Source: an uncultured delta proteobacterium
GTDB lineage: Bacteria; Desulfobacterota; Desulfobulbia; Desulfobulbales; Desulfocapsaceae
Direction of reading: 5' to 3'
Assembly (NCBI GenBank): GCA_963710015.1
Contig: CAVPYP010000005.1
Span: 52,841 to 116,840, forward strand
DNA: 64,000 bases
Made by a program: the position numbers and the translations under genes. Positions within the stretch are counted from its first letter, which is position 1; every line of letters starts with the position of its first letter. Below are positions 1 through 64,000 of the stretch, piece after piece. Below the pieces are notes generated by a model. It worked only from the letters and a program-made list of their open reading frames with translations, was not told the DNA's origin and ran no database searches.

Positions 1-1
1 C

Positions 2-466
2 ATTGTCGTCACCGATGTGAATCCTTATCGTCTGAAACTGGCACAAAAAGCGGGAGCCACACGGGCGGTGAATATCGCCGAAGAGGATCTTCAGCGGGTA
101 CAGATGGAGCTTGAGATGCGTGAGGGATTTGACGTGGGGCTGGAGATGTCGGGCAGCCCCGCAGCGCTTAATACCATGCTCGACAGCATGTGCCACGGTG
201 GGAAAATAGCCCTGCTCGGCATCCTGCCGGATGACGGCGCGATCGACTGGACCACGGTGGTTTTCAACGGCCTCACCCTGAAAGGCATCTATGGTCGGGA
301 AATGTTTGAGACCTGGTACAAGATGACCGCCATGCTCCAGACCGGACTGGATATCTCCGAGCTTATCACCCACAGGTTCCACTATACCGAGTATGAAAAG
401 GGCTTTGAAGTGATGCGGTCCGGTAAATCGGGCAAGGTTGTCCTAAACTGGGAAGAAAAGGAATAA
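2..466 (+). CDS. tdh: L-threonine 3-dehydrogenase, C-terminal part (5' end lies outside the window)
   Basis: The frame is open from the window edge ([19 protein letters not shown]...). It matches the C-terminal Rossmann half of a Zn-type alcohol dehydrogenase and ends ...[11 protein letters not shown]. kbl follows 4 nt later, as in tdh-kbl operons. Confidence 0.85.
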
Positions 467-469
467 GAA

Positions 470-1693
470 ATGACTTTGGAAAATCTCGACAGGGCACTTC
501 AGGGGGAACTGGAGCAGCTGAACAGGGAAGGGAGGGCGAAGCAGCCCGAACGGATTATTACCGGCTATATTCCTGCAACCGGAGTGAACGGCCCCCGTTA
601 CAGACTCGCAGGTCAGGAAAAGGAGTTCATCCGCCTCAACTCCAACTCCTACCTCTCACTCTCCAACCATCCGGCCCTGATCAAAGCGGCTGACACGGCG
701 ACGCATGCCTGCGGGGTAGGGCCTGGTGCGGTACGGTTTATTGACGGTAGCTATTCCTACCATATCGACCTGGAAAAAAGGGTTGCCCAGTTTGTGGAAA
801 AACCGGCAGCCAAGATTTTCAATTCGGCGTATACCTCCAACTGTGGTCTGGCTCTTGCTATTGGCAACAAAAAAACCCATTGGATCGGTGACCAACTCAA
901 TCACAACTCGATTATACGTGCCATGCGTATCGCGGGTGTACCGAGCGCTAATAAGTCGATCTTTTCCCATAATGATATGGATGATCTGCGTCGATGTCTG
1001 CGTGGGGTGGAGGGCGACATCGAACGGGTCGTGGTTGTCTTTGACGGTATCTTCTCCATGCGTGGCGACTACGCGCCCATTGATAAGATCCAGGAGCTCA
1101 GCAGGGAATACAGCGGGAAATTTCCAGATGGTGTCATCACTGTGGTGGACGACTCCCATGGCATCGGCGCCTATGGGAAGTCAGGGCGGGGCACGCCGGA
1201 ATACTGCTCAGCCTGGCCCGATATTGTCGTCGGCACCTTCGGCAAGGCATTCGGGGTCAACGGCGGCTTTATCGCAGCCAGTGACACCGTCATCGAGGCA
1301 GTCCGCCAGAAGGCGGACACGTACATCTACACCAATCCTTTAAGCGTTGCTGACTGCGCAGCCGCAACAACAGCACTCAATATCTGCGACAGCAACGAAG
1401 GAAGAGAGCTGCTTGCCGGTCTCAAGCAGAGGACGAACCAGTTCAGAGAGGGACTCAACAAACTGGGGCTGGAATCCATACCGGGCCCACACCCGGTTGT
1501 ACCGCTTCTCGTGCGTGATACCAAAAAAACAAGAACGCTGGTGAACGATCTCTTCGAGGCGGGCATCCTGGTCGTGGGACTCACTTTTCCGGTGGTTCCC
1601 AAAGGGGATGAGTCTATCAGGTTCCAGATAAACGCGGCCCACACTAAAGCGGATATCGAATACGTGCTCGGAGTCCTGGCTTCATTCTCTTAA
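470..1693 (+). CDS. kbl: 2-amino-3-ketobutyrate CoA ligase (glycine C-acetyltransferase)
   Basis: 407 aa with an alpha-oxoamine synthase fold. The PLP-lysine context is GTFGKAFGVNGGF. It is tightly coupled to tdh. Confidence 0.9.
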   Translation: MTLENLDRALQGELEQLNREGRAKQPERIITGYIPATGVNGPRYRLAGQEKEFIRLNSNSYLSLSNHPALIKAADTATHACGVGPGAVRFIDGSYSYHIDLEKRVAQFVEKPAAKIFNSAYTSNCGLALAIGNKKTHWIGDQLNHNSIIRAMRIAGVPSANKSIFSHNDMDDLRRCLRGVEGDIERVVVVFDGIFSMRGDYAPIDKIQELSREYSGKFPDGVITVVDDSHGIGAYGKSGRGTPEYCSAWPDIVVGTFGKAFGVNGGFIAASDTVIEAVRQKADTYIYTNPLSVADCAAATTALNICDSNEGRELLAGLKQRTNQFREGLNKLGLESIPGPHPVVPLLVRDTKKTRTLVNDLFEAGILVVGLTFPVVPKGDESIRFQINAAHTKADIEYVLGVLASFS

Positions 1694-1724
1694 ACCAGAC
1701 CCCTTTAAAACTGCCCTATTGCAT

Positions 1725-1768
1725 GATCACGGAGTCTTTCATCCTTTTCCATGAAAGTCTCCGTGATC
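1725..1768 (+). terminator. Long hairpin after kbl (18-bp stem with 1 mismatch, 8-nt loop, no U-tract)
   Basis: gatcacggagtctttcat / ccttttcc / atgaaagtctccgtgatc, read directly. It lies 32 nt after the kbl stop. Confidence 0.45.
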
Positions 1769-1919
1769 TCTCTCAGCTGCTGATTGACACTGGGTGTAAA
1801 AATCGCTATCGTGACAACTTGTTAACGGGTTCTTCGGCCATTTGTTAAGTTTAGACGAGAGAGCAGTCGCTCATCACCTATCACATCATCCAACTAACCC
1901 TCATTCAAGAGGAAAAAAT

Positions 1920-2717
1920 ATGAACAAAGTATCATTTGATTTAACAGGAAAAGTAGCCCTCGTCACAGGAGCCACCCACGGCATTGGCATGGCCGTGGCT
2001 AAGGGACTTGCTCAACAGGGTGCAAAGATTTGCGTGAACGACATCGACGATGCAAAACTGGAAGCTTGCGAGGAAGAATACAAGAAAGACGGTATCGATG
2101 TTTACCGGCTCAAATTCAGTGTGACTTCCGAGAAAGATGTGGACCGTGGAATCTCTCAGATTGAGAAGGAGGTCGGGCCAATTGATATTCTCGTGAACAA
2201 TGCGGGCATCATCAAACGGGTTCCTATCCTCGAAATGGATCTCTTAGATTTCAAACAAGTGATCGAGGTTGATTTAATTTCTCCGCTTATCGTATCTAAG
2301 CGTGTCGTTCCATCGATGATAGAACGTCGTGCAGGAAAAATCATTAACATGTGTTCAATGATGAGCGTGTATGGCCGGCAAAACGTCTCAGCCTATGCTT
2401 CCGCAAAGGGTGGTTTGAAACTGCTGACTCAAAACATGTGCTGCGAGTGGGCGAAGTATAACCTTAACATTAACGGTCTTGGACCTGGCTATATCGCCAC
2501 GGCGCAGACTGCCCCGATTCGTGTGGATGGGCATCCCTTCAATGACCTCGTTATGACTCGTACTCCCGCAAATCGTTGGGGGCAGCCTGAGGATCTTGCC
2601 GGTGCAGCAGTCCTTTTGGCATCGGATGCCGGTCGATTTATCAACGGGCAGGTGATCTACGTTGATGGCGGGATTTTGGCCAATTTCGGCTACGTCGCCG
2701 GAGAGAACGAACTGTAG
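1920..2717 (+). CDS. Short-chain dehydrogenase/reductase (gluconate-5-dehydrogenase/KduD-like)
   Basis: Carries TGATHGIGMAVA (TGxxxGIG), NNAG and YASAK (YxxxK). I chose the ATG at 1920 because an AGAGGA ribosome-binding site precedes it; the track ORF starts upstream at 1842. Confidence 0.8.
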   Translation: MNKVSFDLTGKVALVTGATHGIGMAVAKGLAQQGAKICVNDIDDAKLEACEEEYKKDGIDVYRLKFSVTSEKDVDRGISQIEKEVGPIDILVNNAGIIKRVPILEMDLLDFKQVIEVDLISPLIVSKRVVPSMIERRAGKIINMCSMMSVYGRQNVSAYASAKGGLKLLTQNMCCEWAKYNLNINGLGPGYIATAQTAPIRVDGHPFNDLVMTRTPANRWGQPEDLAGAAVLLASDAGRFINGQVIYVDGGILANFGYVAGENEL

Positions 2718-3038
2718 CTCGAATCTTTTTCAAGGAGCGGAGCCCAGGTTTGGCGAATTGGGGCCCCATCTCTCTCTTGCTAAAAATTGCCGGTTAGCGG
2801 TATTCGTTTCCTGCCAGAGAGACAATGGCTATGACTGGTAATTTTCAGCAACGATCTATATCGCATTCCGGTTGAGGTTTAAGGTGGGTTAACTGAGACA
2901 ACAGGCATGGGACAGCAGGGTCTGCAGTAACAGTTATCAGGAATGGTCGTAAGCACGTTAATTCAGCAGATCTCATTGTTTATATTTATCGAGTAACTGT
3001 CCAAAATGCTCACTCTTTTAAGGTAACAGGATTATCAT

Positions 3039-3893
3039 ATGAAACCATATCGAAGCATGCTCTTCGTGCCGGCAACGGAGCCCAGGAAGGTAAGCAAAGC
3101 ATTAGACTCAAAAGCCGACTGCGTCATCTTGGATCTAGAGGATGCTGTGGCGTTATCCGAGAAAAAAAACGCCCGATTTGCGGTGCGTGATATCTTGGCA
3201 GGGAAAGGAGACAGGCAGGTATATGTCAGGATAAACAGTATCGACACCCCTTTTCTCTATGGCGATCTTACCACGATTATTGCGGGTAGTCCTAGCGGTG
3301 TGATGTTGCCGAAGGCAGAGACTGCTGAGCAGGTCAGGTGCGTAGACTGGCTGATCAGCCAGCTGGAAATGGAATCTGGTTTACCCCTTGGCCAGATTGG
3401 ACTGATAACACTCATCGAAACTGCCGGCGGTGTAGGTCGGGCCCCTGAAATAGCTTGTTCAAGCAGCCGAATTAAATGTATGGCATTTGGTGCAATAGAT
3501 TACACGCTGGATATCGGCACAAAGCTCAGCGAAGACGGTCGTGAACTCTTTCATGCCCGCAGTCAAGTTGTCGTTGCAAGCCGAATGGCAGGCTGCGCAA
3601 AGCCAATTGATACAGTCTACTCGGATTTCAGGAACGCGGACGGCCTCAGGCGGGACTCCGAGTTAGCCCTGGGGCTTGGCTATCAGGGGAAAATGATTAT
3701 CCACCCTGATCAAATCGACATAGTCAATGAGACTTTTTCTCCAAGCCAGGAAGAACTCGCTTATGCCCGGAAGGTTGTTGAGGCTTTTGAAGAAGCTGAG
3801 AAGAACGGGGTTGCATCCGTCAACCTGGAAGGAAAAATGATCGATTATCCTGTGGTGAATAGAGCGCGACAACTATTAGAAATAAATAAATGA
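3039..3893 (+). CDS. HpcH/HpaI aldolase / citrate lyase beta (CitE)-like acyl-CoA lyase
   Basis: 284 aa. The N-terminus RSMLFVPATEPRKVSKALDSKADCVILDLEDAV is typical of the CitE / malyl-CoA / citramalyl-CoA lyase family. Confidence 0.75.
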   Translation: MKPYRSMLFVPATEPRKVSKALDSKADCVILDLEDAVALSEKKNARFAVRDILAGKGDRQVYVRINSIDTPFLYGDLTTIIAGSPSGVMLPKAETAEQVRCVDWLISQLEMESGLPLGQIGLITLIETAGGVGRAPEIACSSSRIKCMAFGAIDYTLDIGTKLSEDGRELFHARSQVVVASRMAGCAKPIDTVYSDFRNADGLRRDSELALGLGYQGKMIIHPDQIDIVNETFSPSQEELAYARKVVEAFEEAEKNGVASVNLEGKMIDYPVVNRARQLLEINK

Positions 3894-4064
3894 TGTCGAT
3901 AAATTGAAGACCAGGAAGCGCATTATCAGGGAAGGCTCATTCAATGGATTGTCTTTCTTGCACTTCGATGGATGTGCGTTAAGGTAATCCATGCAGATGT
4001 TATGTTTTCATCTTTGGCGATTGTTTCTCACCCGAGAAAAGCAACAAAAAAGAAGGAGGGCAAG

Positions 4065-4268
4065 ATGGATTTCAATCACACCTACGCAGACTACATTGAT
4101 GAAGAAGGTATTGCAGCTATTAAAGAACTGGAAGATAAAACCGGGAAATGTCTTTTAGCCTACTACTCTCCTCCTGGCCCGGCAAATCTCGATTCAGAAG
4201 AACTCCAGAAGATAAAAGAGCTGGAATCGAAACTCTGCGTTCGCTTAGTAGCTTACGAGAAACATTGA
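4065..4268 (+). CDS. Small hypothetical protein (67 aa)
   Basis: The ATG is preceded by AAGGAGGG. The acidic sequence MDFNHTYADYIDEEG... has no family I recognise. Confidence 0.4.
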   Translation: MDFNHTYADYIDEEGIAAIKELEDKTGKCLLAYYSPPGPANLDSEELQKIKELESKLCVRLVAYEKH

Positions 4269-4408
4269 CCATCAAAGGAAGTAACCTGGTCATGTTCAGG
4301 GGCTGTAAAGGGGTTGTCATGCCCTGCGGGGAATTCTCCGGGCGCACAGACCTTGAGGGATACCGATCAAAAAACAATTGAGACCCGCCTCATGTACACA
4401 TGATGGTG

Positions 4409-5308
4409 CTACTCCCTGGTACTCTGATACATAAACTGCATGAAGGTCTTTATGCGGGCAGTATTTCTCAAGTCTGGATGGGTGAGGATCCAGACATGTC
4501 TGTGACAATATTCGGGGAGTTCCATGATTTCTACCATCCGAGGGTCTGAAAGTCCCACGTAATGGGGTAACGCAGTGATTCCCAGATCCTGCTGGGCAAA
4601 CTTGTAGAGGGTGGACAGTTTGTCACTTGACGCCACTATGCAGCGCTCGGGGACGTGTTTCTTTAACCATTTACTGGCTGAAACATTAGCTAAAGCCTCA
4701 TTGGGCACCAGGAACCGATGTCTGGGAAAATCATCCGGATTATCTGGAAACCCGAATTTGTCAATGTATGATTGTGATGCATAGAGCCGGAAATAGATTG
4801 GTGCCAGTCTTCTTCCCACCATATAGTCAGGCTGGATATTGACCGCAGGAATGACGATGTCGGTTTCTCTCTTTGCAAGATTGGTGTAGCGGATCTGAAT
4901 ATCGAGATCGATAAGAATCTCCGGGTATTGTTCTTTGAATCTCTTTATATACGGTGGCAGCCAATAATAGCCAATCGTATCAGTTGTTGAAATTTTAAGA
5001 ATTCCACTCAATGTAATGTCTTTGCCCCTGAGCTTACGCTGAATGGCGTACATCTGTTTTTCAACCTGCCGCACGCTGCCAAGAATCTCTTCTCCCGCCT
5101 TTGTCAGGGTATAGCCATTTCTGGATCGTTCGAACAACCGCACGCTCAATTTGTTTTCAAGGGTGTTTATTCGGCGAAACACGGTGGAGTGATTAACACC
5201 GAGTTCTCTGGCTGCGGAATTAAGATTCCCGCACTCTGCAACTTTGAGAAAGTACTGGTAATGATTCCAGTCAAGTATATTTTGCATATTTGCAATACCA
5301 GTTTGCAT
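4409..5308 (-). CDS. LysR-family transcriptional regulator
   Basis: 299 aa. It has an N-terminal wHTH (FLKVAECGNLNSAARELGVNHSTVFRRINTLE) and a LysR substrate-binding domain. Confidence 0.9.
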   Translation of the reverse strand: MQTGIANMQNILDWNHYQYFLKVAECGNLNSAARELGVNHSTVFRRINTLENKLSVRLFERSRNGYTLTKAGEEILGSVRQVEKQMYAIQRKLRGKDITLSGILKISTTDTIGYYWLPPYIKRFKEQYPEILIDLDIQIRYTNLAKRETDIVIPAVNIQPDYMVGRRLAPIYFRLYASQSYIDKFGFPDNPDDFPRHRFLVPNEALANVSASKWLKKHVPERCIVASSDKLSTLYKFAQQDLGITALPHYVGLSDPRMVEIMELPEYCHRHVWILTHPDLRNTARIKTFMQFMYQSTRE

Positions 5309-5317
5309 TAATGTGTC

Positions 5318-5338
5318 ATTGATTTACATTTAATCAAT
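5318..5338. promoter_or_regulatory. Candidate LysR box (ATTGAT-N9-ATCAAT, T-N11-A type palindrome)
   Basis: attgatttacatttaatcaat, read directly in the divergent LysR/yceI intergenic region. Confidence 0.3.
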
Positions 5339-5639
5339 GGAAATAGTTGTAGTCAAGCGCAAATATATTTCACTGAACGATGAAAGATATATTTGGTAAT
5401 GATCATTTACAGGCTGTCAGCCGGTAAAATCGTCAAAGCGCACCGTAGAAGGGTAATTATTCAAATATCTAATAATACCCGAGTGTAAATGCCGATACAT
5501 TAATGATTTGAAAACCTGGAACAGAATAAAAATCAAGCGATCGTCTCAGGTTTCCGGGCAGAGAACCTTGTCTGAAGCTGATGCCTGATGATCGAGTTAC
5601 AGAACGAATCAGAGAAATATAAATCCACAGGAGACCATC

Positions 5640-6236
5640 ATGAAAACGATACACCTCACCGGAATTACTTTTTTATTATCATTGATTGTTGTTTCAAGTG
5701 CGTTCAGTGCCGCGAGAGCGTGGGAATTAGACACGGCACATTCAAATGTCTATTTCAGTGTTGATCACATCTTTTCGAAGGTGAATGGGCATTTCAACGA
5801 TTTCAAAACCGAAATTAACTTTGATCCAGAAGATCTCGCCGGCAGTAGGTTCAACTTTGAGATCAAAACAGAATCTATCGACACAAACATTGGTAAAAGG
5901 GATAAACATCTCCAGTCTGCCGATTTCTTTGATGCGGGGGAATTTCCGTTAATGACATTTACATCCTCCCAGATCTCAGATGCAGGAAATGGGATGTATA
6001 ATGTGGCAGGCAAGCTCTCGGTAAAAGGTAAAGATTACGATCTAACCCTTCCTCTGAAGCTTGAAGGAGTAAAGGAACATCCAGCAAAGAAAGGAACAGA
6101 TGTCGCCGGTTTCAATGGTAGATTAACCTTTGACAGACTCGCTCACGGAGTCGGAAACGGTAAGTTTTATGAAATGGGCATTGTCGGCAAGGACGTCGAT
6201 GTCTTTGTCAGCATTGAACTTCTCAGCGGCAAATAG
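5640..6236 (+). CDS. YceI-like periplasmic polyisoprenoid-binding protein
   Basis: 198 aa with a signal peptide (...VVSSAFSA). The YceI signature HSNVYFSVDHIFSKVNGHF is present. Confidence 0.85.
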   Translation: MKTIHLTGITFLLSLIVVSSAFSAARAWELDTAHSNVYFSVDHIFSKVNGHFNDFKTEINFDPEDLAGSRFNFEIKTESIDTNIGKRDKHLQSADFFDAGEFPLMTFTSSQISDAGNGMYNVAGKLSVKGKDYDLTLPLKLEGVKEHPAKKGTDVAGFNGRLTFDRLAHGVGNGKFYEMGIVGKDVDVFVSIELLSGK

Positions 6237-6314
6237 CAGGCGTATTGATTTACCAAGAGCAGCCGCGCAGAGGCGTGGAGGCATTGAACTGCAGGCCTAA
6301 ATCGCATTTATCTT

Positions 6315-6365
6315 GACTTGACCTGACAGCAGCCGTTTTTTTTGAGGTGGTTGTCAGGTCAAGTC
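6315..6365. terminator. Bidirectional hairpin between the convergent yceI-like gene and the kinase gene (14-bp perfect stem, loop contains T8)
   Basis: gacttgacctgaca ... tgtcaggtcaagtc, read directly. Confidence 0.5.
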
Positions 6366-6378
6366 TCACCTATAAAGG

Positions 6379-7962
6379 TCATAAATGCTTTGAAATCGAT
6401 ACGTTAAAGGTTATACCTTGCGGGGATCTGAATTCAGACCAGACACTGCCTCCATGCTGCTCGGCTATCTCTTTCACAACGGCAAGTCCCAGACCTGAAC
6501 CGTCGATGCCGTCAGCCGTCTTCTGTCGCTTAAACAATCCAAAGATGTCCTGGGACTCTTCCTCGGTTAAGCCAATGCCGTCATCACTCACATCCAGTAT
6601 ATGAAATTCTTCATTATCCCTGTAGCCAATTGATATTTTACTTAAATTTTCACCACCGTATTTTAATGCGTTATCAACCAAATTCCTCAAGACTCTCGAC
6701 ATGGCGATTCTGTCTGCCTTTATTTCCGGCTGGCGCACCGGTTCTTTCCATTCTATCTGTCTAACATTTAAGGGAACAGCAAACTCTTCTCTCGCCATAA
6801 CCAGCAGGTCTGCAAGCTTGATGGATTCAATTTTTAGAGGCAGCTCCTTCGTCGATATATAGATATTGATCATTTCCACGAGAGCGGTGATCTGTTCTGC
6901 CGACTTGGAAATCTGCTGACAATAGTTCTTTCCTCTTTCGCCGAGAATGTCCTCAAAATTCTTGCTCAGGAGTCTTGTCAGGCCATGGATGGAAATTGCG
7001 GGATTCTTGAGGTCATGCGAAACAGAATAGGCAAAGCGCTGAATTTTGCTTGAGCTGATTTTCAGGGCTTCCTCCGCCTCCAGGCGATTGGCAATTTCTT
7101 TTTTTAATGACCGGTTGGTAACCGACAGCCGTTCTGTGCGCTCCTTGACCATATCCTCAAGGTTCTGCCGATATTTCTGTAATTCCTCTTCCTTTCTCCT
7201 TCTATCCGTGATGTCCTCGACCATCTCTATTGCTGCGGTAACGTTACCTTCCCAGTTTATTATCGGTGAAGAAATCACTCTATAATTCCGGATTTCATCA
7301 CCAAGCGGCGTGTCCGTTATGGATTCATGAACCTTTCCATCCCGCAAGGTTTTGTATGTGGGACAATAAGGACAGATTTCGTTCCTGGGCGGATCATTAA
7401 ATTCCTGAAAGCAGAGCGGTCTTTTGGAAACGTCAACATGCGGGAACCATTTATTCATCTGTTTGTTGACTGTCATTATTTCCATGTCTGGACTGATAAG
7501 AGACACACCAATACCAATATTTTCAACCACGCTTTTATATCTCTCTTCACTCTCCAGCAATTCTCTGCTGGTCAGCATACTCTTGGTAATATCGCGAAGC
7601 AGTTCTACGACTCCAATGACTTCACCGTCATTGTTTTTTACCGGAACCATGGTGTTTTCCGCAATGAAACCAGGTACTACCTCCTTTATGAAGGTCTGGA
7701 TTTCTCCCGTTTTCATTACCTCAGGAGCTTTACAGTCATGGCATGGGGTGAGAACCTTTCTATCCTCCCCAATCACTTGAGCACGTAGTTCGTAGCAGCG
7801 TTTTCCCCGGGCATTTTGCAGTGAAACTCCGATTTTTTCCTGATAAAAGGGATTCATGTTGAGAATTGCAAAATCGCGGTCAAGATAGAGTATTCCCATG
7901 GGGATGTGATTGAAAATAAGTTCAAAGTCTTTGGTGTTGATACCGCTGCCGGAAAAGGTCAT
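6379..7962 (-). CDS. Cytoplasmic tandem-PAS sensor histidine kinase
   Basis: 527 aa with no TM segment. It has two PAS domains, the H-box SHDLKNPA, and ATPase G-boxes DDGIGL and GSGLGLAVV. Confidence 0.85.
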   Translation of the reverse strand: MTFSGSGINTKDFELIFNHIPMGILYLDRDFAILNMNPFYQEKIGVSLQNARGKRCYELRAQVIGEDRKVLTPCHDCKAPEVMKTGEIQTFIKEVVPGFIAENTMVPVKNNDGEVIGVVELLRDITKSMLTSRELLESEERYKSVVENIGIGVSLISPDMEIMTVNKQMNKWFPHVDVSKRPLCFQEFNDPPRNEICPYCPTYKTLRDGKVHESITDTPLGDEIRNYRVISSPIINWEGNVTAAIEMVEDITDRRRKEEELQKYRQNLEDMVKERTERLSVTNRSLKKEIANRLEAEEALKISSSKIQRFAYSVSHDLKNPAISIHGLTRLLSKNFEDILGERGKNYCQQISKSAEQITALVEMINIYISTKELPLKIESIKLADLLVMAREEFAVPLNVRQIEWKEPVRQPEIKADRIAMSRVLRNLVDNALKYGGENLSKISIGYRDNEEFHILDVSDDGIGLTEEESQDIFGLFKRQKTADGIDGSGLGLAVVKEIAEQHGGSVWSEFRSPQGITFNVSISKHL

Positions 7963-8672
7963 GTTGTGATCTCTCTCATTTTTCCTGTTTCCTCGGGTTG
8001 CTGAATAGTTACGGCTGCTGATGACAGATCATGGATTCTGGACCGCAAAGGAGAACCATAAAAAAGTACCAGCTGTATTTCTCTCCATTTCGATCTCGAT
8101 AAATGCACTATTGTCTCGTACCTGTCAGAACTGCCGATTTTGAGAATGAACAAAGATTATGGATATATAATAACCATCAATCTTTACAACAAAATGGCAC
8201 ATTGTGGCTGTGAGGAAATAAGGTTTTACAAACTTACTCTCCTACTGAGCAGGTAAACCAGCTGCCGGCAGTATATGAAAGCTTGACAGTAATAAACCGA
8301 ATACTTAAATTCAAAGTGCTCATCATATTTTTTGAGCAGCTAGAAAATAAGATGTAGACTGCCATATCAACCTCATTTTCTAGTTGAGGAGGGGTCGCTC
8401 CCAGACCCTTCCTCCCCTGGCAGGCAATTTTTTCAGAAATATATCAGATTTTTATCGATAATACGCAACCCGGTTTGATGATAGTGAGGGACCGTCTTGT
8501 CTTTAACGTTGCAGATAGTGTCGGGAATAATGCTGTTTATGGTTTCTTTATTATCTCCGGAAGAATGGAGGACGTCCATCCATTGACGGACTGCTTATCG
8601 TCTAGAATTCGAAAATTTCAAGATCACTTGCATTGCCAATTAAGTTATTGTTACCAAAGGGAAAATGAAAAT

Positions 8673-9038
8673 ATGGTTATAAAAGTATCCACCCCGTCAA
8701 TTATTGAGTGCGCCGGCAACAAACCAAAGCGAATTGAGGAATATATTGGCCGTGTCAATTCAAAAAATTCAGACGTGAGCATAGCTCGAATGGTCAGTCC
8801 TGCGGGCTGGATAGAACCTGGTCAGAGGCCTGAGTTTACTGAGTATACAATTGTCTTAAAAGGGATGCTCCGGGTTAAAACTGAATCAGAAGAGTTTGAT
8901 ATTCATAAAGGTGAAGCTGTAATTACAGAAGCAAATGAGTGGGTTCAATATAGTACACCAAACGATGAGGGTGCCGAATATGTCGCTGTTTGTCTGCCGG
9001 CGTTTTCTCCCGATACAGTTCATAGGGATGATGAATAA
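8673..9038 (+). CDS. Cupin-domain protein (121 aa)
   Basis: The C-terminal two thirds of track ORF 8475..9038 have a cupin-barrel pattern (IARMVSPAGWIEPGQRPEFTEYTIVLKG...AEYVAVCLPAFSP). The upstream part looks non-coding, so I use the internal ATG. Confidence 0.6.
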   Translation: MVIKVSTPSIIECAGNKPKRIEEYIGRVNSKNSDVSIARMVSPAGWIEPGQRPEFTEYTIVLKGMLRVKTESEEFDIHKGEAVITEANEWVQYSTPNDEGAEYVAVCLPAFSPDTVHRDDE

Positions 9039-9039
9039 A

Positions 9040-9360
9040 AGCGGGTCTTCCGTTAAACGAGTACCTCAATGCTGTAATCACCCTTCAGTTGTCCTTCAAA
9101 TTGCCTGTGCTCGCCGCCTGGCATACTTCTTTTGCTTGTCCAAAACAAGTATCAAGAAAAAGACACCCGACGATGCCGGCCCTGCGGGCTCCCCTGTGCT
9201 GCTCGCCACTGGCGGGGCGCCAAAAACTCGCTGACGCTCAGACAGGTTTGGCGTCTTGTTCCGCCACCAGCTCCGCTGCTCGGCGGCAGCGAATGGGGAA
9301 CAGCATTCATGGGCATCCCTCTCAAGGTAGGCGATATCCGGATGATCCATTAAAGCTGCT
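9040..9360. other. GC-rich stretch with no convincing gene (several overlapping ORFs in different frames on both strands)
   Basis: Track ORFs 9089-9364(+), 9132-9353(+) and 9096-9350(-) overlap. All are low-complexity and Arg/Ala/Pro-rich. Several short GC hairpins are present. Confidence 0.3.
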
Positions 9361-9491
9361 TTGAGAGCGGATGGGAGAATGGCGGTTTATTGTGATGGCA
9401 CTGTCGGAATGAGAGGACTTTCCCGGCTGTTTTCTAATGGGCTGCGCTACTCGAGAAGCAGGCTTTTAGACGAGCTGGACTGGAAGGACAT

Positions 9492-9527
9492 CCATACCGG
9501 CATGATGAAGAAGCTCTGCCGGTATGG
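9492..9527 (-). terminator. Hairpin 28 nt downstream of the ferritin-like gene (11-bp perfect stem)
   Basis: ccataccggca ... tgccggtatgg, read directly. There is no U-tract. Confidence 0.4.
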
Positions 9528-9554
9528 ACGAACGAATGGAATTGGGGCGCACTG

Positions 9555-10058
9555 CTAATAGGCGCCGCTGTCATGGGGATTGAATTCAGCGTTTTCCACC
9601 CACCATTCGGGATTTCGAACAAACTCAAGGAGGTTTTCTACGGTTTTATGGTGGTAGGACTCCTGTTTCATCAATATTTCAAATAGCTTTTTATTCTCAG
9701 GATCATCCGCCTCTGCAAATTTTTCCTTATAAAATTCCATTCCGCGTTTTTCTATCTCGACAGCTTTCCGATAATCTTCTACGGCATCAACACTTATATT
9801 CATAATCCCTTGATCCTGCTTCATTTCGTCGAAAACTGTTTTTATTTCGAGAGCGACCCCTTCGGCTGGTTCCACCTTGAGCTTCTTTTGCAGATTTTCA
9901 ATGGCTACGCGGTGACGAACTTCATCTTCAGCAAGCATTAGTAAAACTTTTTTGATACCTTCAACAGGCGCTGCTTCTGCCATCTTTCGATAGAGCGCTT
10001 CTGCATCTTTTTCCATCTGGATTGAAAACTCAAACATGTCCATGGGGTCCTCCTGCAA
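9555..10058 (-). CDS. Ferritin-like / rubrerythrin-family diiron protein (no rubredoxin domain)
   Basis: 167 aa with a four-helix ExxH pattern (LAEDEVRH ... MKQESYHH). Confidence 0.7.
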   Translation of the reverse strand: MQEDPMDMFEFSIQMEKDAEALYRKMAEAAPVEGIKKVLLMLAEDEVRHRVAIENLQKKLKVEPAEGVALEIKTVFDEMKQDQGIMNISVDAVEDYRKAVEIEKRGMEFYKEKFAEADDPENKKLFEILMKQESYHHKTVENLLEFVRNPEWWVENAEFNPHDSGAY

Positions 10059-10275
10059 TTATAGTAATCTGATAATTTGAAAATACTTTTTACACTGTAA
10101 TGGCTTATTATCTTTCCAGCAAGGGCAAGTTATCTCTCTTGGAGCAGGTCATTGCCAGCGGTCTTCTTTGTCATTATATATGAAAAAAGCAGAGATTACT
10201 GGATCGTATAGTATAGCGATGGGGCTGAATATCGGATCAAATTACCTGAAACTTTCTGCAAGCAGGGGGTGTTGA

Positions 10276-10995
10276 ATGCAGCAGAGCAGTAACGCAAGTG
10301 CATTAATATTGGGAGCTTTTGTGTTTATGGGATTGACCGCGCTGGGGTATCTTTTAGGTGACGCTGCAATTAATTACAAACATCTTGAGCGGAGTGTTAC
10401 CGTAAAAGGCTTGTCCGAGCGAGAATATGACGCCGACATTGTCATATGGCCAATCCAGTTCACTGCAGCGGGAAATGATCTGGTGAGCCTCTATGACTCC
10501 ATTGAGAAGAGCGCGTCACAGATTAAAACCTTTCTCGTCAGCAAAGGCATCAGCCCGCAAAACGTTACTTTCGCCTCCCCGGGGATAACCGATAAAGCCG
10601 CACAGCAATACGGCAGCAACGCCAGACCAGAGTTTCGCTACACCGCCCTGCAGACAGTTACCGTCTATTCAGAAAATATTAAGGCTGTGAGGGCGGTAAT
10701 GAGTTCATTATCAGAGCTTGGCAAACAGGGTATCGTCTTCAGCGTTTCAAACTACCAATCGCAGGCAGAATACATTTTTTCCAGGCTGAACGAAGTTAAG
10801 CCGGAGATGATCGAGGAGGCGACGCGAAAGGCACGAGAGGTGGCAGAAAAATTTGCTTCAGATTCTCAAAGTACGCTTGGAAAAATTAAGAGGGCATCGC
10901 AAGGGCAGTTTAGCATAAGCGCCAGAGACAACAATAATCCGCATATCAAAAAAATTCGTGTGGTATCGACCGTTGAATATTATTTGTCTGATTAA
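10276..10995 (+). CDS. SIMPL-domain (DUF541, YggE-like) protein with N-terminal TM/signal anchor
   Basis: 239 aa with an N-terminal hydrophobic helix. The layout is SIMPL-like, ending ...KIRVVSTVEYYLSD. Confidence 0.75.
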   Translation: MQQSSNASALILGAFVFMGLTALGYLLGDAAINYKHLERSVTVKGLSEREYDADIVIWPIQFTAAGNDLVSLYDSIEKSASQIKTFLVSKGISPQNVTFASPGITDKAAQQYGSNARPEFRYTALQTVTVYSENIKAVRAVMSSLSELGKQGIVFSVSNYQSQAEYIFSRLNEVKPEMIEEATRKAREVAEKFASDSQSTLGKIKRASQGQFSISARDNNNPHIKKIRVVSTVEYYLSD

Positions 10996-11087
10996 TGGAG
11001 CGCGCCGGCATCGAGGTAATATTTTCCGGATATGATGCTTTTTTTTCCTTACAGCCGTGCACTGGAGCCAGGTTTTTTTGAGCAGGA

Positions 11088-12176
11088 CTATTCCCTGACC
11101 CTCACATGACAAACGCCTGTGAGCGTTTTTTTCTCATAGGGAAAATATCTTTTCTTCAACTTCAGGGCCGCGCCGACAAGTGCAATCAAAACCGGAACTT
11201 CGACCAGCGGTCCGATTACGGCGGCGAAGGCCTCGCCGGAGTTGATTCCAAAAACAGCAATGGCAACAGCAATCGCAAGCTCAAAGTTGTTCGATGCTGC
11301 GGTAAAGCTGAGCGTGGTTGTCTGTTCATATGTTGCCCCGACTTTCATGGAAAGAAAAAAGGAGACCGCAAACATGACAAGGAAGTAGATGGTGAGCGGT
11401 ACCGCAATGCGAAGGACATCAAATGGCAATTGAACGATGTATTCCCCTTTAAGGGAGAACATAACCAGGATGGTAAAGAGTAGAAAGATGAGGGTGAGCG
11501 GACTGATGCGCGGGATAAAAACAGTCTCGTACCATTGTTTCCCCTTGATCTTGATACCGATGAACCGGGTAATCATACCACCCAGGAACGGGACTCCCAG
11601 GTAGATAAAGACCGATTTGGCAATGTCTGCTATGGATACGTCAACCACTGCACCTGCCAATCCGAACCAGCCGGGGACGATGGTGATGAAAACCCAGGCA
11701 TAGAATGAAAAAAACAGGACCTGGAAAATTGAGTTGAATGCCACCAGACCGGCACAGTATTCCGTATCCCCATCTGCCAGCTCATTCCAGACAATCACCA
11801 TTGCTATGCAACGGGCAAGCCCGATGAGGATAAGGCCGACCATATACTCGTGATGCCCTGAAAGAAAGGTTATGGCCAGTGCAAACATCAGGACCGGGCC
11901 AATCAGCCAATTCTGGACGAGTGAGAGAACAAGAACTTTTGTATTTTTAAAGACCTGCCCTAATTCCTCGTATTTTACCTTGGCAAGCGGTGGGTACATC
12001 ATCATGATGAGCCCTATGGCAATTGGAATATTGGTCGTCCCCACCTGAAAGGAGTTAATAACATCCTGCACTGCAGGGTAAATATAACCGATCATGACCC
12101 CGAGGAACATCGCTGAAAATATCCAGAGGGTCAGAAAACGATCAAGGAAGCCTAGTCTTTTCGGTGTTTGTGTCAT
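11088..12176 (-). CDS. acr3: Arsenite efflux transporter, ACR3 family
   Basis: 362 aa. [16 protein letters not shown]...[15 protein letters not shown] is typical of ACR3/ArsB (BART superfamily). Confidence 0.9.
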
Positions 12177-12543
12177 CGTTCTTCAGAACCCGGCTGGTGT
12201 AGAATCGGCAACCGGGCTGCATCTCCAGGTGATGTAACATTTCTGCGTTGGATGATGCCTTTATCGGTGCAGCAGAAGTGTCACTCATTGGCTGATCTCT
12301 GTCTAATGACAGGCTTTTAGTTAAAATGCACAGGTATATTCTGACTAATCGACAGAACCGTATATGTCAATATTCTTTGCTGGCGACTCTCGCGGCAGCG
12401 ATGTTCTTTAACAGCCTCCATTTATCGATTTGTGTATTATGGTGTTTTCTGGTTCAGCGGTATTGGCAGGAGCAGCGTAATTGCGGCTATGGTATGGTTT
12501 TTGGCGTATGGTGAAAAAAATTTAAAGAAAATCAAAATGCACA

Positions 12544-13281
12544 ATGGCACTACATAAAAGTTTGAGAGGTATCATCCACAAGGCTGAAAAAGATCCCCTT
12601 GGCGCCATGATGCTTGATTATCTGAATGGCAGACACGACGTCTTTGTCGAGGTGGATTCTACCACACTTGAGATGTGGACCATGCCGGGCGAAACCATGT
12701 TCAGAAGTTTTTCAGAGATGGATGACATGGAACGATCTGCCCTGCAGCTGTGTCGCGGCAAGATACTTGATGTCGGCGCAGGGGCAGGGTGCCACAGTCT
12801 CTATCTGCAGCGCAAAAATATGGACGTTGATGCCCTGGATATTTCTCCGGGCTGCATAGAGGTGATGGTTCAGCAGCAGGTTAAAAACGTTCTTCATCAA
12901 AATCTTTTCTCGCTCACAGGGCGGAAATATTCGACAGTTCTGATGCTTATGAACGGTCTCGGCATATGCGGTACCCTGGATGGCTGTAATCTCTTTTTGC
13001 AGTTTATAAAGACTATTTTGGCTGCAGGCGGTCAGGTTATCGCAGAATCTACTGACCTTGGTTCACTCTATGAAGATCTTGGCACGTCTCATCACTCCCT
13101 GGACAGATATTGTGGAGAGACTGAATTCATCATGAAATATCAAAACATTACCTCTGATCCGTTCAACTGGCTCTATGTAGACTTCAAAACTCTTGAAACC
13201 CTGGCGATTTTCAACGGTCTGCGGTGTGAACAGGTAGTAACAGATAACGGTGGTAAATATCTGGCCCGCATCTTTCGCTAG
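12544..13281 (+). CDS. Class I SAM-dependent methyltransferase
   Basis: 245 aa with motif I ILDVGAGAGCHSLYL and an acidic post-I residue (LDIS). Confidence 0.75.
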   Translation: MALHKSLRGIIHKAEKDPLGAMMLDYLNGRHDVFVEVDSTTLEMWTMPGETMFRSFSEMDDMERSALQLCRGKILDVGAGAGCHSLYLQRKNMDVDALDISPGCIEVMVQQQVKNVLHQNLFSLTGRKYSTVLMLMNGLGICGTLDGCNLFLQFIKTILAAGGQVIAESTDLGSLYEDLGTSHHSLDRYCGETEFIMKYQNITSDPFNWLYVDFKTLETLAIFNGLRCEQVVTDNGGKYLARIFR

Positions 13282-13454
13282 TCCCGTAATCTTTTCAGTT
13301 GCTCCTTCTCTACTCCAGGAAACCGCGCCGGAAATGGTCAGTGGTGCGCCTGTTATGCAGCATCACCTAGAGAGTCGACATGGTTTTTCTGCTGCAGGTG
13401 ATGCGGCAACGAGAATAACGATGTTTTTTCCGATTGACATTTAATCAGAGCGTC

Positions 13455-13482
13455 GTTAACCTCTGCCGAAATTATGGGTAAC
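13455..13482 (+). promoter_or_regulatory. Candidate BirA operator (GTTAACC-N14-GGGTAAC) overlapping the birA start
   Basis: An inverted repeat with 1 mismatch and a 14-nt spacer, read directly. This resembles the TTGTTAACC-N14-GGTTAACAA type of BirA site as I recall it. Confidence 0.35.
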
Positions 13483-14412
13483 GAAATGGACACCAAAGAG
13501 AAAATTTTTACATTGCTGAAAGAGAGTGACAATGTTCTGTCGGGCGAACGGATCAGCGCAGCGCTTGGGGTCAGCAGGGTTTCTGTCTGGAAACATATTA
13601 AAAAGATGGTGAGCGCGGGTATTCCGATTACTTCATCTTCCAAAGGGTATCGCCTGGAGTCAAATCCGGACAGTTTGAACCCTCTGGAGTTTGGTGACCG
13701 GGCAGGTCGAGTTCATTATCTTCAGGAGACAGCTTCAACGATGGATGAAGCCACCGCCGCGGCGCGGAACGGCTGCCCTGATTTCACCGTAATTGTTGCC
13801 GATCGTCAGACAGGCGGCCGTGGTCGAATGGAAAGAGTATGGTCCTCAGACAGCGGAGGGCTCTATTTTACCATCGTTGTACGGCCTGATGTTGCTGTCA
13901 TCGAGGCAAGCCTTCTCAATCTGGCCGCTGCTGTTGAAATGACCATGCTGCTGCGCTCTTGTTATGACGTGCAGGCTGCACTGAAATGGCCCAATGATAT
14001 TCTTGTCAATGGCCGTAAAATCTGCGGATTCCTGTCAAGAATGGAAACAGAAGGCGACCAGATTGGGCATTTGTGTATCGGCATTGGTCTTAATGTCAAT
14101 AATGATCCTGAAAAAGTTGAACCTGCTGCTGTTTCGATGAAGACACTTCTGGAGCGAGACATCCCCCGAAGAGAAATCCTTGTTGCTTTTCTTGATCGTT
14201 TCGAGAAACGGCTTGAACAATTTGATCCTCAATCGGTGATCGAGGACTGGAAGGCACACAATGTAACCATCGGCAGGCAGGTTACGATTAAGACTTTTAA
14301 AAAAACGGTTGAAGGTACTGCCGCGGACATAGATATGATGGGCGGGCTGATTCTGCAGCTGCCGGACGGAACCCATGAGACCATTGTTCACGGTGATTGT
14401 TTTCAGAGGTAA
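13474..14412 (+). CDS. birA: Bifunctional biotin-[acetyl-CoA-carboxylase] ligase / biotin operon repressor
   Basis: 312 aa. It has an N-terminal wHTH (LSGERISAALGVSRVSVWKHIKKM) and the ligase motif GGRGRMERVWSS. The start could instead be the ATG at 13486. Confidence 0.9.
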   Translation: MGNEMDTKEKIFTLLKESDNVLSGERISAALGVSRVSVWKHIKKMVSAGIPITSSSKGYRLESNPDSLNPLEFGDRAGRVHYLQETASTMDEATAAARNGCPDFTVIVADRQTGGRGRMERVWSSDSGGLYFTIVVRPDVAVIEASLLNLAAAVEMTMLLRSCYDVQAALKWPNDILVNGRKICGFLSRMETEGDQIGHLCIGIGLNVNNDPEKVEPAAVSMKTLLERDIPRREILVAFLDRFEKRLEQFDPQSVIEDWKAHNVTIGRQVTIKTFKKTVEGTAADIDMMGGLILQLPDGTHETIVHGDCFQR

Positions 14413-14433
14413 TTAACAAAGAGAGATACGGAT

Positions 14434-14994
14434 ATGGATTCATCTACAAGACAATTAAAGTTAATGATTTATTCAGCGCTCATGGCCACGCTTACAGCGG
14501 TAGGCGCATACATCGCAATTCCAATCGGTCCGGTACCGATTGTGCTGCAAAATCTTTTCATTATGCTTGCCGGACTATTGCTGGGCGGGCGCTGGGCGCT
14601 CATCAGTATTGCGGTTTACCTGCTTGCTGGAGCTGTCGGTTTGCCTGTTTTTGCAGGCGGAACCGGCGGGATTGGTAAATTTGTGGGTCCGACGGGAGGA
14701 TACCTGCTGGGGTTTGCAGCGGCTGCTTATTGGATTGGAACCATCAGTGAAAAGGGGAACAGGCGCGTCATTATTGATATATTTGCCATGGTTACAGGTA
14801 CTCTCATCATCTATGCTTTTGGCGTCACATGGCTCAAAGTTGTTACAGGCATGAGTTTTTCAAAAGCCATTACGGTTGGTATGCTTCCCTTTTTGATCGG
14901 GGATGCGCTTAAAATTGCTGCGGCTGTGCCCATCGCCAAGGCCCTGAGACCGATGCTGGATGGCAGCGTCGGCACTCTGCAGCCGGTTAAGTAG
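14434..14994 (+). CDS. bioY: Biotin transporter S component
   Basis: 186 aa with 6 TM segments and a BioY pattern (...GPTGGYLLGF...GDALKI). Confidence 0.9.
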   Translation: MDSSTRQLKLMIYSALMATLTAVGAYIAIPIGPVPIVLQNLFIMLAGLLLGGRWALISIAVYLLAGAVGLPVFAGGTGGIGKFVGPTGGYLLGFAAAAYWIGTISEKGNRRVIIDIFAMVTGTLIIYAFGVTWLKVVTGMSFSKAITVGMLPFLIGDALKIAAAVPIAKALRPMLDGSVGTLQPVK

Positions 14995-14998
14995 TTTC

Positions 14999-15749
14999 GT
15001 GCCGATTATCCAGACAGACAGGCTGTGCCATTGTTTCTCCGATGGCACACGGAGTCTCGATGATGTATCACTCACCTTCGCCGAGGGTGACTTTACGGTT
15101 ATTGCCGGTGCCAACGGCTCGGGTAAAACCACCTTGCTAAAACATTTTAACGGGCTACTCTTTCCTCAATCGGGCACGGTTTCTGTCTGCGGTAAATCGG
15201 TGAAAAAGGATCCGTTTGCCGCCCGTCAGCAGGTGGGTATGGTTTTTCAGGATGCTGACAGCCAGATCATTGGCGATACGGTTTACGATGATGTGGCCTT
15301 CGGCCCGGAAAATTTGCGTTTAAACCAGGCCCAGATTTCTGAGCGGGTAAGCCGGTCACTGTCGGACGTAAACCTGGTCGGATTTGAGGATAAAAGCCCC
15401 CATAACCTCTCCGGCGGTGAGAAACGAAGGCTGGCTATTGCCGGGGTCCTGGCAATGGCCCCGAGAGTGCTGGTGATGGACGAGCCTTTTTCCAATCTTG
15501 ATTACCCGGCAACGTCTACAATCCTCGGTCAGCTTCTCAAGCTCCATGGGGCGGGGCATACGATTATCATAACAACTCACGACCTGGAGAAGGTAATTGC
15601 TTATGCGGACCGATTGATAGTAATGGAGCGACGGTCGGATCGTCAGAGACGGGTTGCCGGAAGAGGTGGTTGTCGGCATTGAGCAATACGGCATTCGGCC
15701 TCCATGTTCGGTGCAGCTCGGCAAGGGAATTCAGCCATGGGTGAGCTGA
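14999..15749 (+). pseudogene. bioM: ECF-transporter ATPase (BioM/EcfA) with a +1 frameshift near 15629
   Basis: GTG start. Walker A is GANGSGKTT, the signature is LSGGEKRR and Walker B is LVMDEP. After ...ADRLIVME the listed frame gives RRSDRQRRVAGRGGCRH*. The next frame gives the expected family C-terminus DGRIVRDGLPEEVVVGIEQYGIRPPCSVQLGKGIQPWVS*, which ends in an ATG..TGA overlap with bioN. Confidence 0.75.
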
Positions 15750-16477
15750 CGACCATCGGTTTTAAACCTGGTGCCTCCTTGCTCCACAGGCTTGATCCCC
15801 GCACAAAACAGCTGCTGATCATGGCACTGAGCGTGGCGTGTCTCGGGGCGGGTGTCGTTTTTCTCACTATTTTTTCGATCATGCTCATCGTGCTGTTTCA
15901 TCTGTCGAGTTTGAGATTCATTCAATTTCTCAGGGAGATACGGTACTTTTTGTTCTTTCTTCTGTTCATATTTGCGGTTCGGGCGCTAAGTTTCAGCGAT
16001 GATTTGCTTCCTGTCATTGATGCAGCCAATGTCAAAGAGGCGGCGCTGGTCTGCTGGCGATTGTTATTAGTTGTGCTGATGGGTGTGCTGTTAATATCCA
16101 CCACACGAACTGCTGATATACGTGCATCTCTTATCTGGTTTATGAAACCGCTTCCTTTTGTCAACGAGCGAATAGCGGCTACGATGGTAGGGCTGGTTGT
16201 CCGTCTCCTGCCGCTTGTCTTATTTCAGGCACAAGAACTGGGAGATGTGATGCGTGCCCGCGGCATTGAAAAACGTAAAAACCCGCTGCTGCGGCTCGTT
16301 ACATTTACAATCGCTCTCTTCCGCCGTGTCTTTCTGCGGGCTGACGGCCTGGCTGATACCATGCAGGCCCGGTGCTACAATGAATATCGGACACTTCCGG
16401 AGCTCTCATTTACCGGGGACGATGTTATTGCTGCCACAGTGAGTATAGTGCTACTGTCAACCGCCTTTGTTACCTGA
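15737..16477 (+). CDS. bioN: ECF-transporter transmembrane T component (BioN/EcfT)
   Basis: The start MGELTTIGFKPGASLLHRLDPRTK is the CbiQ/EcfT N-terminal signature. The conserved ARG motif is present (MRARGIE). Confidence 0.8.
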   Translation: MGELTTIGFKPGASLLHRLDPRTKQLLIMALSVACLGAGVVFLTIFSIMLIVLFHLSSLRFIQFLREIRYFLFFLLFIFAVRALSFSDDLLPVIDAANVKEAALVCWRLLLVVLMGVLLISTTRTADIRASLIWFMKPLPFVNERIAATMVGLVVRLLPLVLFQAQELGDVMRARGIEKRKNPLLRLVTFTIALFRRVFLRADGLADTMQARCYNEYRTLPELSFTGDDVIAATVSIVLLSTAFVT

Positions 16478-16502
16478 CGCTTTGAAACCTGATCAGACGT
16501 TC

Positions 16503-17414
16503 ATGACATTTGCAGCCCTCCTCAAGCAAAGCCCGTTGATCCTGACTGAATGTGCAGTCTCGGAACGGCTTCGCCGGCGGCCCGATATCGAGCTCCATCC
16601 GACCCTTTTCAATACTCCGCTCATCTATGAATCAAGCGGCAGAAAAAGGCTGGAGGAGATTTACCGCAGCTATCACGAAGTTGCCCGTCAGGCGAAACTT
16701 CCCATTCTCCTCTGTGCCCCAACCTGGCGGGTTGACAAAGATCGTATCGATGAGGCTGGTGCGCCATTATCCATCAACCAGGACGCGGTCGCCTTTATGA
16801 AACGCTTCAGAAGCCGTTACGGCAGCGAGAACTCGCGGATCATTGCGGGGGCACTGCTGGCACCTAAAAATGATTGCTACTCTGCACAGGCGGCATTGGG
16901 GAGAAGCCAGGCAGCAGAGTTTCATGGCTGGCAGATCAATAAACTGGCTGAAGCTGATGCCGAAGTGATAATCGCCCAAACTATGCCGGCTGTCAGTGAA
17001 TCGCTTGGAATGGCCGACAGGCTTGCTGTTTCAGGAAAACCCTACATGATCAGTTTTGTCATTAACAGATTCGGCAGCGTTCTGGACGGAAGTCCCCTGG
17101 CTGAGGCCATAGACAGGATCGATCAGAGTGCTGCCTCACCTCCCGCCGGCTATATGGTCAACTGCGTCTATCCAACATTCCTGAATGCAGAGGATCAATC
17201 GCCTGACTTATTCAAGCGTCTTGTCGGCATACAGGCAAACGCCTCCTCGAAAGATCACGACCAGCTCGATGGATCTGAACATCTGCAGCAAGACCCGCTT
17301 CCGGACTGGAGCAGAAATATGCGCCAGCTCCATAAAAATTATGGGGTAAAGATTTTAGGTGGATGCTGCGGCACCGACCACAGGTATTTGCGAAATCTGG
17401 TCGAATCTCTCTGA
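16503..17414 (+). CDS. Homocysteine S-methyltransferase-domain protein
   Basis: About 303 aa. The Zn-binding Cys pattern is NCVYP ... GGCCGTDHRY at the C-terminus (Pfam S-methyl_trans type). Confidence 0.8.
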   Translation: MTFAALLKQSPLILTECAVSERLRRRPDIELHPTLFNTPLIYESSGRKRLEEIYRSYHEVARQAKLPILLCAPTWRVDKDRIDEAGAPLSINQDAVAFMKRFRSRYGSENSRIIAGALLAPKNDCYSAQAALGRSQAAEFHGWQINKLAEADAEVIIAQTMPAVSESLGMADRLAVSGKPYMISFVINRFGSVLDGSPLAEAIDRIDQSAASPPAGYMVNCVYPTFLNAEDQSPDLFKRLVGIQANASSKDHDQLDGSEHLQQDPLPDWSRNMRQLHKNYGVKILGGCCGTDHRYLRNLVESL

Positions 17415-17721
17415 GGGAATATTGTTCGCATGGTGCCGATAATGCTGAACTTAAATACTTTCACGGGGCTTTGCCTGTTTGACGTTCGATCCCGAAAACA
17501 GGGCGCAATATGTAAAATACCTGATGAGATTTTTTTCATGAAACCGGGATGTCATGTCAGATTTTTCTTGTATTTCTCGAAAAAGAGCTTATCTTCCCAG
17601 CATCATGTGGTAGATCCACTAATCCGATCACGCACAATCCGTCCACACCTGTCTTGTGAATCCTCTTCATTTCAGTTGCTAAAAAGAGATTCTTGCTGAT
17701 CATAACTGCAGGAGTAGTATA

Positions 17722-17985
17722 ATGAAGCTCTTTATCGGCAACTTGCCTTACGATATTTCAGAGCCGGAATTGCTTGGGCTGTTCTCAGATTTCGGTGAAG
17801 TTGTGAATACCAACCTGGTAAAAGATCGTTATACCGGCCAATCGAGAGGGTTCGCCTTTGTCGAGATGTCCACACGATCCGGCGGCCAGCAGGCAATGGA
17901 GTATTTGAACAAGAGGTCATATAAAAGCAAGGAGCTTGTCTGCAACGAGGCAACACCGAAAAAGAAAGGAAAGTTTCGCAGATAG
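17722..17985 (+). CDS. RRM-type RNA-binding protein
   Basis: 87 aa with RNP2 LFIGNL and RNP1 RGFAFVEM. A GGAG ribosome-binding site is present. Confidence 0.85.
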   Translation: MKLFIGNLPYDISEPELLGLFSDFGEVVNTNLVKDRYTGQSRGFAFVEMSTRSGGQQAMEYLNKRSYKSKELVCNEATPKKKGKFRR

Positions 17986-18234
17986 TGTCGATAATGGCCT
18001 GCTCTTTTCAGCATGTTGTCTATACAGGGCTCGATGTAATCCTGGATATTTCAGCAATCACTCTTTCAAAATCAAGTGTTTTTTACAGGTAACGGCTTGT
18101 TCTCTCCTCTAGAATGCACGACACATCAATACAAATAATCTCGCATATCTAATGATATCGCCAATAATCAGCAGCATTGAAGCTGCGATACAGAACACCA
18201 TACAGTGTTCTTTTAACACTCTACAGGAGATTCA

Positions 18235-19482
18235 ATGAGTTTTAAGATTTTTAATTTTAATGATCACATATCAACTGGCCTTAAAAGCCTGGGGTATGTA
18301 TCACCCACACCAATTCAGCAAAAAGCAATTCAACCGATACTCGATGGACGTGACCTTTTGGGGCTCGCTCAGACCGGTACCGGTAAAACGGCGGCGTTTG
18401 CTCTGCCTATTCTGCAGAACCTCAGCTCCGAAAGGAGTGGTAATATAAAGTCCCTTATCATTTCACCGACGAGAGAGCTTGCTCAGCAGACGTATGCTTA
18501 TATACAAAAATTTTCCCGAAGCCTGAATATCCGCTGCAGTGTCATATATGGCGGGGTGAGCCGCGATGCGCAAATCAGGGAATTAAGGAAGGGCACAGAT
18601 ATTGTTGTGGCCTGCCCTGGCCGCCTTCTGGATTTGGCAAATGACGGGGCGCTTAATTTGTCGAAAGTGGCAGTTCTGGTACTCGATGAGGCCGATCAGA
18701 TGTTCGATCAGGGCTTCCTGCCTGACATCAAGCGAATAATTACAAAACTTCCCCGAAGACGGCAGAACCTGGTCTTCTCGGCAACCATGCCAAAGGAAAT
18801 ACGTGCGCTTCTGGAAGGACTGCTGGTCGATCCTGTCAAGATTGAAGTAGATCACACCAAGCCGCTAACGAGTATAAAGCATACATTCTACCGGGTGGCT
18901 GCAAACAAGAAAAATACCCTTCTCAGGTCCATCCTTAAGGAAGGACATGTGGGTACAGCGATCGTCTTCACCAGGACAAAACATAAGGCCAGGAACCTCG
19001 CCCAGCAATTGAGCAAGAACGGGTTTAAGGCTACTTCGCTGCAGGGAAACCTTTCACAGCAGCAGCGGCATCAGGCGCTTAATGGTTTCAAAACCGGTAC
19101 ATACGATATCCTGGTAGCGACTGATATTGCCGCCCGGGGAATCGATGTGGTCGGTGTGTCCCACGTGATCAACTTTGATATGCCGGGAACATCCGAGGAT
19201 TATATCCATCGCAGCGGCCGTACTGGCAGGGCAAGTCTGTCAGGTGAGGCATATACGTTTGCTACAGCCGACGATTACAAGATGATCAGAAGCCTGGAGC
19301 GGACGCTTAAGGGAGAACTTGTTTATAAGGACTCGCCAGGGATGGAGGCTGACAATGTGGTCGCCATTGAAACGAATGTGAAGAAAAAAACGGTTACCAA
19401 CGTCAGGAAAAATCGCCCTAAAGTGAGAGGAAAACGCTCATCACAGCGGAATCGTGCGGTTTCATTTGATTTTGGTGTCTAG
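18235..19482 (+). CDS. DEAD-box ATP-dependent RNA helicase (RhlE-like)
   Basis: Has a Q-motif, AQTGTGKT, DEAD, SAT and HRSGRTGR, plus a basic C-terminal tail. Confidence 0.92.
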   Translation: MSFKIFNFNDHISTGLKSLGYVSPTPIQQKAIQPILDGRDLLGLAQTGTGKTAAFALPILQNLSSERSGNIKSLIISPTRELAQQTYAYIQKFSRSLNIRCSVIYGGVSRDAQIRELRKGTDIVVACPGRLLDLANDGALNLSKVAVLVLDEADQMFDQGFLPDIKRIITKLPRRRQNLVFSATMPKEIRALLEGLLVDPVKIEVDHTKPLTSIKHTFYRVAANKKNTLLRSILKEGHVGTAIVFTRTKHKARNLAQQLSKNGFKATSLQGNLSQQQRHQALNGFKTGTYDILVATDIAARGIDVVGVSHVINFDMPGTSEDYIHRSGRTGRASLSGEAYTFATADDYKMIRSLERTLKGELVYKDSPGMEADNVVAIETNVKKKTVTNVRKNRPKVRGKRSSQRNRAVSFDFGV

Positions 19483-19528
19483 AGTCTGAACAATGGTAAA
19501 TTGTTTTATCAGGACAATCAGGCTTAAT

Positions 19529-19553
19529 GTCGAGATATAAAAAATATCTCGAC
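19529..19553 (+). other. Perfect 10-bp hairpin between the helicase gene and csp
   Basis: gtcgagatat-aaaaa-atatctcgac, read directly. It could be a terminator, a processing site or a 5'-UTR element. Confidence 0.4.
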
Positions 19554-19604
19554 ACATTAACTAAAGGGTTCCAGACGGAACCGAGCTTAAAGGAGTATTA
19601 CAAG

Positions 19605-19805
19605 ATGGCTGAAGGTACAGTAAAGTGGTTTAACGATGCAAAAGGTTTTGGTTTTATTGAGCAGGATGGCGGGAAAGATGTATTTGTTCATCATTCCGCA
19701 ATCCAGTCTGATGGTTTCAAATCCCTCACAGAAGGTGCACGCGTGACCTTTGACGTGGTTGATGGACCAAAAGGACCTGCTGCAGGCAATGTTGTCCAGC
19801 AGTAG
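19605..19805 (+). CDS. Cold-shock protein (CspA family)
   Basis: [33 protein letters not shown]. An AAGGAG ribosome-binding site is present. I use the internal ATG of track ORF 19527..19805. Confidence 0.92.
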
Positions 19806-19826
19806 AATTTTTTGATATCGATCACT

Positions 19827-19860
19827 GCAGAAGTCCCGGCATACTGCCTGGGACTTCTGC
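19827..19860 (+). terminator. Hairpin after csp (11-bp perfect stem)
   Basis: gcagaagtccc ... gggacttctgc, read directly. Confidence 0.55.
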
Positions 19861-19892
19861 GGCAAACATGATTTTTTCATAAGGACAGAGTT

Positions 19893-20036
19893 TTGGCCAA
19901 ACCAAACTATTCATTTGCAAAACGCCAGAAAGAACTGGCGAAAAAGAAAAAGAAAGAGGAAAAAAGGCAGCTTAAACTGGAGAAACGAAAATCTGCAGAT
20001 GAGCAAAAAAATGATCTTTTACCTCAGGAAGATTAG
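19893..20036 (+). CDS. Candidate small lysine-rich protein (47 aa, TTG start), absent from the ORF track
   Basis: AAGGA lies 7 nt before the TTG. The translation is (M)AKPNYSFAKRQKELAKKKKKEEKRQLKLEKRKSADEQKNDLLPQED*. Confidence 0.35.
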   Translation: MAKPNYSFAKRQKELAKKKKKEEKRQLKLEKRKSADEQKNDLLPQED

Positions 20037-20126
20037 CAGTTTCAGTGCCGAATTTCCTCATTGCGAGCACTTAATAAGAGGTGCTTACTTTTAAAATCAG
20101 AGACTGGAGTTGTCTCCTCCATGTAT

Positions 20127-20172
20127 GCCTGCATTGCGCGCATTGTTCGTCAGGCGTCACCCCAATGCAGGC
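20127..20172. terminator. 10-bp perfect inverted repeat between convergent genes
   Basis: gcctgcattg ... caatgcaggc with a 26-nt loop, read directly. Confidence 0.3.
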
Positions 20173-20248
20173 CCCCCGCAGCTTCCTCCGGACTTGATAC
20201 TGTCCATTTCTTTTATCGCGGCTGAGATATGCCGTCCTTCCCGCACCG

Positions 20249-21106
20249 CTAGTACATCTTGCGCATGCCCAGGTCTGCCCCTATCACGTTGAAGGTGTTT
20301 TCTACAATGAACAGTGCCTTGTCATCGATGCTGAATACCCTGTTTTCAAGTCTTTTTAACTGCAGATTATTAGTAATGGTCATGACCATCTCTTTTTGGA
20401 CGCCGGAATAGGCTCCTTTGGCAGCAAACAGCGTTGCCCCCATATTGAGATCCCTGGTTATTGATTCTGAGATTTCCTCATATTTATCGCTGAGAATATA
20501 GACTATTTTCCTCTGGTTAAAAAGCGCAAGAACCTGTTCGAGGGCAAAGGTCGAGATAAAAGTGAGGATCAGGGATGCGACGACGATGTCTGGTTTGTAC
20601 TGACTTAAGACGACCCCAAAAAGAACGGCGTTGAAGAGCATGTAGAATTTTCCGACCCCGAAATTAAATTTCTGGTTGAGAATAATTGCTATTATATCCA
20701 GCCCTCCGCTGGAGCCTCTGGATCTCAGGACAATACCGGTGCCGATACCGCAGATCACTCCTCCGGCGACGGCTGCATAGAGTTGATCCTCGATCGGAAA
20801 GTTCAGCTGTAATATCTCCGTAAAGAGGGATACTGCTGAGACACCGTAGACACTGTAATAGAAGAATCGTCTGCTGAGATATATCCAGCCGGCAATAAGG
20901 AGTGGAATGTTGAGGATGAAGAACCATTGTCCGGGAGAGAGCAGGTTGGTTTTGTAATAGATAAACAGACAGGTTCCATACAGGCCACCGATGATGAATT
21001 TCTGGTGTATAAGGATCGATTCCACACCAACGGAGAAAATAAAAGAACCCAGAGTAATGAGCAGAATATCCCAGCCAATAGTGGCTAATTTGCTTTTTTT
21101 CTTCAT
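20249..21106 (-). CDS. YitT-family membrane protein (DUF2179 C-terminal domain)
   Basis: 285 aa with 5-6 TM segments and a soluble C-terminal domain, as in the YitT/YpjC family. Confidence 0.8.
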   Translation of the reverse strand: MKKKSKLATIGWDILLITLGSFIFSVGVESILIHQKFIIGGLYGTCLFIYYKTNLLSPGQWFFILNIPLLIAGWIYLSRRFFYYSVYGVSAVSLFTEILQLNFPIEDQLYAAVAGGVICGIGTGIVLRSRGSSGGLDIIAIILNQKFNFGVGKFYMLFNAVLFGVVLSQYKPDIVVASLILTFISTFALEQVLALFNQRKIVYILSDKYEEISESITRDLNMGATLFAAKGAYSGVQKEMVMTITNNLQLKRLENRVFSIDDKALFIVENTFNVIGADLGMRKMY

Positions 21107-21326
21107 TTCAGCACCAGCTGTAATAATGTTTGCATGATTTGTCTGTACCTTGAGCGGTAAAACTATTTAGTTGTAATTCTTCAAGAATACTATAATAGGT
21201 CAGGGAAGCTATACTATTTTGTCAAAACAGCCAATGAAATTCTTTGTCAGAGACTAATATTAATGTCCTGCTGAGTCGCCCGCATCTTTTAAGCAACCGA
21301 TCATGAAATGAATGAATTGAATTGAG

Positions 21327-22178
21327 ATGTTGAGAGGCTACACACTGGTTATAGCAGCTGCGTCGTGCTGGGGGCTTATCGGTATTTTTTCCTTTATTGC
21401 CTTTGAACAGGGAGTTCAGCCTATGGAGGTTGCCTTCTGGCGTGCTGTTTTATCCTGGTTGTTTTTCGCCGCTTATGCTGTGATCAGGAAAGAGACCCGG
21501 CTGGTTAAAAAAGATGTGCCATTACTGGTTATTTTCGGTCTTCTGGGTATTTCCGCATTTTATGTTTCCTACCTTGTTGCCGTTAAAGAGGGTGGGGCGG
21601 CCTTTGCCTCCGTTCTGCTTTATACGGCGCCCGCCTGGGTGGTAACCTGTTCGTTTTTTATCTTTCGAGAAAAAATGACCATCAGTAAAATAGTGTCAGT
21701 GCTGATGGTCGCATTGGGTGTACTGCTTATCTCAAAAACAGGGGGTAATACCAATTCGTCCAACTCCCTCGGGTTTGCTGCCGTTTTTTCAGGTCTTGTT
21801 GCCGGATTCTGTTATTCCCTTTACTACACAATGGGTAAGTACTTCACCTCACGATATTCCTCTGCCAATCTCTTTCTTTATGTCCTTCCCATTGGCGCCC
21901 TCGGTATTCTGCCGTTTGTCACCTTCGAACACAAATCAGCAGCAGCATGGCTTGCCTTGCTGGCAGTTTCCTTTGTTTCAACATTTATCGCCAATTACTG
22001 CTATTATCAGGGGTTGAAATATCTTGAAGCGGGGCGGGCATCTATCGTTGCCACAATTGAACCGGTAATTGCCGCCGCCAGCGCCTATTTCATTCTCGGA
22101 GAGTATTTTACCTATCTTGGCTATGCAGGAGCGCTGATGATAATTGCAGCAGTTCTCTTGACCATATACAAAACGTGA
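21327..22178 (+). CDS. EamA/DMT-family transporter
   Basis: 283 aa with 10 TM segments arranged as two EamA repeats. Confidence 0.85.
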   Translation: MLRGYTLVIAAASCWGLIGIFSFIAFEQGVQPMEVAFWRAVLSWLFFAAYAVIRKETRLVKKDVPLLVIFGLLGISAFYVSYLVAVKEGGAAFASVLLYTAPAWVVTCSFFIFREKMTISKIVSVLMVALGVLLISKTGGNTNSSNSLGFAAVFSGLVAGFCYSLYYTMGKYFTSRYSSANLFLYVLPIGALGILPFVTFEHKSAAAWLALLAVSFVSTFIANYCYYQGLKYLEAGRASIVATIEPVIAAASAYFILGEYFTYLGYAGALMIIAAVLLTIYKT

Positions 22179-22365
22179 GATTTACGCTCAGAGCGTTCAT
22201 CCCTGGAAATTATGGGCACCGAGAAGGATATAATTATTCCTGTGGGACATCAGGGTAAATGGCTTGAGAATTTTGGTCTTGTCGACACTGAGGAGTTCTT
22301 CTAGACGTTTTCTCTGATCAATTTCCAAAAGGGGTGCTTCATCTGTTTCTCTCTCTGATAGCGTC

Positions 22366-25038
22366 TCACTGCTTCGTCTCACTGCTGGTTTGATTGCCCT
22401 GAGCGGTACTCGATATTTTCGCTGTTTCCACCCTGTTTCTGCCATTGTGCTTTGCCTGGTAGAGTGCATTATCTACCGATTTGAGCAGTTCCTTGAGGGT
22501 GCGCCCGTGGATGGGTGCGGTAGCAACTCCGCAGGAAACGGTAAAATGTATTGTCCCGGAGCCGTGTGGAATTGCCAGCGTATCGGCAATTTCAGCCCGT
22601 ATTTTCTCGGCCTTGCGGAAGGCTCGATCTGTGGTGGTATTAACCATGATTATTATGAACTCCTCGCCGCCAAACCGACAGGCCAGATCTTCTCCACGTG
22701 TGTTTTTCTTCAGGTAGCGCCCGAGTTCCTGTAAAACAAAATCTCCCATCTCATGGCCGTAGGTATCATTGAAATTTTTGAAATGATCCACGTCAAGCAT
22801 GATGAGACTGCATTGAGTCTCATATCTCATCAGCCGATGAAACTGGCGTTGCAATATCTCTTCCATATGGCGTCTGTTTGCCAGACCGGTGAGGCTGTCC
22901 TGTATTGATTTGAGCTTGAGTTCTTCCTGGAGTTTGAGATTCGCAAAGGCCAGGGAAAGGTGGTCGGCAAGCCTGGCGCAGAGTCTGGTTTTACGATCCA
23001 GGAGTGCATCTGCGGTTTGCGGCTCCGTATTGATCGGGGCTTGAAAGACAATATGGAGCAGCCCGGTAATGACACCTTGGGCAATCAGCGGAATGCAGAG
23101 ATAGCCGTGAGGGGCTTCACCAACGTGTTCGCAGGACATATCCTGGTCCATCCCGTGAAAGAGATAGTTCTTCCCCTGTCTCAGGGCCCAGCAGCTGTCG
23201 CTGGTCATTGAGTTGAATGTCAAGGAATCCGGGACAGGCGGAACAACCTGGTCAAGCAGCTGGGTTGTTTCGTCGTGCAGGTAGAGCGTGCATGTATCAG
23301 CTGGAAATAATATTTTCAGATATTGTTTGATCACAGGAAAAGTCTCGCTGATAGAGCGGCAGGACTGCATCATATCGGCCATCTCGCCCATGTATCGATT
23401 CATCAGGTTTCGCTGTTCCAGCTCGGAAATCTGTAGGGAGAGCTCAGCTGTTCTCTTTTCTACCATTACCTCCAGATCTTCAAGAATCTTTTCCTGATTT
23501 TCCTCGGCAATTTTTCTATCATTTATGTCTGCAAGGAATCCTTCGATATGAGAGATCTCGTCACTGTTTGTTTTGTGAACTCCGCGAGCATTGAGCAGGC
23601 ACCAGAAAACAACCCCTGATTTTCTGTAGAGCTGAACCTCAAAAGCTTTTACCGTGCGTTCTTCAATGAGCGTCTCCATGATTTTACTGCAGAGCTCCTT
23701 TCTGACAATGAGATCCTGGTAGAAGTTTATTTTCTGGTCCAGCAATACCTGGCTGTTGTCGTAGCCAAGCATGGAAACAAACGATGGATTGACTTTGAGA
23801 ATATTTCCATCTGTGTCGAACTGGAAGATTCCCTCCACAGCATTCTCAAAGATTGACCTGAATCCTTTCTCTGATTCATGTAGCTTGTTGTTTGACATCT
23901 GGAGCTGAGCGAGAAAGGTATTAAAGTGATTCTCAAGCTGCCCAAGTTCGTCCAGTGACTTCGGTGACAAACGTTTACTGAAATCACCTTTCGAGGCAGC
24001 TTTAAGGCCGAGTGTCAGGTGTTTAATTGGTCGGGTGATGGTCTTGCTTATCTGCCAGGTCAGGCCAATAATGAGTATGCTCAACAGGATGATAATACCA
24101 AAGATAAAAGATCTCAAGTCGTTAAGGGGCCGGTAAAACTCATCGAGATAACCAGTAGAAGCAACAATCCAGTCCAGTTCGGGAACATAATCAAAATAGA
24201 CCTGAGCTTTACGGGTGGCCCGCTCTCCGGGAGGCTGCCACTTATAGGTCATAGTTCCTTTCTTAATCCTGCAGATTTCCTGGATAAACTTTCTTTCAGA
24301 AGAATCTTCCTGATTAAAGATATTCTCTCCTTCACGTTTCGGATGGATTACCAGGTTCCCTTTGGTATCCATGACGAAGGAAAAGCCGGTTTCGCCAAAC
24401 TGGTTGGCGAGAATTGATTTTCTCAACTCGTCAAGATCCAGATGAGAGCTGAAATCATCTTGGCTGACGGCAGCAGAGATAATCCAGTCCCACGGTCCGA
24501 AATAGGTCCGATAATGTGCCTTTCCCGTAGTCCAGTTCTCGTTTTGACGGTCTTTCGGCTGATGCGCAAGAGCGTACCCATATTTGGGTATTATGGTGCG
24601 GCCGCGGCTGTCCTTGCCTGTTATGCTTTTGCCAATTAACTCATTGTCAGGATGGGCCTGGATTTCTCCATTACTGTTGACCACATACAAAAATCCGGTC
24701 TTTCCTATAGATTGACTGGCAAATATTTTAACAGCCCGCTTCTTGGCTTCAACCTCTTTCAAGTCTTCCTGGTATATGCCAATGATGATCTCCAGGTTTC
24801 GTTCTACCACTATCCGGAGCTGATCGATAATTGAGTTATTTACTGCTGTCTTGATAATCAATCGATTTGCAAGGGTGCTGCTGCTCAGCTCTGTGGCGAT
24901 ATCTTTATTGATTGTGGAGCGCACAAATAGATAGATAATTGAGTTGCCGATAAGGATAACTAATAGGAAAATGAGCAGATAGCCGTAAAGTAACCTCGAC
25001 CTGATGGGTAGATTACGCGTCCATTTCTTAAAATTCAT
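22366..25038 (-). CDS. Membrane sensor diguanylate cyclase (dCache-HAMP-PAS-GAF-like-GGDEF)
   Basis: Has TM segments, a periplasmic double-Cache-like region, HAMP, PAS and a C-terminal GGDEF domain with RFGGEEF. I chose the ATG at 25038 (MNFKKWTRNL...); the alternative is 25077. Confidence 0.85.
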   Translation of the reverse strand: MNFKKWTRNLPIRSRLLYGYLLIFLLVILIGNSIIYLFVRSTINKDIATELSSSTLANRLIIKTAVNNSIIDQLRIVVERNLEIIIGIYQEDLKEVEAKKRAVKIFASQSIGKTGFLYVVNSNGEIQAHPDNELIGKSITGKDSRGRTIIPKYGYALAHQPKDRQNENWTTGKAHYRTYFGPWDWIISAAVSQDDFSSHLDLDELRKSILANQFGETGFSFVMDTKGNLVIHPKREGENIFNQEDSSERKFIQEICRIKKGTMTYKWQPPGERATRKAQVYFDYVPELDWIVASTGYLDEFYRPLNDLRSFIFGIIILLSILIIGLTWQISKTITRPIKHLTLGLKAASKGDFSKRLSPKSLDELGQLENHFNTFLAQLQMSNNKLHESEKGFRSIFENAVEGIFQFDTDGNILKVNPSFVSMLGYDNSQVLLDQKINFYQDLIVRKELCSKIMETLIEERTVKAFEVQLYRKSGVVFWCLLNARGVHKTNSDEISHIEGFLADINDRKIAEENQEKILEDLEVMVEKRTAELSLQISELEQRNLMNRYMGEMADMMQSCRSISETFPVIKQYLKILFPADTCTLYLHDETTQLLDQVVPPVPDSLTFNSMTSDSCWALRQGKNYLFHGMDQDMSCEHVGEAPHGYLCIPLIAQGVITGLLHIVFQAPINTEPQTADALLDRKTRLCARLADHLSLAFANLKLQEELKLKSIQDSLTGLANRRHMEEILQRQFHRLMRYETQCSLIMLDVDHFKNFNDTYGHEMGDFVLQELGRYLKKNTRGEDLACRFGGEEFIIIMVNTTTDRAFRKAEKIRAEIADTLAIPHGSGTIHFTVSCGVATAPIHGRTLKELLKSVDNALYQAKHNGRNRVETAKISSTAQGNQTSSETKQ

Positions 25039-25445
25039 ACTCACCCTGTTGCCAATAAAAAAATCATTAAATTGCATATCGACCTTATCAAGTATACCTG
25101 AACCACGGGCCCCATTCAAATTTCATCACCGTAAATTGAAGGTGAATGTTTATTATTCACAGTAGTTTTAACAAAAATCAGCAGAACCGCCGGCGATGCC
25201 GGGAAGTAAAGCCAGGCGTTTTATGCGTGGTCGTTTACTGGCGGCTGGCAGGAAAAACTTGACACTTCATATTTTGAACTGAATATTCTCTTATACTGAG
25301 TGGGAAGACCAGCAATTATTCGTTAACAGATGGCCTTGGGGTGGGCTTTCACGGCTTGAACTGTCAAGATACACCATGGTAACTGTTTGATTTAATCTGC
25401 CCGGGATTTCCAGCACGTTGAACACTGTTAAAGGAGAGTACATAC

Positions 25446-26843
25446 ATGCAGGAATCGTCTGAGCCTTTGTGGGATAGAACACTGAGACGGATTAGAGAAA
25501 TATGGCCGCTCGGAGACCCTGAGCTGAAGAATATGGTGAGTCCCTCTTTTCCTAAAAGTGACTTCGCTAGAGTGAGAGATAAAATTGATGCCTGTCTCGA
25601 GAACCTGGGAGGGGAGGTCTCGGCGCGAGCGCGTGCTGCAGAACTTGGGGAGGCTTACTCTGTGCTCAATGCTGACGGGAGAAAACGGTTTCTGGAGCTT
25701 CTGGCGGGAGAATACGACGTGGACAATGTGGCGGTGGAGAAGGCCATCACCAAACATCGCCAGGCAGTTGAGACAGATGAAAAACAGATAGCCACGGCCC
25801 AGCTGCGTGATCTGCTCGAGCCTCCTCGCTCACGGCTCATGAGGCAATTCAATGGCCTGCAGGAAGGGGTGAAGTTCTTGGTCGATCTGAGGGCCGAACT
25901 TATTGAATGGGCCCGTGAGAGCCGCGAACTAAAGGCGCTGGACAGCGATGTCTACCGGCTCCTGGAGTCCTGGTTCGATGTCGGTTTTCTGGACCTGCGT
26001 CTTATTACCTGGAAAACCCCGGCTGACCTGCTTGAAAAGTTGGTTAAATATGAGGCGGTTCATAAAATAAGATCATGGCAGGACATGAAGAACAGGCTTG
26101 AAGAGGATAGACGATGCTATGCATTTTTTCATCCCCGTATGCCCGATGAACCTCTTATATTTGTCGAGGTGGCGCTTGTTAACGGCATTTCAACGAATGT
26201 GCATGAACTCCTTGATGAGCAGGCACCGGCCGGTAACCCCAAAGAAGCTGATACCGCTATTTTCTACTCAATTTCCACCTGCCAGAAAGGCCTGGCCGGT
26301 GTTAGTTTTGGTAATTTCCTGATAAAACGGGTTGTTGCTGATCTCAAGACAAATCTGCCGAACCTGAAAACGTTTTCGACCCTGTCCCCGATTCCTGGTT
26401 TTGTAGGCTGGGTAAAGACTCTCACTGAGGAGAATCATCCGTTTCTTCGTGAGTCAGAAGCGATCACATTATTGCAGTCAGATGGGTTCACTGCCGAGCA
26501 GTTTCGGGACGTTATGAGTCCGGATGATAAGGCGGATAAAGAGACCAAGGAGCGGGCGAAAACAATGGAGCAGAGTCTGCTCCGGCTCTGCGCCCATTAT
26601 CTGCTGGAAGAGAAAAGAGGAACCCAGGCGCATGACAGAGTGGCGCATTTTCATTTGACCAACGGGGCGAAAGTTAAACAGATAAACTGTGCTGCTGACC
26701 TTACAGACAACGGCATTATGCAGTCCGCCGGGATGATGGTTAACTACCTGTATGACCTGCCAACTATCGACAAGAACCATGAAGCCTATTCCGGCCAGGG
26801 TGAGATAGCAGCGATGGCACCAGTGAAAAAATTGCTGAAATAA
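25446..26843 (+). CDS. Malonyl-CoA decarboxylase
   Basis: 465 aa. The MCD family pattern is present (...FYSISTCQKGLAGVSFGNFLIKRVV...STLSPIPGF). An AAAGGAGAG ribosome-binding site is present. Confidence 0.8.
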   Translation: MQESSEPLWDRTLRRIREIWPLGDPELKNMVSPSFPKSDFARVRDKIDACLENLGGEVSARARAAELGEAYSVLNADGRKRFLELLAGEYDVDNVAVEKAITKHRQAVETDEKQIATAQLRDLLEPPRSRLMRQFNGLQEGVKFLVDLRAELIEWARESRELKALDSDVYRLLESWFDVGFLDLRLITWKTPADLLEKLVKYEAVHKIRSWQDMKNRLEEDRRCYAFFHPRMPDEPLIFVEVALVNGISTNVHELLDEQAPAGNPKEADTAIFYSISTCQKGLAGVSFGNFLIKRVVADLKTNLPNLKTFSTLSPIPGFVGWVKTLTEENHPFLRESEAITLLQSDGFTAEQFRDVMSPDDKADKETKERAKTMEQSLLRLCAHYLLEEKRGTQAHDRVAHFHLTNGAKVKQINCAADLTDNGIMQSAGMMVNYLYDLPTIDKNHEAYSGQGEIAAMAPVKKLLK

Positions 26844-27024
26844 GGTGTTTTCCCGCAAGCCTGATGGAGTGTTAGAATTTTGTCCTGGAGTTGCGTATGG
26901 CGCTGATCATGACTATTGAGTAATAAAGCAGCCTCTAGAAGGTGCGGCTGTCTGCGGTCTTCTTCTGTTTTCCCGTGTCGCCGGAAAATCAATACTCAAT
27001 TAATAAATCGCCAAGGAGATAACT

Positions 27025-27486
27025 ATGAGCCAACTTAGAAAAATATTACTTCTCGTTACCTCTGCAATCTTCTGCAGCGCCCTGCTCGCCGGGCAGGCAT
27101 TTGCCCATTGTCAGATTCCCTGCGGTATTTATGATGATCATGCCCGGGTGACAGCAATGCTTGAGGACGCAGCGACGGTAGAAAAATCGATTAAGCTGAT
27201 CAATGAGCTTGCCGGCAAGTCAGACGCTCAGTCTCAGAACCAGCTGGTCAGGTGGGTGGTCAATAAAGAGAATCATGCCCAGAAGATCATCTCCTCGATC
27301 AGCGATTATTTTTTGACTCAGAGAGTAAAAGCAGACCAGGAGGATTACACAGAACGTTTAGTCACGCATCATGCGGTTATCGTGGCGGCAATGAAGGCAA
27401 AACAAAACAGTGATATGGCCTCCGCAGCGGCTTTAAAAGAAAGTATCGAGGCGTTGATACCCTATTATCCCGAGCATAAAGAATAA
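27025..27486 (+). CDS. sodN: Nickel superoxide dismutase precursor with Sec-type signal peptide
   Basis: The Ni-hook HCQIPCGIYDD (compare HCDLPCGVYDP) follows directly after MSQLRKILLLVTSAIFCSALLAGQAFA. An AAGGAG ribosome-binding site is present. Confidence 0.85.
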   Translation: MSQLRKILLLVTSAIFCSALLAGQAFAHCQIPCGIYDDHARVTAMLEDAATVEKSIKLINELAGKSDAQSQNQLVRWVVNKENHAQKIISSISDYFLTQRVKADQEDYTERLVTHHAVIVAAMKAKQNSDMASAAALKESIEALIPYYPEHKE

Positions 27487-27487
27487 A

Positions 27488-27519
27488 CCGGAAGAAACGG
27501 TGTCCACCGTTTCTTCCGG
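27488..27519 (+). terminator. Strong hairpin after sodN (about 14-bp stem)
   Basis: ccggaagaaacggtg/caccgtttcttccgg, starting 2 nt after the stop codon. Confidence 0.6.
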
Positions 27520-27651
27520 CGATTGTCCTCAACACCGTCATTCAGCTATCACTAAAGTGTTGTGTTTCCATCTAAAATATAATAAAAACGATCGGTTGTA
27601 TGTCGGTCCGGATGGACAGGAGTGAAGAAAGAGTGATAGTGGTAATTACGG

Positions 27652-28575
27652 ATGAAGTTTGAGACATTTGCGAAACCTGATTTTATAGGGATCGGTCCGC
27701 CAAAGACTGGTACCACCTGGATTTATGCGAACCTGCTGAACCACCCGCAGGTGGAGATGCCCCCTGACAAGGAGATCAGGTATTTCTGGGAAAAACATTT
27801 TATCGGAAAATTAACCCTCAGGGAGTGGCTGACCAGTGATCACTGGCATGTCAGAGGAAGAAGAACCTATCATAAAAACAGGTTTCGCAAGCATTTCCTG
27901 GACGCGGCAGCGTTCAAGCTCAATGTCAAGGAGTTACGCTGGGACTGGAAATATCTGAGTCGGAACCGCACGGATAAATGGTATGCGTCCCTGTTTCAGG
28001 AGCATGTCATCAGTGGCGATATCACGGCAAAGTATTGTGAACTGCCGGCAGATGAGATAGTCAATATAAGCAGGGTTTTCCCACGGCTGAAAATCATCAT
28101 TACGCTTCGTGATCCCATCGAGCGGGAGTGGTCACGGGCCAAAATGAACCTGAGTAAAAAACCAGGCCGCCAGCTATCTGACGTGACGCACCAGGAATTT
28201 ATCGACCAGTTCAACGACCCGCCTCAGAAGAAATCTAATGATTATGCTGCATTGATTGATCAGTGGCGGAAAGGCTTTGACAAAGATCAAATTCTGGTTC
28301 TCTTTTATGATGAACTCTTGGAAAATCCGTTCCGCTACTTTTCTAAACTTTGTGAATTCCTGGCAATCAGCGGTCCCGATTCGAGTGCCAGGAGGGAGCT
28401 GGAAAAATATGTCTTCAAGGGGGTGAGAGGGGTGGTTCCCGAGGTCTATAAAGATGCGTTGTTCAGTATGCACAAGGAGCATATTTGTAGGCTGATAGAT
28501 TACGCTCCCACCGCTGATTATCCCAGGAACTGGTTGAAGAAGTACCAGGCGGCTGGTGAATCAGCGGGCAGTTAA
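27652..28575 (+). CDS. PAPS-dependent sulfotransferase-family protein
   Basis: The 5'-PSB loop is GPPKTGTTW and the 3'-PB motif is TLRDPIEREWS. There is no signal peptide. Confidence 0.75.
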   Translation: MKFETFAKPDFIGIGPPKTGTTWIYANLLNHPQVEMPPDKEIRYFWEKHFIGKLTLREWLTSDHWHVRGRRTYHKNRFRKHFLDAAAFKLNVKELRWDWKYLSRNRTDKWYASLFQEHVISGDITAKYCELPADEIVNISRVFPRLKIIITLRDPIEREWSRAKMNLSKKPGRQLSDVTHQEFIDQFNDPPQKKSNDYAALIDQWRKGFDKDQILVLFYDELLENPFRYFSKLCEFLAISGPDSSARRELEKYVFKGVRGVVPEVYKDALFSMHKEHICRLIDYAPTADYPRNWLKKYQAAGESAGS

Positions 28576-28623
28576 AAATCACAGCCCCGGCCATTCGAAA
28601 AAGCTGAGCCTGTTTTTATAGTA

Positions 28624-28651
28624 TTGACTATTTTAAAATGTTTGCTATTAA
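28624..28651 (+). promoter_or_regulatory. Sigma70-like promoter (TTGACT-16-TATTAA) feeding the riboswitch
   Basis: Read directly. It lies just upstream of the P1 helix of the riboswitch. Confidence 0.45.
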
Positions 28652-28865
28652 TGGTCCACTAGAGAAGCATGAAGGTAAGCCTCTGGAAGGCTTCAGGAAA
28701 TGGGACATTGTTTTCTGCAGGGAACCCGATGAAATTCCGGGACGGACCCGCCGCTGTGAGTGAGGACGAGGGCTGTATTAAGCCACTTCATTGCAGGTAA
28801 GCTTACGAAGCAATGGGGGAAGGCAGAGCCTGTAGGATGATCCACGAGTCAGAATATCTGACCTC
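28650..28865 (+). promoter_or_regulatory. Cobalamin (B12) riboswitch
   Basis: The core is GGGAACCCGAUGAAAUUCCGGGACGGACCCGCCGCUGUGA (28720-28759). GCCACUU..hairpin..GGGGGAAGGC spans 28782-28824. The B12-box-like AGUCAGAAUAUCUGACC lies at 28847-28863. P1 pairs GGUC with GACC. Confidence 0.85.
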
Positions 28866-28897
28866 ATTGCTTAAACCTCTCGGAGAGACGGTAAATC

Positions 28898-28937
28898 CCC
28901 GAGCTGACATAATTTGTGTCGGTTTGGGATTTTTTTT
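28898..28937 (+). terminator. Intrinsic terminator forming the riboswitch expression platform
   Basis: CCCGAGCUGAC / 9-nt loop / GUCGGUUUGGG (11 bp including 3 G-U pairs), followed by A+U8. It lies 70 nt before the transporter ATG. Confidence 0.6.
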
Positions 28938-29006
28938 GCCGACTCGGATGACAATGGCTGAAACGGTTATGCAACGGCACACCGGACTCCATTGGCGGGA
29001 GATCTT

Positions 29007-30980
29007 ATGGACAATTATTCTATTTTTCTCACTCTTCTGGCTGGTTACATCTCGTTTCTTTTTATGATCGGATACCTGTTTAACAGGCGTCAAACATCGT
29101 TAAGAGAATTTCTCCTGGGCGGCAGGCGCGCGGGGACGCTTTCCATCGGTTTTTCAGCGGCAGCCTCCTGGCTGACAGCTGGTGCTTTACTTGCCGTGAT
29201 CGGCTTTTTCATGCTTCTCGGCATGGGTTCTATCTGGGGATTTGTGGCACCCAATATTTTGGCCTTGCTGGCGATCGCTCTGCTCGTTCCCAAGATTCGC
29301 TCAATACCAGCCATGACCCAGCCGGAACTCCTTGAAATTCGCTATGGCTCATTTCTCAGGCTTCCTGTGGCCCTGATAATCATTGTGGTCATGATTCTCT
29401 TTACGGTTGCAGATATTAAGGGCTTTGCCATGGTGTTACAGGTGTTTTACGGCATTGATCCCCTGCAGGCTGCTGTTATTGTCGGCTTGTCTGTGGCTGT
29501 ATACGTCACACTCGGCGGTCTTTCAGCGGTGATAACTACTGATATTATTCAGTATCTATGCCTCGCAGGTTTTGTTCTGGTTATGGCTGTGCTGGTCATG
29601 GGCGGGGCCGGCGAAGTCTCCGACATGAGTGAAAGAGATCTCTTCCTTTCGGCTGACAACACATGGTGGAATCCCCTGTCAATCGGTCTGCCGATGATAC
29701 TCATATTCTGCTGCGCTATACTGCCTGGCTGGGTAAGCGAGCAGGACCCCTGGCAGAAGATATGGGCGGCCCGTGATCAGCGGTCGGCCAGAAACGGCAT
29801 GTTTTTGGGGGCAATACTGGTTTTCGCAGCCTTTTCAGGATGTGCGGTCATTGCCCTGGGCTTGAATGTGCTTTACCCCGAAATCGGTGCGATGGGTTTT
29901 CCAATGGGACTGGCAAAGGGTGAGTCAGCCCTTCTGATTTTTATCATAGATAGTGGCTTTTCAGATATCGCAGTTGCTCTCTGTGCAGTGGCCCTGGCAA
30001 CTGCAGCAATGTCGTGTGCCGATACATTCGCCGCCTCAGGCGCTTCATGCATAGCACGAGATCTTTACCAGCGCTACCTGAACCCTGCAGCTTCTGTGCA
30101 CCAGATGATGGTAATAAATCGTCTCAGTGTCCTGATAATCATCGGTTGCTCAGTTCTCGGATCATTTTTTATCGACTCCATTATCGATGCGATTCATATC
30201 GCCACCTTTATTGCCAGCGCCTCATACTTTTTTGCTCTTATGGGCGGTATTTACTGGAAGAGAGGAACTGGTATCGGGGCCGCCACATCTTTAATCAGCG
30301 GATTTGTGCTGCAATCAACCCTGATAATTGTTGATTTGATCGCTACCCAGAAGGGGGCTCCTTCTTACCTGGAGTCCCTCCACCCATTATTGATGGGCCA
30401 CGGCGTTATCGCTGCCATGTCTGTAAGCGGTCTGGTTTACCTGGGTGTGTCAATGGCGACAAGCCCCTCAGAGCGTTTCAGGCTGGCGCCATTTTTCAAG
30501 TCCGAGGCAGCGCTGATGGCCCCAGCCAGCAGTGATCTGTCCAACAGCCACGGCTTTCCTGAAGGCACAGCTGTCTCCGAAACGTTATCCGGAACGACAA
30601 TCTTTTGCAGGGTGAGTATTGAATTTTCACCCCGGTTCAGTTGGAAGGAGGTCGTCAGATCGATTTCCTCACGCTATCCCTACTGGGTCTCCTGGTGCGG
30701 GATAGAGACAATTCGAAGATGTACCACCGCAGATATCAATTCAGCAGTATCCTTATCTCCGGGAGAGACATCAACGGGCTGCTGGCTTGAAATTGAAGGG
30801 GATGCTGCGTTTGCAGATGATTTACGCCGGGAGCTCGCTTCTGCGTTCGCGGAAGTACAGCGCACTGTTGAGGTGATGCCGAAGGAGCGTCGTGAAGATC
30901 ATCCCAGCGCCGCTGGGGCAGGAAAGGTTGCGGTTCATGAATCTATGTCGGTTGCCCTGCTGGCAGATAGGAGCGAATAA
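29007..30980 (+). CDS. Sodium:solute symporter (SSS) family transporter with ~170-aa uncharacterised C-terminal domain
   Basis: A GGGAG ribosome-binding site is present. About 13-14 TM segments fit the SSS pattern (...GGLSAVITTDIIQY...). The soluble tail runs 30468-30977. Confidence 0.85.
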   Translation: MDNYSIFLTLLAGYISFLFMIGYLFNRRQTSLREFLLGGRRAGTLSIGFSAAASWLTAGALLAVIGFFMLLGMGSIWGFVAPNILALLAIALLVPKIRSIPAMTQPELLEIRYGSFLRLPVALIIIVVMILFTVADIKGFAMVLQVFYGIDPLQAAVIVGLSVAVYVTLGGLSAVITTDIIQYLCLAGFVLVMAVLVMGGAGEVSDMSERDLFLSADNTWWNPLSIGLPMILIFCCAILPGWVSEQDPWQKIWAARDQRSARNGMFLGAILVFAAFSGCAVIALGLNVLYPEIGAMGFPMGLAKGESALLIFIIDSGFSDIAVALCAVALATAAMSCADTFAASGASCIARDLYQRYLNPAASVHQMMVINRLSVLIIIGCSVLGSFFIDSIIDAIHIATFIASASYFFALMGGIYWKRGTGIGAATSLISGFVLQSTLIIVDLIATQKGAPSYLESLHPLLMGHGVIAAMSVSGLVYLGVSMATSPSERFRLAPFFKSEAALMAPASSDLSNSHGFPEGTAVSETLSGTTIFCRVSIEFSPRFSWKEVVRSISSRYPYWVSWCGIETIRRCTTADINSAVSLSPGETSTGCWLEIEGDAAFADDLRRELASAFAEVQRTVEVMPKERREDHPSAAGAGKVAVHESMSVALLADRSE

Positions 30981-31323
30981 GGATGTTCCTGAGTTTCCGG
31001 CGTGATGAGACCATCTGCCGGAGGGGAAAATAGATCTTTATCTACTCCAGTGGTAAGAGTCGTTGAGCTGGGAGACAGCCGCCTTAATAGCAAAAACACG
31101 CTGTCAAAACCAGTGTATTGATAAGCCTTTATCTCAGATCTCGGCAGAAACGCGCACACTAGCAGAGGAGTTGCGCCGCCATCAGAGCGATGAGCTATTT
31201 TGACCTGGAGGCCTCCATGCGCTTGAGAAACAGTGCCGGTTCGTGTTAGGTTATCAGGGTGCGAGATTGTTCTCTTTCTCTCGGGATTCCATCAGGTCAC
31301 TTTTTCGAAGAGGTACGATCACT

Positions 31324-31587
31324 ATGAGCCAGGAATACTCCTTTACCCTGACAGTCCCCCTCGTTGATCGCTCAATGGCGGAGTCCTTTCTGGAACAGGC
31401 AAAAAAGCGATTTCCCCATATTCGTATCAGCAGAAAAACCAACAGAAAACAGTGCGCCCGATACTACCTGAGTTTTCCATTTTCCAATGCTCGGCCGGAC
31501 CTTAAATTCGAGGAGTGGTTCCAGGAACTGGGGAAAAATGACTGGGATCTTTTCGGACCGACCTACGGGCGATGGGGGCTTGCCTGA
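31324..31587 (+). CDS. Hypothetical protein (87 aa)
   Basis: The ATG follows GAAGAGG. I recognise no family (MSQEYSFTLTVPLVDRSMAESFLEQAKKRF...). Confidence 0.4.
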   Translation: MSQEYSFTLTVPLVDRSMAESFLEQAKKRFPHIRISRKTNRKQCARYYLSFPFSNARPDLKFEEWFQELGKNDWDLFGPTYGRWGLA

Positions 31588-31633
31588 GACAGGAACATGG
31601 TGTTTCAGACGGTCAGTTTCAAGACCCGCCCAG

Positions 31634-31653
31634 ACAGAGTCGGCCGACTCTGT
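31634..31653. terminator. Perfect 20-nt palindrome between convergent genes
   Basis: acagagtcgg|ccgactctgt, read directly. Confidence 0.4.
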
Positions 31654-31684
31654 TCGGTGAGGATGGCTGAAGGCGGCCTGTCAT

Positions 31685-33982
31685 TTAAAGCATGCAGGTA
31701 CTCATAACCTGTTTCAGGTCGGTGAGCCCTTCGAAGATCAGATGAATTCCCTCCTGCAGCAGTACTGTCATGCCATCATCAATTGCGGCCAGTTTGATCT
31801 CTTCGGCCGGTTCCTTGCGGATGATCTGGTCCTTGATCTGCCGGTTGGCGACCAGCAGTTCGAAAAGCCCCTTTCTTCCCTTGTAGCCGCTGCCGTTGCA
31901 TTCATCACAGCCATTTGACCGAAAAAGCGTCAGATCTTTTGAGTAATTGATATTTAAATGTTCAAAAAACAGGGCGCCGTAATGATGTACCAGGTGATCA
32001 TACTCCTGCTTGGATGGGTTGTACGGTTCCTTGCACTCCTCGCACAGCGTCCTGACCAGCCGCTGGGCGAGCACCCCGAGCAGGGCATCGGAAAAATTAA
32101 ATGGGTCCATGCCCATATCGATCAGTCTGATCACTGTTTCAGCAGCTGAATTTGTGTGAAGTGTGCTGAAAACGAGATGACCGGTCAGCGAGGCTTCAAT
32201 ACCCATCTTTGCGGTTTCCTGGTCACGCATTTCACCAATCATTATGACGTCTGGATCTGCCCGCAGGAAGGCCCGCATCGCGGCGGCAAAGGTGTAGCCG
32301 ATATATGGTTTCACCTGAACCTGGCGGAGGCGGTATTGGGTTATTTCCACCGGATCTTCGGCCGTCCATATTTTTTTATCAGGAGTATTTATGTAACGTA
32401 AAACCGAATGGAGCGTTGTTGTTTTACCAGAACCGGTTGGCCCGACAACCAGGAAAATACCATATGGCTTGGTGATTACCGGGACAAGGCGCTCAAGAAT
32501 TCTTTCCGGGGCAATCTGGAGCATCGGGAGCGGCTTGCTGTCTGCCAGAATACGCAGAACCACATCCTCGTTACCATCAGCAGTTGGCAGTGTCGCCACG
32601 CGTAACTCAACATTATTTGCCTGGGTTGTGGTAAATTTAATTTTTCCGTCCTGAGGTTTCCTGCGTTCTGAAATATCCAGATCAGCCAATACTTTTATCC
32701 GTGCAATGACAGATCTGACATTGGTTTTGGGGATGTTGATGATATGTGAACAGGCGCCGTCGACGCGGAACCGCACTTCTGCATCCTTCAGATTTCCATA
32801 TGGTTCTATATGGATATCAGAGGCTCCGGCAAAATAGGCGTCTTCAATCATTTTATTGACAAGCTGTACTGCCGGGGTACCGTCAACTTCAACATCGAGC
32901 GGTTCTTCGTCCTGCTGTGCATAGATAGAGTCACTGTACTGCTCTTCTTCCGGTACTTCGTCGATATCACCAATATCTTCGAGATCCTCCTCACTCGGGG
33001 GAGAGACAGAATCGAGCAGTTGTTTTATGTCGTCTCCGAAGGCGAGCAATACACTGACCTTGGAGGCATGAAAAAGTTTTTTAACCTCGAGGATGCCGGT
33101 TTGGTTGGCCGGATTTTTAGCAGCTACAACCAATTCATTTCTTGTTTTCTGCAGCGGTATAACAAAGTGTCTCCGCAGGATGTCAATATTTGCATTTTCA
33201 AGCAGAGATCGTGCCGAGTACTCTTCGATTTTAAGGTCAACAAAACGTGTTTTATAGACAGAAGAGAGGGCGTCACCCAGATCGGTCTTGGCAACCATGA
33301 AGTTTTCCATTAGTACCGTCTCAACTTCCTTTTCCTGCTGGGTGGCAATGACCATGGCCCGTTCCATCTCCTGGGCTGAAATGATCTCACGATTGACCAG
33401 CTCTTCATAGCGCATAGGAACTTTTTTACCGCTCTTGTAGTGATTAAACAGTGCGATAGCAAGCGTGTCGGCCAGTTCCTTCATACGGGTTTCGTCAATT
33501 GAATCGAACTCAGCTCCCTGTTTCTTGTTAATGAGTTCGATCACCCCCATCAGGTTGGCTTTATGAACAATCGGGGTTGCCAATATCTGCTTGGACCGAC
33601 TGCCTCCTTTTTTGTCCCAGGAGGAGTCAAAACTCAGGGTCGGATCAATTGCCTGCAGTTCTTCATTGTCATAAACATTTGAAATGTTGAGGGTTTGCTT
33701 TGTTTCGGCGACAAACCCGGTGATTGATGACCGGTTGATATCCATCCTGATCTTGCGCAGTGAGTCACTGGGCAGTAAAACCCATGATACAAGTTTATTT
33801 TTCTTGGCATCGACCAGAAAAATAGTTGCCATCTCAACATTATAGATATTGAGGATCTTATTGCGAAGGCCAACCATGATGGCATTGGGTGATGAAGCTG
33901 AATGAATTTCGTTGACAAGTTTCTTGAAACGATCGTCAAAGATTCGTTGGGAGGCTATTGCGGTGGAAGGATTTTCAGTCAT
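31685..33982 (-). CDS. GspE/PilB-family secretion ATPase with N-terminal GAF domain
   Basis: 765 aa with the order GAF (..GFVAETKQTLNISNVY..GVIELINKK), a T2SSE_N-like domain, then the ATPase core. Walker A is GPTGSGKTT. The Asp/His boxes and the tetracysteine CEECK...CDECNGSGY are present. Confidence 0.88.
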   Translation of the reverse strand: MTENPSTAIASQRIFDDRFKKLVNEIHSASSPNAIMVGLRNKILNIYNVEMATIFLVDAKKNKLVSWVLLPSDSLRKIRMDINRSSITGFVAETKQTLNISNVYDNEELQAIDPTLSFDSSWDKKGGSRSKQILATPIVHKANLMGVIELINKKQGAEFDSIDETRMKELADTLAIALFNHYKSGKKVPMRYEELVNREIISAQEMERAMVIATQQEKEVETVLMENFMVAKTDLGDALSSVYKTRFVDLKIEEYSARSLLENANIDILRRHFVIPLQKTRNELVVAAKNPANQTGILEVKKLFHASKVSVLLAFGDDIKQLLDSVSPPSEEDLEDIGDIDEVPEEEQYSDSIYAQQDEEPLDVEVDGTPAVQLVNKMIEDAYFAGASDIHIEPYGNLKDAEVRFRVDGACSHIINIPKTNVRSVIARIKVLADLDISERRKPQDGKIKFTTTQANNVELRVATLPTADGNEDVVLRILADSKPLPMLQIAPERILERLVPVITKPYGIFLVVGPTGSGKTTTLHSVLRYINTPDKKIWTAEDPVEITQYRLRQVQVKPYIGYTFAAAMRAFLRADPDVIMIGEMRDQETAKMGIEASLTGHLVFSTLHTNSAAETVIRLIDMGMDPFNFSDALLGVLAQRLVRTLCEECKEPYNPSKQEYDHLVHHYGALFFEHLNINYSKDLTLFRSNGCDECNGSGYKGRKGLFELLVANRQIKDQIIRKEPAEEIKLAAIDDGMTVLLQEGIHLIFEGLTDLKQVMSTCML

Positions 33983-34188
33983 ATTTATCTAAGTACTGGT
34001 TAATGTAGCTTATAATTCGGCGCGCTCTGCGAACGGCTGAGCTGCGGGAATATATGTCCGGCAGCCCGATAACACCGTTTAGTATATCACAATCAAAGCA
34101 ACAGTAAAAATTTCGCTGCAATTAATTGAACTGCGTAACCGAAGGATCTGTTTTCTTAGGTAAAAACGGGTGATAGTGTGGTTACAGA

Positions 34189-34237
34189 AAAAAGGCGGGA
34201 GCGCACTGAGGAGGCCTGATGAGCCCCCTCAGTGCGC
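34189..34237 (-). terminator. Rho-independent terminator of the rubrerythrin gene
   Basis: The stem is 11 bp (gcgcactgagg/cctcagtgcgc). On the minus strand it is followed by a T6 run. Confidence 0.65.
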
Positions 34238-34257
34238 TAAAGAAAGAGAGAAAATAA

Positions 34258-34758
34258 TCAGGCTACCTTCTCGAAAACTTTGGACAATGCGCCGCAGATA
34301 GGGCATGTGTGGGGGGCGGTACCCAGTTCGATGTATCCGCAGATGGGGCAGAGATAAAAGTCAGTGACGTCAAGGTCAACACCTGATTTTACGGCTTCAA
34401 GGGCCTTGGTGTAGATTTCGGCATGAACCTTCTCTGCTCCAAGCGCGAAGCGAAACATGGTCTTGGCACGATGGCCCTCCTCGTTGGCCAGTTCGCTCAT
34501 GGGCGGATACATTTCGGTGTATTCATAGGTCTCTCCTTCTATGGCGCCTTTCAGGTTTTCAGCAGTCGAGGCGATGGCGTCAAGAGCCTTGAGGTGCCCC
34601 TCGGCGTGGATTCGCTCGGCCTCCGCTGTTGTCTTAAAAAGCTTGGCGATATTTACGAAACCTTCTCTTTCCGCCTTCTTGGCAAAGGCACTGTATTTCT
34701 GGTAGGCCTGGCTTTCGCCGGCAAACGCATCCTTTAGATTTTCTGTTGTTGAAGCCAT
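34258..34758 (-). CDS. rbr: Rubrerythrin
   Basis: 166 aa with a diiron four-helix domain (ExxH twice) and a C-terminal rubredoxin-like CPICG...CPICG. Confidence 0.92.
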   Translation of the reverse strand: MASTTENLKDAFAGESQAYQKYSAFAKKAEREGFVNIAKLFKTTAEAERIHAEGHLKALDAIASTAENLKGAIEGETYEYTEMYPPMSELANEEGHRAKTMFRFALGAEKVHAEIYTKALEAVKSGVDLDVTDFYLCPICGYIELGTAPHTCPICGALSKVFEKVA

Positions 34759-35046
34759 GTTTTCTCCTCAGGTCAATAGTAAAAGTAGTAATAAAAACAG
34801 TCTGGTGATAGAAACTTTCAGAAACTGACTATACATGAAAAATCTCCATATGCAAAAAGAGAATTCAACTCCCGGATATCTGCGGCTCCAGCCCGGCAGG
34901 TTCGAGCGCAAATGGATGATTCACGGAACAGCTCGATGCTGCTATACTGGGCGAAGGGTCAAATCATGCTGGCAATAGGGTTGGGTCAGGTGCTATAAGT
35001 TAACAGGTGCAAATTTCATAATAATAACCAGTTGGAGTTACTCGCC

Positions 35047-36624
35047 ATGAAGGGGTGGAATCTTCCGTATTGTTCACGAAGGCCGGTGGTAATGGCCTCA
35101 AATATTGTCTCAACCTCGCAGCCGCTCGCTTCACAGGCGGGATTGCGGATGCTGATGGAGGGCGGTAATGGTGTTGATGCTGCACTGGCAGCCGCAATCG
35201 CCTTGACCGTGCTGGAGCCGACAGGCAACGGCATTGGCAGTGATGCCTTTGCGCTGATATGGGATACGAAAGAACTGCATGGAATCAATGGTTCAGGAAG
35301 ATCTCCCGCTTCATGGTCATTTGAGCGCTTTGCCCACCTTGATGAGATGCCCAGATACGGCTGGGACTCTGTGACTGTTCCAGGAGCAGTCTCGGTCTGG
35401 AATGAGCTCTCTGGGCGCTTTGGCAAGCTGCCGTTCCGGCAATTGTTCGAACCGGCTATCGACTATGCCCGCGGGGGCTTCCCCGTGTCTCCGATTATTG
35501 CACGAAAATGGCAGACGGCTGGAGAGATTCACCAGGGTTTCGAAGAATTTTCCAGAGTCTTTCTGCCAGACGGCAGGTCACCTGAAGCCGGTTCGGTCTT
35601 TTATTTCAAAGAGGCTGCTTCGACGCTTGAAGAGATAAGCCAAACGGCAGGAGAATCATTTTACCGCGGAGATCTTGCGCGAGTGATTGCCCGCAGCTCC
35701 AAAGCGCAGGGCGGCGGTTTGAGCTATGCTGATCTTGCCTCGCATCAGGCGCAATGGGTGAGACCCATTAGCCAGCGATATCGGGGCATGGACCTTTTCG
35801 AAATACCGCCCAACGGGCAGGGAATTGCAGCTCTGATTGCACTTGGAATTCTTGATAACTTTGAGCTGAAACAATACCCGGTTGATTCGGTGGACTCGGT
35901 CCACCTGCAGGTGGAGGCGATGAAACTTGCCTTTGCCGATGTCTCCTGCCACCTGGCTGATATTGAAGCGATGAGAATAGATTACCGGGAAATGCTTACT
36001 CCCGGCTACCTGAAAAAAAGAGCTGAAAGTATCGATATGGGCAAAGCTCGGTTACCGGCCAGCGGCATTCCTGAAGGCGGGGGAACGGTCTACCTGGCAG
36101 CTGCAGACGCTGACGGCATGATGGTCTCATTAATCCAGTCAAATTTTAAGGGCTTTGGTTCGGGCATTGTCGTACCTGGGACGGGAATCAGCCTGAATAA
36201 TCGGGGATATGGCTTCAGGGTCCAGGATGGTCATCCAAATTGTGTTGGAGGCAGTAAAAAACCATTCCATACAATTATCCCGGGGTTTGTTATGGCTCGA
36301 GGGGAACCGCTGATGGCGTTTGGTGTTATGGGTGCTCATATGCAGGCACAGGGGCATGTGCAGATGATGACCCGGATCTTTGACTATGGACAGAATCCGC
36401 AGGCTGCGTCTGATGCTCCCCGCTGGCATGTCACCGAGGAATCGGGACTGGCGCTCGAAAATGCATTTCCGCTTTCAGTTATCCAGGGACTCAGGAAGCG
36501 CGGGCATCAGATCTGCCCGGAAGAAGATGATATGTTCGGTGGTGCTCAGCTGATCCTTAAATCGGGAAAGCACTATATTGCCGGGTCAGACCATAGAAAA
36601 GACGGGCAATCGGTGGGCTTTTAG
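35047..36624 (+). CDS. ggt: Gamma-glutamyltransferase
   Basis: GGT family. The autoprocessing site GGGTVYLAAAD is present, followed by the small-subunit motifs. Confidence 0.9.
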   Translation: MKGWNLPYCSRRPVVMASNIVSTSQPLASQAGLRMLMEGGNGVDAALAAAIALTVLEPTGNGIGSDAFALIWDTKELHGINGSGRSPASWSFERFAHLDEMPRYGWDSVTVPGAVSVWNELSGRFGKLPFRQLFEPAIDYARGGFPVSPIIARKWQTAGEIHQGFEEFSRVFLPDGRSPEAGSVFYFKEAASTLEEISQTAGESFYRGDLARVIARSSKAQGGGLSYADLASHQAQWVRPISQRYRGMDLFEIPPNGQGIAALIALGILDNFELKQYPVDSVDSVHLQVEAMKLAFADVSCHLADIEAMRIDYREMLTPGYLKKRAESIDMGKARLPASGIPEGGGTVYLAAADADGMMVSLIQSNFKGFGSGIVVPGTGISLNNRGYGFRVQDGHPNCVGGSKKPFHTIIPGFVMARGEPLMAFGVMGAHMQAQGHVQMMTRIFDYGQNPQAASDAPRWHVTEESGLALENAFPLSVIQGLRKRGHQICPEEDDMFGGAQLILKSGKHYIAGSDHRKDGQSVGF

Positions 36625-36660
36625 GCGTAAAGGCCCGGCTGAAAATGGAAGGTAGACGAT

Positions 36661-37752
36661 TTGCAAGACGCTGCTGTTTTTGAACGCATCATTATAGAGC
36701 AACTCCCCCTCATAGACCTGAGGGCACCTGTCGAGTTTCGTTCCGGTTCTCTGCCCGGTGCCGTTAACCTGCCGATAATGTCCGATGACGAGCGGCACCG
36801 GGTCGGGATCTGCTATAGGCAGAAAGGAAAGGAAAAAGCGCTTGATCTCGGTTCGAGGCTGGTGTCTGGGGATGTCCGGGAAGAACGGGTTGCCGGCTGG
36901 ATCACGGTCATCTCAAAAAGCGCCGAGACCATGATCTACTGCGCCCGCGGCGGTCTGAGGTCCCACATCGCACAGCAATGGATTGCGGCTCGATGCGGGC
37001 TTCATGTAGCGCTCCTGGAGGGAGGTTATAAAGCGTTCAGGGGCTACCTGTCAGAGCGCCTTAATCCCGAATGGATAAAGAGCGAGGCCATCGTTATCGG
37101 CGGCCGCACAGGGGTCGGGAAGACAGTGCTGATAAATAAACTGAAAAACAGTATTGATCTTGAGGCACTGGCAAATCACCGCGGGTCCTCGTTTGGGAGA
37201 CATATTTCAGCTCAGCCTGTCCAGGCAGATTTTGAGAATAACCTTGCGGCACACCTGATACGGCACGCTTATCATAATTACCGTCATGTGATTGTTGAGG
37301 ATGAGGGAAGACATATCGGTAAACGTTTTATTCCCAGAGAACTTGCAGAGTTTTTTGCAAACGGCAAATTGATTGTCGTCGATGCTTCGCTTGAACAGAG
37401 AGTCGAGGCAACCTGCGATGAATATGTGGTGGCGGCGCAGAAAAATTACCAGGACACCTTTGGTATTCCCCATGGCATGGAGAGATGGATCGAAGAGATG
37501 GAATCCGGTGTTGATCGGATTGCCCGCCGGCTCGGCCCATCCCGTCACCGCCAGATCAGGGAGGCGCTTGCTGATGCCTGCAGGACCCAGGGTAAGACCG
37601 GTGACCTGGAATTGCATAAGGTCTGGATTGAGCAGCTGCTGACCTTCTACTACGACCCGATGTATGATTTTCAGCTGGAAAAAGACAGACGAACGATTAT
37701 CCATAGAGGAAGTTCTGAGGCAGTAGAGAGCTATCTGAAATCAATAGATTGA
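36661..37752 (+). CDS. selU: tRNA 2-selenouridine synthase
   Basis: TTG start 7 nt after GGAAGG. It has a rhodanese domain with CARGGLRS and the P-loop GGRTGVGKT. Confidence 0.85.
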   Translation: MQDAAVFERIIIEQLPLIDLRAPVEFRSGSLPGAVNLPIMSDDERHRVGICYRQKGKEKALDLGSRLVSGDVREERVAGWITVISKSAETMIYCARGGLRSHIAQQWIAARCGLHVALLEGGYKAFRGYLSERLNPEWIKSEAIVIGGRTGVGKTVLINKLKNSIDLEALANHRGSSFGRHISAQPVQADFENNLAAHLIRHAYHNYRHVIVEDEGRHIGKRFIPRELAEFFANGKLIVVDASLEQRVEATCDEYVVAAQKNYQDTFGIPHGMERWIEEMESGVDRIARRLGPSRHRQIREALADACRTQGKTGDLELHKVWIEQLLTFYYDPMYDFQLEKDRRTIIHRGSSEAVESYLKSID

Positions 37753-37772
37753 TTACAATCGAAGGGAACGGG

Positions 37773-38744
37773 ATGATGGGCAGAAACGGTAAATATCGCT
37801 TGCTTCTGACGATATTCTTATTCTTGTTTTTTAGCCAGGGATGCGAAAAGCCGCCGGAAGAGGCACTTGGCACGCTGGAGTGGGATCGGGTTAACAGTCG
37901 TATTCCTGCCAGTGAAATAATTGTACATATCGCAGTACAAGAAGGGCAGCGGGTCGAGGCAGGAGACCTGCTTCTGACCATTGATGATCGGAAAATTGTT
38001 CAGCAGTATCGTGAGGTGGAAGCACTCCTGAAACAGGCGGCATGGAAACTCCAGGAACTCGAGACCGGGCCTCGACCTCAAACCATCGCCGAAGCACAGG
38101 CGCGTCTTGAAGCTGCGAAAGCAACCCTGAAAAATGACAAAGAAATATATGAGCGAAGAAAAAAGCTGTTAAAGACAGACTTTACCAGCCGCGAACAGCA
38201 TGACAACAGCTATAACAGCTATCTCAATTCAATAGAGCGGGTTAAAGAGCTGACTGAGGTGCTTGACGAATTACTCGCCGGTACCCGAATTGAGCAGATT
38301 GAACAGGCAAAGAGCCAGGTTGACTCGCTTACTGCCAGGCTTTCCGGTCTGGAGCTGCTCAGAGCGGATTACGCAATAACAGCTGCCAGAAGCGGCCTTG
38401 TGGACAGTCTGCCGTTCAAGCAGGGAGATAAACCGCCGGCCCATTCGGTGGTCTCCACGCTGCTCGCTGGTGACAGGCCGTGGGCGCGGGTATACATCCC
38501 TGAGGCGTATCGCTCCCGAATGAAACCCGGCACCAGCTATCAACTGATGGTTGACGGTCAGCAGCAGCCGTTTGCATCAACATTGCGGACAATCTCTTCA
38601 GAAGCCTCTTTTACCCCTTACTTTGCACTCTCGGAAAAGGACCGATCCCGACTGTCGTATATCGGTCAGTTTGACCTGATCGATGAAAAAGCCCGGCAGC
38701 TGACGGCAGGCACACCCGTACAGCTTATTCTGGAGGCCCCGTGA
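37773..38744 (+). CDS. HlyD-family membrane-fusion (periplasmic adaptor) protein
   Basis: Has an N-terminal anchor and a coiled-coil plus barrel-sandwich pattern. The stop overlaps the GTG of the ATPase gene (GTGA). Confidence 0.85.
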   Translation: MMGRNGKYRLLLTIFLFLFFSQGCEKPPEEALGTLEWDRVNSRIPASEIIVHIAVQEGQRVEAGDLLLTIDDRKIVQQYREVEALLKQAAWKLQELETGPRPQTIAEAQARLEAAKATLKNDKEIYERRKKLLKTDFTSREQHDNSYNSYLNSIERVKELTEVLDELLAGTRIEQIEQAKSQVDSLTARLSGLELLRADYAITAARSGLVDSLPFKQGDKPPAHSVVSTLLAGDRPWARVYIPEAYRSRMKPGTSYQLMVDGQQQPFASTLRTISSEASFTPYFALSEKDRSRLSYIGQFDLIDEKARQLTAGTPVQLILEAP

Positions 38745-39674
38745 ATCCGGTCATCCAGGTGACAGGTCTGACCAAAAAATTTGGCAGTTTTACCGCCGTC
38801 GACACGTTAGACATGACCATTCCAAAACAGCAGGTCTATGGTTTTCTCGGACCGAACGGCAGCGGTAAGACGACGGCAATTCGTCATGATGTGCGGTCTG
38901 CTGCAGCCAACTGAAGGGCAGATAGAAGTCCTGGGAATGAAGATTCCTGAAAAGACCGAGCAGGTTCGGCTTCAGGTCGGCTATATGACCCAAAAGTTTT
39001 CCATGTACGGGGATCTCACCGTTCTGCAGAATATGCAGTTCATGGCCCGAATTATGGGGGTGTATGGCCGAAGTATGAAGGGACGGATTGGTGATCTTCT
39101 CGAGCGATTCAAGCTCGATTCGTTTGCCAAAAGGAGTGCAGGCTCTCTTTCCGGAGGTCAGAAACGGAGACTGGCACTTGCCGCTGCTGTGATCCATGAA
39201 CCGAAGCTGCTGCTGCTCGATGAACCAACATCGGAGGTCGATCCCAATAGCCGTCGGGAATTCTGGGATGAACTATTTTTGATGTGTGAGGCAGGGACAA
39301 CAATTCTGGTGACCACTCACCTGATGGACGAGGCTGAGCGCTGTCATCACCTGGCCATCCTGAATGAGGGGAAAAAGGTTGCTGACGGGTCGCCGCAGGA
39401 TCTGAAAACAAATCTGGGGGCCCAGGTGTTCCTGATAAACGGAGAAGATATTGCCGCTGTTCGTGAGCATTTAAAGCATGTCCCTGAAGTGCTTGCAACC
39501 GCGCGGTCGGGCCTCTCGCTCCGGGTTATATTGAAAAGTGATGAAGCCAGGGCTGAGAACTGGCTTTCAGAACAACTGCTTGAATATGAGGCGGATATCA
39601 CCCAGACCGCACCATCAATTGAAGATGTCTTTGTAATGACGACTCAAAACAATATCGCTGAGGAGTCTCTCTGA
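38741..39674 (+). pseudogene. ABC transporter ATP-binding protein with a +1 frameshift at about 38885
   Basis: The GTG-started frame gives VNPVIQVTGLTKKFGSFTAVDTLDMTIPKQQVYGFLGPNGSGKTTAIR and then HDVRSAAAN*. The next frame continues with the expected MMCGLLQPTEGQIEVLG...LSGGQKRRL...LLLDEP. Confidence 0.8.
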
Positions 39675-39675
39675 G

Positions 39676-40788
39676 ATGTATTCTCCTGTCCCGTCCATCG
39701 TCCGCATTGCAGCTGTCTGCCGTAAGGAAATGATCCATCTTGTTCATGATCGCCTGACCTTCGGCATGGTTGTCATGATCCCTCTTTTTCAGTTGATCCT
39801 GTTCGGCTATACCATTAATACCGATGTCCGAAACGTGCCGGCGGCGGTTGCAGATAATCTCAACAACTCCTTTTCACGTCAGCTGGTATTGGACCTGCAG
39901 GCCACCCAGGTCCTGGATTTTGTTGCCGTGACTGAAACACCACAGCAGCTCGAAGCCCTTATTCAAAGAGGAACCGTCAGTGCCGGCCTCTACATCCCGA
40001 GAGATGCAGAACAGCGTTATTACAGCGGTGATCGGTCTGTTGCACAGTTATTGGTGGATGGCTCTGACACGACGCTTGGCGGTGCAGTCAGGCAACTCTC
40101 ACGCTTTCCTTTTTTACCGGGCGGCACCGTCTCAAACCTGGACAGTGTGGAGCAGATATCGGTTCGACTGCTCTACAATCCGGAGCGGAGGGCATCGCTG
40201 TTTACCGTACCCGGACTGCTCGGCGTCATCCTCACCATGACCATGATCATGTTTACCTCTATCGCAATTGTCAGAGAGCGTGAACGCGGCAATATGGAAT
40301 TACTGATTACCACACCGATTAGAAATCTTGAGCTGATGGTCGGTAAAATAACTCCTTATGTCGGTATCGGCCTGATACAGGTCTCAGTTATCCTCTTTCT
40401 TGGAGTAATGCTTTTTGATATCCCGGTGGTGGGCAGTTTCTTGCCGGTCTACACGGTCTGCCTGATCTTTATCCTGGCAAATCTGACCCTCGGGTTGATG
40501 ATCTCCACACTGGTGCGCGATCAACTGGCGGCGATGCAGATGTCATTCTTTATCCTGCTGCCGTCCATTCTGCTTTCAGGCTTTATGTTTCCTTTTGTGG
40601 CCATGCCGAAAGCTGCCCAGTATGTCGCGGAAATTCTGCCGCTCACCCATTTTTTAAGAATTATCAGGGGCGTGATGCTGAGAGGAGAGGGATTGCTCGG
40701 GCTTGCTGGAGACCTCTTGTTTTTACTGGTTTTTGCACTGATATTTCTGGTGCTCAGTACACTTCGTTTTTCCAAGCGGCTCGAATAG
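39676..40788 (+). CDS. ABC-2 type transporter permease
   Basis: 370 aa with an N-terminal TM segment, a large loop and 5 C-terminal TM segments (YbhS/YhhJ-like). Confidence 0.85.
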   Translation: MYSPVPSIVRIAAVCRKEMIHLVHDRLTFGMVVMIPLFQLILFGYTINTDVRNVPAAVADNLNNSFSRQLVLDLQATQVLDFVAVTETPQQLEALIQRGTVSAGLYIPRDAEQRYYSGDRSVAQLLVDGSDTTLGGAVRQLSRFPFLPGGTVSNLDSVEQISVRLLYNPERRASLFTVPGLLGVILTMTMIMFTSIAIVRERERGNMELLITTPIRNLELMVGKITPYVGIGLIQVSVILFLGVMLFDIPVVGSFLPVYTVCLIFILANLTLGLMISTLVRDQLAAMQMSFFILLPSILLSGFMFPFVAMPKAAQYVAEILPLTHFLRIIRGVMLRGEGLLGLAGDLLFLLVFALIFLVLSTLRFSKRLE

Positions 40789-41113
40789 GTTGCTATTGTT
40801 TCATCATCTTGCTTTCCACAGGTCTGCTTGGCTCGCAGGCTGTCTCAACTCATGAAATATTCAGGCAAGGACGAAGAGACGACAGGTCGAACTATCATAT
40901 TTGCTACCAGCATGGTGGGGGCAACAAGCTGATTACTGAGTTAACCTTCAAAAAGAGAAGTAATGTCTCCGGATAATTCAGACAAATTATTATGATTTTG
41001 AGGACTTGAATCATCCCTGCCGTTTTGCGTTTAGCGGCTGGATGTTTGAGAATAGCGGATTTCCAATACGTTCCAGGTGTTTCCTGCAGCCCCCTTGCAT
41101 TCGGGAAGCCATT

Positions 41114-41153
41114 AAAAAAGGGAGCTTTTCTCACCCTCGTGCGAAAAGCTCCC
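41114..41153 (-). terminator. Rho-independent terminator of nfnB
   Basis: The stem is 11 bp (gggagcttttc/gaaaagctccc). On the minus strand it is followed by a T6 run. Confidence 0.65.
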
Positions 41154-41185
41154 TGCGGTTGTAGAGAATTATTTCTATTGGTTAA

Positions 41186-42598
41186 TTACCAGCCTAAGGT
41201 CAGGTAATCGTGCATGGAATCGGCCGCCTGCCGACCGGCACCCATGGCCAGGATTACCGTTGCGGCACCGGTGACGATATCGCCGCCGGCCCAGACACCT
41301 TTTTTGGTGGTCTTGCCACTCTTTTCATCGGTCAGGACATACCCCCACTGGTTGAGCTTCATGTCCGGTGTTTCACTGGTGAGCAATGGATTAGCTCCGG
41401 AGCCGACTGCCACAATGCAGAGATCGCAGTCCATGTGAAACTCTGATCCTTCTATGGCGACCGGACGCCGTCTGCCCGAAGCGTCAGGTTCTCCCAGTTC
41501 CATCCGCAGACATTCCATACCGGTTAAGCGGCCCTTCTCGTTGCCGATGTATTTGGTTGGGTTGGTCAGCAGAAACATTTCGATCCCTTCTTCTTCTGCA
41601 TGATGGATCTCAGCTTTTCTGGCCGGCATCTCTTCCCGGGATCTTCGATAGACAATTTTTACATTGTCGGCTCCCAGACGCATTGCGGTTCGGGCGGCAT
41701 CCATGGCAACATTTCCCGCACCAAGAACAACGACGTTTTTGCCGATTGGTATAGGGGTGTCAACCTCCGGGAATTTGTAGGCTTTCATCAAGTTGGCACG
41801 GGTAAGGTATTCGTTTGCCGAAAGGATGCCGACGAGGTTTTCGCCCGGTAGATTCATAAACCTTGGAAGCCCTGCTCCAACACCGACATAGACTGCATCG
41901 TATCCCTGTTCCAAAAGTTCATCGAGGGAAACAGTGCGGCCGACCACGGCATTACATTCAACGCTGACGCCGAGCCTTTCAAGAAAATGGACTTCCTGGG
42001 CAACAATGTCCTTGGGGAGACGAAATTCAGGAATGCCATAAACCAGGACCCCGCCCGGTTTATGAAATGCTTCCAGTATGGTCACATCGTGACCTTTGAC
42101 GATAAGATCTCCGGCAACGGTCAAACCTGATGGCCCAGAACCGACAACGGCAACTTTTTTACCGGTTTGCGGCTGCTTTGGCGGCAGTTCTCCAGTACCG
42201 TATTGCCGTTCATAATCGGCGCAGAAGCGTTCGAGGTTGCCGATGGCGACCGGTTCACCTTTTCTACCGACAATACACTTTCCTTCGCACTGGATTTCCT
42301 GGGGGCAGACACGGCCGCAGACAGCAGGCAGGGCGTTTTTGCCCCAGAGATTCCGTATTGCGCCGGTCGTGTCACCCTGGGCGAGGAGGTCGATAAAACC
42401 TGGAATATCAACACTAACCGGACAGCCGGCTACACAGCCGGGCTTCTTGCACTGCAGACATCGTGCGGCCTCTTCCTGGGCCATTTTCGGTGTGTAGCCT
42501 GTGGGTACTTCAAGAAAATTACGGGCCCTGACTTGTGGCTCCTGTTCGGGCATTGCAACCCGGGGGTTCTTCGTTTTAGTCGCTTGCTCCGCCATCAC
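41186..42598 (-). CDS. nfnB: NADPH-dependent glutamate-synthase-beta-like flavoprotein (NfnB/SudA type)
   Basis: 470 aa. It has N-terminal 2x[4Fe-4S] Cys motifs and two dinucleotide folds (VAVVGSGPSG, VVVLGAGNVAMD). It is paired with an NfnA/SudB-like gene. Confidence 0.8.
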   Translation of the reverse strand: MMAEQATKTKNPRVAMPEQEPQVRARNFLEVPTGYTPKMAQEEAARCLQCKKPGCVAGCPVSVDIPGFIDLLAQGDTTGAIRNLWGKNALPAVCGRVCPQEIQCEGKCIVGRKGEPVAIGNLERFCADYERQYGTGELPPKQPQTGKKVAVVGSGPSGLTVAGDLIVKGHDVTILEAFHKPGGVLVYGIPEFRLPKDIVAQEVHFLERLGVSVECNAVVGRTVSLDELLEQGYDAVYVGVGAGLPRFMNLPGENLVGILSANEYLTRANLMKAYKFPEVDTPIPIGKNVVVLGAGNVAMDAARTAMRLGADNVKIVYRRSREEMPARKAEIHHAEEEGIEMFLLTNPTKYIGNEKGRLTGMECLRMELGEPDASGRRRPVAIEGSEFHMDCDLCIVAVGSGANPLLTSETPDMKLNQWGYVLTDEKSGKTTKKGVWAGGDIVTGAATVILAMGAGRQAADSMHDYLTLGW

Positions 42599-42670
42599 TC
42601 CCTCCGTTGATTAAATCTCTATAAAGTATCTCTCTTCACTTAAATGTCCCGTCTAAACTGCAGGGCTGGA

Positions 42671-43507
42671 TTATCTGGCATCACGAATGGTACAGAAATC
42701 TTCGTGGCATTTTTTTTCGTCTTCCTGGTAGGCCTGAAGCCTGAGCATCAGTTCGTTATAATCGACCTGGTGGCCGTCGAATTCCGGTCCGTCTACACAG
42801 GCAAATTTAGTCTCACCGCCAATAGTGACCCGGCAGCCCCCGCACATACCGGTGCCGTCGACCATGATCGGATTGAGGCTGACAAGCGTCTGAACCCCAT
42901 ATTCTTTGGTAATCGCGCTGACTGCTCTCATCATTGGAACCGGCCCGATGGCAACGACCTGCTTGATGTCCTCCTTTTCGAGGATATCTTTCATAACATC
43001 AGTTACGAAACCATGATGGCCATATGATCCGTCATCAGTGCAGAGCCTGAGGTCATGGGAGGCGTCTTTCATCTGCTCTTCAAGGATCAGCAGATCTTTT
43101 GTTCGGGCCCCGATAATGCAGGTTACATCATTACCGATCTCTTTCATTGCCCTGGTGATCGGATGAAGCACCGCCACGCCGGTTCCGCCGCCGACGCAGA
43201 TGACCTTACCGATTTTTTCCAGATGAGTGGCTTTTCCCAACGGGCCGATGACATCCTGGTAGCCGTCACCGACCTGTAATTCCTTGAAGAGTGCAGTAGA
43301 TTTTCCAACCACCATATAGATAATGGTGATGGTGCCTTTTTCCTTATCGGAGGAGGCCATGGTGAGCGGGATTCTCTCCCCGTCTTCACCGGTTTTCAGG
43401 ATTACGAACTGGCCGGGCCGGGCTTTTTTTGCGATCAGCGGTGCCTCAATCTCATTGAGTATTACAGTACCCTCTGCCATTTCTTCGCGTCTGACGATTT
43501 TAAACAT
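42671..43507 (-). CDS. nfnA: Ferredoxin-NADP+ reductase-like subunit (NfnA/SudB type)
   Basis: 278 aa with an FNR-like FAD/NAD fold and a C-terminal [2Fe-2S] motif (GTGMCGGCRV...CVDGPEF). Confidence 0.8.
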   Translation of the reverse strand: MFKIVRREEMAEGTVILNEIEAPLIAKKARPGQFVILKTGEDGERIPLTMASSDKEKGTITIIYMVVGKSTALFKELQVGDGYQDVIGPLGKATHLEKIGKVICVGGGTGVAVLHPITRAMKEIGNDVTCIIGARTKDLLILEEQMKDASHDLRLCTDDGSYGHHGFVTDVMKDILEKEDIKQVVAIGPVPMMRAVSAITKEYGVQTLVSLNPIMVDGTGMCGGCRVTIGGETKFACVDGPEFDGHQVDYNELMLRLQAYQEDEKKCHEDFCTIRDAR

Positions 43508-43782
43508 GTGGACCTCCCGGCTTTAAAGACATTGATAGTGCAATAAGCAGATTCTCCCCAAGAGAGCAGCGCGGAACCGTTCCCAGGTTCGAAAAACCTT
43601 ATCAAGACTGCAGATTTAGATGGACAATAGAAGCGAGCCTACCTCTTTTACCCGTTATTTTCAATCACGTTATCCTGTCAATAGAACAGTACTATTTATT
43701 TGATATTTAAAGAAAATTTATTGAATACTCTACTATGCTGAATATATTGGGAAAATTACTTTACCAGGGCTGGCGGTTATGG

Positions 43783-44208
43783 TTACTCCTGGCTGCTCAG
43801 CAGCGCATCGAGTCCCGCCTGGGCGACGATTTCATCCTGGTCCGGACTTCCGGAACTGCAGCCAATGCCGCCAACCGGATGATCATCGATGAAAATTGGC
43901 AGCCCTCCTGCAAAAATCATGAATCTTCCATTGATGCTTGAGTTGATACCAAAGGCAGGGTCTCCCGGGCCGCTTACATCTCCGTAGGCACGGGTTGATT
44001 TTCTCGCTGCACCGGCAGTGAAGGCCTTGTCGATGGCGATGGTTATGCTGGTAATTCGGGCGTTATCCATGCGTTGAAAGAGCATGAGATTCCCGCCATC
44101 GTCGACAATGGCGATATCCATGTCAACGCCGATTTCGGTGGCCCTCTGTTCTGCTGCTTCCATCATTAGCTTTGCATCTTCCAGGGTGAGTTTCAGCACG
44201 CGTTTCAT
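43783..44208 (-). CDS. GlcG/HbpS-like (DUF336) haem-binding protein
   Basis: 141 aa with the pattern ...AIVDDGGNLMLFQRMD...GGLPI...GGIGCSSGSPDQDE. Confidence 0.8.
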   Translation of the reverse strand: MKRVLKLTLEDAKLMMEAAEQRATEIGVDMDIAIVDDGGNLMLFQRMDNARITSITIAIDKAFTAGAARKSTRAYGDVSGPGDPAFGINSSINGRFMIFAGGLPIFIDDHPVGGIGCSSGSPDQDEIVAQAGLDALLSSQE

Positions 44209-44494
44209 ACATTTTCCTCCGGGGATTATGAATATTTTTAAATGGATTTACTGATACCATTAATGGTCTGTCCGTAATTATGTGATGTTCAACGTTTTGT
44301 CAACATTACGATTCAGGGTGAGCGGAATTATCTGCAGAGAGTATCAGGGGGCAGGGTAGAAACAGCACTATAAAAAACTGGGAAATTGCCGATCAGCATT
44401 ATTATAATTACAGCGTGAAGATGGCGCTCTGAGTCGATCAATGATCAGTGGCAAGTACGTTCCACAACCAGCAGAAGGGTATCCTCAGCGATCA

Positions 44495-44983
44495 ATGAAA
44501 GGCAGGAAAAGGATAACGATTTTCATTTGTACTTTATGGCTCTTGGCCGCCGGCCATTATGGGCTGGCATATGATAACGTTCATTTGATTGAAGATGCCG
44601 GAGCGGGCGATCGTGAAGCACAATATACCCTTGCTCATCTCTACTATAAAGGGCTGGGGGGCTTAGATCAAAACATCATGCATGCAGTTACATGGTTTCG
44701 CAGGGCAGCAGAGGCAGGGCATGTTGACAGTATGTACGATCTTGCCATGATACTGCTTGATAATGAACTCGTCATCAGCAATAAAGAGGAATCATTTTAC
44801 TGGCTGAAAAAGTCGGCGGATATGGGACATGCAGATGGCCAATACACTCTCGGGAGGGCATACGGCTTAAGTGATCCAGAAAAGGGGGTGTACTGGCTGA
44901 AACAGGCGGCCATGAGCGGCCATCGCGAGGCCACTGACTATCTTGATAAATGGTGTAAAGTTGAATCGCTGGCCTGTGATTAG
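44495..44983 (+). CDS. Sel1-repeat (TPR-like) protein with signal peptide
   Basis: Has three to four Sel1 repeats (AQYTLAHLYYKG..., SMYDLAMIL..., GQYTLGRAY...). An N-terminal hydrophobic segment is present. Confidence 0.75.
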   Translation: MKGRKRITIFICTLWLLAAGHYGLAYDNVHLIEDAGAGDREAQYTLAHLYYKGLGGLDQNIMHAVTWFRRAAEAGHVDSMYDLAMILLDNELVISNKEESFYWLKKSADMGHADGQYTLGRAYGLSDPEKGVYWLKQAAMSGHREATDYLDKWCKVESLACD

Positions 44984-46173
44984 GGGGGGGAAACCGATTT
45001 TTTCTTAATACCGTCAGATTCTGTGAAACCAGCGATGGGTGAAGTGGAGTCCTGATGAATCGCATCAAGGAGCGCTTGTGGATTGTTTCTAAAGTCGCTT
45101 TCAACCGATGTGTCAAACTCTACCAGCTTTTGATCAAACGTGGAGATCAGGTTCTGGTGCCTCCAGCGGGTCAGGTAGTAGGTTATCATTTCAGGTAGCC
45201 GGGTGAAAACTGTCTCATCTGGCATTGGATCAACAAAACTTGATTCTTCAAGGCGCTTACCGGATAAAGTCTGTGTGCGATAAAACGCTCTCAGGAACAT
45301 CAGTTCAGGCGGAAATGTGGCCTTCAGTCCAATTTTAGTGAGCAGTCTCAGGATGACTTTTACACTCTTTTTGCCGGTGCGGGCTACAGAATAGGGCACA
45401 TAGATTTTTTTGGGACTGCTCAGGTTGAGCTGGGACTTGATTGTCAGGATCAGTTCGGACAGTTCGACTGGATCCCTGTCAACAAAGTTATAGGTCTTCC
45501 CGCAGAACTCGTCTCTGTGATCAAGCATGTGGTGGATCAGGTAGGGCAGCTTTCTCGAGTTGGAATATGAATGCCTGATGCCCTTGTTGGTGAAGAGGAA
45601 CGGCATTGATTCATCGGTGATTGAGAAGAGAAGACGTTGAAATCCTTGAATTTTATGATCATGACTTCCATAGGCGATGGCCAACCTGATACAGCTGTAG
45701 TCAAGCTCTTCATTCTTCGCCATGTACTCAAGCGTCTTTTCCACCATCAATTTTGATTTTGCATAATTGCTCAAATTTGCAGACATGGGGACCTGGTCTG
45801 TCTCTGAGAGATCGGTACCGGGCGGAAGGGTGGCTGCCGAACTGAAATGGATGTAGGGGATTTTTAACGCTGCAGCCGTTCTTGCAACATTGACTGCACC
45901 CATATAATTGACTTCGAAGGTCAGTTGGGCTCCTGCGTCAATATTGGTGATTGCCGTATTAATAACAAAATCAGGTTTGACCGATAAGAGATAATCGCGG
46001 ATATCCTTGCAGTTTCTCAGGGAGACTTTCTTGCTGCTGGGAGCCCGCATATCGACGAGCCCTGGTCGCTTGGTTTTAAAATAGTTAACCATTGTACCGC
46101 CGATCAGACCCGACCCGCCAAACAGCACACCAATTCTTGGCCTGTTGCCATCATATCCTGTATCGTTTAGCAT
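44980..46173 (-). CDS. NAD(P)-dependent epimerase/dehydratase-family (extended SDR) protein
   Basis: 397 aa with an N-terminal Rossmann motif VLFGGSGLIGG and YAKSK (YxxxK). Confidence 0.7.
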   Translation of the reverse strand: MLNDTGYDGNRPRIGVLFGGSGLIGGTMVNYFKTKRPGLVDMRAPSSKKVSLRNCKDIRDYLLSVKPDFVINTAITNIDAGAQLTFEVNYMGAVNVARTAAALKIPYIHFSSAATLPPGTDLSETDQVPMSANLSNYAKSKLMVEKTLEYMAKNEELDYSCIRLAIAYGSHDHKIQGFQRLLFSITDESMPFLFTNKGIRHSYSNSRKLPYLIHHMLDHRDEFCGKTYNFVDRDPVELSELILTIKSQLNLSSPKKIYVPYSVARTGKKSVKVILRLLTKIGLKATFPPELMFLRAFYRTQTLSGKRLEESSFVDPMPDETVFTRLPEMITYYLTRWRHQNLISTFDQKLVEFDTSVESDFRNNPQALLDAIHQDSTSPIAGFTESDGIKKKSVSPP

Positions 46174-46303
46174 CCCGACCTCTCTTTTCGGTAAATGGTT
46201 AAGATTATGATAACAGTTAGGTCGAACTGGTCAATAATTAATTTGAAAACGGCCGCTCATCTAAGCGGCTTGAAGACAGGATATGCCGGTTGGGGGAACT
46301 TAA

Positions 46304-47446
46304 TTAAAGAGAGAAATTACGTTCCAGCACTTCTTCAATAACGATATCCGGTTTGAAAAACGTCAGGATTTCCTCGATATTGTTCTGGTCATATTCTTTC
46401 CAGAGATAGACAACCTGCTTAAAGTTTTCTGAAAAAAATGGTTCAAGCGCCACAAAAAATGAATCTCTAAAAATCACAGCTTTGAGTTCTGCCTGATCGC
46501 ACCTGCTGCTAATTGAGGACCTGACAATTTCTTCTGGAAGGTTCGTCAGGGGATAGTCAGTTGGAACATTATATGAGCATTTATTATAGTTTAACAGCTT
46601 ACTGAAGGATTCTTCAAATGGCTCAAAATCAAGAAGCATTCTGGTGAGGTCTCCACACTGATTTTCTTTACGTGAACATTGTCGCGTTTTCAATTTTGAG
46701 AATGTGAAATCTTTTTTAAAGGAGGTAGAGGGGAATTTCTGTTCAATTTTCTCGGCAATGATCAGGTAGGCAGAGTAGGCCCCAAATGGCGTCCAGTGGG
46801 TGTCACTTTTATAGAAAAGTGGTTCTTCTTTTTGTTTCATAAGGCGTGAACCAAGGTCGAGCAGTTCTTTTTCGTTGATCTCCGGATATGCTTCGATGAG
46901 TTGCTGGAGTCTGCTTTTACCTTGAAATTTTTCCCAGGAATCAATCACAAATTCCGGATACACACTCTCTTTGTCTGGTGAAATTACCAGCAGGTATTGC
47001 ATGTCATGCTGCTCAAGCCATTGTTTTTTTTGCCGATATTTGGCTGCCCACTGCTCCACCTGCGCTTCAGTGAGATGTTCTTTGCCGGCAAAATCAAGCA
47101 GCATCTCTGACTGTCCGAAGTAAAACCAGTTATCTGTACCCTGGTATACATTAGTTTCATCGCCGACCGTGCCAAATCGTTTCCTGGTTTCCCGCTGATA
47201 CCGATAAATTAAAAATTCTCGAAAGCCAAAGTGATCGTCAAGGTAAGACCCAAGATCAGAAAAATAGAGATCCATTTGAGAAAGCGACTCCGGGGGGGCT
47301 GGGATGGAGGCCAGACTCCGTTTTTCGGTAAAGGAGAACAGCATTTTTTCGGAACCCAGCATCTTGATTGCCGGTGCAGACAGGAGTCCCATAAACAAAG
47401 AGATTAGTGTCAGCTTGTAGAGGGCTGGAATGAATCTGGCAATCAT
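46304..47446 (-). CDS. AlgJ/AlgX-like (DHHW-type) O-acetyltransferase accessory protein
   Basis: 380 aa with an N-terminal anchor and YKSDTHWTPFGAY (the D-x-H-W catalytic motif of the AlgJ/AlgX family). It starts 4 nt after the MBOAT gene. Confidence 0.65.
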   Translation of the reverse strand: MIARFIPALYKLTLISLFMGLLSAPAIKMLGSEKMLFSFTEKRSLASIPAPPESLSQMDLYFSDLGSYLDDHFGFREFLIYRYQRETRKRFGTVGDETNVYQGTDNWFYFGQSEMLLDFAGKEHLTEAQVEQWAAKYRQKKQWLEQHDMQYLLVISPDKESVYPEFVIDSWEKFQGKSRLQQLIEAYPEINEKELLDLGSRLMKQKEEPLFYKSDTHWTPFGAYSAYLIIAEKIEQKFPSTSFKKDFTFSKLKTRQCSRKENQCGDLTRMLLDFEPFEESFSKLLNYNKCSYNVPTDYPLTNLPEEIVRSSISSRCDQAELKAVIFRDSFFVALEPFFSENFKQVVYLWKEYDQNNIEEILTFFKPDIVIEEVLERNFSL

Positions 47447-47450
47447 TTGC

Positions 47451-48902
47451 TTAAAACCTGAAGTAGATGAAAGGGTTGTAAACGCCTGCCGCCAGGCTGA
47501 TCACGGCAAAGTAGCTGATGGTAACAAAAAAAAGCAGCTGACCGAGGTGTACGGTTGCACTCACTGCAATGTTGGCCCCCCCTGACGTTCTCTCCAGCAG
47601 GAGCTGTTTCAGCCTGAGAATATGTGGGTAAACCGGTAGGGCGAGAAGCAGGGCCATAGAGATTTCAAAACGAGCCTTGTGATCCACATAGAGAGACAGG
47701 ATTGATGGGTCAAGGCTTGTCGGTCTTACGCCGAGCATCACGGCCAGATAAGAGATAGCTCCGGGCAGTGTGTCACTTCTGAAAATCACAAAGCCAATCA
47801 TTAGTATCAGAAACGTTAACAGGACACGCAGCGGTGACCATAATCTGCTTGTCAAAGAGCCGAAGGATGTACGCTCAAGGACAAGAAAAAAGCCGTGATA
47901 GAGCCCCCAGACAACATAGGTCCAGCTTGCTCCATGCCAAAAACCGCAGAGCAAGAAGACAATAAGAAGATTAAAATAGGTTCGGACAGGACCGATCCTG
48001 CTGCCACCGAGAGGAATATAGAGGTAATCCTTGAACCAGCTTGACAGAGAGATGTGCCATCTCTGCCAGTATTCACGTATTGATTTTGAGATATAGGGAT
48101 AGTTGAAATTTTCCAGAAAATGAAAACCAAACATGCGGCCAAGTCCGATTGCCATATCGGAATACCCTGAAAAGTCAAAATATATCTGCAGGGTATAACA
48201 GAGAGTCCCAAGCCATGCCAGAGGCATGGTAAGCTCAGTTCCGGGTAGCATGAATATGTTGTCGGCAATTGCTGCGAGTGGATTTGCCAGCAAGATCTTC
48301 TTCCCCAGTCCGAATAAAAAGCGCTGAATGCCCTCCGCCAAATCGTTGATGGTGGTTGAACGGTTTTCAATTTCATCGGCAATGGTATTATAACGGACGA
48401 TGGGGCCGGCGATTAACTGGGGAAACAGGGAAATATAGAGTGCCAGGTTGATGATGTTTCTCTGGGGACGTACCTTTTTTCGATAAACATCAATGATGTA
48501 TGACAGCGCCTGAAATGTAAAAAAAGAAATTCCTATCGGCAGTCTAACCGGCTCGAGCTCAATTGCCGCCAGGCTGAAGTGTGTCAGCAGCAAATTGAGA
48601 TTTTCTACGATAAAATTTGCATATTTATAAAAGCCCAGAATAAGGAGATTCAGGGTAACGGACAGGAAAAGAAAAAGTCGGCTGATAGCCAGCGAACGGC
48701 TTTCTGCAATCAGGAGTCCGCCGCTGAAGTTGATAGCTATTGAGGCCAGCATGAGCAGCACGTAGATGCCTTCACCCCAACTGTAGAAGAAAAGACTTGC
48801 GGCCAGCAGGATAATGTTACGGGCAGTTTTCCCTGACAGCCAGTAGAGTATAAGAACTGCTGGCAGGAAAAAGAAAAGAAATGTTATTGAGGAGAAAACC
48901 AT
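47451..48902 (-). CDS. MBOAT-family membrane O-acyltransferase (AlgI/DltB-like)
   Basis: 483 aa and polytopic. The conserved WRRWHISLS-type motif appears as YWQRWHISLSSWFKDYLYIPLGGSR, with the downstream His in FWHGASW. Confidence 0.88.
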   Translation of the reverse strand: MVFSSITFLFFFLPAVLILYWLSGKTARNIILLAASLFFYSWGEGIYVLLMLASIAINFSGGLLIAESRSLAISRLFLFLSVTLNLLILGFYKYANFIVENLNLLLTHFSLAAIELEPVRLPIGISFFTFQALSYIIDVYRKKVRPQRNIINLALYISLFPQLIAGPIVRYNTIADEIENRSTTINDLAEGIQRFLFGLGKKILLANPLAAIADNIFMLPGTELTMPLAWLGTLCYTLQIYFDFSGYSDMAIGLGRMFGFHFLENFNYPYISKSIREYWQRWHISLSSWFKDYLYIPLGGSRIGPVRTYFNLLIVFLLCGFWHGASWTYVVWGLYHGFFLVLERTSFGSLTSRLWSPLRVLLTFLILMIGFVIFRSDTLPGAISYLAVMLGVRPTSLDPSILSLYVDHKARFEISMALLLALPVYPHILRLKQLLLERTSGGANIAVSATVHLGQLLFFVTISYFAVISLAAGVYNPFIYFRF

Positions 48903-49101
48903 TTATCTACATCACTTGTATGGGCAGAATGTGCCTGTTGCGTGTTAACTGGCAAGGCAATATATTGGTAATGAGATGTTACTTCAAGTCAAGAATTGAT
49001 TACGGGCTGCCAATTCTGATTGCTGGAAGATGGCCTCCTGTTCTTTTTTACTTGGACAATAATTCGTTGAAATATAAAGTATTTTAAAAGGAGTATTTGT
49101 T

Positions 49102-49467
49102 ATGGTCACCTACCTCTACTGGCTGGTAATATTTCTGATCTGTGCTGCTGCTCTTTATGGAATAGGCATAAAGGCAAATAATTGGAAAGTTGCGATTTCC
49201 ATTGCCCTGACGGTTCTACTGGTTGGCTGGACAGCTTACTATTTTCGTTTTCAGCAGGTTTTTGTTAAGCGCTATGGCGGTGTTATGACAGTTGATGTAC
49301 CTGCCGGGCAGCATCATCTCGGGGCAACCTGGAAGGATGACAATTTGTGGATAGAGAATTATGATCCGAAGACAAATACCTGTATCTTTAGTGAATATTC
49401 CAAAGGTAACTTGCTGCAGGGGCGAGTTTCAATTAAAAACTGCAATCCCCTTCTTCCTAAATTGTAG
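49102..49467 (+). CDS. Small membrane protein, unknown function
   Basis: 121 aa with two N-terminal TM helices and a ~60-aa tail. A terminator follows. Confidence 0.5.
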   Translation: MVTYLYWLVIFLICAAALYGIGIKANNWKVAISIALTVLLVGWTAYYFRFQQVFVKRYGGVMTVDVPAGQHHLGATWKDDNLWIENYDPKTNTCIFSEYSKGNLLQGRVSIKNCNPLLPKL

Positions 49468-49473
49468 CGTAAT

Positions 49474-49496
49474 AGTACACATTTGTACTTTTTTTT
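49474..49496 (+). terminator. Rho-independent terminator
   Basis: agtaca-catt-tgtact followed by T8. Confidence 0.65.
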
Positions 49497-49836
49497 AAAT
49501 GATTCAATCTGCCGTCTGGGTTCTTTCTGCCCGGGCGGCAGCCCCGGCCTAGAGCACTGCCGAGTGCTGCCTGTAAGATACCGGTTATTCTCATGAAGTT
49601 TCGCAGTTCTCATTGAGCTCAGCCTCTTTCCTGGCCATCTGGTCCTATCTTACGTAAAAGGGCGGTTTTACACTATTATAGCTGGAGAGCTGAACAGTGC
49701 ATCTGAGGACGTCGCTGAAAGCGTTGAGATGGCCGTTAAGACACTGTACTTGTATTGCTATTGAGGTTTTTCCGGTGCTGTTGATGTTCTCTTAATGTGT
49801 CTTACTGTTTGATAGGAATAATGCTGCGATTTTTGA

Positions 49837-49865
49837 TTGACTTAAACGTAAGGGTAAAGTATAAG
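49837..49865 (+). promoter_or_regulatory. Sigma70-like promoter of the fatty-acid cluster (TTGACT-17-TATAAG) with an ACGTAA-core motif in the spacer
   Basis: ttgact taaacgtaagggtaaag tataag, read directly. It lies 80 nt upstream of the acyl-CoA synthetase ATG. Confidence 0.5.
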
Positions 49866-49945
49866 ATTTATCAGAGTGGTGCTGATTTTTTTAGAGAACC
49901 TGAGGATGAATGACCCGAGATAATTTTTTTCCAACAGGAGTTAAA

Positions 49946-51802
49946 ATGGACTTTCTGTCGTATAAGTCAATCCCGGCGATACTCAAGAATAATGCAGAGA
50001 AGATTGGTCAGCGAACGGCAATCAGCTACAAGAAGCGAGGGACATTCCTTTCTCTTTCCTATGAAGAATTTTATGAACGGGTGTTGATGCTCGCCAGGGG
50101 GTTGTGCAAGGTCGGTATGCAGCCCGGGGATCGGGTGGCAATCTTCTCTGAAAACCGTCTTGGCTGGGCAATTTCTGACTTTGGCATTCAGTCAGGCCGG
50201 GGAGTGACGGTGCCGATATATGCGACAAATACCGGTAAGCAGGCGGCTTATATCATCAACCACTGCGAGGCAAAAATTGTATTTGTTTCCACCAAGACGC
50301 AATATGAAAAACTGCTTTCCGTCCGTGACCAGATACCGGGTGTGGAGCTCGTCATATCCTACGAACGTTTTATGGGTGACCGCTCATTTCCCGTCTATAC
50401 GCAATATCAGCTCTCAGAAGTTTCCACGCCGCTCACTGCAGAAGAACAGGATCATGTAGAAGGTCAGATCAGCCTTATCACCCCGGAAGACATCATAACG
50501 GTTATTTATACCTCAGGTACGACCGGTGTCCCGAAAGGCGTGCTGCTGACACAATATAATATCATGTGCAATGCTCAATACGGCCTGAAGAAACTCGGCG
50601 CCCTGGCAGAAACTGAAACATTTCTCAGCTTCCTCCCCTTGAGCCATGTACTGGAAAGAACGGGCGGCTATTATGCAACCCTGTTAAGCGGACATCACAT
50701 CGCATTTGCAGAAGATGTGAAAAAGGTCATGGAAAACATGGCTGAGATCAGACCGACCTGCATGGTCAGTGTGCCGCGGCTGTTTGAAAAGATTTATTCA
50801 AGGATTCACGAAAACGTCCACCAGATGAGCCCGCTGCGTAAAAGTCTCTTTCACCAGGCAGTCAGCGTTGGCAGGGAATATGTCAATAAGAAGTATGTCA
50901 GCAAGGAACCGGTCGGAATACTGGGGCTGAAGTATCGGTTTTTTGATCGCCTGGTGTTCCGGAAGATTCGAAATCGTTTCGGTGGCAAGCTCAGGGGGTT
51001 TATCTGCGGCGGCGCACCGCTTGATAAGACGATTAACGAGTTTATGTGGACCATAGGCATTCCGGTGTATAACGGCTACGGCTTGACAGAAACGAGCCCG
51101 GCGCTGACCTTGAGCAGTATCAGTGATGTACGGTTCGACTCAGTCGGCAAAGCGCTTGAGCTCACGGAACTCAAAGTGGCGGCAGACGGGGAGCTTCTTG
51201 CCCGGGGGCCGCAGGTTATGAAAGGGTATTATAAAGATGACCTGGCAACTGAGAAAACCTTTGAAGATGGCTGGTTTAAAACCGGCGACATTGCCCGAAT
51301 TGACGAGGACGGGTTTGTTTATATCATCGACAGGAAAAAAGAGCTGATCGTTACGGCGGGCGGAAAGAACATTGCTCCGCAGCCGCTCGAGAATGAACTC
51401 AAGCTCGACAAGTATATTTCAGAGGCCATTGTTTTCGGTGACCGAAAACCATTCCTGGTGGCACTGCTGACACCAAACATAGAGCGGCTCATAGATTTAA
51501 GCCGGGAAGAACATCTTGATTATCTCGACACGGACGAGTTGGTGAAGAGCAGTCGGGTGAAAGAACTCTATGGAGAACGAATTGCGGAAATTAATAAGAA
51601 CCTGCCGCCCTACAGCACCATAAAATATTTCGCACTTGTCGCTCGGGAATTCTCAATCGAAGGAGGTGAGCTCACTCCGACGCTGAAGCTGAAGAGAAAG
51701 GAAATCTATTCGAAGTACAGGCAAATCATCGAAGAGTTATACTCGAGTAACGGTAATGGCATGGTTCTTCAGGAAAAAAACATAAATGGAGAAGAAAAAT
51801 GA
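49946..51802 (+). CDS. fadD: Long-chain fatty acid-CoA ligase (AMP-forming)
   Basis: The AMP-binding motif is YTSGTTGVPKGV. An AGGAG ribosome-binding site is present. I use the internal ATG of track ORF 49910. Confidence 0.88.
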   Translation: MDFLSYKSIPAILKNNAEKIGQRTAISYKKRGTFLSLSYEEFYERVLMLARGLCKVGMQPGDRVAIFSENRLGWAISDFGIQSGRGVTVPIYATNTGKQAAYIINHCEAKIVFVSTKTQYEKLLSVRDQIPGVELVISYERFMGDRSFPVYTQYQLSEVSTPLTAEEQDHVEGQISLITPEDIITVIYTSGTTGVPKGVLLTQYNIMCNAQYGLKKLGALAETETFLSFLPLSHVLERTGGYYATLLSGHHIAFAEDVKKVMENMAEIRPTCMVSVPRLFEKIYSRIHENVHQMSPLRKSLFHQAVSVGREYVNKKYVSKEPVGILGLKYRFFDRLVFRKIRNRFGGKLRGFICGGAPLDKTINEFMWTIGIPVYNGYGLTETSPALTLSSISDVRFDSVGKALELTELKVAADGELLARGPQVMKGYYKDDLATEKTFEDGWFKTGDIARIDEDGFVYIIDRKKELIVTAGGKNIAPQPLENELKLDKYISEAIVFGDRKPFLVALLTPNIERLIDLSREEHLDYLDTDELVKSSRVKELYGERIAEINKNLPPYSTIKYFALVAREFSIEGGELTPTLKLKRKEIYSKYRQIIEELYSSNGNGMVLQEKNINGEEK

Positions 51803-54186
51803 GGCAGATTAATCGGGTAGCGGTGCTCGGTGCCGGGGTCATGGGGGCTACCATAGCCGCCCACCTGGCAAACGGTGGGCTGGATGTCCTTATGCTCGAC
51901 ATTATTCCCCGTGAACTTACTGAGCAGGAAAAGGCAAAAGGCTTGACACTTGAAGACCGGATGGTGCGTGACCGCATTGCCCGTGAGGGCTTGCAGGGTT
52001 TGCTGAAGATGAAACCGGCACCGTTTTACCTGAAAAATTATGCTGAACAGATCGAGGTAGGGAATCTCGAAGACGACCTTTCCCGGCTGGCCCATTGTGA
52101 CTGGGTTATTGAAGTTGTCGTTGAGTATATGCCAATCAAAATTGACCTGCTGAATAAAATATCACCTCATCTGTCTCCCGGAACAATCCTGACCACAAAT
52201 ACCAGCGGCCTTTCAGTGAATGAAATGGCTGAGGCGCTGCCTGCTGAGTTGCAGAAAAATTTCCTGGCTACCCATTTCTTTAATCCTCCGCGCTATATGC
52301 GTCTGATGGAGCTTGTGCCGTGCGCGGCAACTGACCCGGAAATCCTTCAGGGCATGGCCGATTTCTTAAGTAAGCGGCTGGGCAAGGGTATTGTCTACGC
52401 CAAGGATACCGCAAACTTTATTGCCAACCGCATTGGAGTCTTTGCCATTTATAGAGGAATCCAGCACATGCAGGAAATGGAGATGAGTGTTGAAGAGGTT
52501 GATTCTATCTCCGGTCCGGCCACCGCACGGCCTAAAAGTGCCGCATTCAGGACAGCCGATCTGGTGGGAATCGATACCCTCGCCCACGTCGGTACAAATT
52601 CGTATGATCAGCTGCTAGACGATGACCAGCGGGATGTTTTTAAACTGCCTGACTTCATGGCCCTGATGATCGACAAAAAGATGCTCGGCAATAAGAGCAA
52701 ACAGGGCTTTTACAAGAAAGAGATGGTCGACGGCAAGCGCCAGATATTTTATTACGACTATCGTAATGACGAGTATAAACCGCTTGAGAAACCGAAATTT
52801 AATTCAGTTCAGTCGGTTAAACAGCTAGATGATCCCCGGAAACGCCTGAAGGCTCTGGTGAACGGCAATGATAAAGCGGCAGAATTTGCCTGGAAAAGTC
52901 TACGGGATACGCTGCTCTATGCCCTCAAGCGAATACCGGAGATAGCCGATGATATCGTCAACATCGATAATGGCATGAAATGGGGTTTTAACTGGGAAAT
53001 TGGCCCCTTTGAGATGTTCGATGCGATAGGTGTCGAAGCGTTTGTTAAGCGGCTGGAAAAAGATGATATAGAGGTGCCGGATTCTATCCAAAACATCGAT
53101 TCATTTTATCGCTTCAATGATGACGGTCAGAAAGAATACCTGGATGTACTCACCGGCGATTATAAGCCGGTGCCTCTTAAGCAGGGACAAATTCAGCTCG
53201 AGATTCTGAAAAAGAGCGGCCGGGTCGTTGAGAAGAATAGTAATTGCTCAGTCCTTGACCTGGGGGATGGAGTCTTCGGGTTTGAATTTCATTCGAAGAT
53301 GAACGCCATCAGCGGTGATATCCTGGCAATGACCCACAAGGCTGTAAAACGGGCAGAAGAAGAAGGTGTCGGGCTTGTCGTCGGCAATCGGGGGGCGAAT
53401 TTTTCAGTCGGAGCCAACCTGATGTTGCTTGCCGTAGCTATTGCTGAGGGTGCCTATGACGATATCAATATGGTCCTGAGATCATTCCAGAGGGCGACCA
53501 TGGCCCTCAAGTATGCCAGGGTTCCGGTCGTTGCGGCACCATTTAATATGACGTTGGGGGGCGCCTGTGAATTTTGCCTGCATTCCGACAGTATCAATGC
53601 CTACGCTGAAACCTACATGGGGATGGTCGAGATCGGTGTCGGCCTCCTGCCCGCTGGCGGGGGAACCAAGGAAATGTGCCTGCGTGCGGTTGATCTGGCA
53701 GGGCGGTATGAAACCGATGTGCAGCCGTTTATCCTGAAACACTTTAAGCAGATTGCCACGGCAACCCTATCAATGGGGGCAGCAGAGCTTCCGGCTATGG
53801 GTTATATGCGTGCAGGTGACAGCATCAGTATGGATATTGACCTGCTGATTGCTGATGCCAAAAAGAAAGTTGAGGGACTCGCCGTAAACTATCGTCCGCA
53901 ACGGCCGCGCAAAGATATTCCCGCACCGGGGCGAGGTGTCGCGGCAAGTATAAAGAGTCAGCTCTGGAATATGAAAATGGGAAATTTTATCACTGAATAT
54001 GAAGCTGAGATGGGCGGGGTTATCGCGGATGTAATCTGCGGGGGAGATGTGAATCCTGGAACCCTGGTCTCCGAGGATTACCTTCTCCAACTGGAACGAG
54101 ATAGTTTCCTGAAATTGTGTGGTAATAAAAAAACTGCCCAGCGCATTCAGAACATGTTGAAAACGGGTAAACCGTTACGGAATTGA
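51799..54186 (+). CDS. Bifunctional 3-hydroxyacyl-CoA dehydrogenase / enoyl-CoA hydratase
   Basis: 795 aa. The N-terminal NAD fold is VAVLGAGVMGATIA and the C-terminal half is crotonase-like. The start overlaps the fadD stop (ATGA). Confidence 0.88.
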   Translation: MRQINRVAVLGAGVMGATIAAHLANGGLDVLMLDIIPRELTEQEKAKGLTLEDRMVRDRIAREGLQGLLKMKPAPFYLKNYAEQIEVGNLEDDLSRLAHCDWVIEVVVEYMPIKIDLLNKISPHLSPGTILTTNTSGLSVNEMAEALPAELQKNFLATHFFNPPRYMRLMELVPCAATDPEILQGMADFLSKRLGKGIVYAKDTANFIANRIGVFAIYRGIQHMQEMEMSVEEVDSISGPATARPKSAAFRTADLVGIDTLAHVGTNSYDQLLDDDQRDVFKLPDFMALMIDKKMLGNKSKQGFYKKEMVDGKRQIFYYDYRNDEYKPLEKPKFNSVQSVKQLDDPRKRLKALVNGNDKAAEFAWKSLRDTLLYALKRIPEIADDIVNIDNGMKWGFNWEIGPFEMFDAIGVEAFVKRLEKDDIEVPDSIQNIDSFYRFNDDGQKEYLDVLTGDYKPVPLKQGQIQLEILKKSGRVVEKNSNCSVLDLGDGVFGFEFHSKMNAISGDILAMTHKAVKRAEEEGVGLVVGNRGANFSVGANLMLLAVAIAEGAYDDINMVLRSFQRATMALKYARVPVVAAPFNMTLGGACEFCLHSDSINAYAETYMGMVEIGVGLLPAGGGTKEMCLRAVDLAGRYETDVQPFILKHFKQIATATLSMGAAELPAMGYMRAGDSISMDIDLLIADAKKKVEGLAVNYRPQRPRKDIPAPGRGVAASIKSQLWNMKMGNFITEYEAEMGGVIADVICGGDVNPGTLVSEDYLLQLERDSFLKLCGNKKTAQRIQNMLKTGKPLRN

Positions 54187-54229
54187 TCATCTGAGAATAG
54201 AAGAGACGACTATAACAGGGGAAGAAAAC

Positions 54230-55402
54230 ATGAAAACAGCCTATATCCTGGCCAGCTATAGAACTCCGGGCTGCCGGGCAAACAAAGGAAAATTCAAGGA
54301 CATGCGCCCTGATGATCTGGCCGCGCTGGCAATCAAAGGACTCGTGGAGCGCACCGGGATTGAACCGATAACGGTGGAGGATGTTTATCTCGGCTGTTCG
54401 TTCCCTGAGGCCGAGCAGGGAATGAATATCGGTCGCGTTGCGGCGATGAAAGCCGGAATGCCGGTAGAGGTTCCAGGGCAGACCATCAATCGTTTCTGCT
54501 CCTCCGGCCTTCAGAGTATTGCCCTGGCAGCCGAGCGGGTCATGCTCGGGTTTGCCGACTGTATTGTTGCCGGTGGTGTGGAATCCATGTCCAGCGTTCC
54601 GCTGGGTGGGCTGAAATACAGCGCCAATCCGGGTATGGCAGCAGACTGGCCGGAAGCGTACTCCTCGATGGGTATTACCGCTGAACTTGTGGCTGAGAAA
54701 TACGGCATCGACAGGGCTGCAATGGATCGTTTTGCTGTCCGGAGCAATGAGAAAGCGGCCAGAGCCATCGAACAGGGTATCTTTGCAGACGAAATAATAC
54801 CCGTTGAAATAGAGCAGGACACCCTGGTCGACGGTAAGATAAAAAGAACAAAGGAACTTGTTACTGTTGATGATGGCGTCAGACCGGGAACAACCATTGA
54901 AACCCTGGCTGGACTCAGGCCGGCATTTAAGGTGGGAGGGCCGGTTACCGCCGGGAACTCCTCTCAGATGACTGATGGGGCGGCAGTATCGCTGGTCGTT
55001 TCGGAGGATTATCTGAAGAAAATAGACCAGGAGCCAATGGCCCGATTTATGTCGTTTGCGGTAAAGGGTGTAGCACCCGAGTTTATGGGAATCGGACCGA
55101 TTGCAGCAATTCCTGCGGCCTTGAAAATGTCCGGACTGGAACAGCAGGATCTACAGCTCATAGAGCTCAACGAGGCTTTTGCAGCCCAGGCGCTTGCCGT
55201 TATCAAAGAACTGGGGCTGGATCCGGAGATCGTCAATGTTAATGGCGGAGCCATTGCCCTGGGGCATCCGCTTGGCTGTACTGGTGCCAAGCTGACGGCC
55301 ACGCTGCTGCATGAGATGGGACGCAGGAATTTACAATATGGCATGGTCTCAATGTGTATTGGCGGCGGAATGGGTGCTGCAGGAATTTTTGAAAAATTAT
55401 AA
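54230..55402 (+). CDS. fadA: Acetyl-CoA C-acyltransferase (3-ketoacyl-CoA thiolase)
   Basis: 390 aa. The active-site Cys context is NRFCSSGLQ and the C-terminal motif is NGGAIALGHPLGCTG...MCIGGGMG. Confidence 0.92.
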   Translation: MKTAYILASYRTPGCRANKGKFKDMRPDDLAALAIKGLVERTGIEPITVEDVYLGCSFPEAEQGMNIGRVAAMKAGMPVEVPGQTINRFCSSGLQSIALAAERVMLGFADCIVAGGVESMSSVPLGGLKYSANPGMAADWPEAYSSMGITAELVAEKYGIDRAAMDRFAVRSNEKAARAIEQGIFADEIIPVEIEQDTLVDGKIKRTKELVTVDDGVRPGTTIETLAGLRPAFKVGGPVTAGNSSQMTDGAAVSLVVSEDYLKKIDQEPMARFMSFAVKGVAPEFMGIGPIAAIPAALKMSGLEQQDLQLIELNEAFAAQALAVIKELGLDPEIVNVNGGAIALGHPLGCTGAKLTATLLHEMGRRNLQYGMVSMCIGGGMGAAGIFEKL

Positions 55403-55432
55403 CCCGATACTAATCTCATGAGGGGATATCAG

Positions 55433-57214
55433 ATGACGGATAAGACAATGAAAGGTGGGGAATACCTGATCGCAGACACGGCTTGTGAGGATATTTTTAC
55501 CCCGGAAGATTTCAGTGACGAGCAGCGGCAGTTTGGCGAGACCACTGAACTATTTATCGAAAAGGAGATTGTTCCTCACCTGGAAGAGATTGAAAACCAG
55601 AATTTTGATCTGGTTGTCGAAGGCATGCGTAAATGCGGCGAACTTGGCCTGCTGATGATGGATGCTCCTGAGGAATTTGGCGGGCTTGAGCTTGATAAGG
55701 CTTCCTCGATGCTGGTGGCTGAAAAAATTTCGGTAGGAGGATCTTTTTCAGTTGCCTATGCTGCTCACACCGGTATCGGAACCTTGCCGCTGATCTATTA
55801 CGGCACCGACCAGCAGAAGGAAAAATACCTTGAGAAGATAATCTCCGGTGAATGGTGTTCGGCTTATTGCCTGACTGAACCCGGATCCGGCAGCGACGCA
55901 CTGGGTGCCCAGGCCTCAGCCGTCTTATCTGAAGACGGCAGTCACTATATATTAAACGGCACAAAGCAGTTTATCACCAACGGTGGATTTGCAGAGTTAT
56001 TCACCATCTTTGCAAAAATCGACAAGGAACATTTTACGGCATTTCTCGTGGAGAAAAATTTTGAGGGTCTTGTTGTCGGCCCGGAAGAGAAAAAACTGGG
56101 AATAAAGGGGTCTTCTACAACCCAGATCATCCTGGACAATTGCAAAGTGCCGGTGGAAAATCTGCTCGGGGAGGCTGGGAAAGGACATAAGATCGCCTTT
56201 AATGTTCTCAATGTTGGCAGATTCAAACTTGGAGCGGGGGTAACCGGGGCCGCGAAAATGGCACTGGTTACCGGTATCAAGTACGCAAACGAGCGCAAAC
56301 AGTTTAAAAGGAAAATAAGCAGCTTCGGCGCAATTGCTGAGAAAATTGCTGACTTGACAGCGGATATTTTCGCCTCTGAGTCACTGGTATACCGGCTGGC
56401 TGGTCTACTGGACAACAAACTTGCCACCATTGAGAAGGGAATAGACAATTACTATGTCGAATACCAGAAAGGAATCGAAGAGTATGCTCCAGAATGCGGG
56501 ATATCGAAGGTGTTCTGCAGCGAGGTGCTGGCGCGAACCGTTGATGAAGTTGTACAGATTCACGGAGGATATGGTTATGTCAGCGAATATCCGGCGGAGC
56601 GGTATTATCGGGACGAGCGGATTAACCGGATCTTCGAGGGCACAAACGAAATCAATCGGCTGCTGATTCCCGGCATGATCCTGAGAAAGGCGATGAAAGG
56701 GGAACTGCCGCTTCAGGCTGAAGCGATGAAAGCGTTCGAGTCCCTGATGACTCCGAGCTTTGATGAACTTGATGATTCAATACTGTTTGCGGCGGAAAAG
56801 GCGCTGATCAAGAACCTCAAAACGCTTTTCCTGATCCTGTCAGGTGTCGGGGTCCAGAAATTTATGGATAAGATCGCCGATGAACAGGAGATTCTCATGG
56901 CAGCAGCTGACATTGCCATTCAGATTTTTGCCCTTGAGAGCACGGTACTGCGAGCTGAAAAACATTTTAGCACGGCAAGTGAGAACAGGAAAGCGTTACT
57001 GTCAGCCGCGGTCAAGGTTTTCGCCTTCGGTGCAACTGAAATTGCAGGCTCGGCAGCAAAGAAGGGCGCTTTTTATATAGAAGAAGGTGATACGCTTACG
57101 ATGATCCTGTCAGGAATCAGACGATTTGCAAAATATGATGCAACCGGCCTGCTGGCGGCAAAACGGCTGCTTGCGAAAGCAGCCTGTGAAGAAGAAAAAT
57201 ATCTGTTCTCATAA
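55433..57214 (+). CDS. Acyl-CoA dehydrogenase (long form, ~594 aa)
   Basis: ACAD N, M and C domains are present (CLTEPGSGSDA...). The C-terminal extension is typical of FadE-like ACADs. A GAGGGGA ribosome-binding site is present. Confidence 0.88.
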   Translation: MTDKTMKGGEYLIADTACEDIFTPEDFSDEQRQFGETTELFIEKEIVPHLEEIENQNFDLVVEGMRKCGELGLLMMDAPEEFGGLELDKASSMLVAEKISVGGSFSVAYAAHTGIGTLPLIYYGTDQQKEKYLEKIISGEWCSAYCLTEPGSGSDALGAQASAVLSEDGSHYILNGTKQFITNGGFAELFTIFAKIDKEHFTAFLVEKNFEGLVVGPEEKKLGIKGSSTTQIILDNCKVPVENLLGEAGKGHKIAFNVLNVGRFKLGAGVTGAAKMALVTGIKYANERKQFKRKISSFGAIAEKIADLTADIFASESLVYRLAGLLDNKLATIEKGIDNYYVEYQKGIEEYAPECGISKVFCSEVLARTVDEVVQIHGGYGYVSEYPAERYYRDERINRIFEGTNEINRLLIPGMILRKAMKGELPLQAEAMKAFESLMTPSFDELDDSILFAAEKALIKNLKTLFLILSGVGVQKFMDKIADEQEILMAAADIAIQIFALESTVLRAEKHFSTASENRKALLSAAVKVFAFGATEIAGSAAKKGAFYIEEGDTLTMILSGIRRFAKYDATGLLAAKRLLAKAACEEEKYLFS

Positions 57215-57298
57215 TGGGCAGACCGTGTCCCGGGACCTTCTTTGCGGGCCCCGGGATAAAAGGGCAGGTTCAATGGCTTGGTTGTTACCCGGCGTGAC

Positions 57299-58240
57299 AT
57301 GATACCGACGCAGTATACCGTAGATACACCCTATATGGTTGGCCCGGTACATTGTTACACCATTGAGTTAAATGGTGAGCTGGTATTGTTTGATACAGGT
57401 CCGCCGACTGACAAGGGCAGGCAGTTTCTGCAAAACCACATTGACCTGAGACGTCTCAAGCACGTCATCGTTACTCACTGTCACATCGATCATTACGGTC
57501 AATCACACTGGCTTGAAAAAAACAGCGATGCTGTCATATATCTTCCCCATCGGGACATCCTGAAGGTCAGACATCATGAAGAGCGAATGGAGAAGATGTT
57601 CGACCTGCTCTCGGGGCTGGGGTTTGGTGCGGATTACCTGGACAGCCTGCGCGAATCGTTCTATCGTGGTGTCATCTTTCCGCCTTTTCCAGACAACTAC
57701 CTGACGGCTGAGCATGATATTCCAGCTTCACTTGGCATTGAAATAGTGGGCTGTGCCGGTCACTCTCAGAGTGATCTCGTCTACACCGGGAGGAGCTGGG
57801 CGATCACCGGTGACACACTGCTCCGCGGAATCTATCAGTCGCCATTGCTTGACATTGATTTTGAGGCCGGGGGCAGGTTTAATAACTACCAGGCCTACTG
57901 TCGGACCCTGCTGAAGCTTGCCCAACTGAGAGATAAAACAATCCTGCCCGGTCATCGTCAGAGAATAGAGAGTGTTGATGCAACCATCCACTTCTACATT
58001 TGCAAAACGCTCTATCGCACGCTGCTGCTCCAGCCTCATATCAGGGACTACTCCGTTGCCCAGCTTATCGATCGTGTTTTTGGCAAACAGATGACAGACC
58101 CGTTCCATATCTACCTGAAGGCCTCTGAGATACTGTTCATGAAAGATCTGCTTGAGAACCCGGAAAATCTGCAAACGGCGCTTCAGCAGATTGGGCTGTT
58201 TGAGAAGGTCAAAGATAATTTTGAGCGGGTCTTCTCTTGA
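57299..58240 (+). CDS. Metallo-beta-lactamase-fold hydrolase
   Basis: THCHIDHYG matches the HxHxDH motif. There are downstream His ligands (GHSQSD, PGH). Confidence 0.8.
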   Translation: MIPTQYTVDTPYMVGPVHCYTIELNGELVLFDTGPPTDKGRQFLQNHIDLRRLKHVIVTHCHIDHYGQSHWLEKNSDAVIYLPHRDILKVRHHEERMEKMFDLLSGLGFGADYLDSLRESFYRGVIFPPFPDNYLTAEHDIPASLGIEIVGCAGHSQSDLVYTGRSWAITGDTLLRGIYQSPLLDIDFEAGGRFNNYQAYCRTLLKLAQLRDKTILPGHRQRIESVDATIHFYICKTLYRTLLLQPHIRDYSVAQLIDRVFGKQMTDPFHIYLKASEILFMKDLLENPENLQTALQQIGLFEKVKDNFERVFS

Positions 58241-58268
58241 CCCGACCCTCCCGGAGGGGAGCACGTTG

Positions 58269-58787
58269 ATGAAAGGTTTCGACACTCTACCGATACTCGT
58301 ATCGCGGGCAAAAGGTTCATCATTCTGGCTCTGGATTCTTAACCGGGTGCTCAGCCGGACGGTACCATTTAACCGCCCCCACGGTTTCGAACTCTTTGAG
58401 ATCGGTGAGAATGTCATCCGCACAACGGCTCCCTACAAACGCCTTAATCACAACCATGTCAGGGGCATACATGCGTGTGCAATCGCCACGGCGGCGGAGT
58501 TTTCTGCCGGTTTTCTCTTACTGACAAAACTTGATCCGAAGCGCTATCGGCTGATCATGTCCCGGATTGAAGTTGAATACCTGTACCAGGCAAAAGAGCG
58601 CATTTTTTCTGAAAGTTTTTTAGCACCTGAGGTGCTCGATGAAGAGGTATATAAACCCTTGCAGGAACAGGATTCTATCACGATTACACTTAAGAGCGAG
58701 GTAAAGGATCTCTCAGGTAATGAGATAGCAGTTGCCTTTACCAGCTGGCAGATTAAACGGTGGGACCGGGTTCGTACAAAACTTTGA
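58269..58787 (+). CDS. Hot-dog-fold protein (DUF4442/PaaI-thioesterase-like)
   Basis: 172 aa with a GGAGGGGAG ribosome-binding site. The pattern ...NHVRGIHACAIATAAEFSAGF... is typical of DUF4442. Confidence 0.65.
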   Translation: MKGFDTLPILVSRAKGSSFWLWILNRVLSRTVPFNRPHGFELFEIGENVIRTTAPYKRLNHNHVRGIHACAIATAAEFSAGFLLLTKLDPKRYRLIMSRIEVEYLYQAKERIFSESFLAPEVLDEEVYKPLQEQDSITITLKSEVKDLSGNEIAVAFTSWQIKRWDRVRTKL

Positions 58788-58857
58788 GATAAATTCAGGC
58801 AGCAAAGCAGATCGGCCCTGAAAAAACAAAATGACCGGGAGAGGTTAAGGAGATGTA

Positions 58858-60561
58858 ATGATGCTGCTCAATCCCAAGGCGTATTCTGTAGATTATCAGG
58901 ATCCATGTTTCCTGGATCTTGTTGACAAAACCATCAACTTTTTTGAAACCAAAGGGTTGAAACAGATAAAAAAAGACGATCAGTCCATGGTCTGGTATGA
59001 CGATTTTCTCGCCTTTGTAAAACAGGAGAAGGTCTTTGCCACTCTTTTAACCCCTGGCAGATATGGAGAAGGAGATAAACGCTGGGATATGAGGCGCCTC
59101 TGTCTGTACAATGAAATCCTGGGGTTTTACGGCTTGTGCTATTGGTATGCCTGGCAGGTAACCATTCTGGGCTTGGGTCCAATCTGGATGGGAGAAAATG
59201 AAGAACTGAAACAACGGACAGCCCGTTTGCTGGATGAGGGCGGATTGTTCGCCTTTGGGCTCTCGGAAAAAGCCCATGGTGCTGATCTTTATTCAAGCGA
59301 GATGGCGCTTTCACCGGCGGGTGAGGGTAGATATCTTGCCAATGGCTCCAAATATTATATCGGCAACGGTAATTGTGCGGCGCTTATTTCAACATTTGCC
59401 AAACTGAAAGACAGTGGCGAGTATGTGTTCTTTAGCGTTGATCCAGCCCGTCCCCAGTATGAATGCCTAAAGAAAATAGACACCTCCGGGGTCCGCCAGG
59501 CATACGTGGCCGAATATATATTAAGAGATTATCCGGTTACGGAGGCTGATATAATTTCTCGCGGCACACATGCCTGGAACTCTTCACTTAATACCATCAA
59601 CATCGGTAAATTTGAACTTGGCTGCGCCTCAATTGGAATCTGTTCGCATGGTTTTCACGAGGCGCTGAACCATGCTTGTTCCAGGAACCTCTACGGGCGT
59701 TTTGTTACCGATTTCCCGCATGTTCGAAGGATTTTCTGTGAGGCATACGCTCGCCTGGCTGCCATGAAGCTGTTTACCTGGCGCACGGTCGACTATTTGC
59801 GTGCTGCATCCGATGATGACCGCCGCTACCTGCTTTTTAACCCCGTCGTTAAGATGAAGGTAACCGGGCAGGGTGAAAAGGTGATCAGTATGCTGCACGA
59901 GGTGATTGCTGCCAAGGGGTTTGAGCAGGATACCTATTTTGAAATGGCTATACGTGATATTGGCATGCTTCCAAAACTAGAAGGTACCGAGCATGTCAAT
60001 ATGGCGCTGATCATTAAGTTTATCCGTAACTACTTTTTCGATCCTGTTGACTACCCTGAGGTAGCCAGGAGTTCAGAAATCTCCGATGATCACTATCTTT
60101 TTAACCAGAAAACCGGAGGGCTTGCAAAAATTACTTTCCCAGACTATGAACGGGCCTATGAGTCCGTTTCTGGTGCAAATAGTGCGATCTTCAAGCAACA
60201 GGTTGAGCTTTTTAGATCAGTTTTAATGCAGGCGCCGCCAAGCTCGGAACAGATGAATAATGTTGATTATATGCTTGCTGCTGGCGAACTTTTCACCTTG
60301 ATCGTTTATGCTCAGTTAATCCTGGAAAACAGCAGAATATATGCTATCGACTCAGACCTTCTTGAACAGATTTTTTCTTTTCTGGTGAAAGACTTTTCCG
60401 CCTCTGCGCTGCAGATGGTTTTAAATTACGAGAACAATGAAGAACAGGATGAGTTTTTCAAATCAATGCTCAAAAAGCCGCTGATTGACGAAAAATGTCG
60501 CGGCCGTTTCTGGGAACAGCAGGTCTTTGCATTCAAGGATCAGTACCGTATGAGTGAATAA
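58858..60561 (+). CDS. Acyl-CoA dehydrogenase-family protein (567 aa)
   Basis: Has an ACAD middle and C-terminal pattern (GLSEKAHGADLYS..., ...AAKGFEQDTYFEMAIRD...). Confidence 0.75.
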   Translation: MMLLNPKAYSVDYQDPCFLDLVDKTINFFETKGLKQIKKDDQSMVWYDDFLAFVKQEKVFATLLTPGRYGEGDKRWDMRRLCLYNEILGFYGLCYWYAWQVTILGLGPIWMGENEELKQRTARLLDEGGLFAFGLSEKAHGADLYSSEMALSPAGEGRYLANGSKYYIGNGNCAALISTFAKLKDSGEYVFFSVDPARPQYECLKKIDTSGVRQAYVAEYILRDYPVTEADIISRGTHAWNSSLNTINIGKFELGCASIGICSHGFHEALNHACSRNLYGRFVTDFPHVRRIFCEAYARLAAMKLFTWRTVDYLRAASDDDRRYLLFNPVVKMKVTGQGEKVISMLHEVIAAKGFEQDTYFEMAIRDIGMLPKLEGTEHVNMALIIKFIRNYFFDPVDYPEVARSSEISDDHYLFNQKTGGLAKITFPDYERAYESVSGANSAIFKQQVELFRSVLMQAPPSSEQMNNVDYMLAAGELFTLIVYAQLILENSRIYAIDSDLLEQIFSFLVKDFSASALQMVLNYENNEEQDEFFKSMLKKPLIDEKCRGRFWEQQVFAFKDQYRMSE

Positions 60562-61053
60562 CAACAGCGGGCCTGGAAAAAAATATTATGGGACATCATT
60601 CTGACCCATATCACAGATAATATCCGCTATAAACCATCCTTCATCTGCAACTGCTGCTCCTGCTGCTGTGAACTTCTTGGTGGCGTCATGCGCGGATTTC
60701 CATTTGGCGTTGCCAAAGCAGGTTATGCGCTTGAAGTTGATCCAGATACCTGCCTGGGCTGCGGTTTATGCAGCAGGGCCTGCAATGTTGAGGCGCTCGT
60801 TCTGGCCGCGGCTGAGGACAGCAGCGCCACGTAGGTTGCCCGGGTTTCTGAGGAAAAATGTCTCGGCTGCGGCGCCTGTATTTCTGCCTGTAAAACGTCA
60901 TCATTATCATTGCCCCCGAGAGTACGGCCTGACCCGCCGGCAAGGAAAAGGGATCTGTTTGCCAGGATACTCAAAGAAAAAAAACGAATGACCCCCTTTG
61001 TCATCGAAGGTGTGAAGAAAAGGGTGATGCGTGCTGTTGGGCTTGGGCGATAG
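60562..61053 (+). pseudogene. Remnant of a CxCCxCCC-motif 2x[4Fe-4S] protein: N-terminus missing, in-frame TAG at 60832
   Basis: The frame directly after the ACAD stop reads ...ILTHITDNIRYKPSFICNCCSCCCELLGG...DPDTCLGCGLCSRACNVEALVLAAAEDSSAT*VARVSEEKCLGCGACISACKTSSLSL.... There is no start codon upstream of the Cys motif. Confidence 0.6.
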
Positions 61054-61056
61054 GTT

Positions 61057-61752
61057 CTAGAAAAAGAGGCGCTGCAGGCTGAAATAAAAGAGCGGCAGAA
61101 AAATTCCGGGCAGCAGATTTCCGACCCGGATTGAGGTTATTCCCAGCATATTAAAGCCAATGGCCAGAATCAGCAGGCCGCCAACTGAGGTCATTTGGCT
61201 GATCGTTTCGGCTATCAGGTAGGCTTTCAGGAATACTGCCAGCAGTGTGATCAACCCCTGATAAACAAATACTGCAAGGCTTGAAAAGAGAACTCCCAGC
61301 CCCAGCGTCGAGGCAAAAATAAGTGAAGTTACCCCATCAAGTACCGATTTTGCGAAGAGCGTCTGGTGGCTGCCGGTGAGACCGCTTTCCAGCGAGCCGA
61401 CTATGGCCATGGAGCCGACGCAGAACACAAGACTTGCCGTGACAAATCCCCGGGCAAATGAGTTCTGTTCACTTGATTTTGAGGCCACCCTGCCTTCCAG
61501 ATAGCTGCCCAGTCTTTCCAGTTTCTCCTCTATTTTCAAGAACTCCCCGATCAGCGCTCCGAAAATTACAGAGAAGATGACAACCATCATACTGTCTGAA
61601 CTGAGCGCACTTTTCATGCCGATCAGGATGACAGAAAGTCCCACCCCGTTCATTACAATGTTCTTGTAGGTTTCCGGGATACCCTTGTTCAGGAGGAGAC
61701 CGATCAGGCTGCCGCCTATTATCGCCAGTGCATTTACGATTGTTCCAAGCAT
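61057..61752 (-). CDS. DUF554-family membrane protein
   Basis: 231 aa. MLGTIVNALAIIGGSLIGLLL is the typical DUF554 (YdfK/YqgA-like) N-terminus. Confidence 0.8.
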   Translation of the reverse strand: MLGTIVNALAIIGGSLIGLLLNKGIPETYKNIVMNGVGLSVILIGMKSALSSDSMMVVIFSVIFGALIGEFLKIEEKLERLGSYLEGRVASKSSEQNSFARGFVTASLVFCVGSMAIVGSLESGLTGSHQTLFAKSVLDGVTSLIFASTLGLGVLFSSLAVFVYQGLITLLAVFLKAYLIAETISQMTSVGGLLILAIGFNMLGITSIRVGNLLPGIFLPLFYFSLQRLFF

Positions 61753-62052
61753 GTTGTCTTAGGCGTTTGATTCAGGAGTTACGGGTGATTGTCGAGATAG
61801 AAAGAATGCAGCAGAACTCTTATACCATCGGGAATCTTTTGCAAAGCCCTATTTCCAATAATTGCCATGGTAGACCACTAATAACCGGTCGGCAGGAATC
61901 TGAAAGGACAGGATTGGCAAGCTGTCAGTTGTTTTGATAAATCGATCTTCAGGCCAGGCAGGAAGATGATGGCGGTTCACCCAACAATATCGCAGGCATC
62001 TGTAACGCCTGCACCGTCAGGCAAGGCTGCATGAGCGGTTATGATGATACTG

Positions 62053-62457
62053 TCAGGAAGAATGATCGGTTTTGAGAAATTCAGTTATGCGGACACGATA
62101 ACTGACAATATCACTGCGCAGGGATGAGAGACTGGCCATTTTTTCATCTACCAGAGAGATATGACGGTCAAGGATTTCGATAAGCTTGGGTGTGATTGTG
62201 TGGAAATCCTGTTCATTTATGTCAAAAATATCAGATAGTTCATGGATCTCCTTGAGAGAGATGCCAAGTCCCTTCAGTTTGAGAATAAATTTAAGCCGCA
62301 GAACATCATCCTTATTATAGGTCCGGGTTCCGCCGCCGAGACGTTCCGTCTTACCCATCAGACCAATTTCTTCATAGTATCGAATGGTCCGCGTTGTTAT
62401 GGAAAGTTGTTTTGCCAATGCTCCGATCTGGACAGAATCACTGCGTTTATGTGCCAT
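62053..62457 (-). CDS. MerR-family transcriptional regulator
   Basis: 134 aa. The N-terminal HTH is IGALAKQLSITTRTIRYYEEIGL, followed by a coiled-coil dimerisation helix. Confidence 0.88.
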   Translation of the reverse strand: MAHKRSDSVQIGALAKQLSITTRTIRYYEEIGLMGKTERLGGGTRTYNKDDVLRLKFILKLKGLGISLKEIHELSDIFDINEQDFHTITPKLIEILDRHISLVDEKMASLSSLRSDIVSYRVRITEFLKTDHSS

Positions 62458-62558
62458 CGTTTGCCTTTCGTTTCAATAAGATCATCGTGTGATCAGTGCC
62501 CTGTCGGCAGAGCTACAATAAATATGACAGATAGTGAGAATAGTCATCAGGTTCGTTT

Positions 62559-62571
62559 ACCTTTACGTAAC
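62559..62571 (+). promoter_or_regulatory. Copy of the ACCTTTACGTAA motif in the MerR/Fe-S oxidoreductase intergenic region
   Basis: acctttacgtaac, read directly. It contains the 8-bp palindrome TTACGTAA. Confidence 0.35.
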
Positions 62572-62682
62572 ATTGGGACTAACATATCATGATGATCGAG
62601 GGACTGTCAAACAAAAAATCTTCTAATGTAGTATAGCCAGATCGAGTTTATCCAGCGTCGGCCCAAGGTGAGAGTTTTTGTC

Positions 62683-62711
62683 TTGACCTTTACGTAAACA
62701 CATTTTATAAA
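62683..62711 (+). promoter_or_regulatory. Sigma70-like promoter (TTGACC-17-TATAAA) with the palindrome TTTACGTAAA in the spacer
   Basis: ttgacc tttacgtaaacacattt tataaa, read directly. It lies 90 nt upstream of the oxidoreductase ATG. Confidence 0.5.
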
Positions 62712-62800
62712 GAGCAGGTAAATAATGGTGATTCCGCTTACGGGAACATCAGCAGCAGCTGGTCTGTCGATTTCTGATCACAATGTACTTGGAGAACAGG

Positions 62801-64000
62801 ATGGAATTTACTCGCGAGATTTACTGGAATGTCGGCCATGGCGCCCTGACTCTAGTACCGATGTACCTCCTGGCTATTGCAGCCGTCACCCTCATGGTCA
62901 AAGCCTTTCTCAGAAGGATTGCGGTATACAAACAGGGGCAGCCGCTTAATAGAACAGATAAACTGGGAGAAAGAATCAGTGATCTGCTGCAAAATGTCAT
63001 ACTGCAGAAGAAGGTTACTGCGGTTACCTGGCCCGGGATTTTCCACGGCCTCTTTTTCTGGGGTTTTTTCCTGTTATTCATCGGTACGACTCTTATTGTG
63101 ATCCAGGCAGATTTCACCGATCTGCTGTTTGACTACGTATTTCTCAAAGGGACATTTTACAAGCTTTTTTCCATTACCCTTGATGTCGCCGGCATCATCG
63201 CCATCCTCATGCTCGGCGTTCTGTTCTTCAGGCGCTATGTCCTGAAACCCGAGGGGCTGGAAACAAAGAGAGATGATGCCATAATGCACGGATTACTCTT
63301 TGTCATATTGGTTACCGGGTTTGTGATCGAGGGCGCCCGCATGGCAGTTACAGAAGTCGGCTCGCCATTGGCTCTGTGGTCTCCTGTGGGACTGCTCTTT
63401 GCAAAAGCCATGGCTGGTATCGGGGAGGATGGACTGCGAATGGTACACAGGGTTACCTGGTGGTTTCATCTGCTGCTGGTTATGGGATTTATTGTCCTGA
63501 TTCCCACCACCAAATTTCGACATATCATCACAACGAGCCTCAATTATCTGTTTGCGGACCTGGGCCCCAAGGGCAAACTGACCAGCCTTGACCTTGAGGA
63601 TGAGGAGGCTGAGAAATTTGGCGTCACTGAACTTTCAGATATGACCTGGAAGGATATCTTTGACGCTGATGCCTGCACACTCTGTAAGCGGTGCCAGGAT
63701 CGCTGTCCCGCCTGGAATACCGAAAAGCCCTTGTCACCGATGAAAGTGGTTAACCAGATCGGCGATATTGCCTTTGCAGACCCCAAAGCAGATCTGATCG
63801 GGACCATTGGCAAGGATGTGCTCTGGTCCTGCACAACGTGCCGGGCGTGCCAGGAAATATGTCCCGCCTCCATAGAACATGTCAGTAAAATAGTCGACAT
63901 GAGGCGCAGCATGGTACTGATGGAAGGGGAGTTTCCCGGCGAGGAGGTCATGACCGCCATGGAGCAGACTGAGGTAAACGGAAATCCCCTTGGTATCGGA
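62801..64000 (+). CDS. Membrane-bound Fe-S oxidoreductase (NarI/DsrM-like TM domain fused to an HdrD/DsrK-like 2x[4Fe-4S] domain), 3' end outside the window
   Basis: This ORF is not in the track because it runs off the edge. A GGAGA ribosome-binding site precedes ATG 62801, and 400 codons are open. The start reads MEFTREIYWNVGHGALTLVPMYLL.... About 5 TM segments are followed by CTLCKRCQDRCP and CTTCRACQEICP. Confidence 0.85.
   Translation, partial: MEFTREIYWNVGHGALTLVPMYLLAIAAVTLMVKAFLRRIAVYKQGQPLNRTDKLGERISDLLQNVILQKKVTAVTWPGIFHGLFFWGFFLLFIGTTLIVIQADFTDLLFDYVFLKGTFYKLFSITLDVAGIIAILMLGVLFFRRYVLKPEGLETKRDDAIMHGLLFVILVTGFVIEGARMAVTEVGSPLALWSPVGLLFAKAMAGIGEDGLRMVHRVTWWFHLLLVMGFIVLIPTTKFRHIITTSLNYLFADLGPKGKLTSLDLEDEEAEKFGVTELSDMTWKDIFDADACTLCKRCQDRCPAWNTEKPLSPMKVVNQIGDIAFADPKADLIGTIGKDVLWSCTTCRACQEICPASIEHVSKIVDMRRSMVLMEGEFPGEEVMTAMEQTEVNGNPLGIG

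Follow-up and report, generated by a model that had tools for sequence, protein, structure and literature searches.

Background

The lower ligand determines the structure of a cobamide, and many microbes rely on other organisms for lower ligands or for the precursors of these. To our knowledge, CblT of Firmicutes, which acts on alpha-ribazole, is the only uptake system so far recorded for lower ligands. CblT is a small substrate-capture subunit of the ECF kind, and Gray and Escalante-Semerena are said to have shown in 2010 that its substrate is a riboside. CblS and CblT use activated lower-ligand bases from the environment (PMC6461909), and cblTS have been entered under “DMB uptake” (PMC8123684). 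Our literature search found no transporter for free benzimidazoles.

Two further groups of systems are close to the locus described here. The bza operons (bzaA-bzaB or bzaF, cobT, bzaC, bzaD, bzaE) carry a base synthase, BzaAB or BzaF; Hazra reportedly described in 2015 a cobalamin riboswitch upstream of them. The uptake genes of BtuB/BtuFCD, BtuM and CbrT are preceded by an RF00174 leader, and their substrate is a whole corrinoid.

We analyzed a 64-kb stretch of DNA (hereafter the window) in which a gene for a permease of the sodium:solute symporter (SSS) family follows a cobalamin riboswitch. We propose that, as with CblT and CblS, a lower-ligand precursor from the environment is taken up under B12 control. 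The likeness is functional only: CblT is paired with a kinase and is found in Firmicutes, whereas the permease is a LeuT-fold carrier without a linked kinase and belongs to Desulfobacterota and methanogens. SSS loci share cobalamin control and the downstream enzymes with the bza operons but have a transporter at the position of the base synthase. BtuB/BtuFCD, BtuM and CbrT are members of unrelated protein families, and the genomic partners of the SSS gene, unlike their substrates, point to the lower ligand only. We regard it as probable (roughly 60%) that the permease gene is B12-repressed and that its product imports a lower-ligand precursor of the benzimidazole type, the substrate being suggested by gene association.

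The cobalamin riboswitch and its expression platform

The following features of the locus are referred to in the text.

28624..28652, + strand: sigma70-like promoter candidate (TTGACT, 16-nt spacer, TATTAA(T)), read from the sequence
28657..28879, + strand: cobalamin riboswitch aptamer (RF00174), cmscan 78.2 bits, full-length model
28880..28943, + strand: putative expression platform with the leader CUCGGAGAGAyGGUAAAUCCCC, a terminator hairpin, U8 and GCCGAC, from the terminator scan and a 25-locus alignment
28997..29002, + strand: ribosome-binding site GGGAGA, 4 nt ahead of the ATG, read from the sequence
29007..30980, + strand: whole coding sequence of the permease including the stop codon, 657 aa, from the ORF list and translation
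29007..30461, + strand: SSS/LeuT-fold permease core, aa 1 to about 485, from PF00474, the AF2 model and Foldseek
30573..30896, + strand: C-terminal soluble domain of cytoplasmic type, aa 523-630, from the AF2 domain model

The aptamer ahead of the permease gene is a genuine cobalamin riboswitch. A cmscan search against Rfam 15 matched the + strand to RF00174 with 78.2 bits (E-value 1.5e-17), far above the gathering score of 31.5 bits, and the match covers model positions 1-189 of 189, i.e., the full aptamer. No second Rfam match was obtained anywhere in the 64-kb window. The original prediction had recognized a cobalamin riboswitch by its hallmark sequence blocks; the covariance model confirms it, and the blocks fall within the matched segment. 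The 3' end of the aptamer is 128 nt away from the ATG of the permease gene.

A terminator scan detected a terminator-like stem of 14 pairs, 6 of them G-C, at 28898-28928, followed by T8 at 28930-28937; the energy of the hairpin is about -20.6 kcal/mol (RNAfold). The conserved GCCGAC (28938-28943) directly follows the U8. The hairpin and the U8 had been predicted at 28898-28937 and are real, but the stem length of 11 bp given at that time is too low. The expression platform, including its leader motif, is alignable in 25 loci. In this alignment the 11-bp core of the stem is paired in 88.6% of cells, compared to at most 54% if the partner strand is slid. Covariation is almost nil (a single double change) and is therefore uninformative, as the stem is conserved in sequence. 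The U-run is present after the hairpin in roughly half of the relatives.

The same 25 loci retain GGGAGG or GGAGG at the position of the ribosome-binding site. In the window this site does exist, although position 29007, to which it had been assigned, is the ATG itself. A sigma70-like promoter at 28624-28652 is plausible: the hexamers (TTGACT at 28624-28629 and TATTAA(T) at 28646-28652) are present, as had been predicted for 28624-28651, and are kept in the two closest relatives (L001 and L084), the flanks of which differ. The candidate is nevertheless absent from the output of a strict consensus scan, because position 6 of its -10 hexamer is A.

The permease and its C-terminal domain

The permease is a member of the SSS family (PF00474 / TC 2.A.21) with a LeuT-type fold. 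Its residues 35-432 match Pfam PF00474 (SSF) over profile positions 1-406 of 406, with 92.3 bits against a gathering score of 22.8. Together with the AF2 model (pLDDT 77, pTM 0.78), this predicts a carrier of 13-14 helices. The best Foldseek matches of the model are SGLT2, SiaT, CHT1 and NIS, with identities of 16-21% and E-values from 1e-13 to 1e-8; the target-normalised TM-score against solved SSS structures reaches 0.80. The best solved relatives thus have about 20% identity to the permease, at most about 21%.

The permease reaches the cut-off of no matching NCBIfam SSS model; the subfamilies considered included PutP, PanF, ActP, MctC and VC_2705. Named subfamilies were rejected with scores of 81 (PutP, cut-off 515), 60 (PanF, cut-off 328), 43 (ActP, cut-off 750) and 93 (VC_2705 family, cut-off 321). 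The superfamily model TIGR00813 is also below its cut-off (122.7 vs 184).

Characterised SSS proteins (SiaT, vSGLT/SGLT, PutP, PanF, ActP, CHT1, NIS, SMVT, DUR3) have in common with the permease the Pfam family, the LeuT fold and one serine of the Na2 site: in the profile alignment, Ser336 on TM8 corresponds to Ser364 of vSGLT. Unlike them, the permease has a cysteine at the second Na2 serine, where the family-invariant Cys337 aligns with vSGLT Ser365 and replaces the canonical residue. A cobalamin riboswitch and, in most members, an extra C-terminal soluble domain are further differences.

The AF2 model of this domain (pLDDT 89) has the order strand-strand-helix-strand-strand-strand-helix. 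Residues 523-630 gave zero Pfam or NCBIfam matches, and no PDB fold match was found at E<0.001; the best one (E 0.007) is a weak resemblance to a phosphomutase C-domain and to SRPBCC-like folds. The domain is kept in bacterial and archaeal members of the long type (about 630-660 aa) and is missing from the Desulfobacula/Desulfospira clade of roughly 520 aa.

Conservation of the riboswitch-permease pair

The permease family is sharply bounded. In an exhaustive phmmer search full-length representatives scored 638, 500 and 451 bits, after which scores dropped to at most 193 bits. Four full-length homologues (P0001-P0004) are 91-73% identical to the permease of the window. The family was found only in Desulfobacterota and in Methanosarcinales, Methanotrichales and Methanocellales, and there is no characterised member within it.

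The pairing of the aptamer with the permease gene is conserved in bacteria. Of the 48 assessable bacterial loci, 45 have RF00174 immediately ahead of the orthologue, a count that includes matches found by nhmmer only; at 36 loci, the window among them, cmscan confirmed a score at or above the gathering score. The aptamers of the 35 loci other than the window score 74-128 bits. Both a riboswitch and a B12 context are missing from the closest outgroup SSS gene (P0132, 30% identity). It had been stated earlier that no B12-regulated SSS member is characterised; the literature search agrees with this, having found no publication tying SSS transporters to B12 riboswitches, cobamides or benzimidazoles.

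Bacterial operons with bzaC and cobT

The linkage of the SSS gene to bza and cobT genes is conserved. About 18 bacterial loci (L007, L008, L010, L015, L016, L017, L021, L024, L028, L029, L047, L083, L094, L110, L113, L141, L159, L160), including that of the cultured Desulforapulum autotrophicum HRM2, have the order riboswitch-SSS-bzaC-(BzaD-like radical SAM)-(second B12-type radical SAM). The methyltransferase gene begins 0-70 nt after the SSS gene on the same strand; its product (508 aa) combines Methyltransf_2 and DUF2284 domains, i.e., it is an O-methyltransferase+DUF2284 protein. The supplement of PMC6461909 assigns the methyltransferases of HRM2 (ACN14675.1) and Desulfospira joergensenii to bzaC, with scores that exceed the trusted cut-off. 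Two B12-type radical-SAM genes follow the methyltransferase in those loci that extend far enough. By far the top NCBIfam match of the first one is BzaD (TIGR04385), whose cut-off of 450 bits it misses with 401-424 bits; the other one is matched only as a generic B12-type radical-SAM protein.

One more locus (L121) has the order RF00174 (127.9 bits), cobT (421 bits, cut-off 306), a bzaC-like gene, SSS. The Moorella bza operon is arranged as bzaA-bzaB-cobT-bzaC (PMC8123684). The layout is the same, with a transporter in L121 instead of the base synthase.

The most likely substrate of the permease appears to be a free benzimidazole base, with 5-hydroxybenzimidazole as the best candidate; an alpha-riboside is also possible. 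The latter would be a 5-OHBza-riboside or an alpha-ribazole-like compound, imported instead of the free base, and in function the permease would in that case correspond to CblT of the ECF systems. The riboside is the form preferred by BzaC, and the SSS-bzaC adjacency without cobT in the ~18 loci fits direct riboside import; in addition, some SSS members, e.g., SGLT and SiaT, carry sugar-like substrates. The text of PMC8123684 that cites Mathur et al. summarises their work as a regiospecific CobT-BzaC route, which also favours the riboside. However, the L121 operon has cobT, the substrate of which is a free base, and no riboside kinase (CblS-like) was seen adjoining any locus. We consider import of a riboside in place of the free base unlikely.

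The permease could also import a corrinoid or a cobinamide-type precursor, which would make it a new secondary transporter for B12 comparable to BtuM. Corrinoid uptake genes are the commonest targets of B12 riboswitches, which fits such a role. But the partners in the SSS operons modify the lower ligand, not the corrin, and no btuF, cbiZ or cobU neighbours were seen at the loci. The structurally characterised SSS relatives found in this analysis all have small substrates (sugars, sialic acid, choline, iodide, urea, monocarboxylates and biotin- or pantothenate-sized vitamins), a size class that suits a benzimidazole. Many B12 transporters still have no identified gene (PMC8123684), yet we consider a corrinoid substrate highly improbable.

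No ThiC-family base synthase (BzaAB or BzaF) is present inside the SSS-bzaC operons. In HRM2 and other genomes bzaF is encoded elsewhere, and at least four SSS-carrying genomes also encode it (supplement of PMC6461909). In these genomes the importer therefore does not cover for a missing synthase, and salvage must be assumed. The cobamide of HRM2 is 5-methylbenzimidazolyl-cobamide (supplement file 7 of PMC6461909). This product, which is not cobalamin, and radical-SAM genes that are below the BzaD trusted cut-off are further differences from the bza operons.

At L020 a second RF00174 precedes a ThiC-family gene located about 2.4 kb upstream of the riboswitch-SSS unit. Its context suggests that this gene may be bzaF-like. 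NCBIfam favours ThiC both for it and for the ThiC-family neighbour in Methanimicrococcus, which is also named ThiC in databases; the PDB contains ThiC structures only.

Archaeal loci

No riboswitch was found at the archaeal orthologue loci. Their neighbourhoods include genes for HerA/NurA, a DEAD helicase, a PTO1314-like radical-SAM protein, SAM hydroxide adenosyltransferase, a GGR-like flavoprotein and a MetE-like protein, a ThiC-annotated gene and purM; they have no consistent B12 signal and no clear pointer to benzimidazoles.

In Methanosarcinaceae a MetE-like gene (PRK06052, “methionine synthase”) adjoins the orthologue in two different arrangements. This bears on a role in which the permease is regulated like metE and takes up a metabolite (such as methionine, homocysteine or a methyl donor) by which a B12-dependent step is circumvented or supported; indeed, B12 riboswitches classically repress B12-independent bypass genes. 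Such a role is nevertheless very unlikely. The archaeal adjacency does not extend beyond one family and may reflect nothing more than synteny, the bacterial loci showed no met gene, and the recurrent operon partners in bacteria are lower-ligand genes only (bzaC, BzaD-like, cobT, ThiC/BzaF-like). The original prediction had offered two kinds of substrate, a corrinoid-related compound or a bypass metabolite. The lower ligand, which it had named among the former, is favoured by the bza and cobT operons, while methionine or a methyl donor has a MetE-like neighbour in some archaea only.

The ThiC-family gene beside the orthologue in the Methanimicrococcus loci, the one near it in L020 and purM (AIR synthetase), convergent with the orthologue in three archaeal loci, would suit import of an aminoimidazole riboside feeding BzaF or ThiC. 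It is difficult to see why import of AIR, a plentiful intermediate of the purine pathway, should be under B12-specific control, and the purM adjacency is convergent, not operonic. The permease might instead expel toxic benzimidazole intermediates. Characterised SSS members, however, are ion-coupled importers, and there is no base synthase in the cobT-bzaC-SSS operon. DMB antagonises flavins and is thereby toxic (PMC10468695), so an exporter co-expressed with bzaCDE is conceivable. Handling of such other pathway compounds, by import or by efflux, has in our opinion very little probability.

A model of B12-repressed lower-ligand import

Import of a lower ligand is favoured because the SSS gene is repeatedly in an operon with bzaC, BzaD-like, BzaE-like or cobT-bzaC genes. 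The hosts fit this reading, too: Factor III, the cobamide of methanogens, has 5-hydroxybenzimidazole as its lower ligand, and that of HRM2 is likewise a benzimidazolyl cobamide. According to our model, the promoter near 28624-28652 would start a leader RNA that folds into the cobalamin aptamer. When cobamide is plentiful, ligand binding would let the hairpin with U8 terminate transcription, and no permease would be made; where relatives have a short leader, ligand binding may in addition hide the ribosome-binding site. When cobamide is scarce, read-through would yield the 657-aa SSS/LeuT-fold secondary transporter. CobT would then activate the imported base, which would be attached either as such or after modification by BzaC and B12-dependent radical-SAM enzymes. 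We infer the OFF polarity of the switch and, for the permease, the direction of transport, the coupling ion and the substrate.

Several observations count against this model: at least four genomes with the SSS gene encode bzaF as well, the locus of the window is monocistronic, the radical-SAM genes are below the BzaD trusted cut-off, the archaeal context is ambiguous, the Na2 site has an invariant cysteine, and the terminator stem has almost no covariation. Furthermore, benzimidazoles, which are small and fairly hydrophobic, are generally taken to enter by diffusion, so the need for an importer of their own is not obvious.

A broader and more tentative proposal, to which we give slightly less than even odds, is that this clade represents the first family of transporters devoted to the free benzimidazole bases of lower ligands, 5-hydroxybenzimidazole being the archetypal substrate. 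Sulfate reducers (Desulfobacterota) and methanogens (Methanosarcinales, Methanotrichales and Methanocellales) would have the family in common, apparently via inter-domain transfer, and in bacteria it would be riboswitch-gated. The exchange of lower ligands between microbes of anoxic sediments would thereby become accessible at the molecular level, and the SSS-bzaC-rSAM-rSAM operon of Desulfobacterales would mark the route to 5-methylbenzimidazole.

If lower-ligand import is correct, the permease would supply a missing uptake component for lower-ligand salvage and widen the substrate range of the SSS family. It would also improve the genome-based prediction of which anaerobes salvage lower ligands and which make them. 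The linked operon is a lead for 5-methylbenzimidazole biosynthesis. The orthologue of D. autotrophicum HRM2, encoded on CP001087.1 upstream of ACN14675.1, is a testable candidate, as this organism is cultured and has a complete genome and a known cobamide.

Genes around the permease

In the window, as in most Desulfocapsaceae loci, the permease gene is monocistronic, without a bza or cob neighbour; tblastn found no bza, cobT, MetE-like or GGR-like gene in the 64 kb. The next substantial gene on the 3' side (31685-33982) is on the opposite strand, and the permease gene is probably the only one in the window under the riboswitch, as judged from the gene order. An SSS permease as the sole target had been predicted, in agreement with the PF00474 match and with this arrangement. 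The other flanking genes, noted in several bacterial loci, are neither recurrent nor B12-related; they encode signalling proteins, peroxiredoxins, MobB, carbonic anhydrase, HlyD, a YgjP-like protein, patatin and the like. A 114-aa ORF is located downstream of the permease gene of the window, on the + strand at 31243-31587.

Riboswitch and permease gene in the window

The cobalamin riboswitch RF00174 was the sole match when the window was scanned with all 4227 Rfam families. The arrangement given in the original prediction, i.e., a promoter-like site, a cobalamin riboswitch and a terminator-like hairpin ahead of a sodium:solute symporter (SSS) family gene, is confirmed. One detail needs correction: the gene has the SSF match and a ribosome-binding site, but position 29007, assigned to that site, is the ATG.

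Features of the permease locus (window positions)
28624-28651, + strand: promoter candidate read in sequence (TTGACT 28624-28629, 16-nt spacer, TATTAA 28646-28651)
28657-28879, + strand: cobalamin riboswitch aptamer RF00174 (78.2 bits, gathering score 31.5, E 1.5e-17, full model)
28898-28928, + strand: terminator-like hairpin of 14 pairs, then T8 at 28930-28937
28997-29002, + strand: ribosome-binding site GGGAGA, upstream of ATG 29007
29007-30980, + strand: permease gene (ATG 29007; 657 aa; Pfam SSF PF00474, 92.3 bits)
30573-30896, + strand: C-terminal soluble domain of the permease (aa 523-630; model pLDDT 89)
31243-31587, + strand: 114-aa ORF between the permease and ATPase genes
31685-33982, opposite strand: GAF-MshEN-T2SSE ATPase gene, the next substantial gene downstream

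The hairpin is retained in both the MFE and the centroid structures of the entire leader and has about -20.6 kcal/mol in isolation (RNAfold). The promoter candidate was not picked up by a strict consensus scan because its final -10 base is A. Both hexamers are kept in the two closest relatives, where the surrounding sequence diverges.

The permease is probably the sole gene behind the riboswitch in the window, since the next substantial gene lies on the other strand. The gene also stands alone in most Desulfocapsaceae loci, and no bza (anaerobic benzimidazole, i.e., cobamide lower ligand, pathway) or cobT gene was found within the 64-kb window. The genes at 22366-27486 and 31685-36624 encode a Cache-PAS-GAF-GGDEF cyclase, malonyl-CoA decarboxylase, Ni-superoxide dismutase, the GAF-MshEN-T2SSE ATPase, rubrerythrin and gamma-glutamyltranspeptidase. 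This set fits an anaerobic Desulfobacterota genome, and none of these genes is B12-related. A sulfotransferase (Sulfotransfer_3) gene lies directly upstream of the riboswitch (27652-28575, +), and a TPR-sulfotransferase fusion directly downstream of a riboswitch-less orthologue (L018 6534-8732); this may be a coincidence.

The permease protein and its family

The permease is a carrier of the SSS/LeuT fold (AlphaFold2 model: pLDDT 77, pTM 0.78). Foldseek matched it to SGLT2, SiaT, CHT1, NIS, DUR3 and vSGLT with identity of only 16-21%; SiaT is also the best solved relative by sequence (E 1.5e-18). Assignment to a known SSS subfamily was rejected: every matching NCBIfam SSS model scored under its curated cut-off (122.7 versus 184 for the superfamily model TIGR00813), and the scores for PutP, PanF and ActP were far under theirs. 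In profile alignment, Ser336 corresponds to the vSGLT Na2-site Ser364. The coupling ion is not fixed by this alignment, because Cys337, invariant in the family, sits at vSGLT Ser365.

The C-terminal domain, which comes after the last transmembrane helix (about aa 485), is modelled with confidence in a strand-strand-helix-strand-strand-strand-helix topology. Pfam and NCBIfam searches gave no match to it, and the best PDB fold match (E 0.007) is not significant. It is conserved, with invariant Trp546 and Trp560 and a DSIRR-like motif, and is missing from the Desulfobacula/Desulfospira clade (roughly 520 aa). A role in regulation or ligand binding is possible.

A word-indexed search yielded more than 500 homologues. 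The best 120 of them all have at least 53% identity; their named sources are Desulfocapsaceae, Desulfobacteraceae or Methanosarcinales archaea, and their protein names are generic only. When 1.84 billion cluster representatives were searched exhaustively with phmmer, the full-length ones came out at 638, 500 and 451 bits (61, 45 and 42% identity), after which matches had at most 193 bits and about 30% identity. Judged by sequence, the family is a discrete, uncharacterised SSS clade. Neighbor joining of 146 SSS sequences gave a quick distance tree, rooted at the midpoint and lacking support values. In it, Methanotrichales and Methanocellales are basal, Methanosarcinaceae are the sister group of the bacteria, and the Desulfobacterota sequences form one clade. 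The nesting of this clade among archaeal ones suggests inter-domain transfer of the transporter.

Conservation of the riboswitch

We retrieved loci from two sources, GTDB species genomes (80) and metagenomes (80). In 35 further loci cmscan placed RF00174, with 74-128 bits and thus not below the gathering score, directly ahead of the orthologue or the operon containing it, and an nhmmer search with the window leader added more. The bacterial clade comprises 50 loci including the window, 48 of them with enough upstream sequence; the riboswitch is present in 45 of these 48, loci not being de-replicated. The check proposed with the original prediction, whether orthologues share the riboswitch, is thereby strongly positive, and the permease is almost certainly a conserved B12-riboswitch-regulated transporter. 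Cultured carriers include Desulforapulum autotrophicum HRM2 (100.7 bits), Desulfopila aestuarii DSM 18488, Desulforhopalus singaporensis and Desulfospira joergensenii. The permease locus of D. singaporensis is preceded, at a distance of about 4.5 kb, by an unrelated Moco/tungsten riboswitch (RF01055, 60.4 bits, L027 333-457).

Three orthologue loci have no riboswitch (L018, L086 and L125). In L086 the permease gene trails another ORF by only 20 nt, and the absence looks like a secondary loss. No riboswitch was found at the nearest outgroup SSS protein (P0132, 30% identity) or in any archaeal locus scanned, as expected for archaea.

A shared motif runs through 25 aligned leaders: CUCGGAGAGAyGGUAAAUCCCCGGGCUGA-loop-UGUCGGCUGGGGA. 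A U-run frequently comes next, followed by GCCGAC and the ribosome-binding site GGGAGG. The terminator core stem pairs in 88.6% of cells versus at most 54% with the partner slid, with almost no covariation. Conservation of the expression platform supports its function, the structure itself not being independently backed.

Operon partners in bacteria

ORFs from all loci were clustered and representatives annotated. In 18 loci a gene for an O-methyltransferase+DUF2284 protein of about 508 aa comes 0-70 nt after the SSS gene, in the same orientation.

SSS-methyltransferase loci
L007, L008, L010, L015, L016, L017, L021, L024, L028, L029, L047, L083, L094, L110, L113, L141, L159, L160

Two of these methyltransferases, ACN14675.1 (HRM2) and WP_022669285.1 (Desulfospira), are listed as bzaC above the trusted cut-off (Shelton et al., PMC6461909 supplement). 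In loci long enough, two B12-binding-type radical-SAM genes come next. For the first, TIGR04385 ("B12 lower ligand biosynthesis radical SAM protein BzaD") is by far the best NCBIfam match (401-424 bits, E 1e-120 to 1e-127, cut-off 450); the SSS-linked radical-SAM genes diverge from trusted BzaD and BzaE. A marine metagenome locus (L121) has the order RF00174 (127.9 bits), cobT (NF000996, 421 bits, cut-off 306; TIGR03160, 416 bits, cut-off 319), a 340-aa bzaC-like gene and SSS. In L020 a second RF00174 (80.4 bits) precedes a ThiC-family radical-SAM gene (929-2536), about 2.4 kb upstream of the riboswitch and SSS gene. By context it is a candidate BzaF-like gene, i.e., for the base synthase. Hazra and co-authors reportedly first recognised BzaF, in 2015, by this hallmark: a paralogue of ThiC controlled by a cobalamin switch instead of a TPP switch.

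Enzymes activating (CobT) or tailoring (BzaC, BzaD-like, BzaE-like) benzimidazole ligands are the sole recurrent functional partners of the permease; none of the remaining bacterial neighbours is recurrent or related to the permease or B12. The base-forming enzyme is missing from the SSS-bza/cobT operons. Nevertheless, bzaF occurs in the carriers HRM2, D. joergensenii, D. aestuarii and D. singaporensis (PMC6461909), so import would be salvage alongside synthesis.

The operon with a bzaC-like and two B12-type radical-SAM genes after the permease (HRM2, L083 11882-16263, CP001087.1; also L007, L015 and others) is a candidate 5-methylbenzimidazole pathway rather than the standard DMB pathway, because the radical-SAM scores are under the BzaD cut-off and HRM2 makes 5-methylbenzimidazolyl-cobamide (PMC6461909, supplement file 7). 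In D. aestuarii an FmdE-domain and DksA/TraR zinc-finger gene (L004 6899-7579) overlaps the permease stop codon and is therefore likely co-transcribed under the riboswitch.

Predicted substrate

We estimate a probability of roughly 60% that the substrate is a benzimidazole-type lower-ligand precursor. The original prediction had named a lower ligand among corrinoid-related compounds; the bza/cobT partners support this and sharpen it to import of a benzimidazole precursor. At low cobamide, read-through of the leader would yield an importer of environmental benzimidazole, and the cell would then attach or tailor the imported base. The aptamer would promote termination at 28898-28937 once cobamide is high. 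The most probable substrate is 5-hydroxybenzimidazole, the base on which CobT and BzaC act and which methanogen Factor III carries as its native lower ligand. [5-OHBza]Cba is equated with Factor III (PMC8123684). The restriction of the family to Desulfobacterota and methanogens fits a benzimidazole importer, as both use benzimidazolyl-cobamides.

The riboside form, imported in place of the free base, is a serious alternative substrate. A further rival is that the permease imports AIR-riboside or exports benzimidazole. Uptake of a whole corrinoid or cobinamide is disfavoured, being at odds with both the SSS substrate size range and the operon partners.

The regulatory principle and the protein superfamily are already known; the proposed link of this family to cobamide metabolism and the predicted substrate class appear to be new. 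The full-text literature searched, which covered few subscription papers, contains no description of the family or of any free-benzimidazole transporter. CblT/CblS is the only lower-ligand uptake system mentioned (PMC6461909, PMC8123684), and many B12-related transporters are still unidentified (PMC8123684).

Archaeal neighbourhoods

Archaeal contexts are heterogeneous, and none clearly backs or contradicts benzimidazole import. In Methanosarcinaceae a PRK06052 "methionine synthase"/MetE-like gene (550 bits, no Pfam match) adjoins the orthologue in two arrangements.

MetE-like gene beside the orthologue
Downstream: L034-L038, L041, L127, L129, L131, L138
Divergent, upstream: L097, L098, L102-L106, L109

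This adjacency may be synteny or hint at a methyl-transfer link. The proposal that the permease imports methionine or a methyl donor to bypass a B12-dependent step is disfavoured, as no met genes lie beside the bacterial, riboswitch-bearing loci.

In Methanimicrococcus a ThiC-annotated gene lies 41 nt downstream of SSS (L139 3605-4897; L140 7952-9244). It is only 39% identical to the ThiC-like gene of L020 and may encode either ThiC or a 5-OHBza synthase. In Methanothrix (L045-L080) and one Methanocellales locus (L073) a geranylgeranyl-reductase-family flavoprotein gene (TIGR02032, 223 bits) directly follows SSS with a 4-nt overlap, translationally coupled; the pair is retained in L073 despite different flanking genes. 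The purM gene is convergent with SSS in three archaeal loci.
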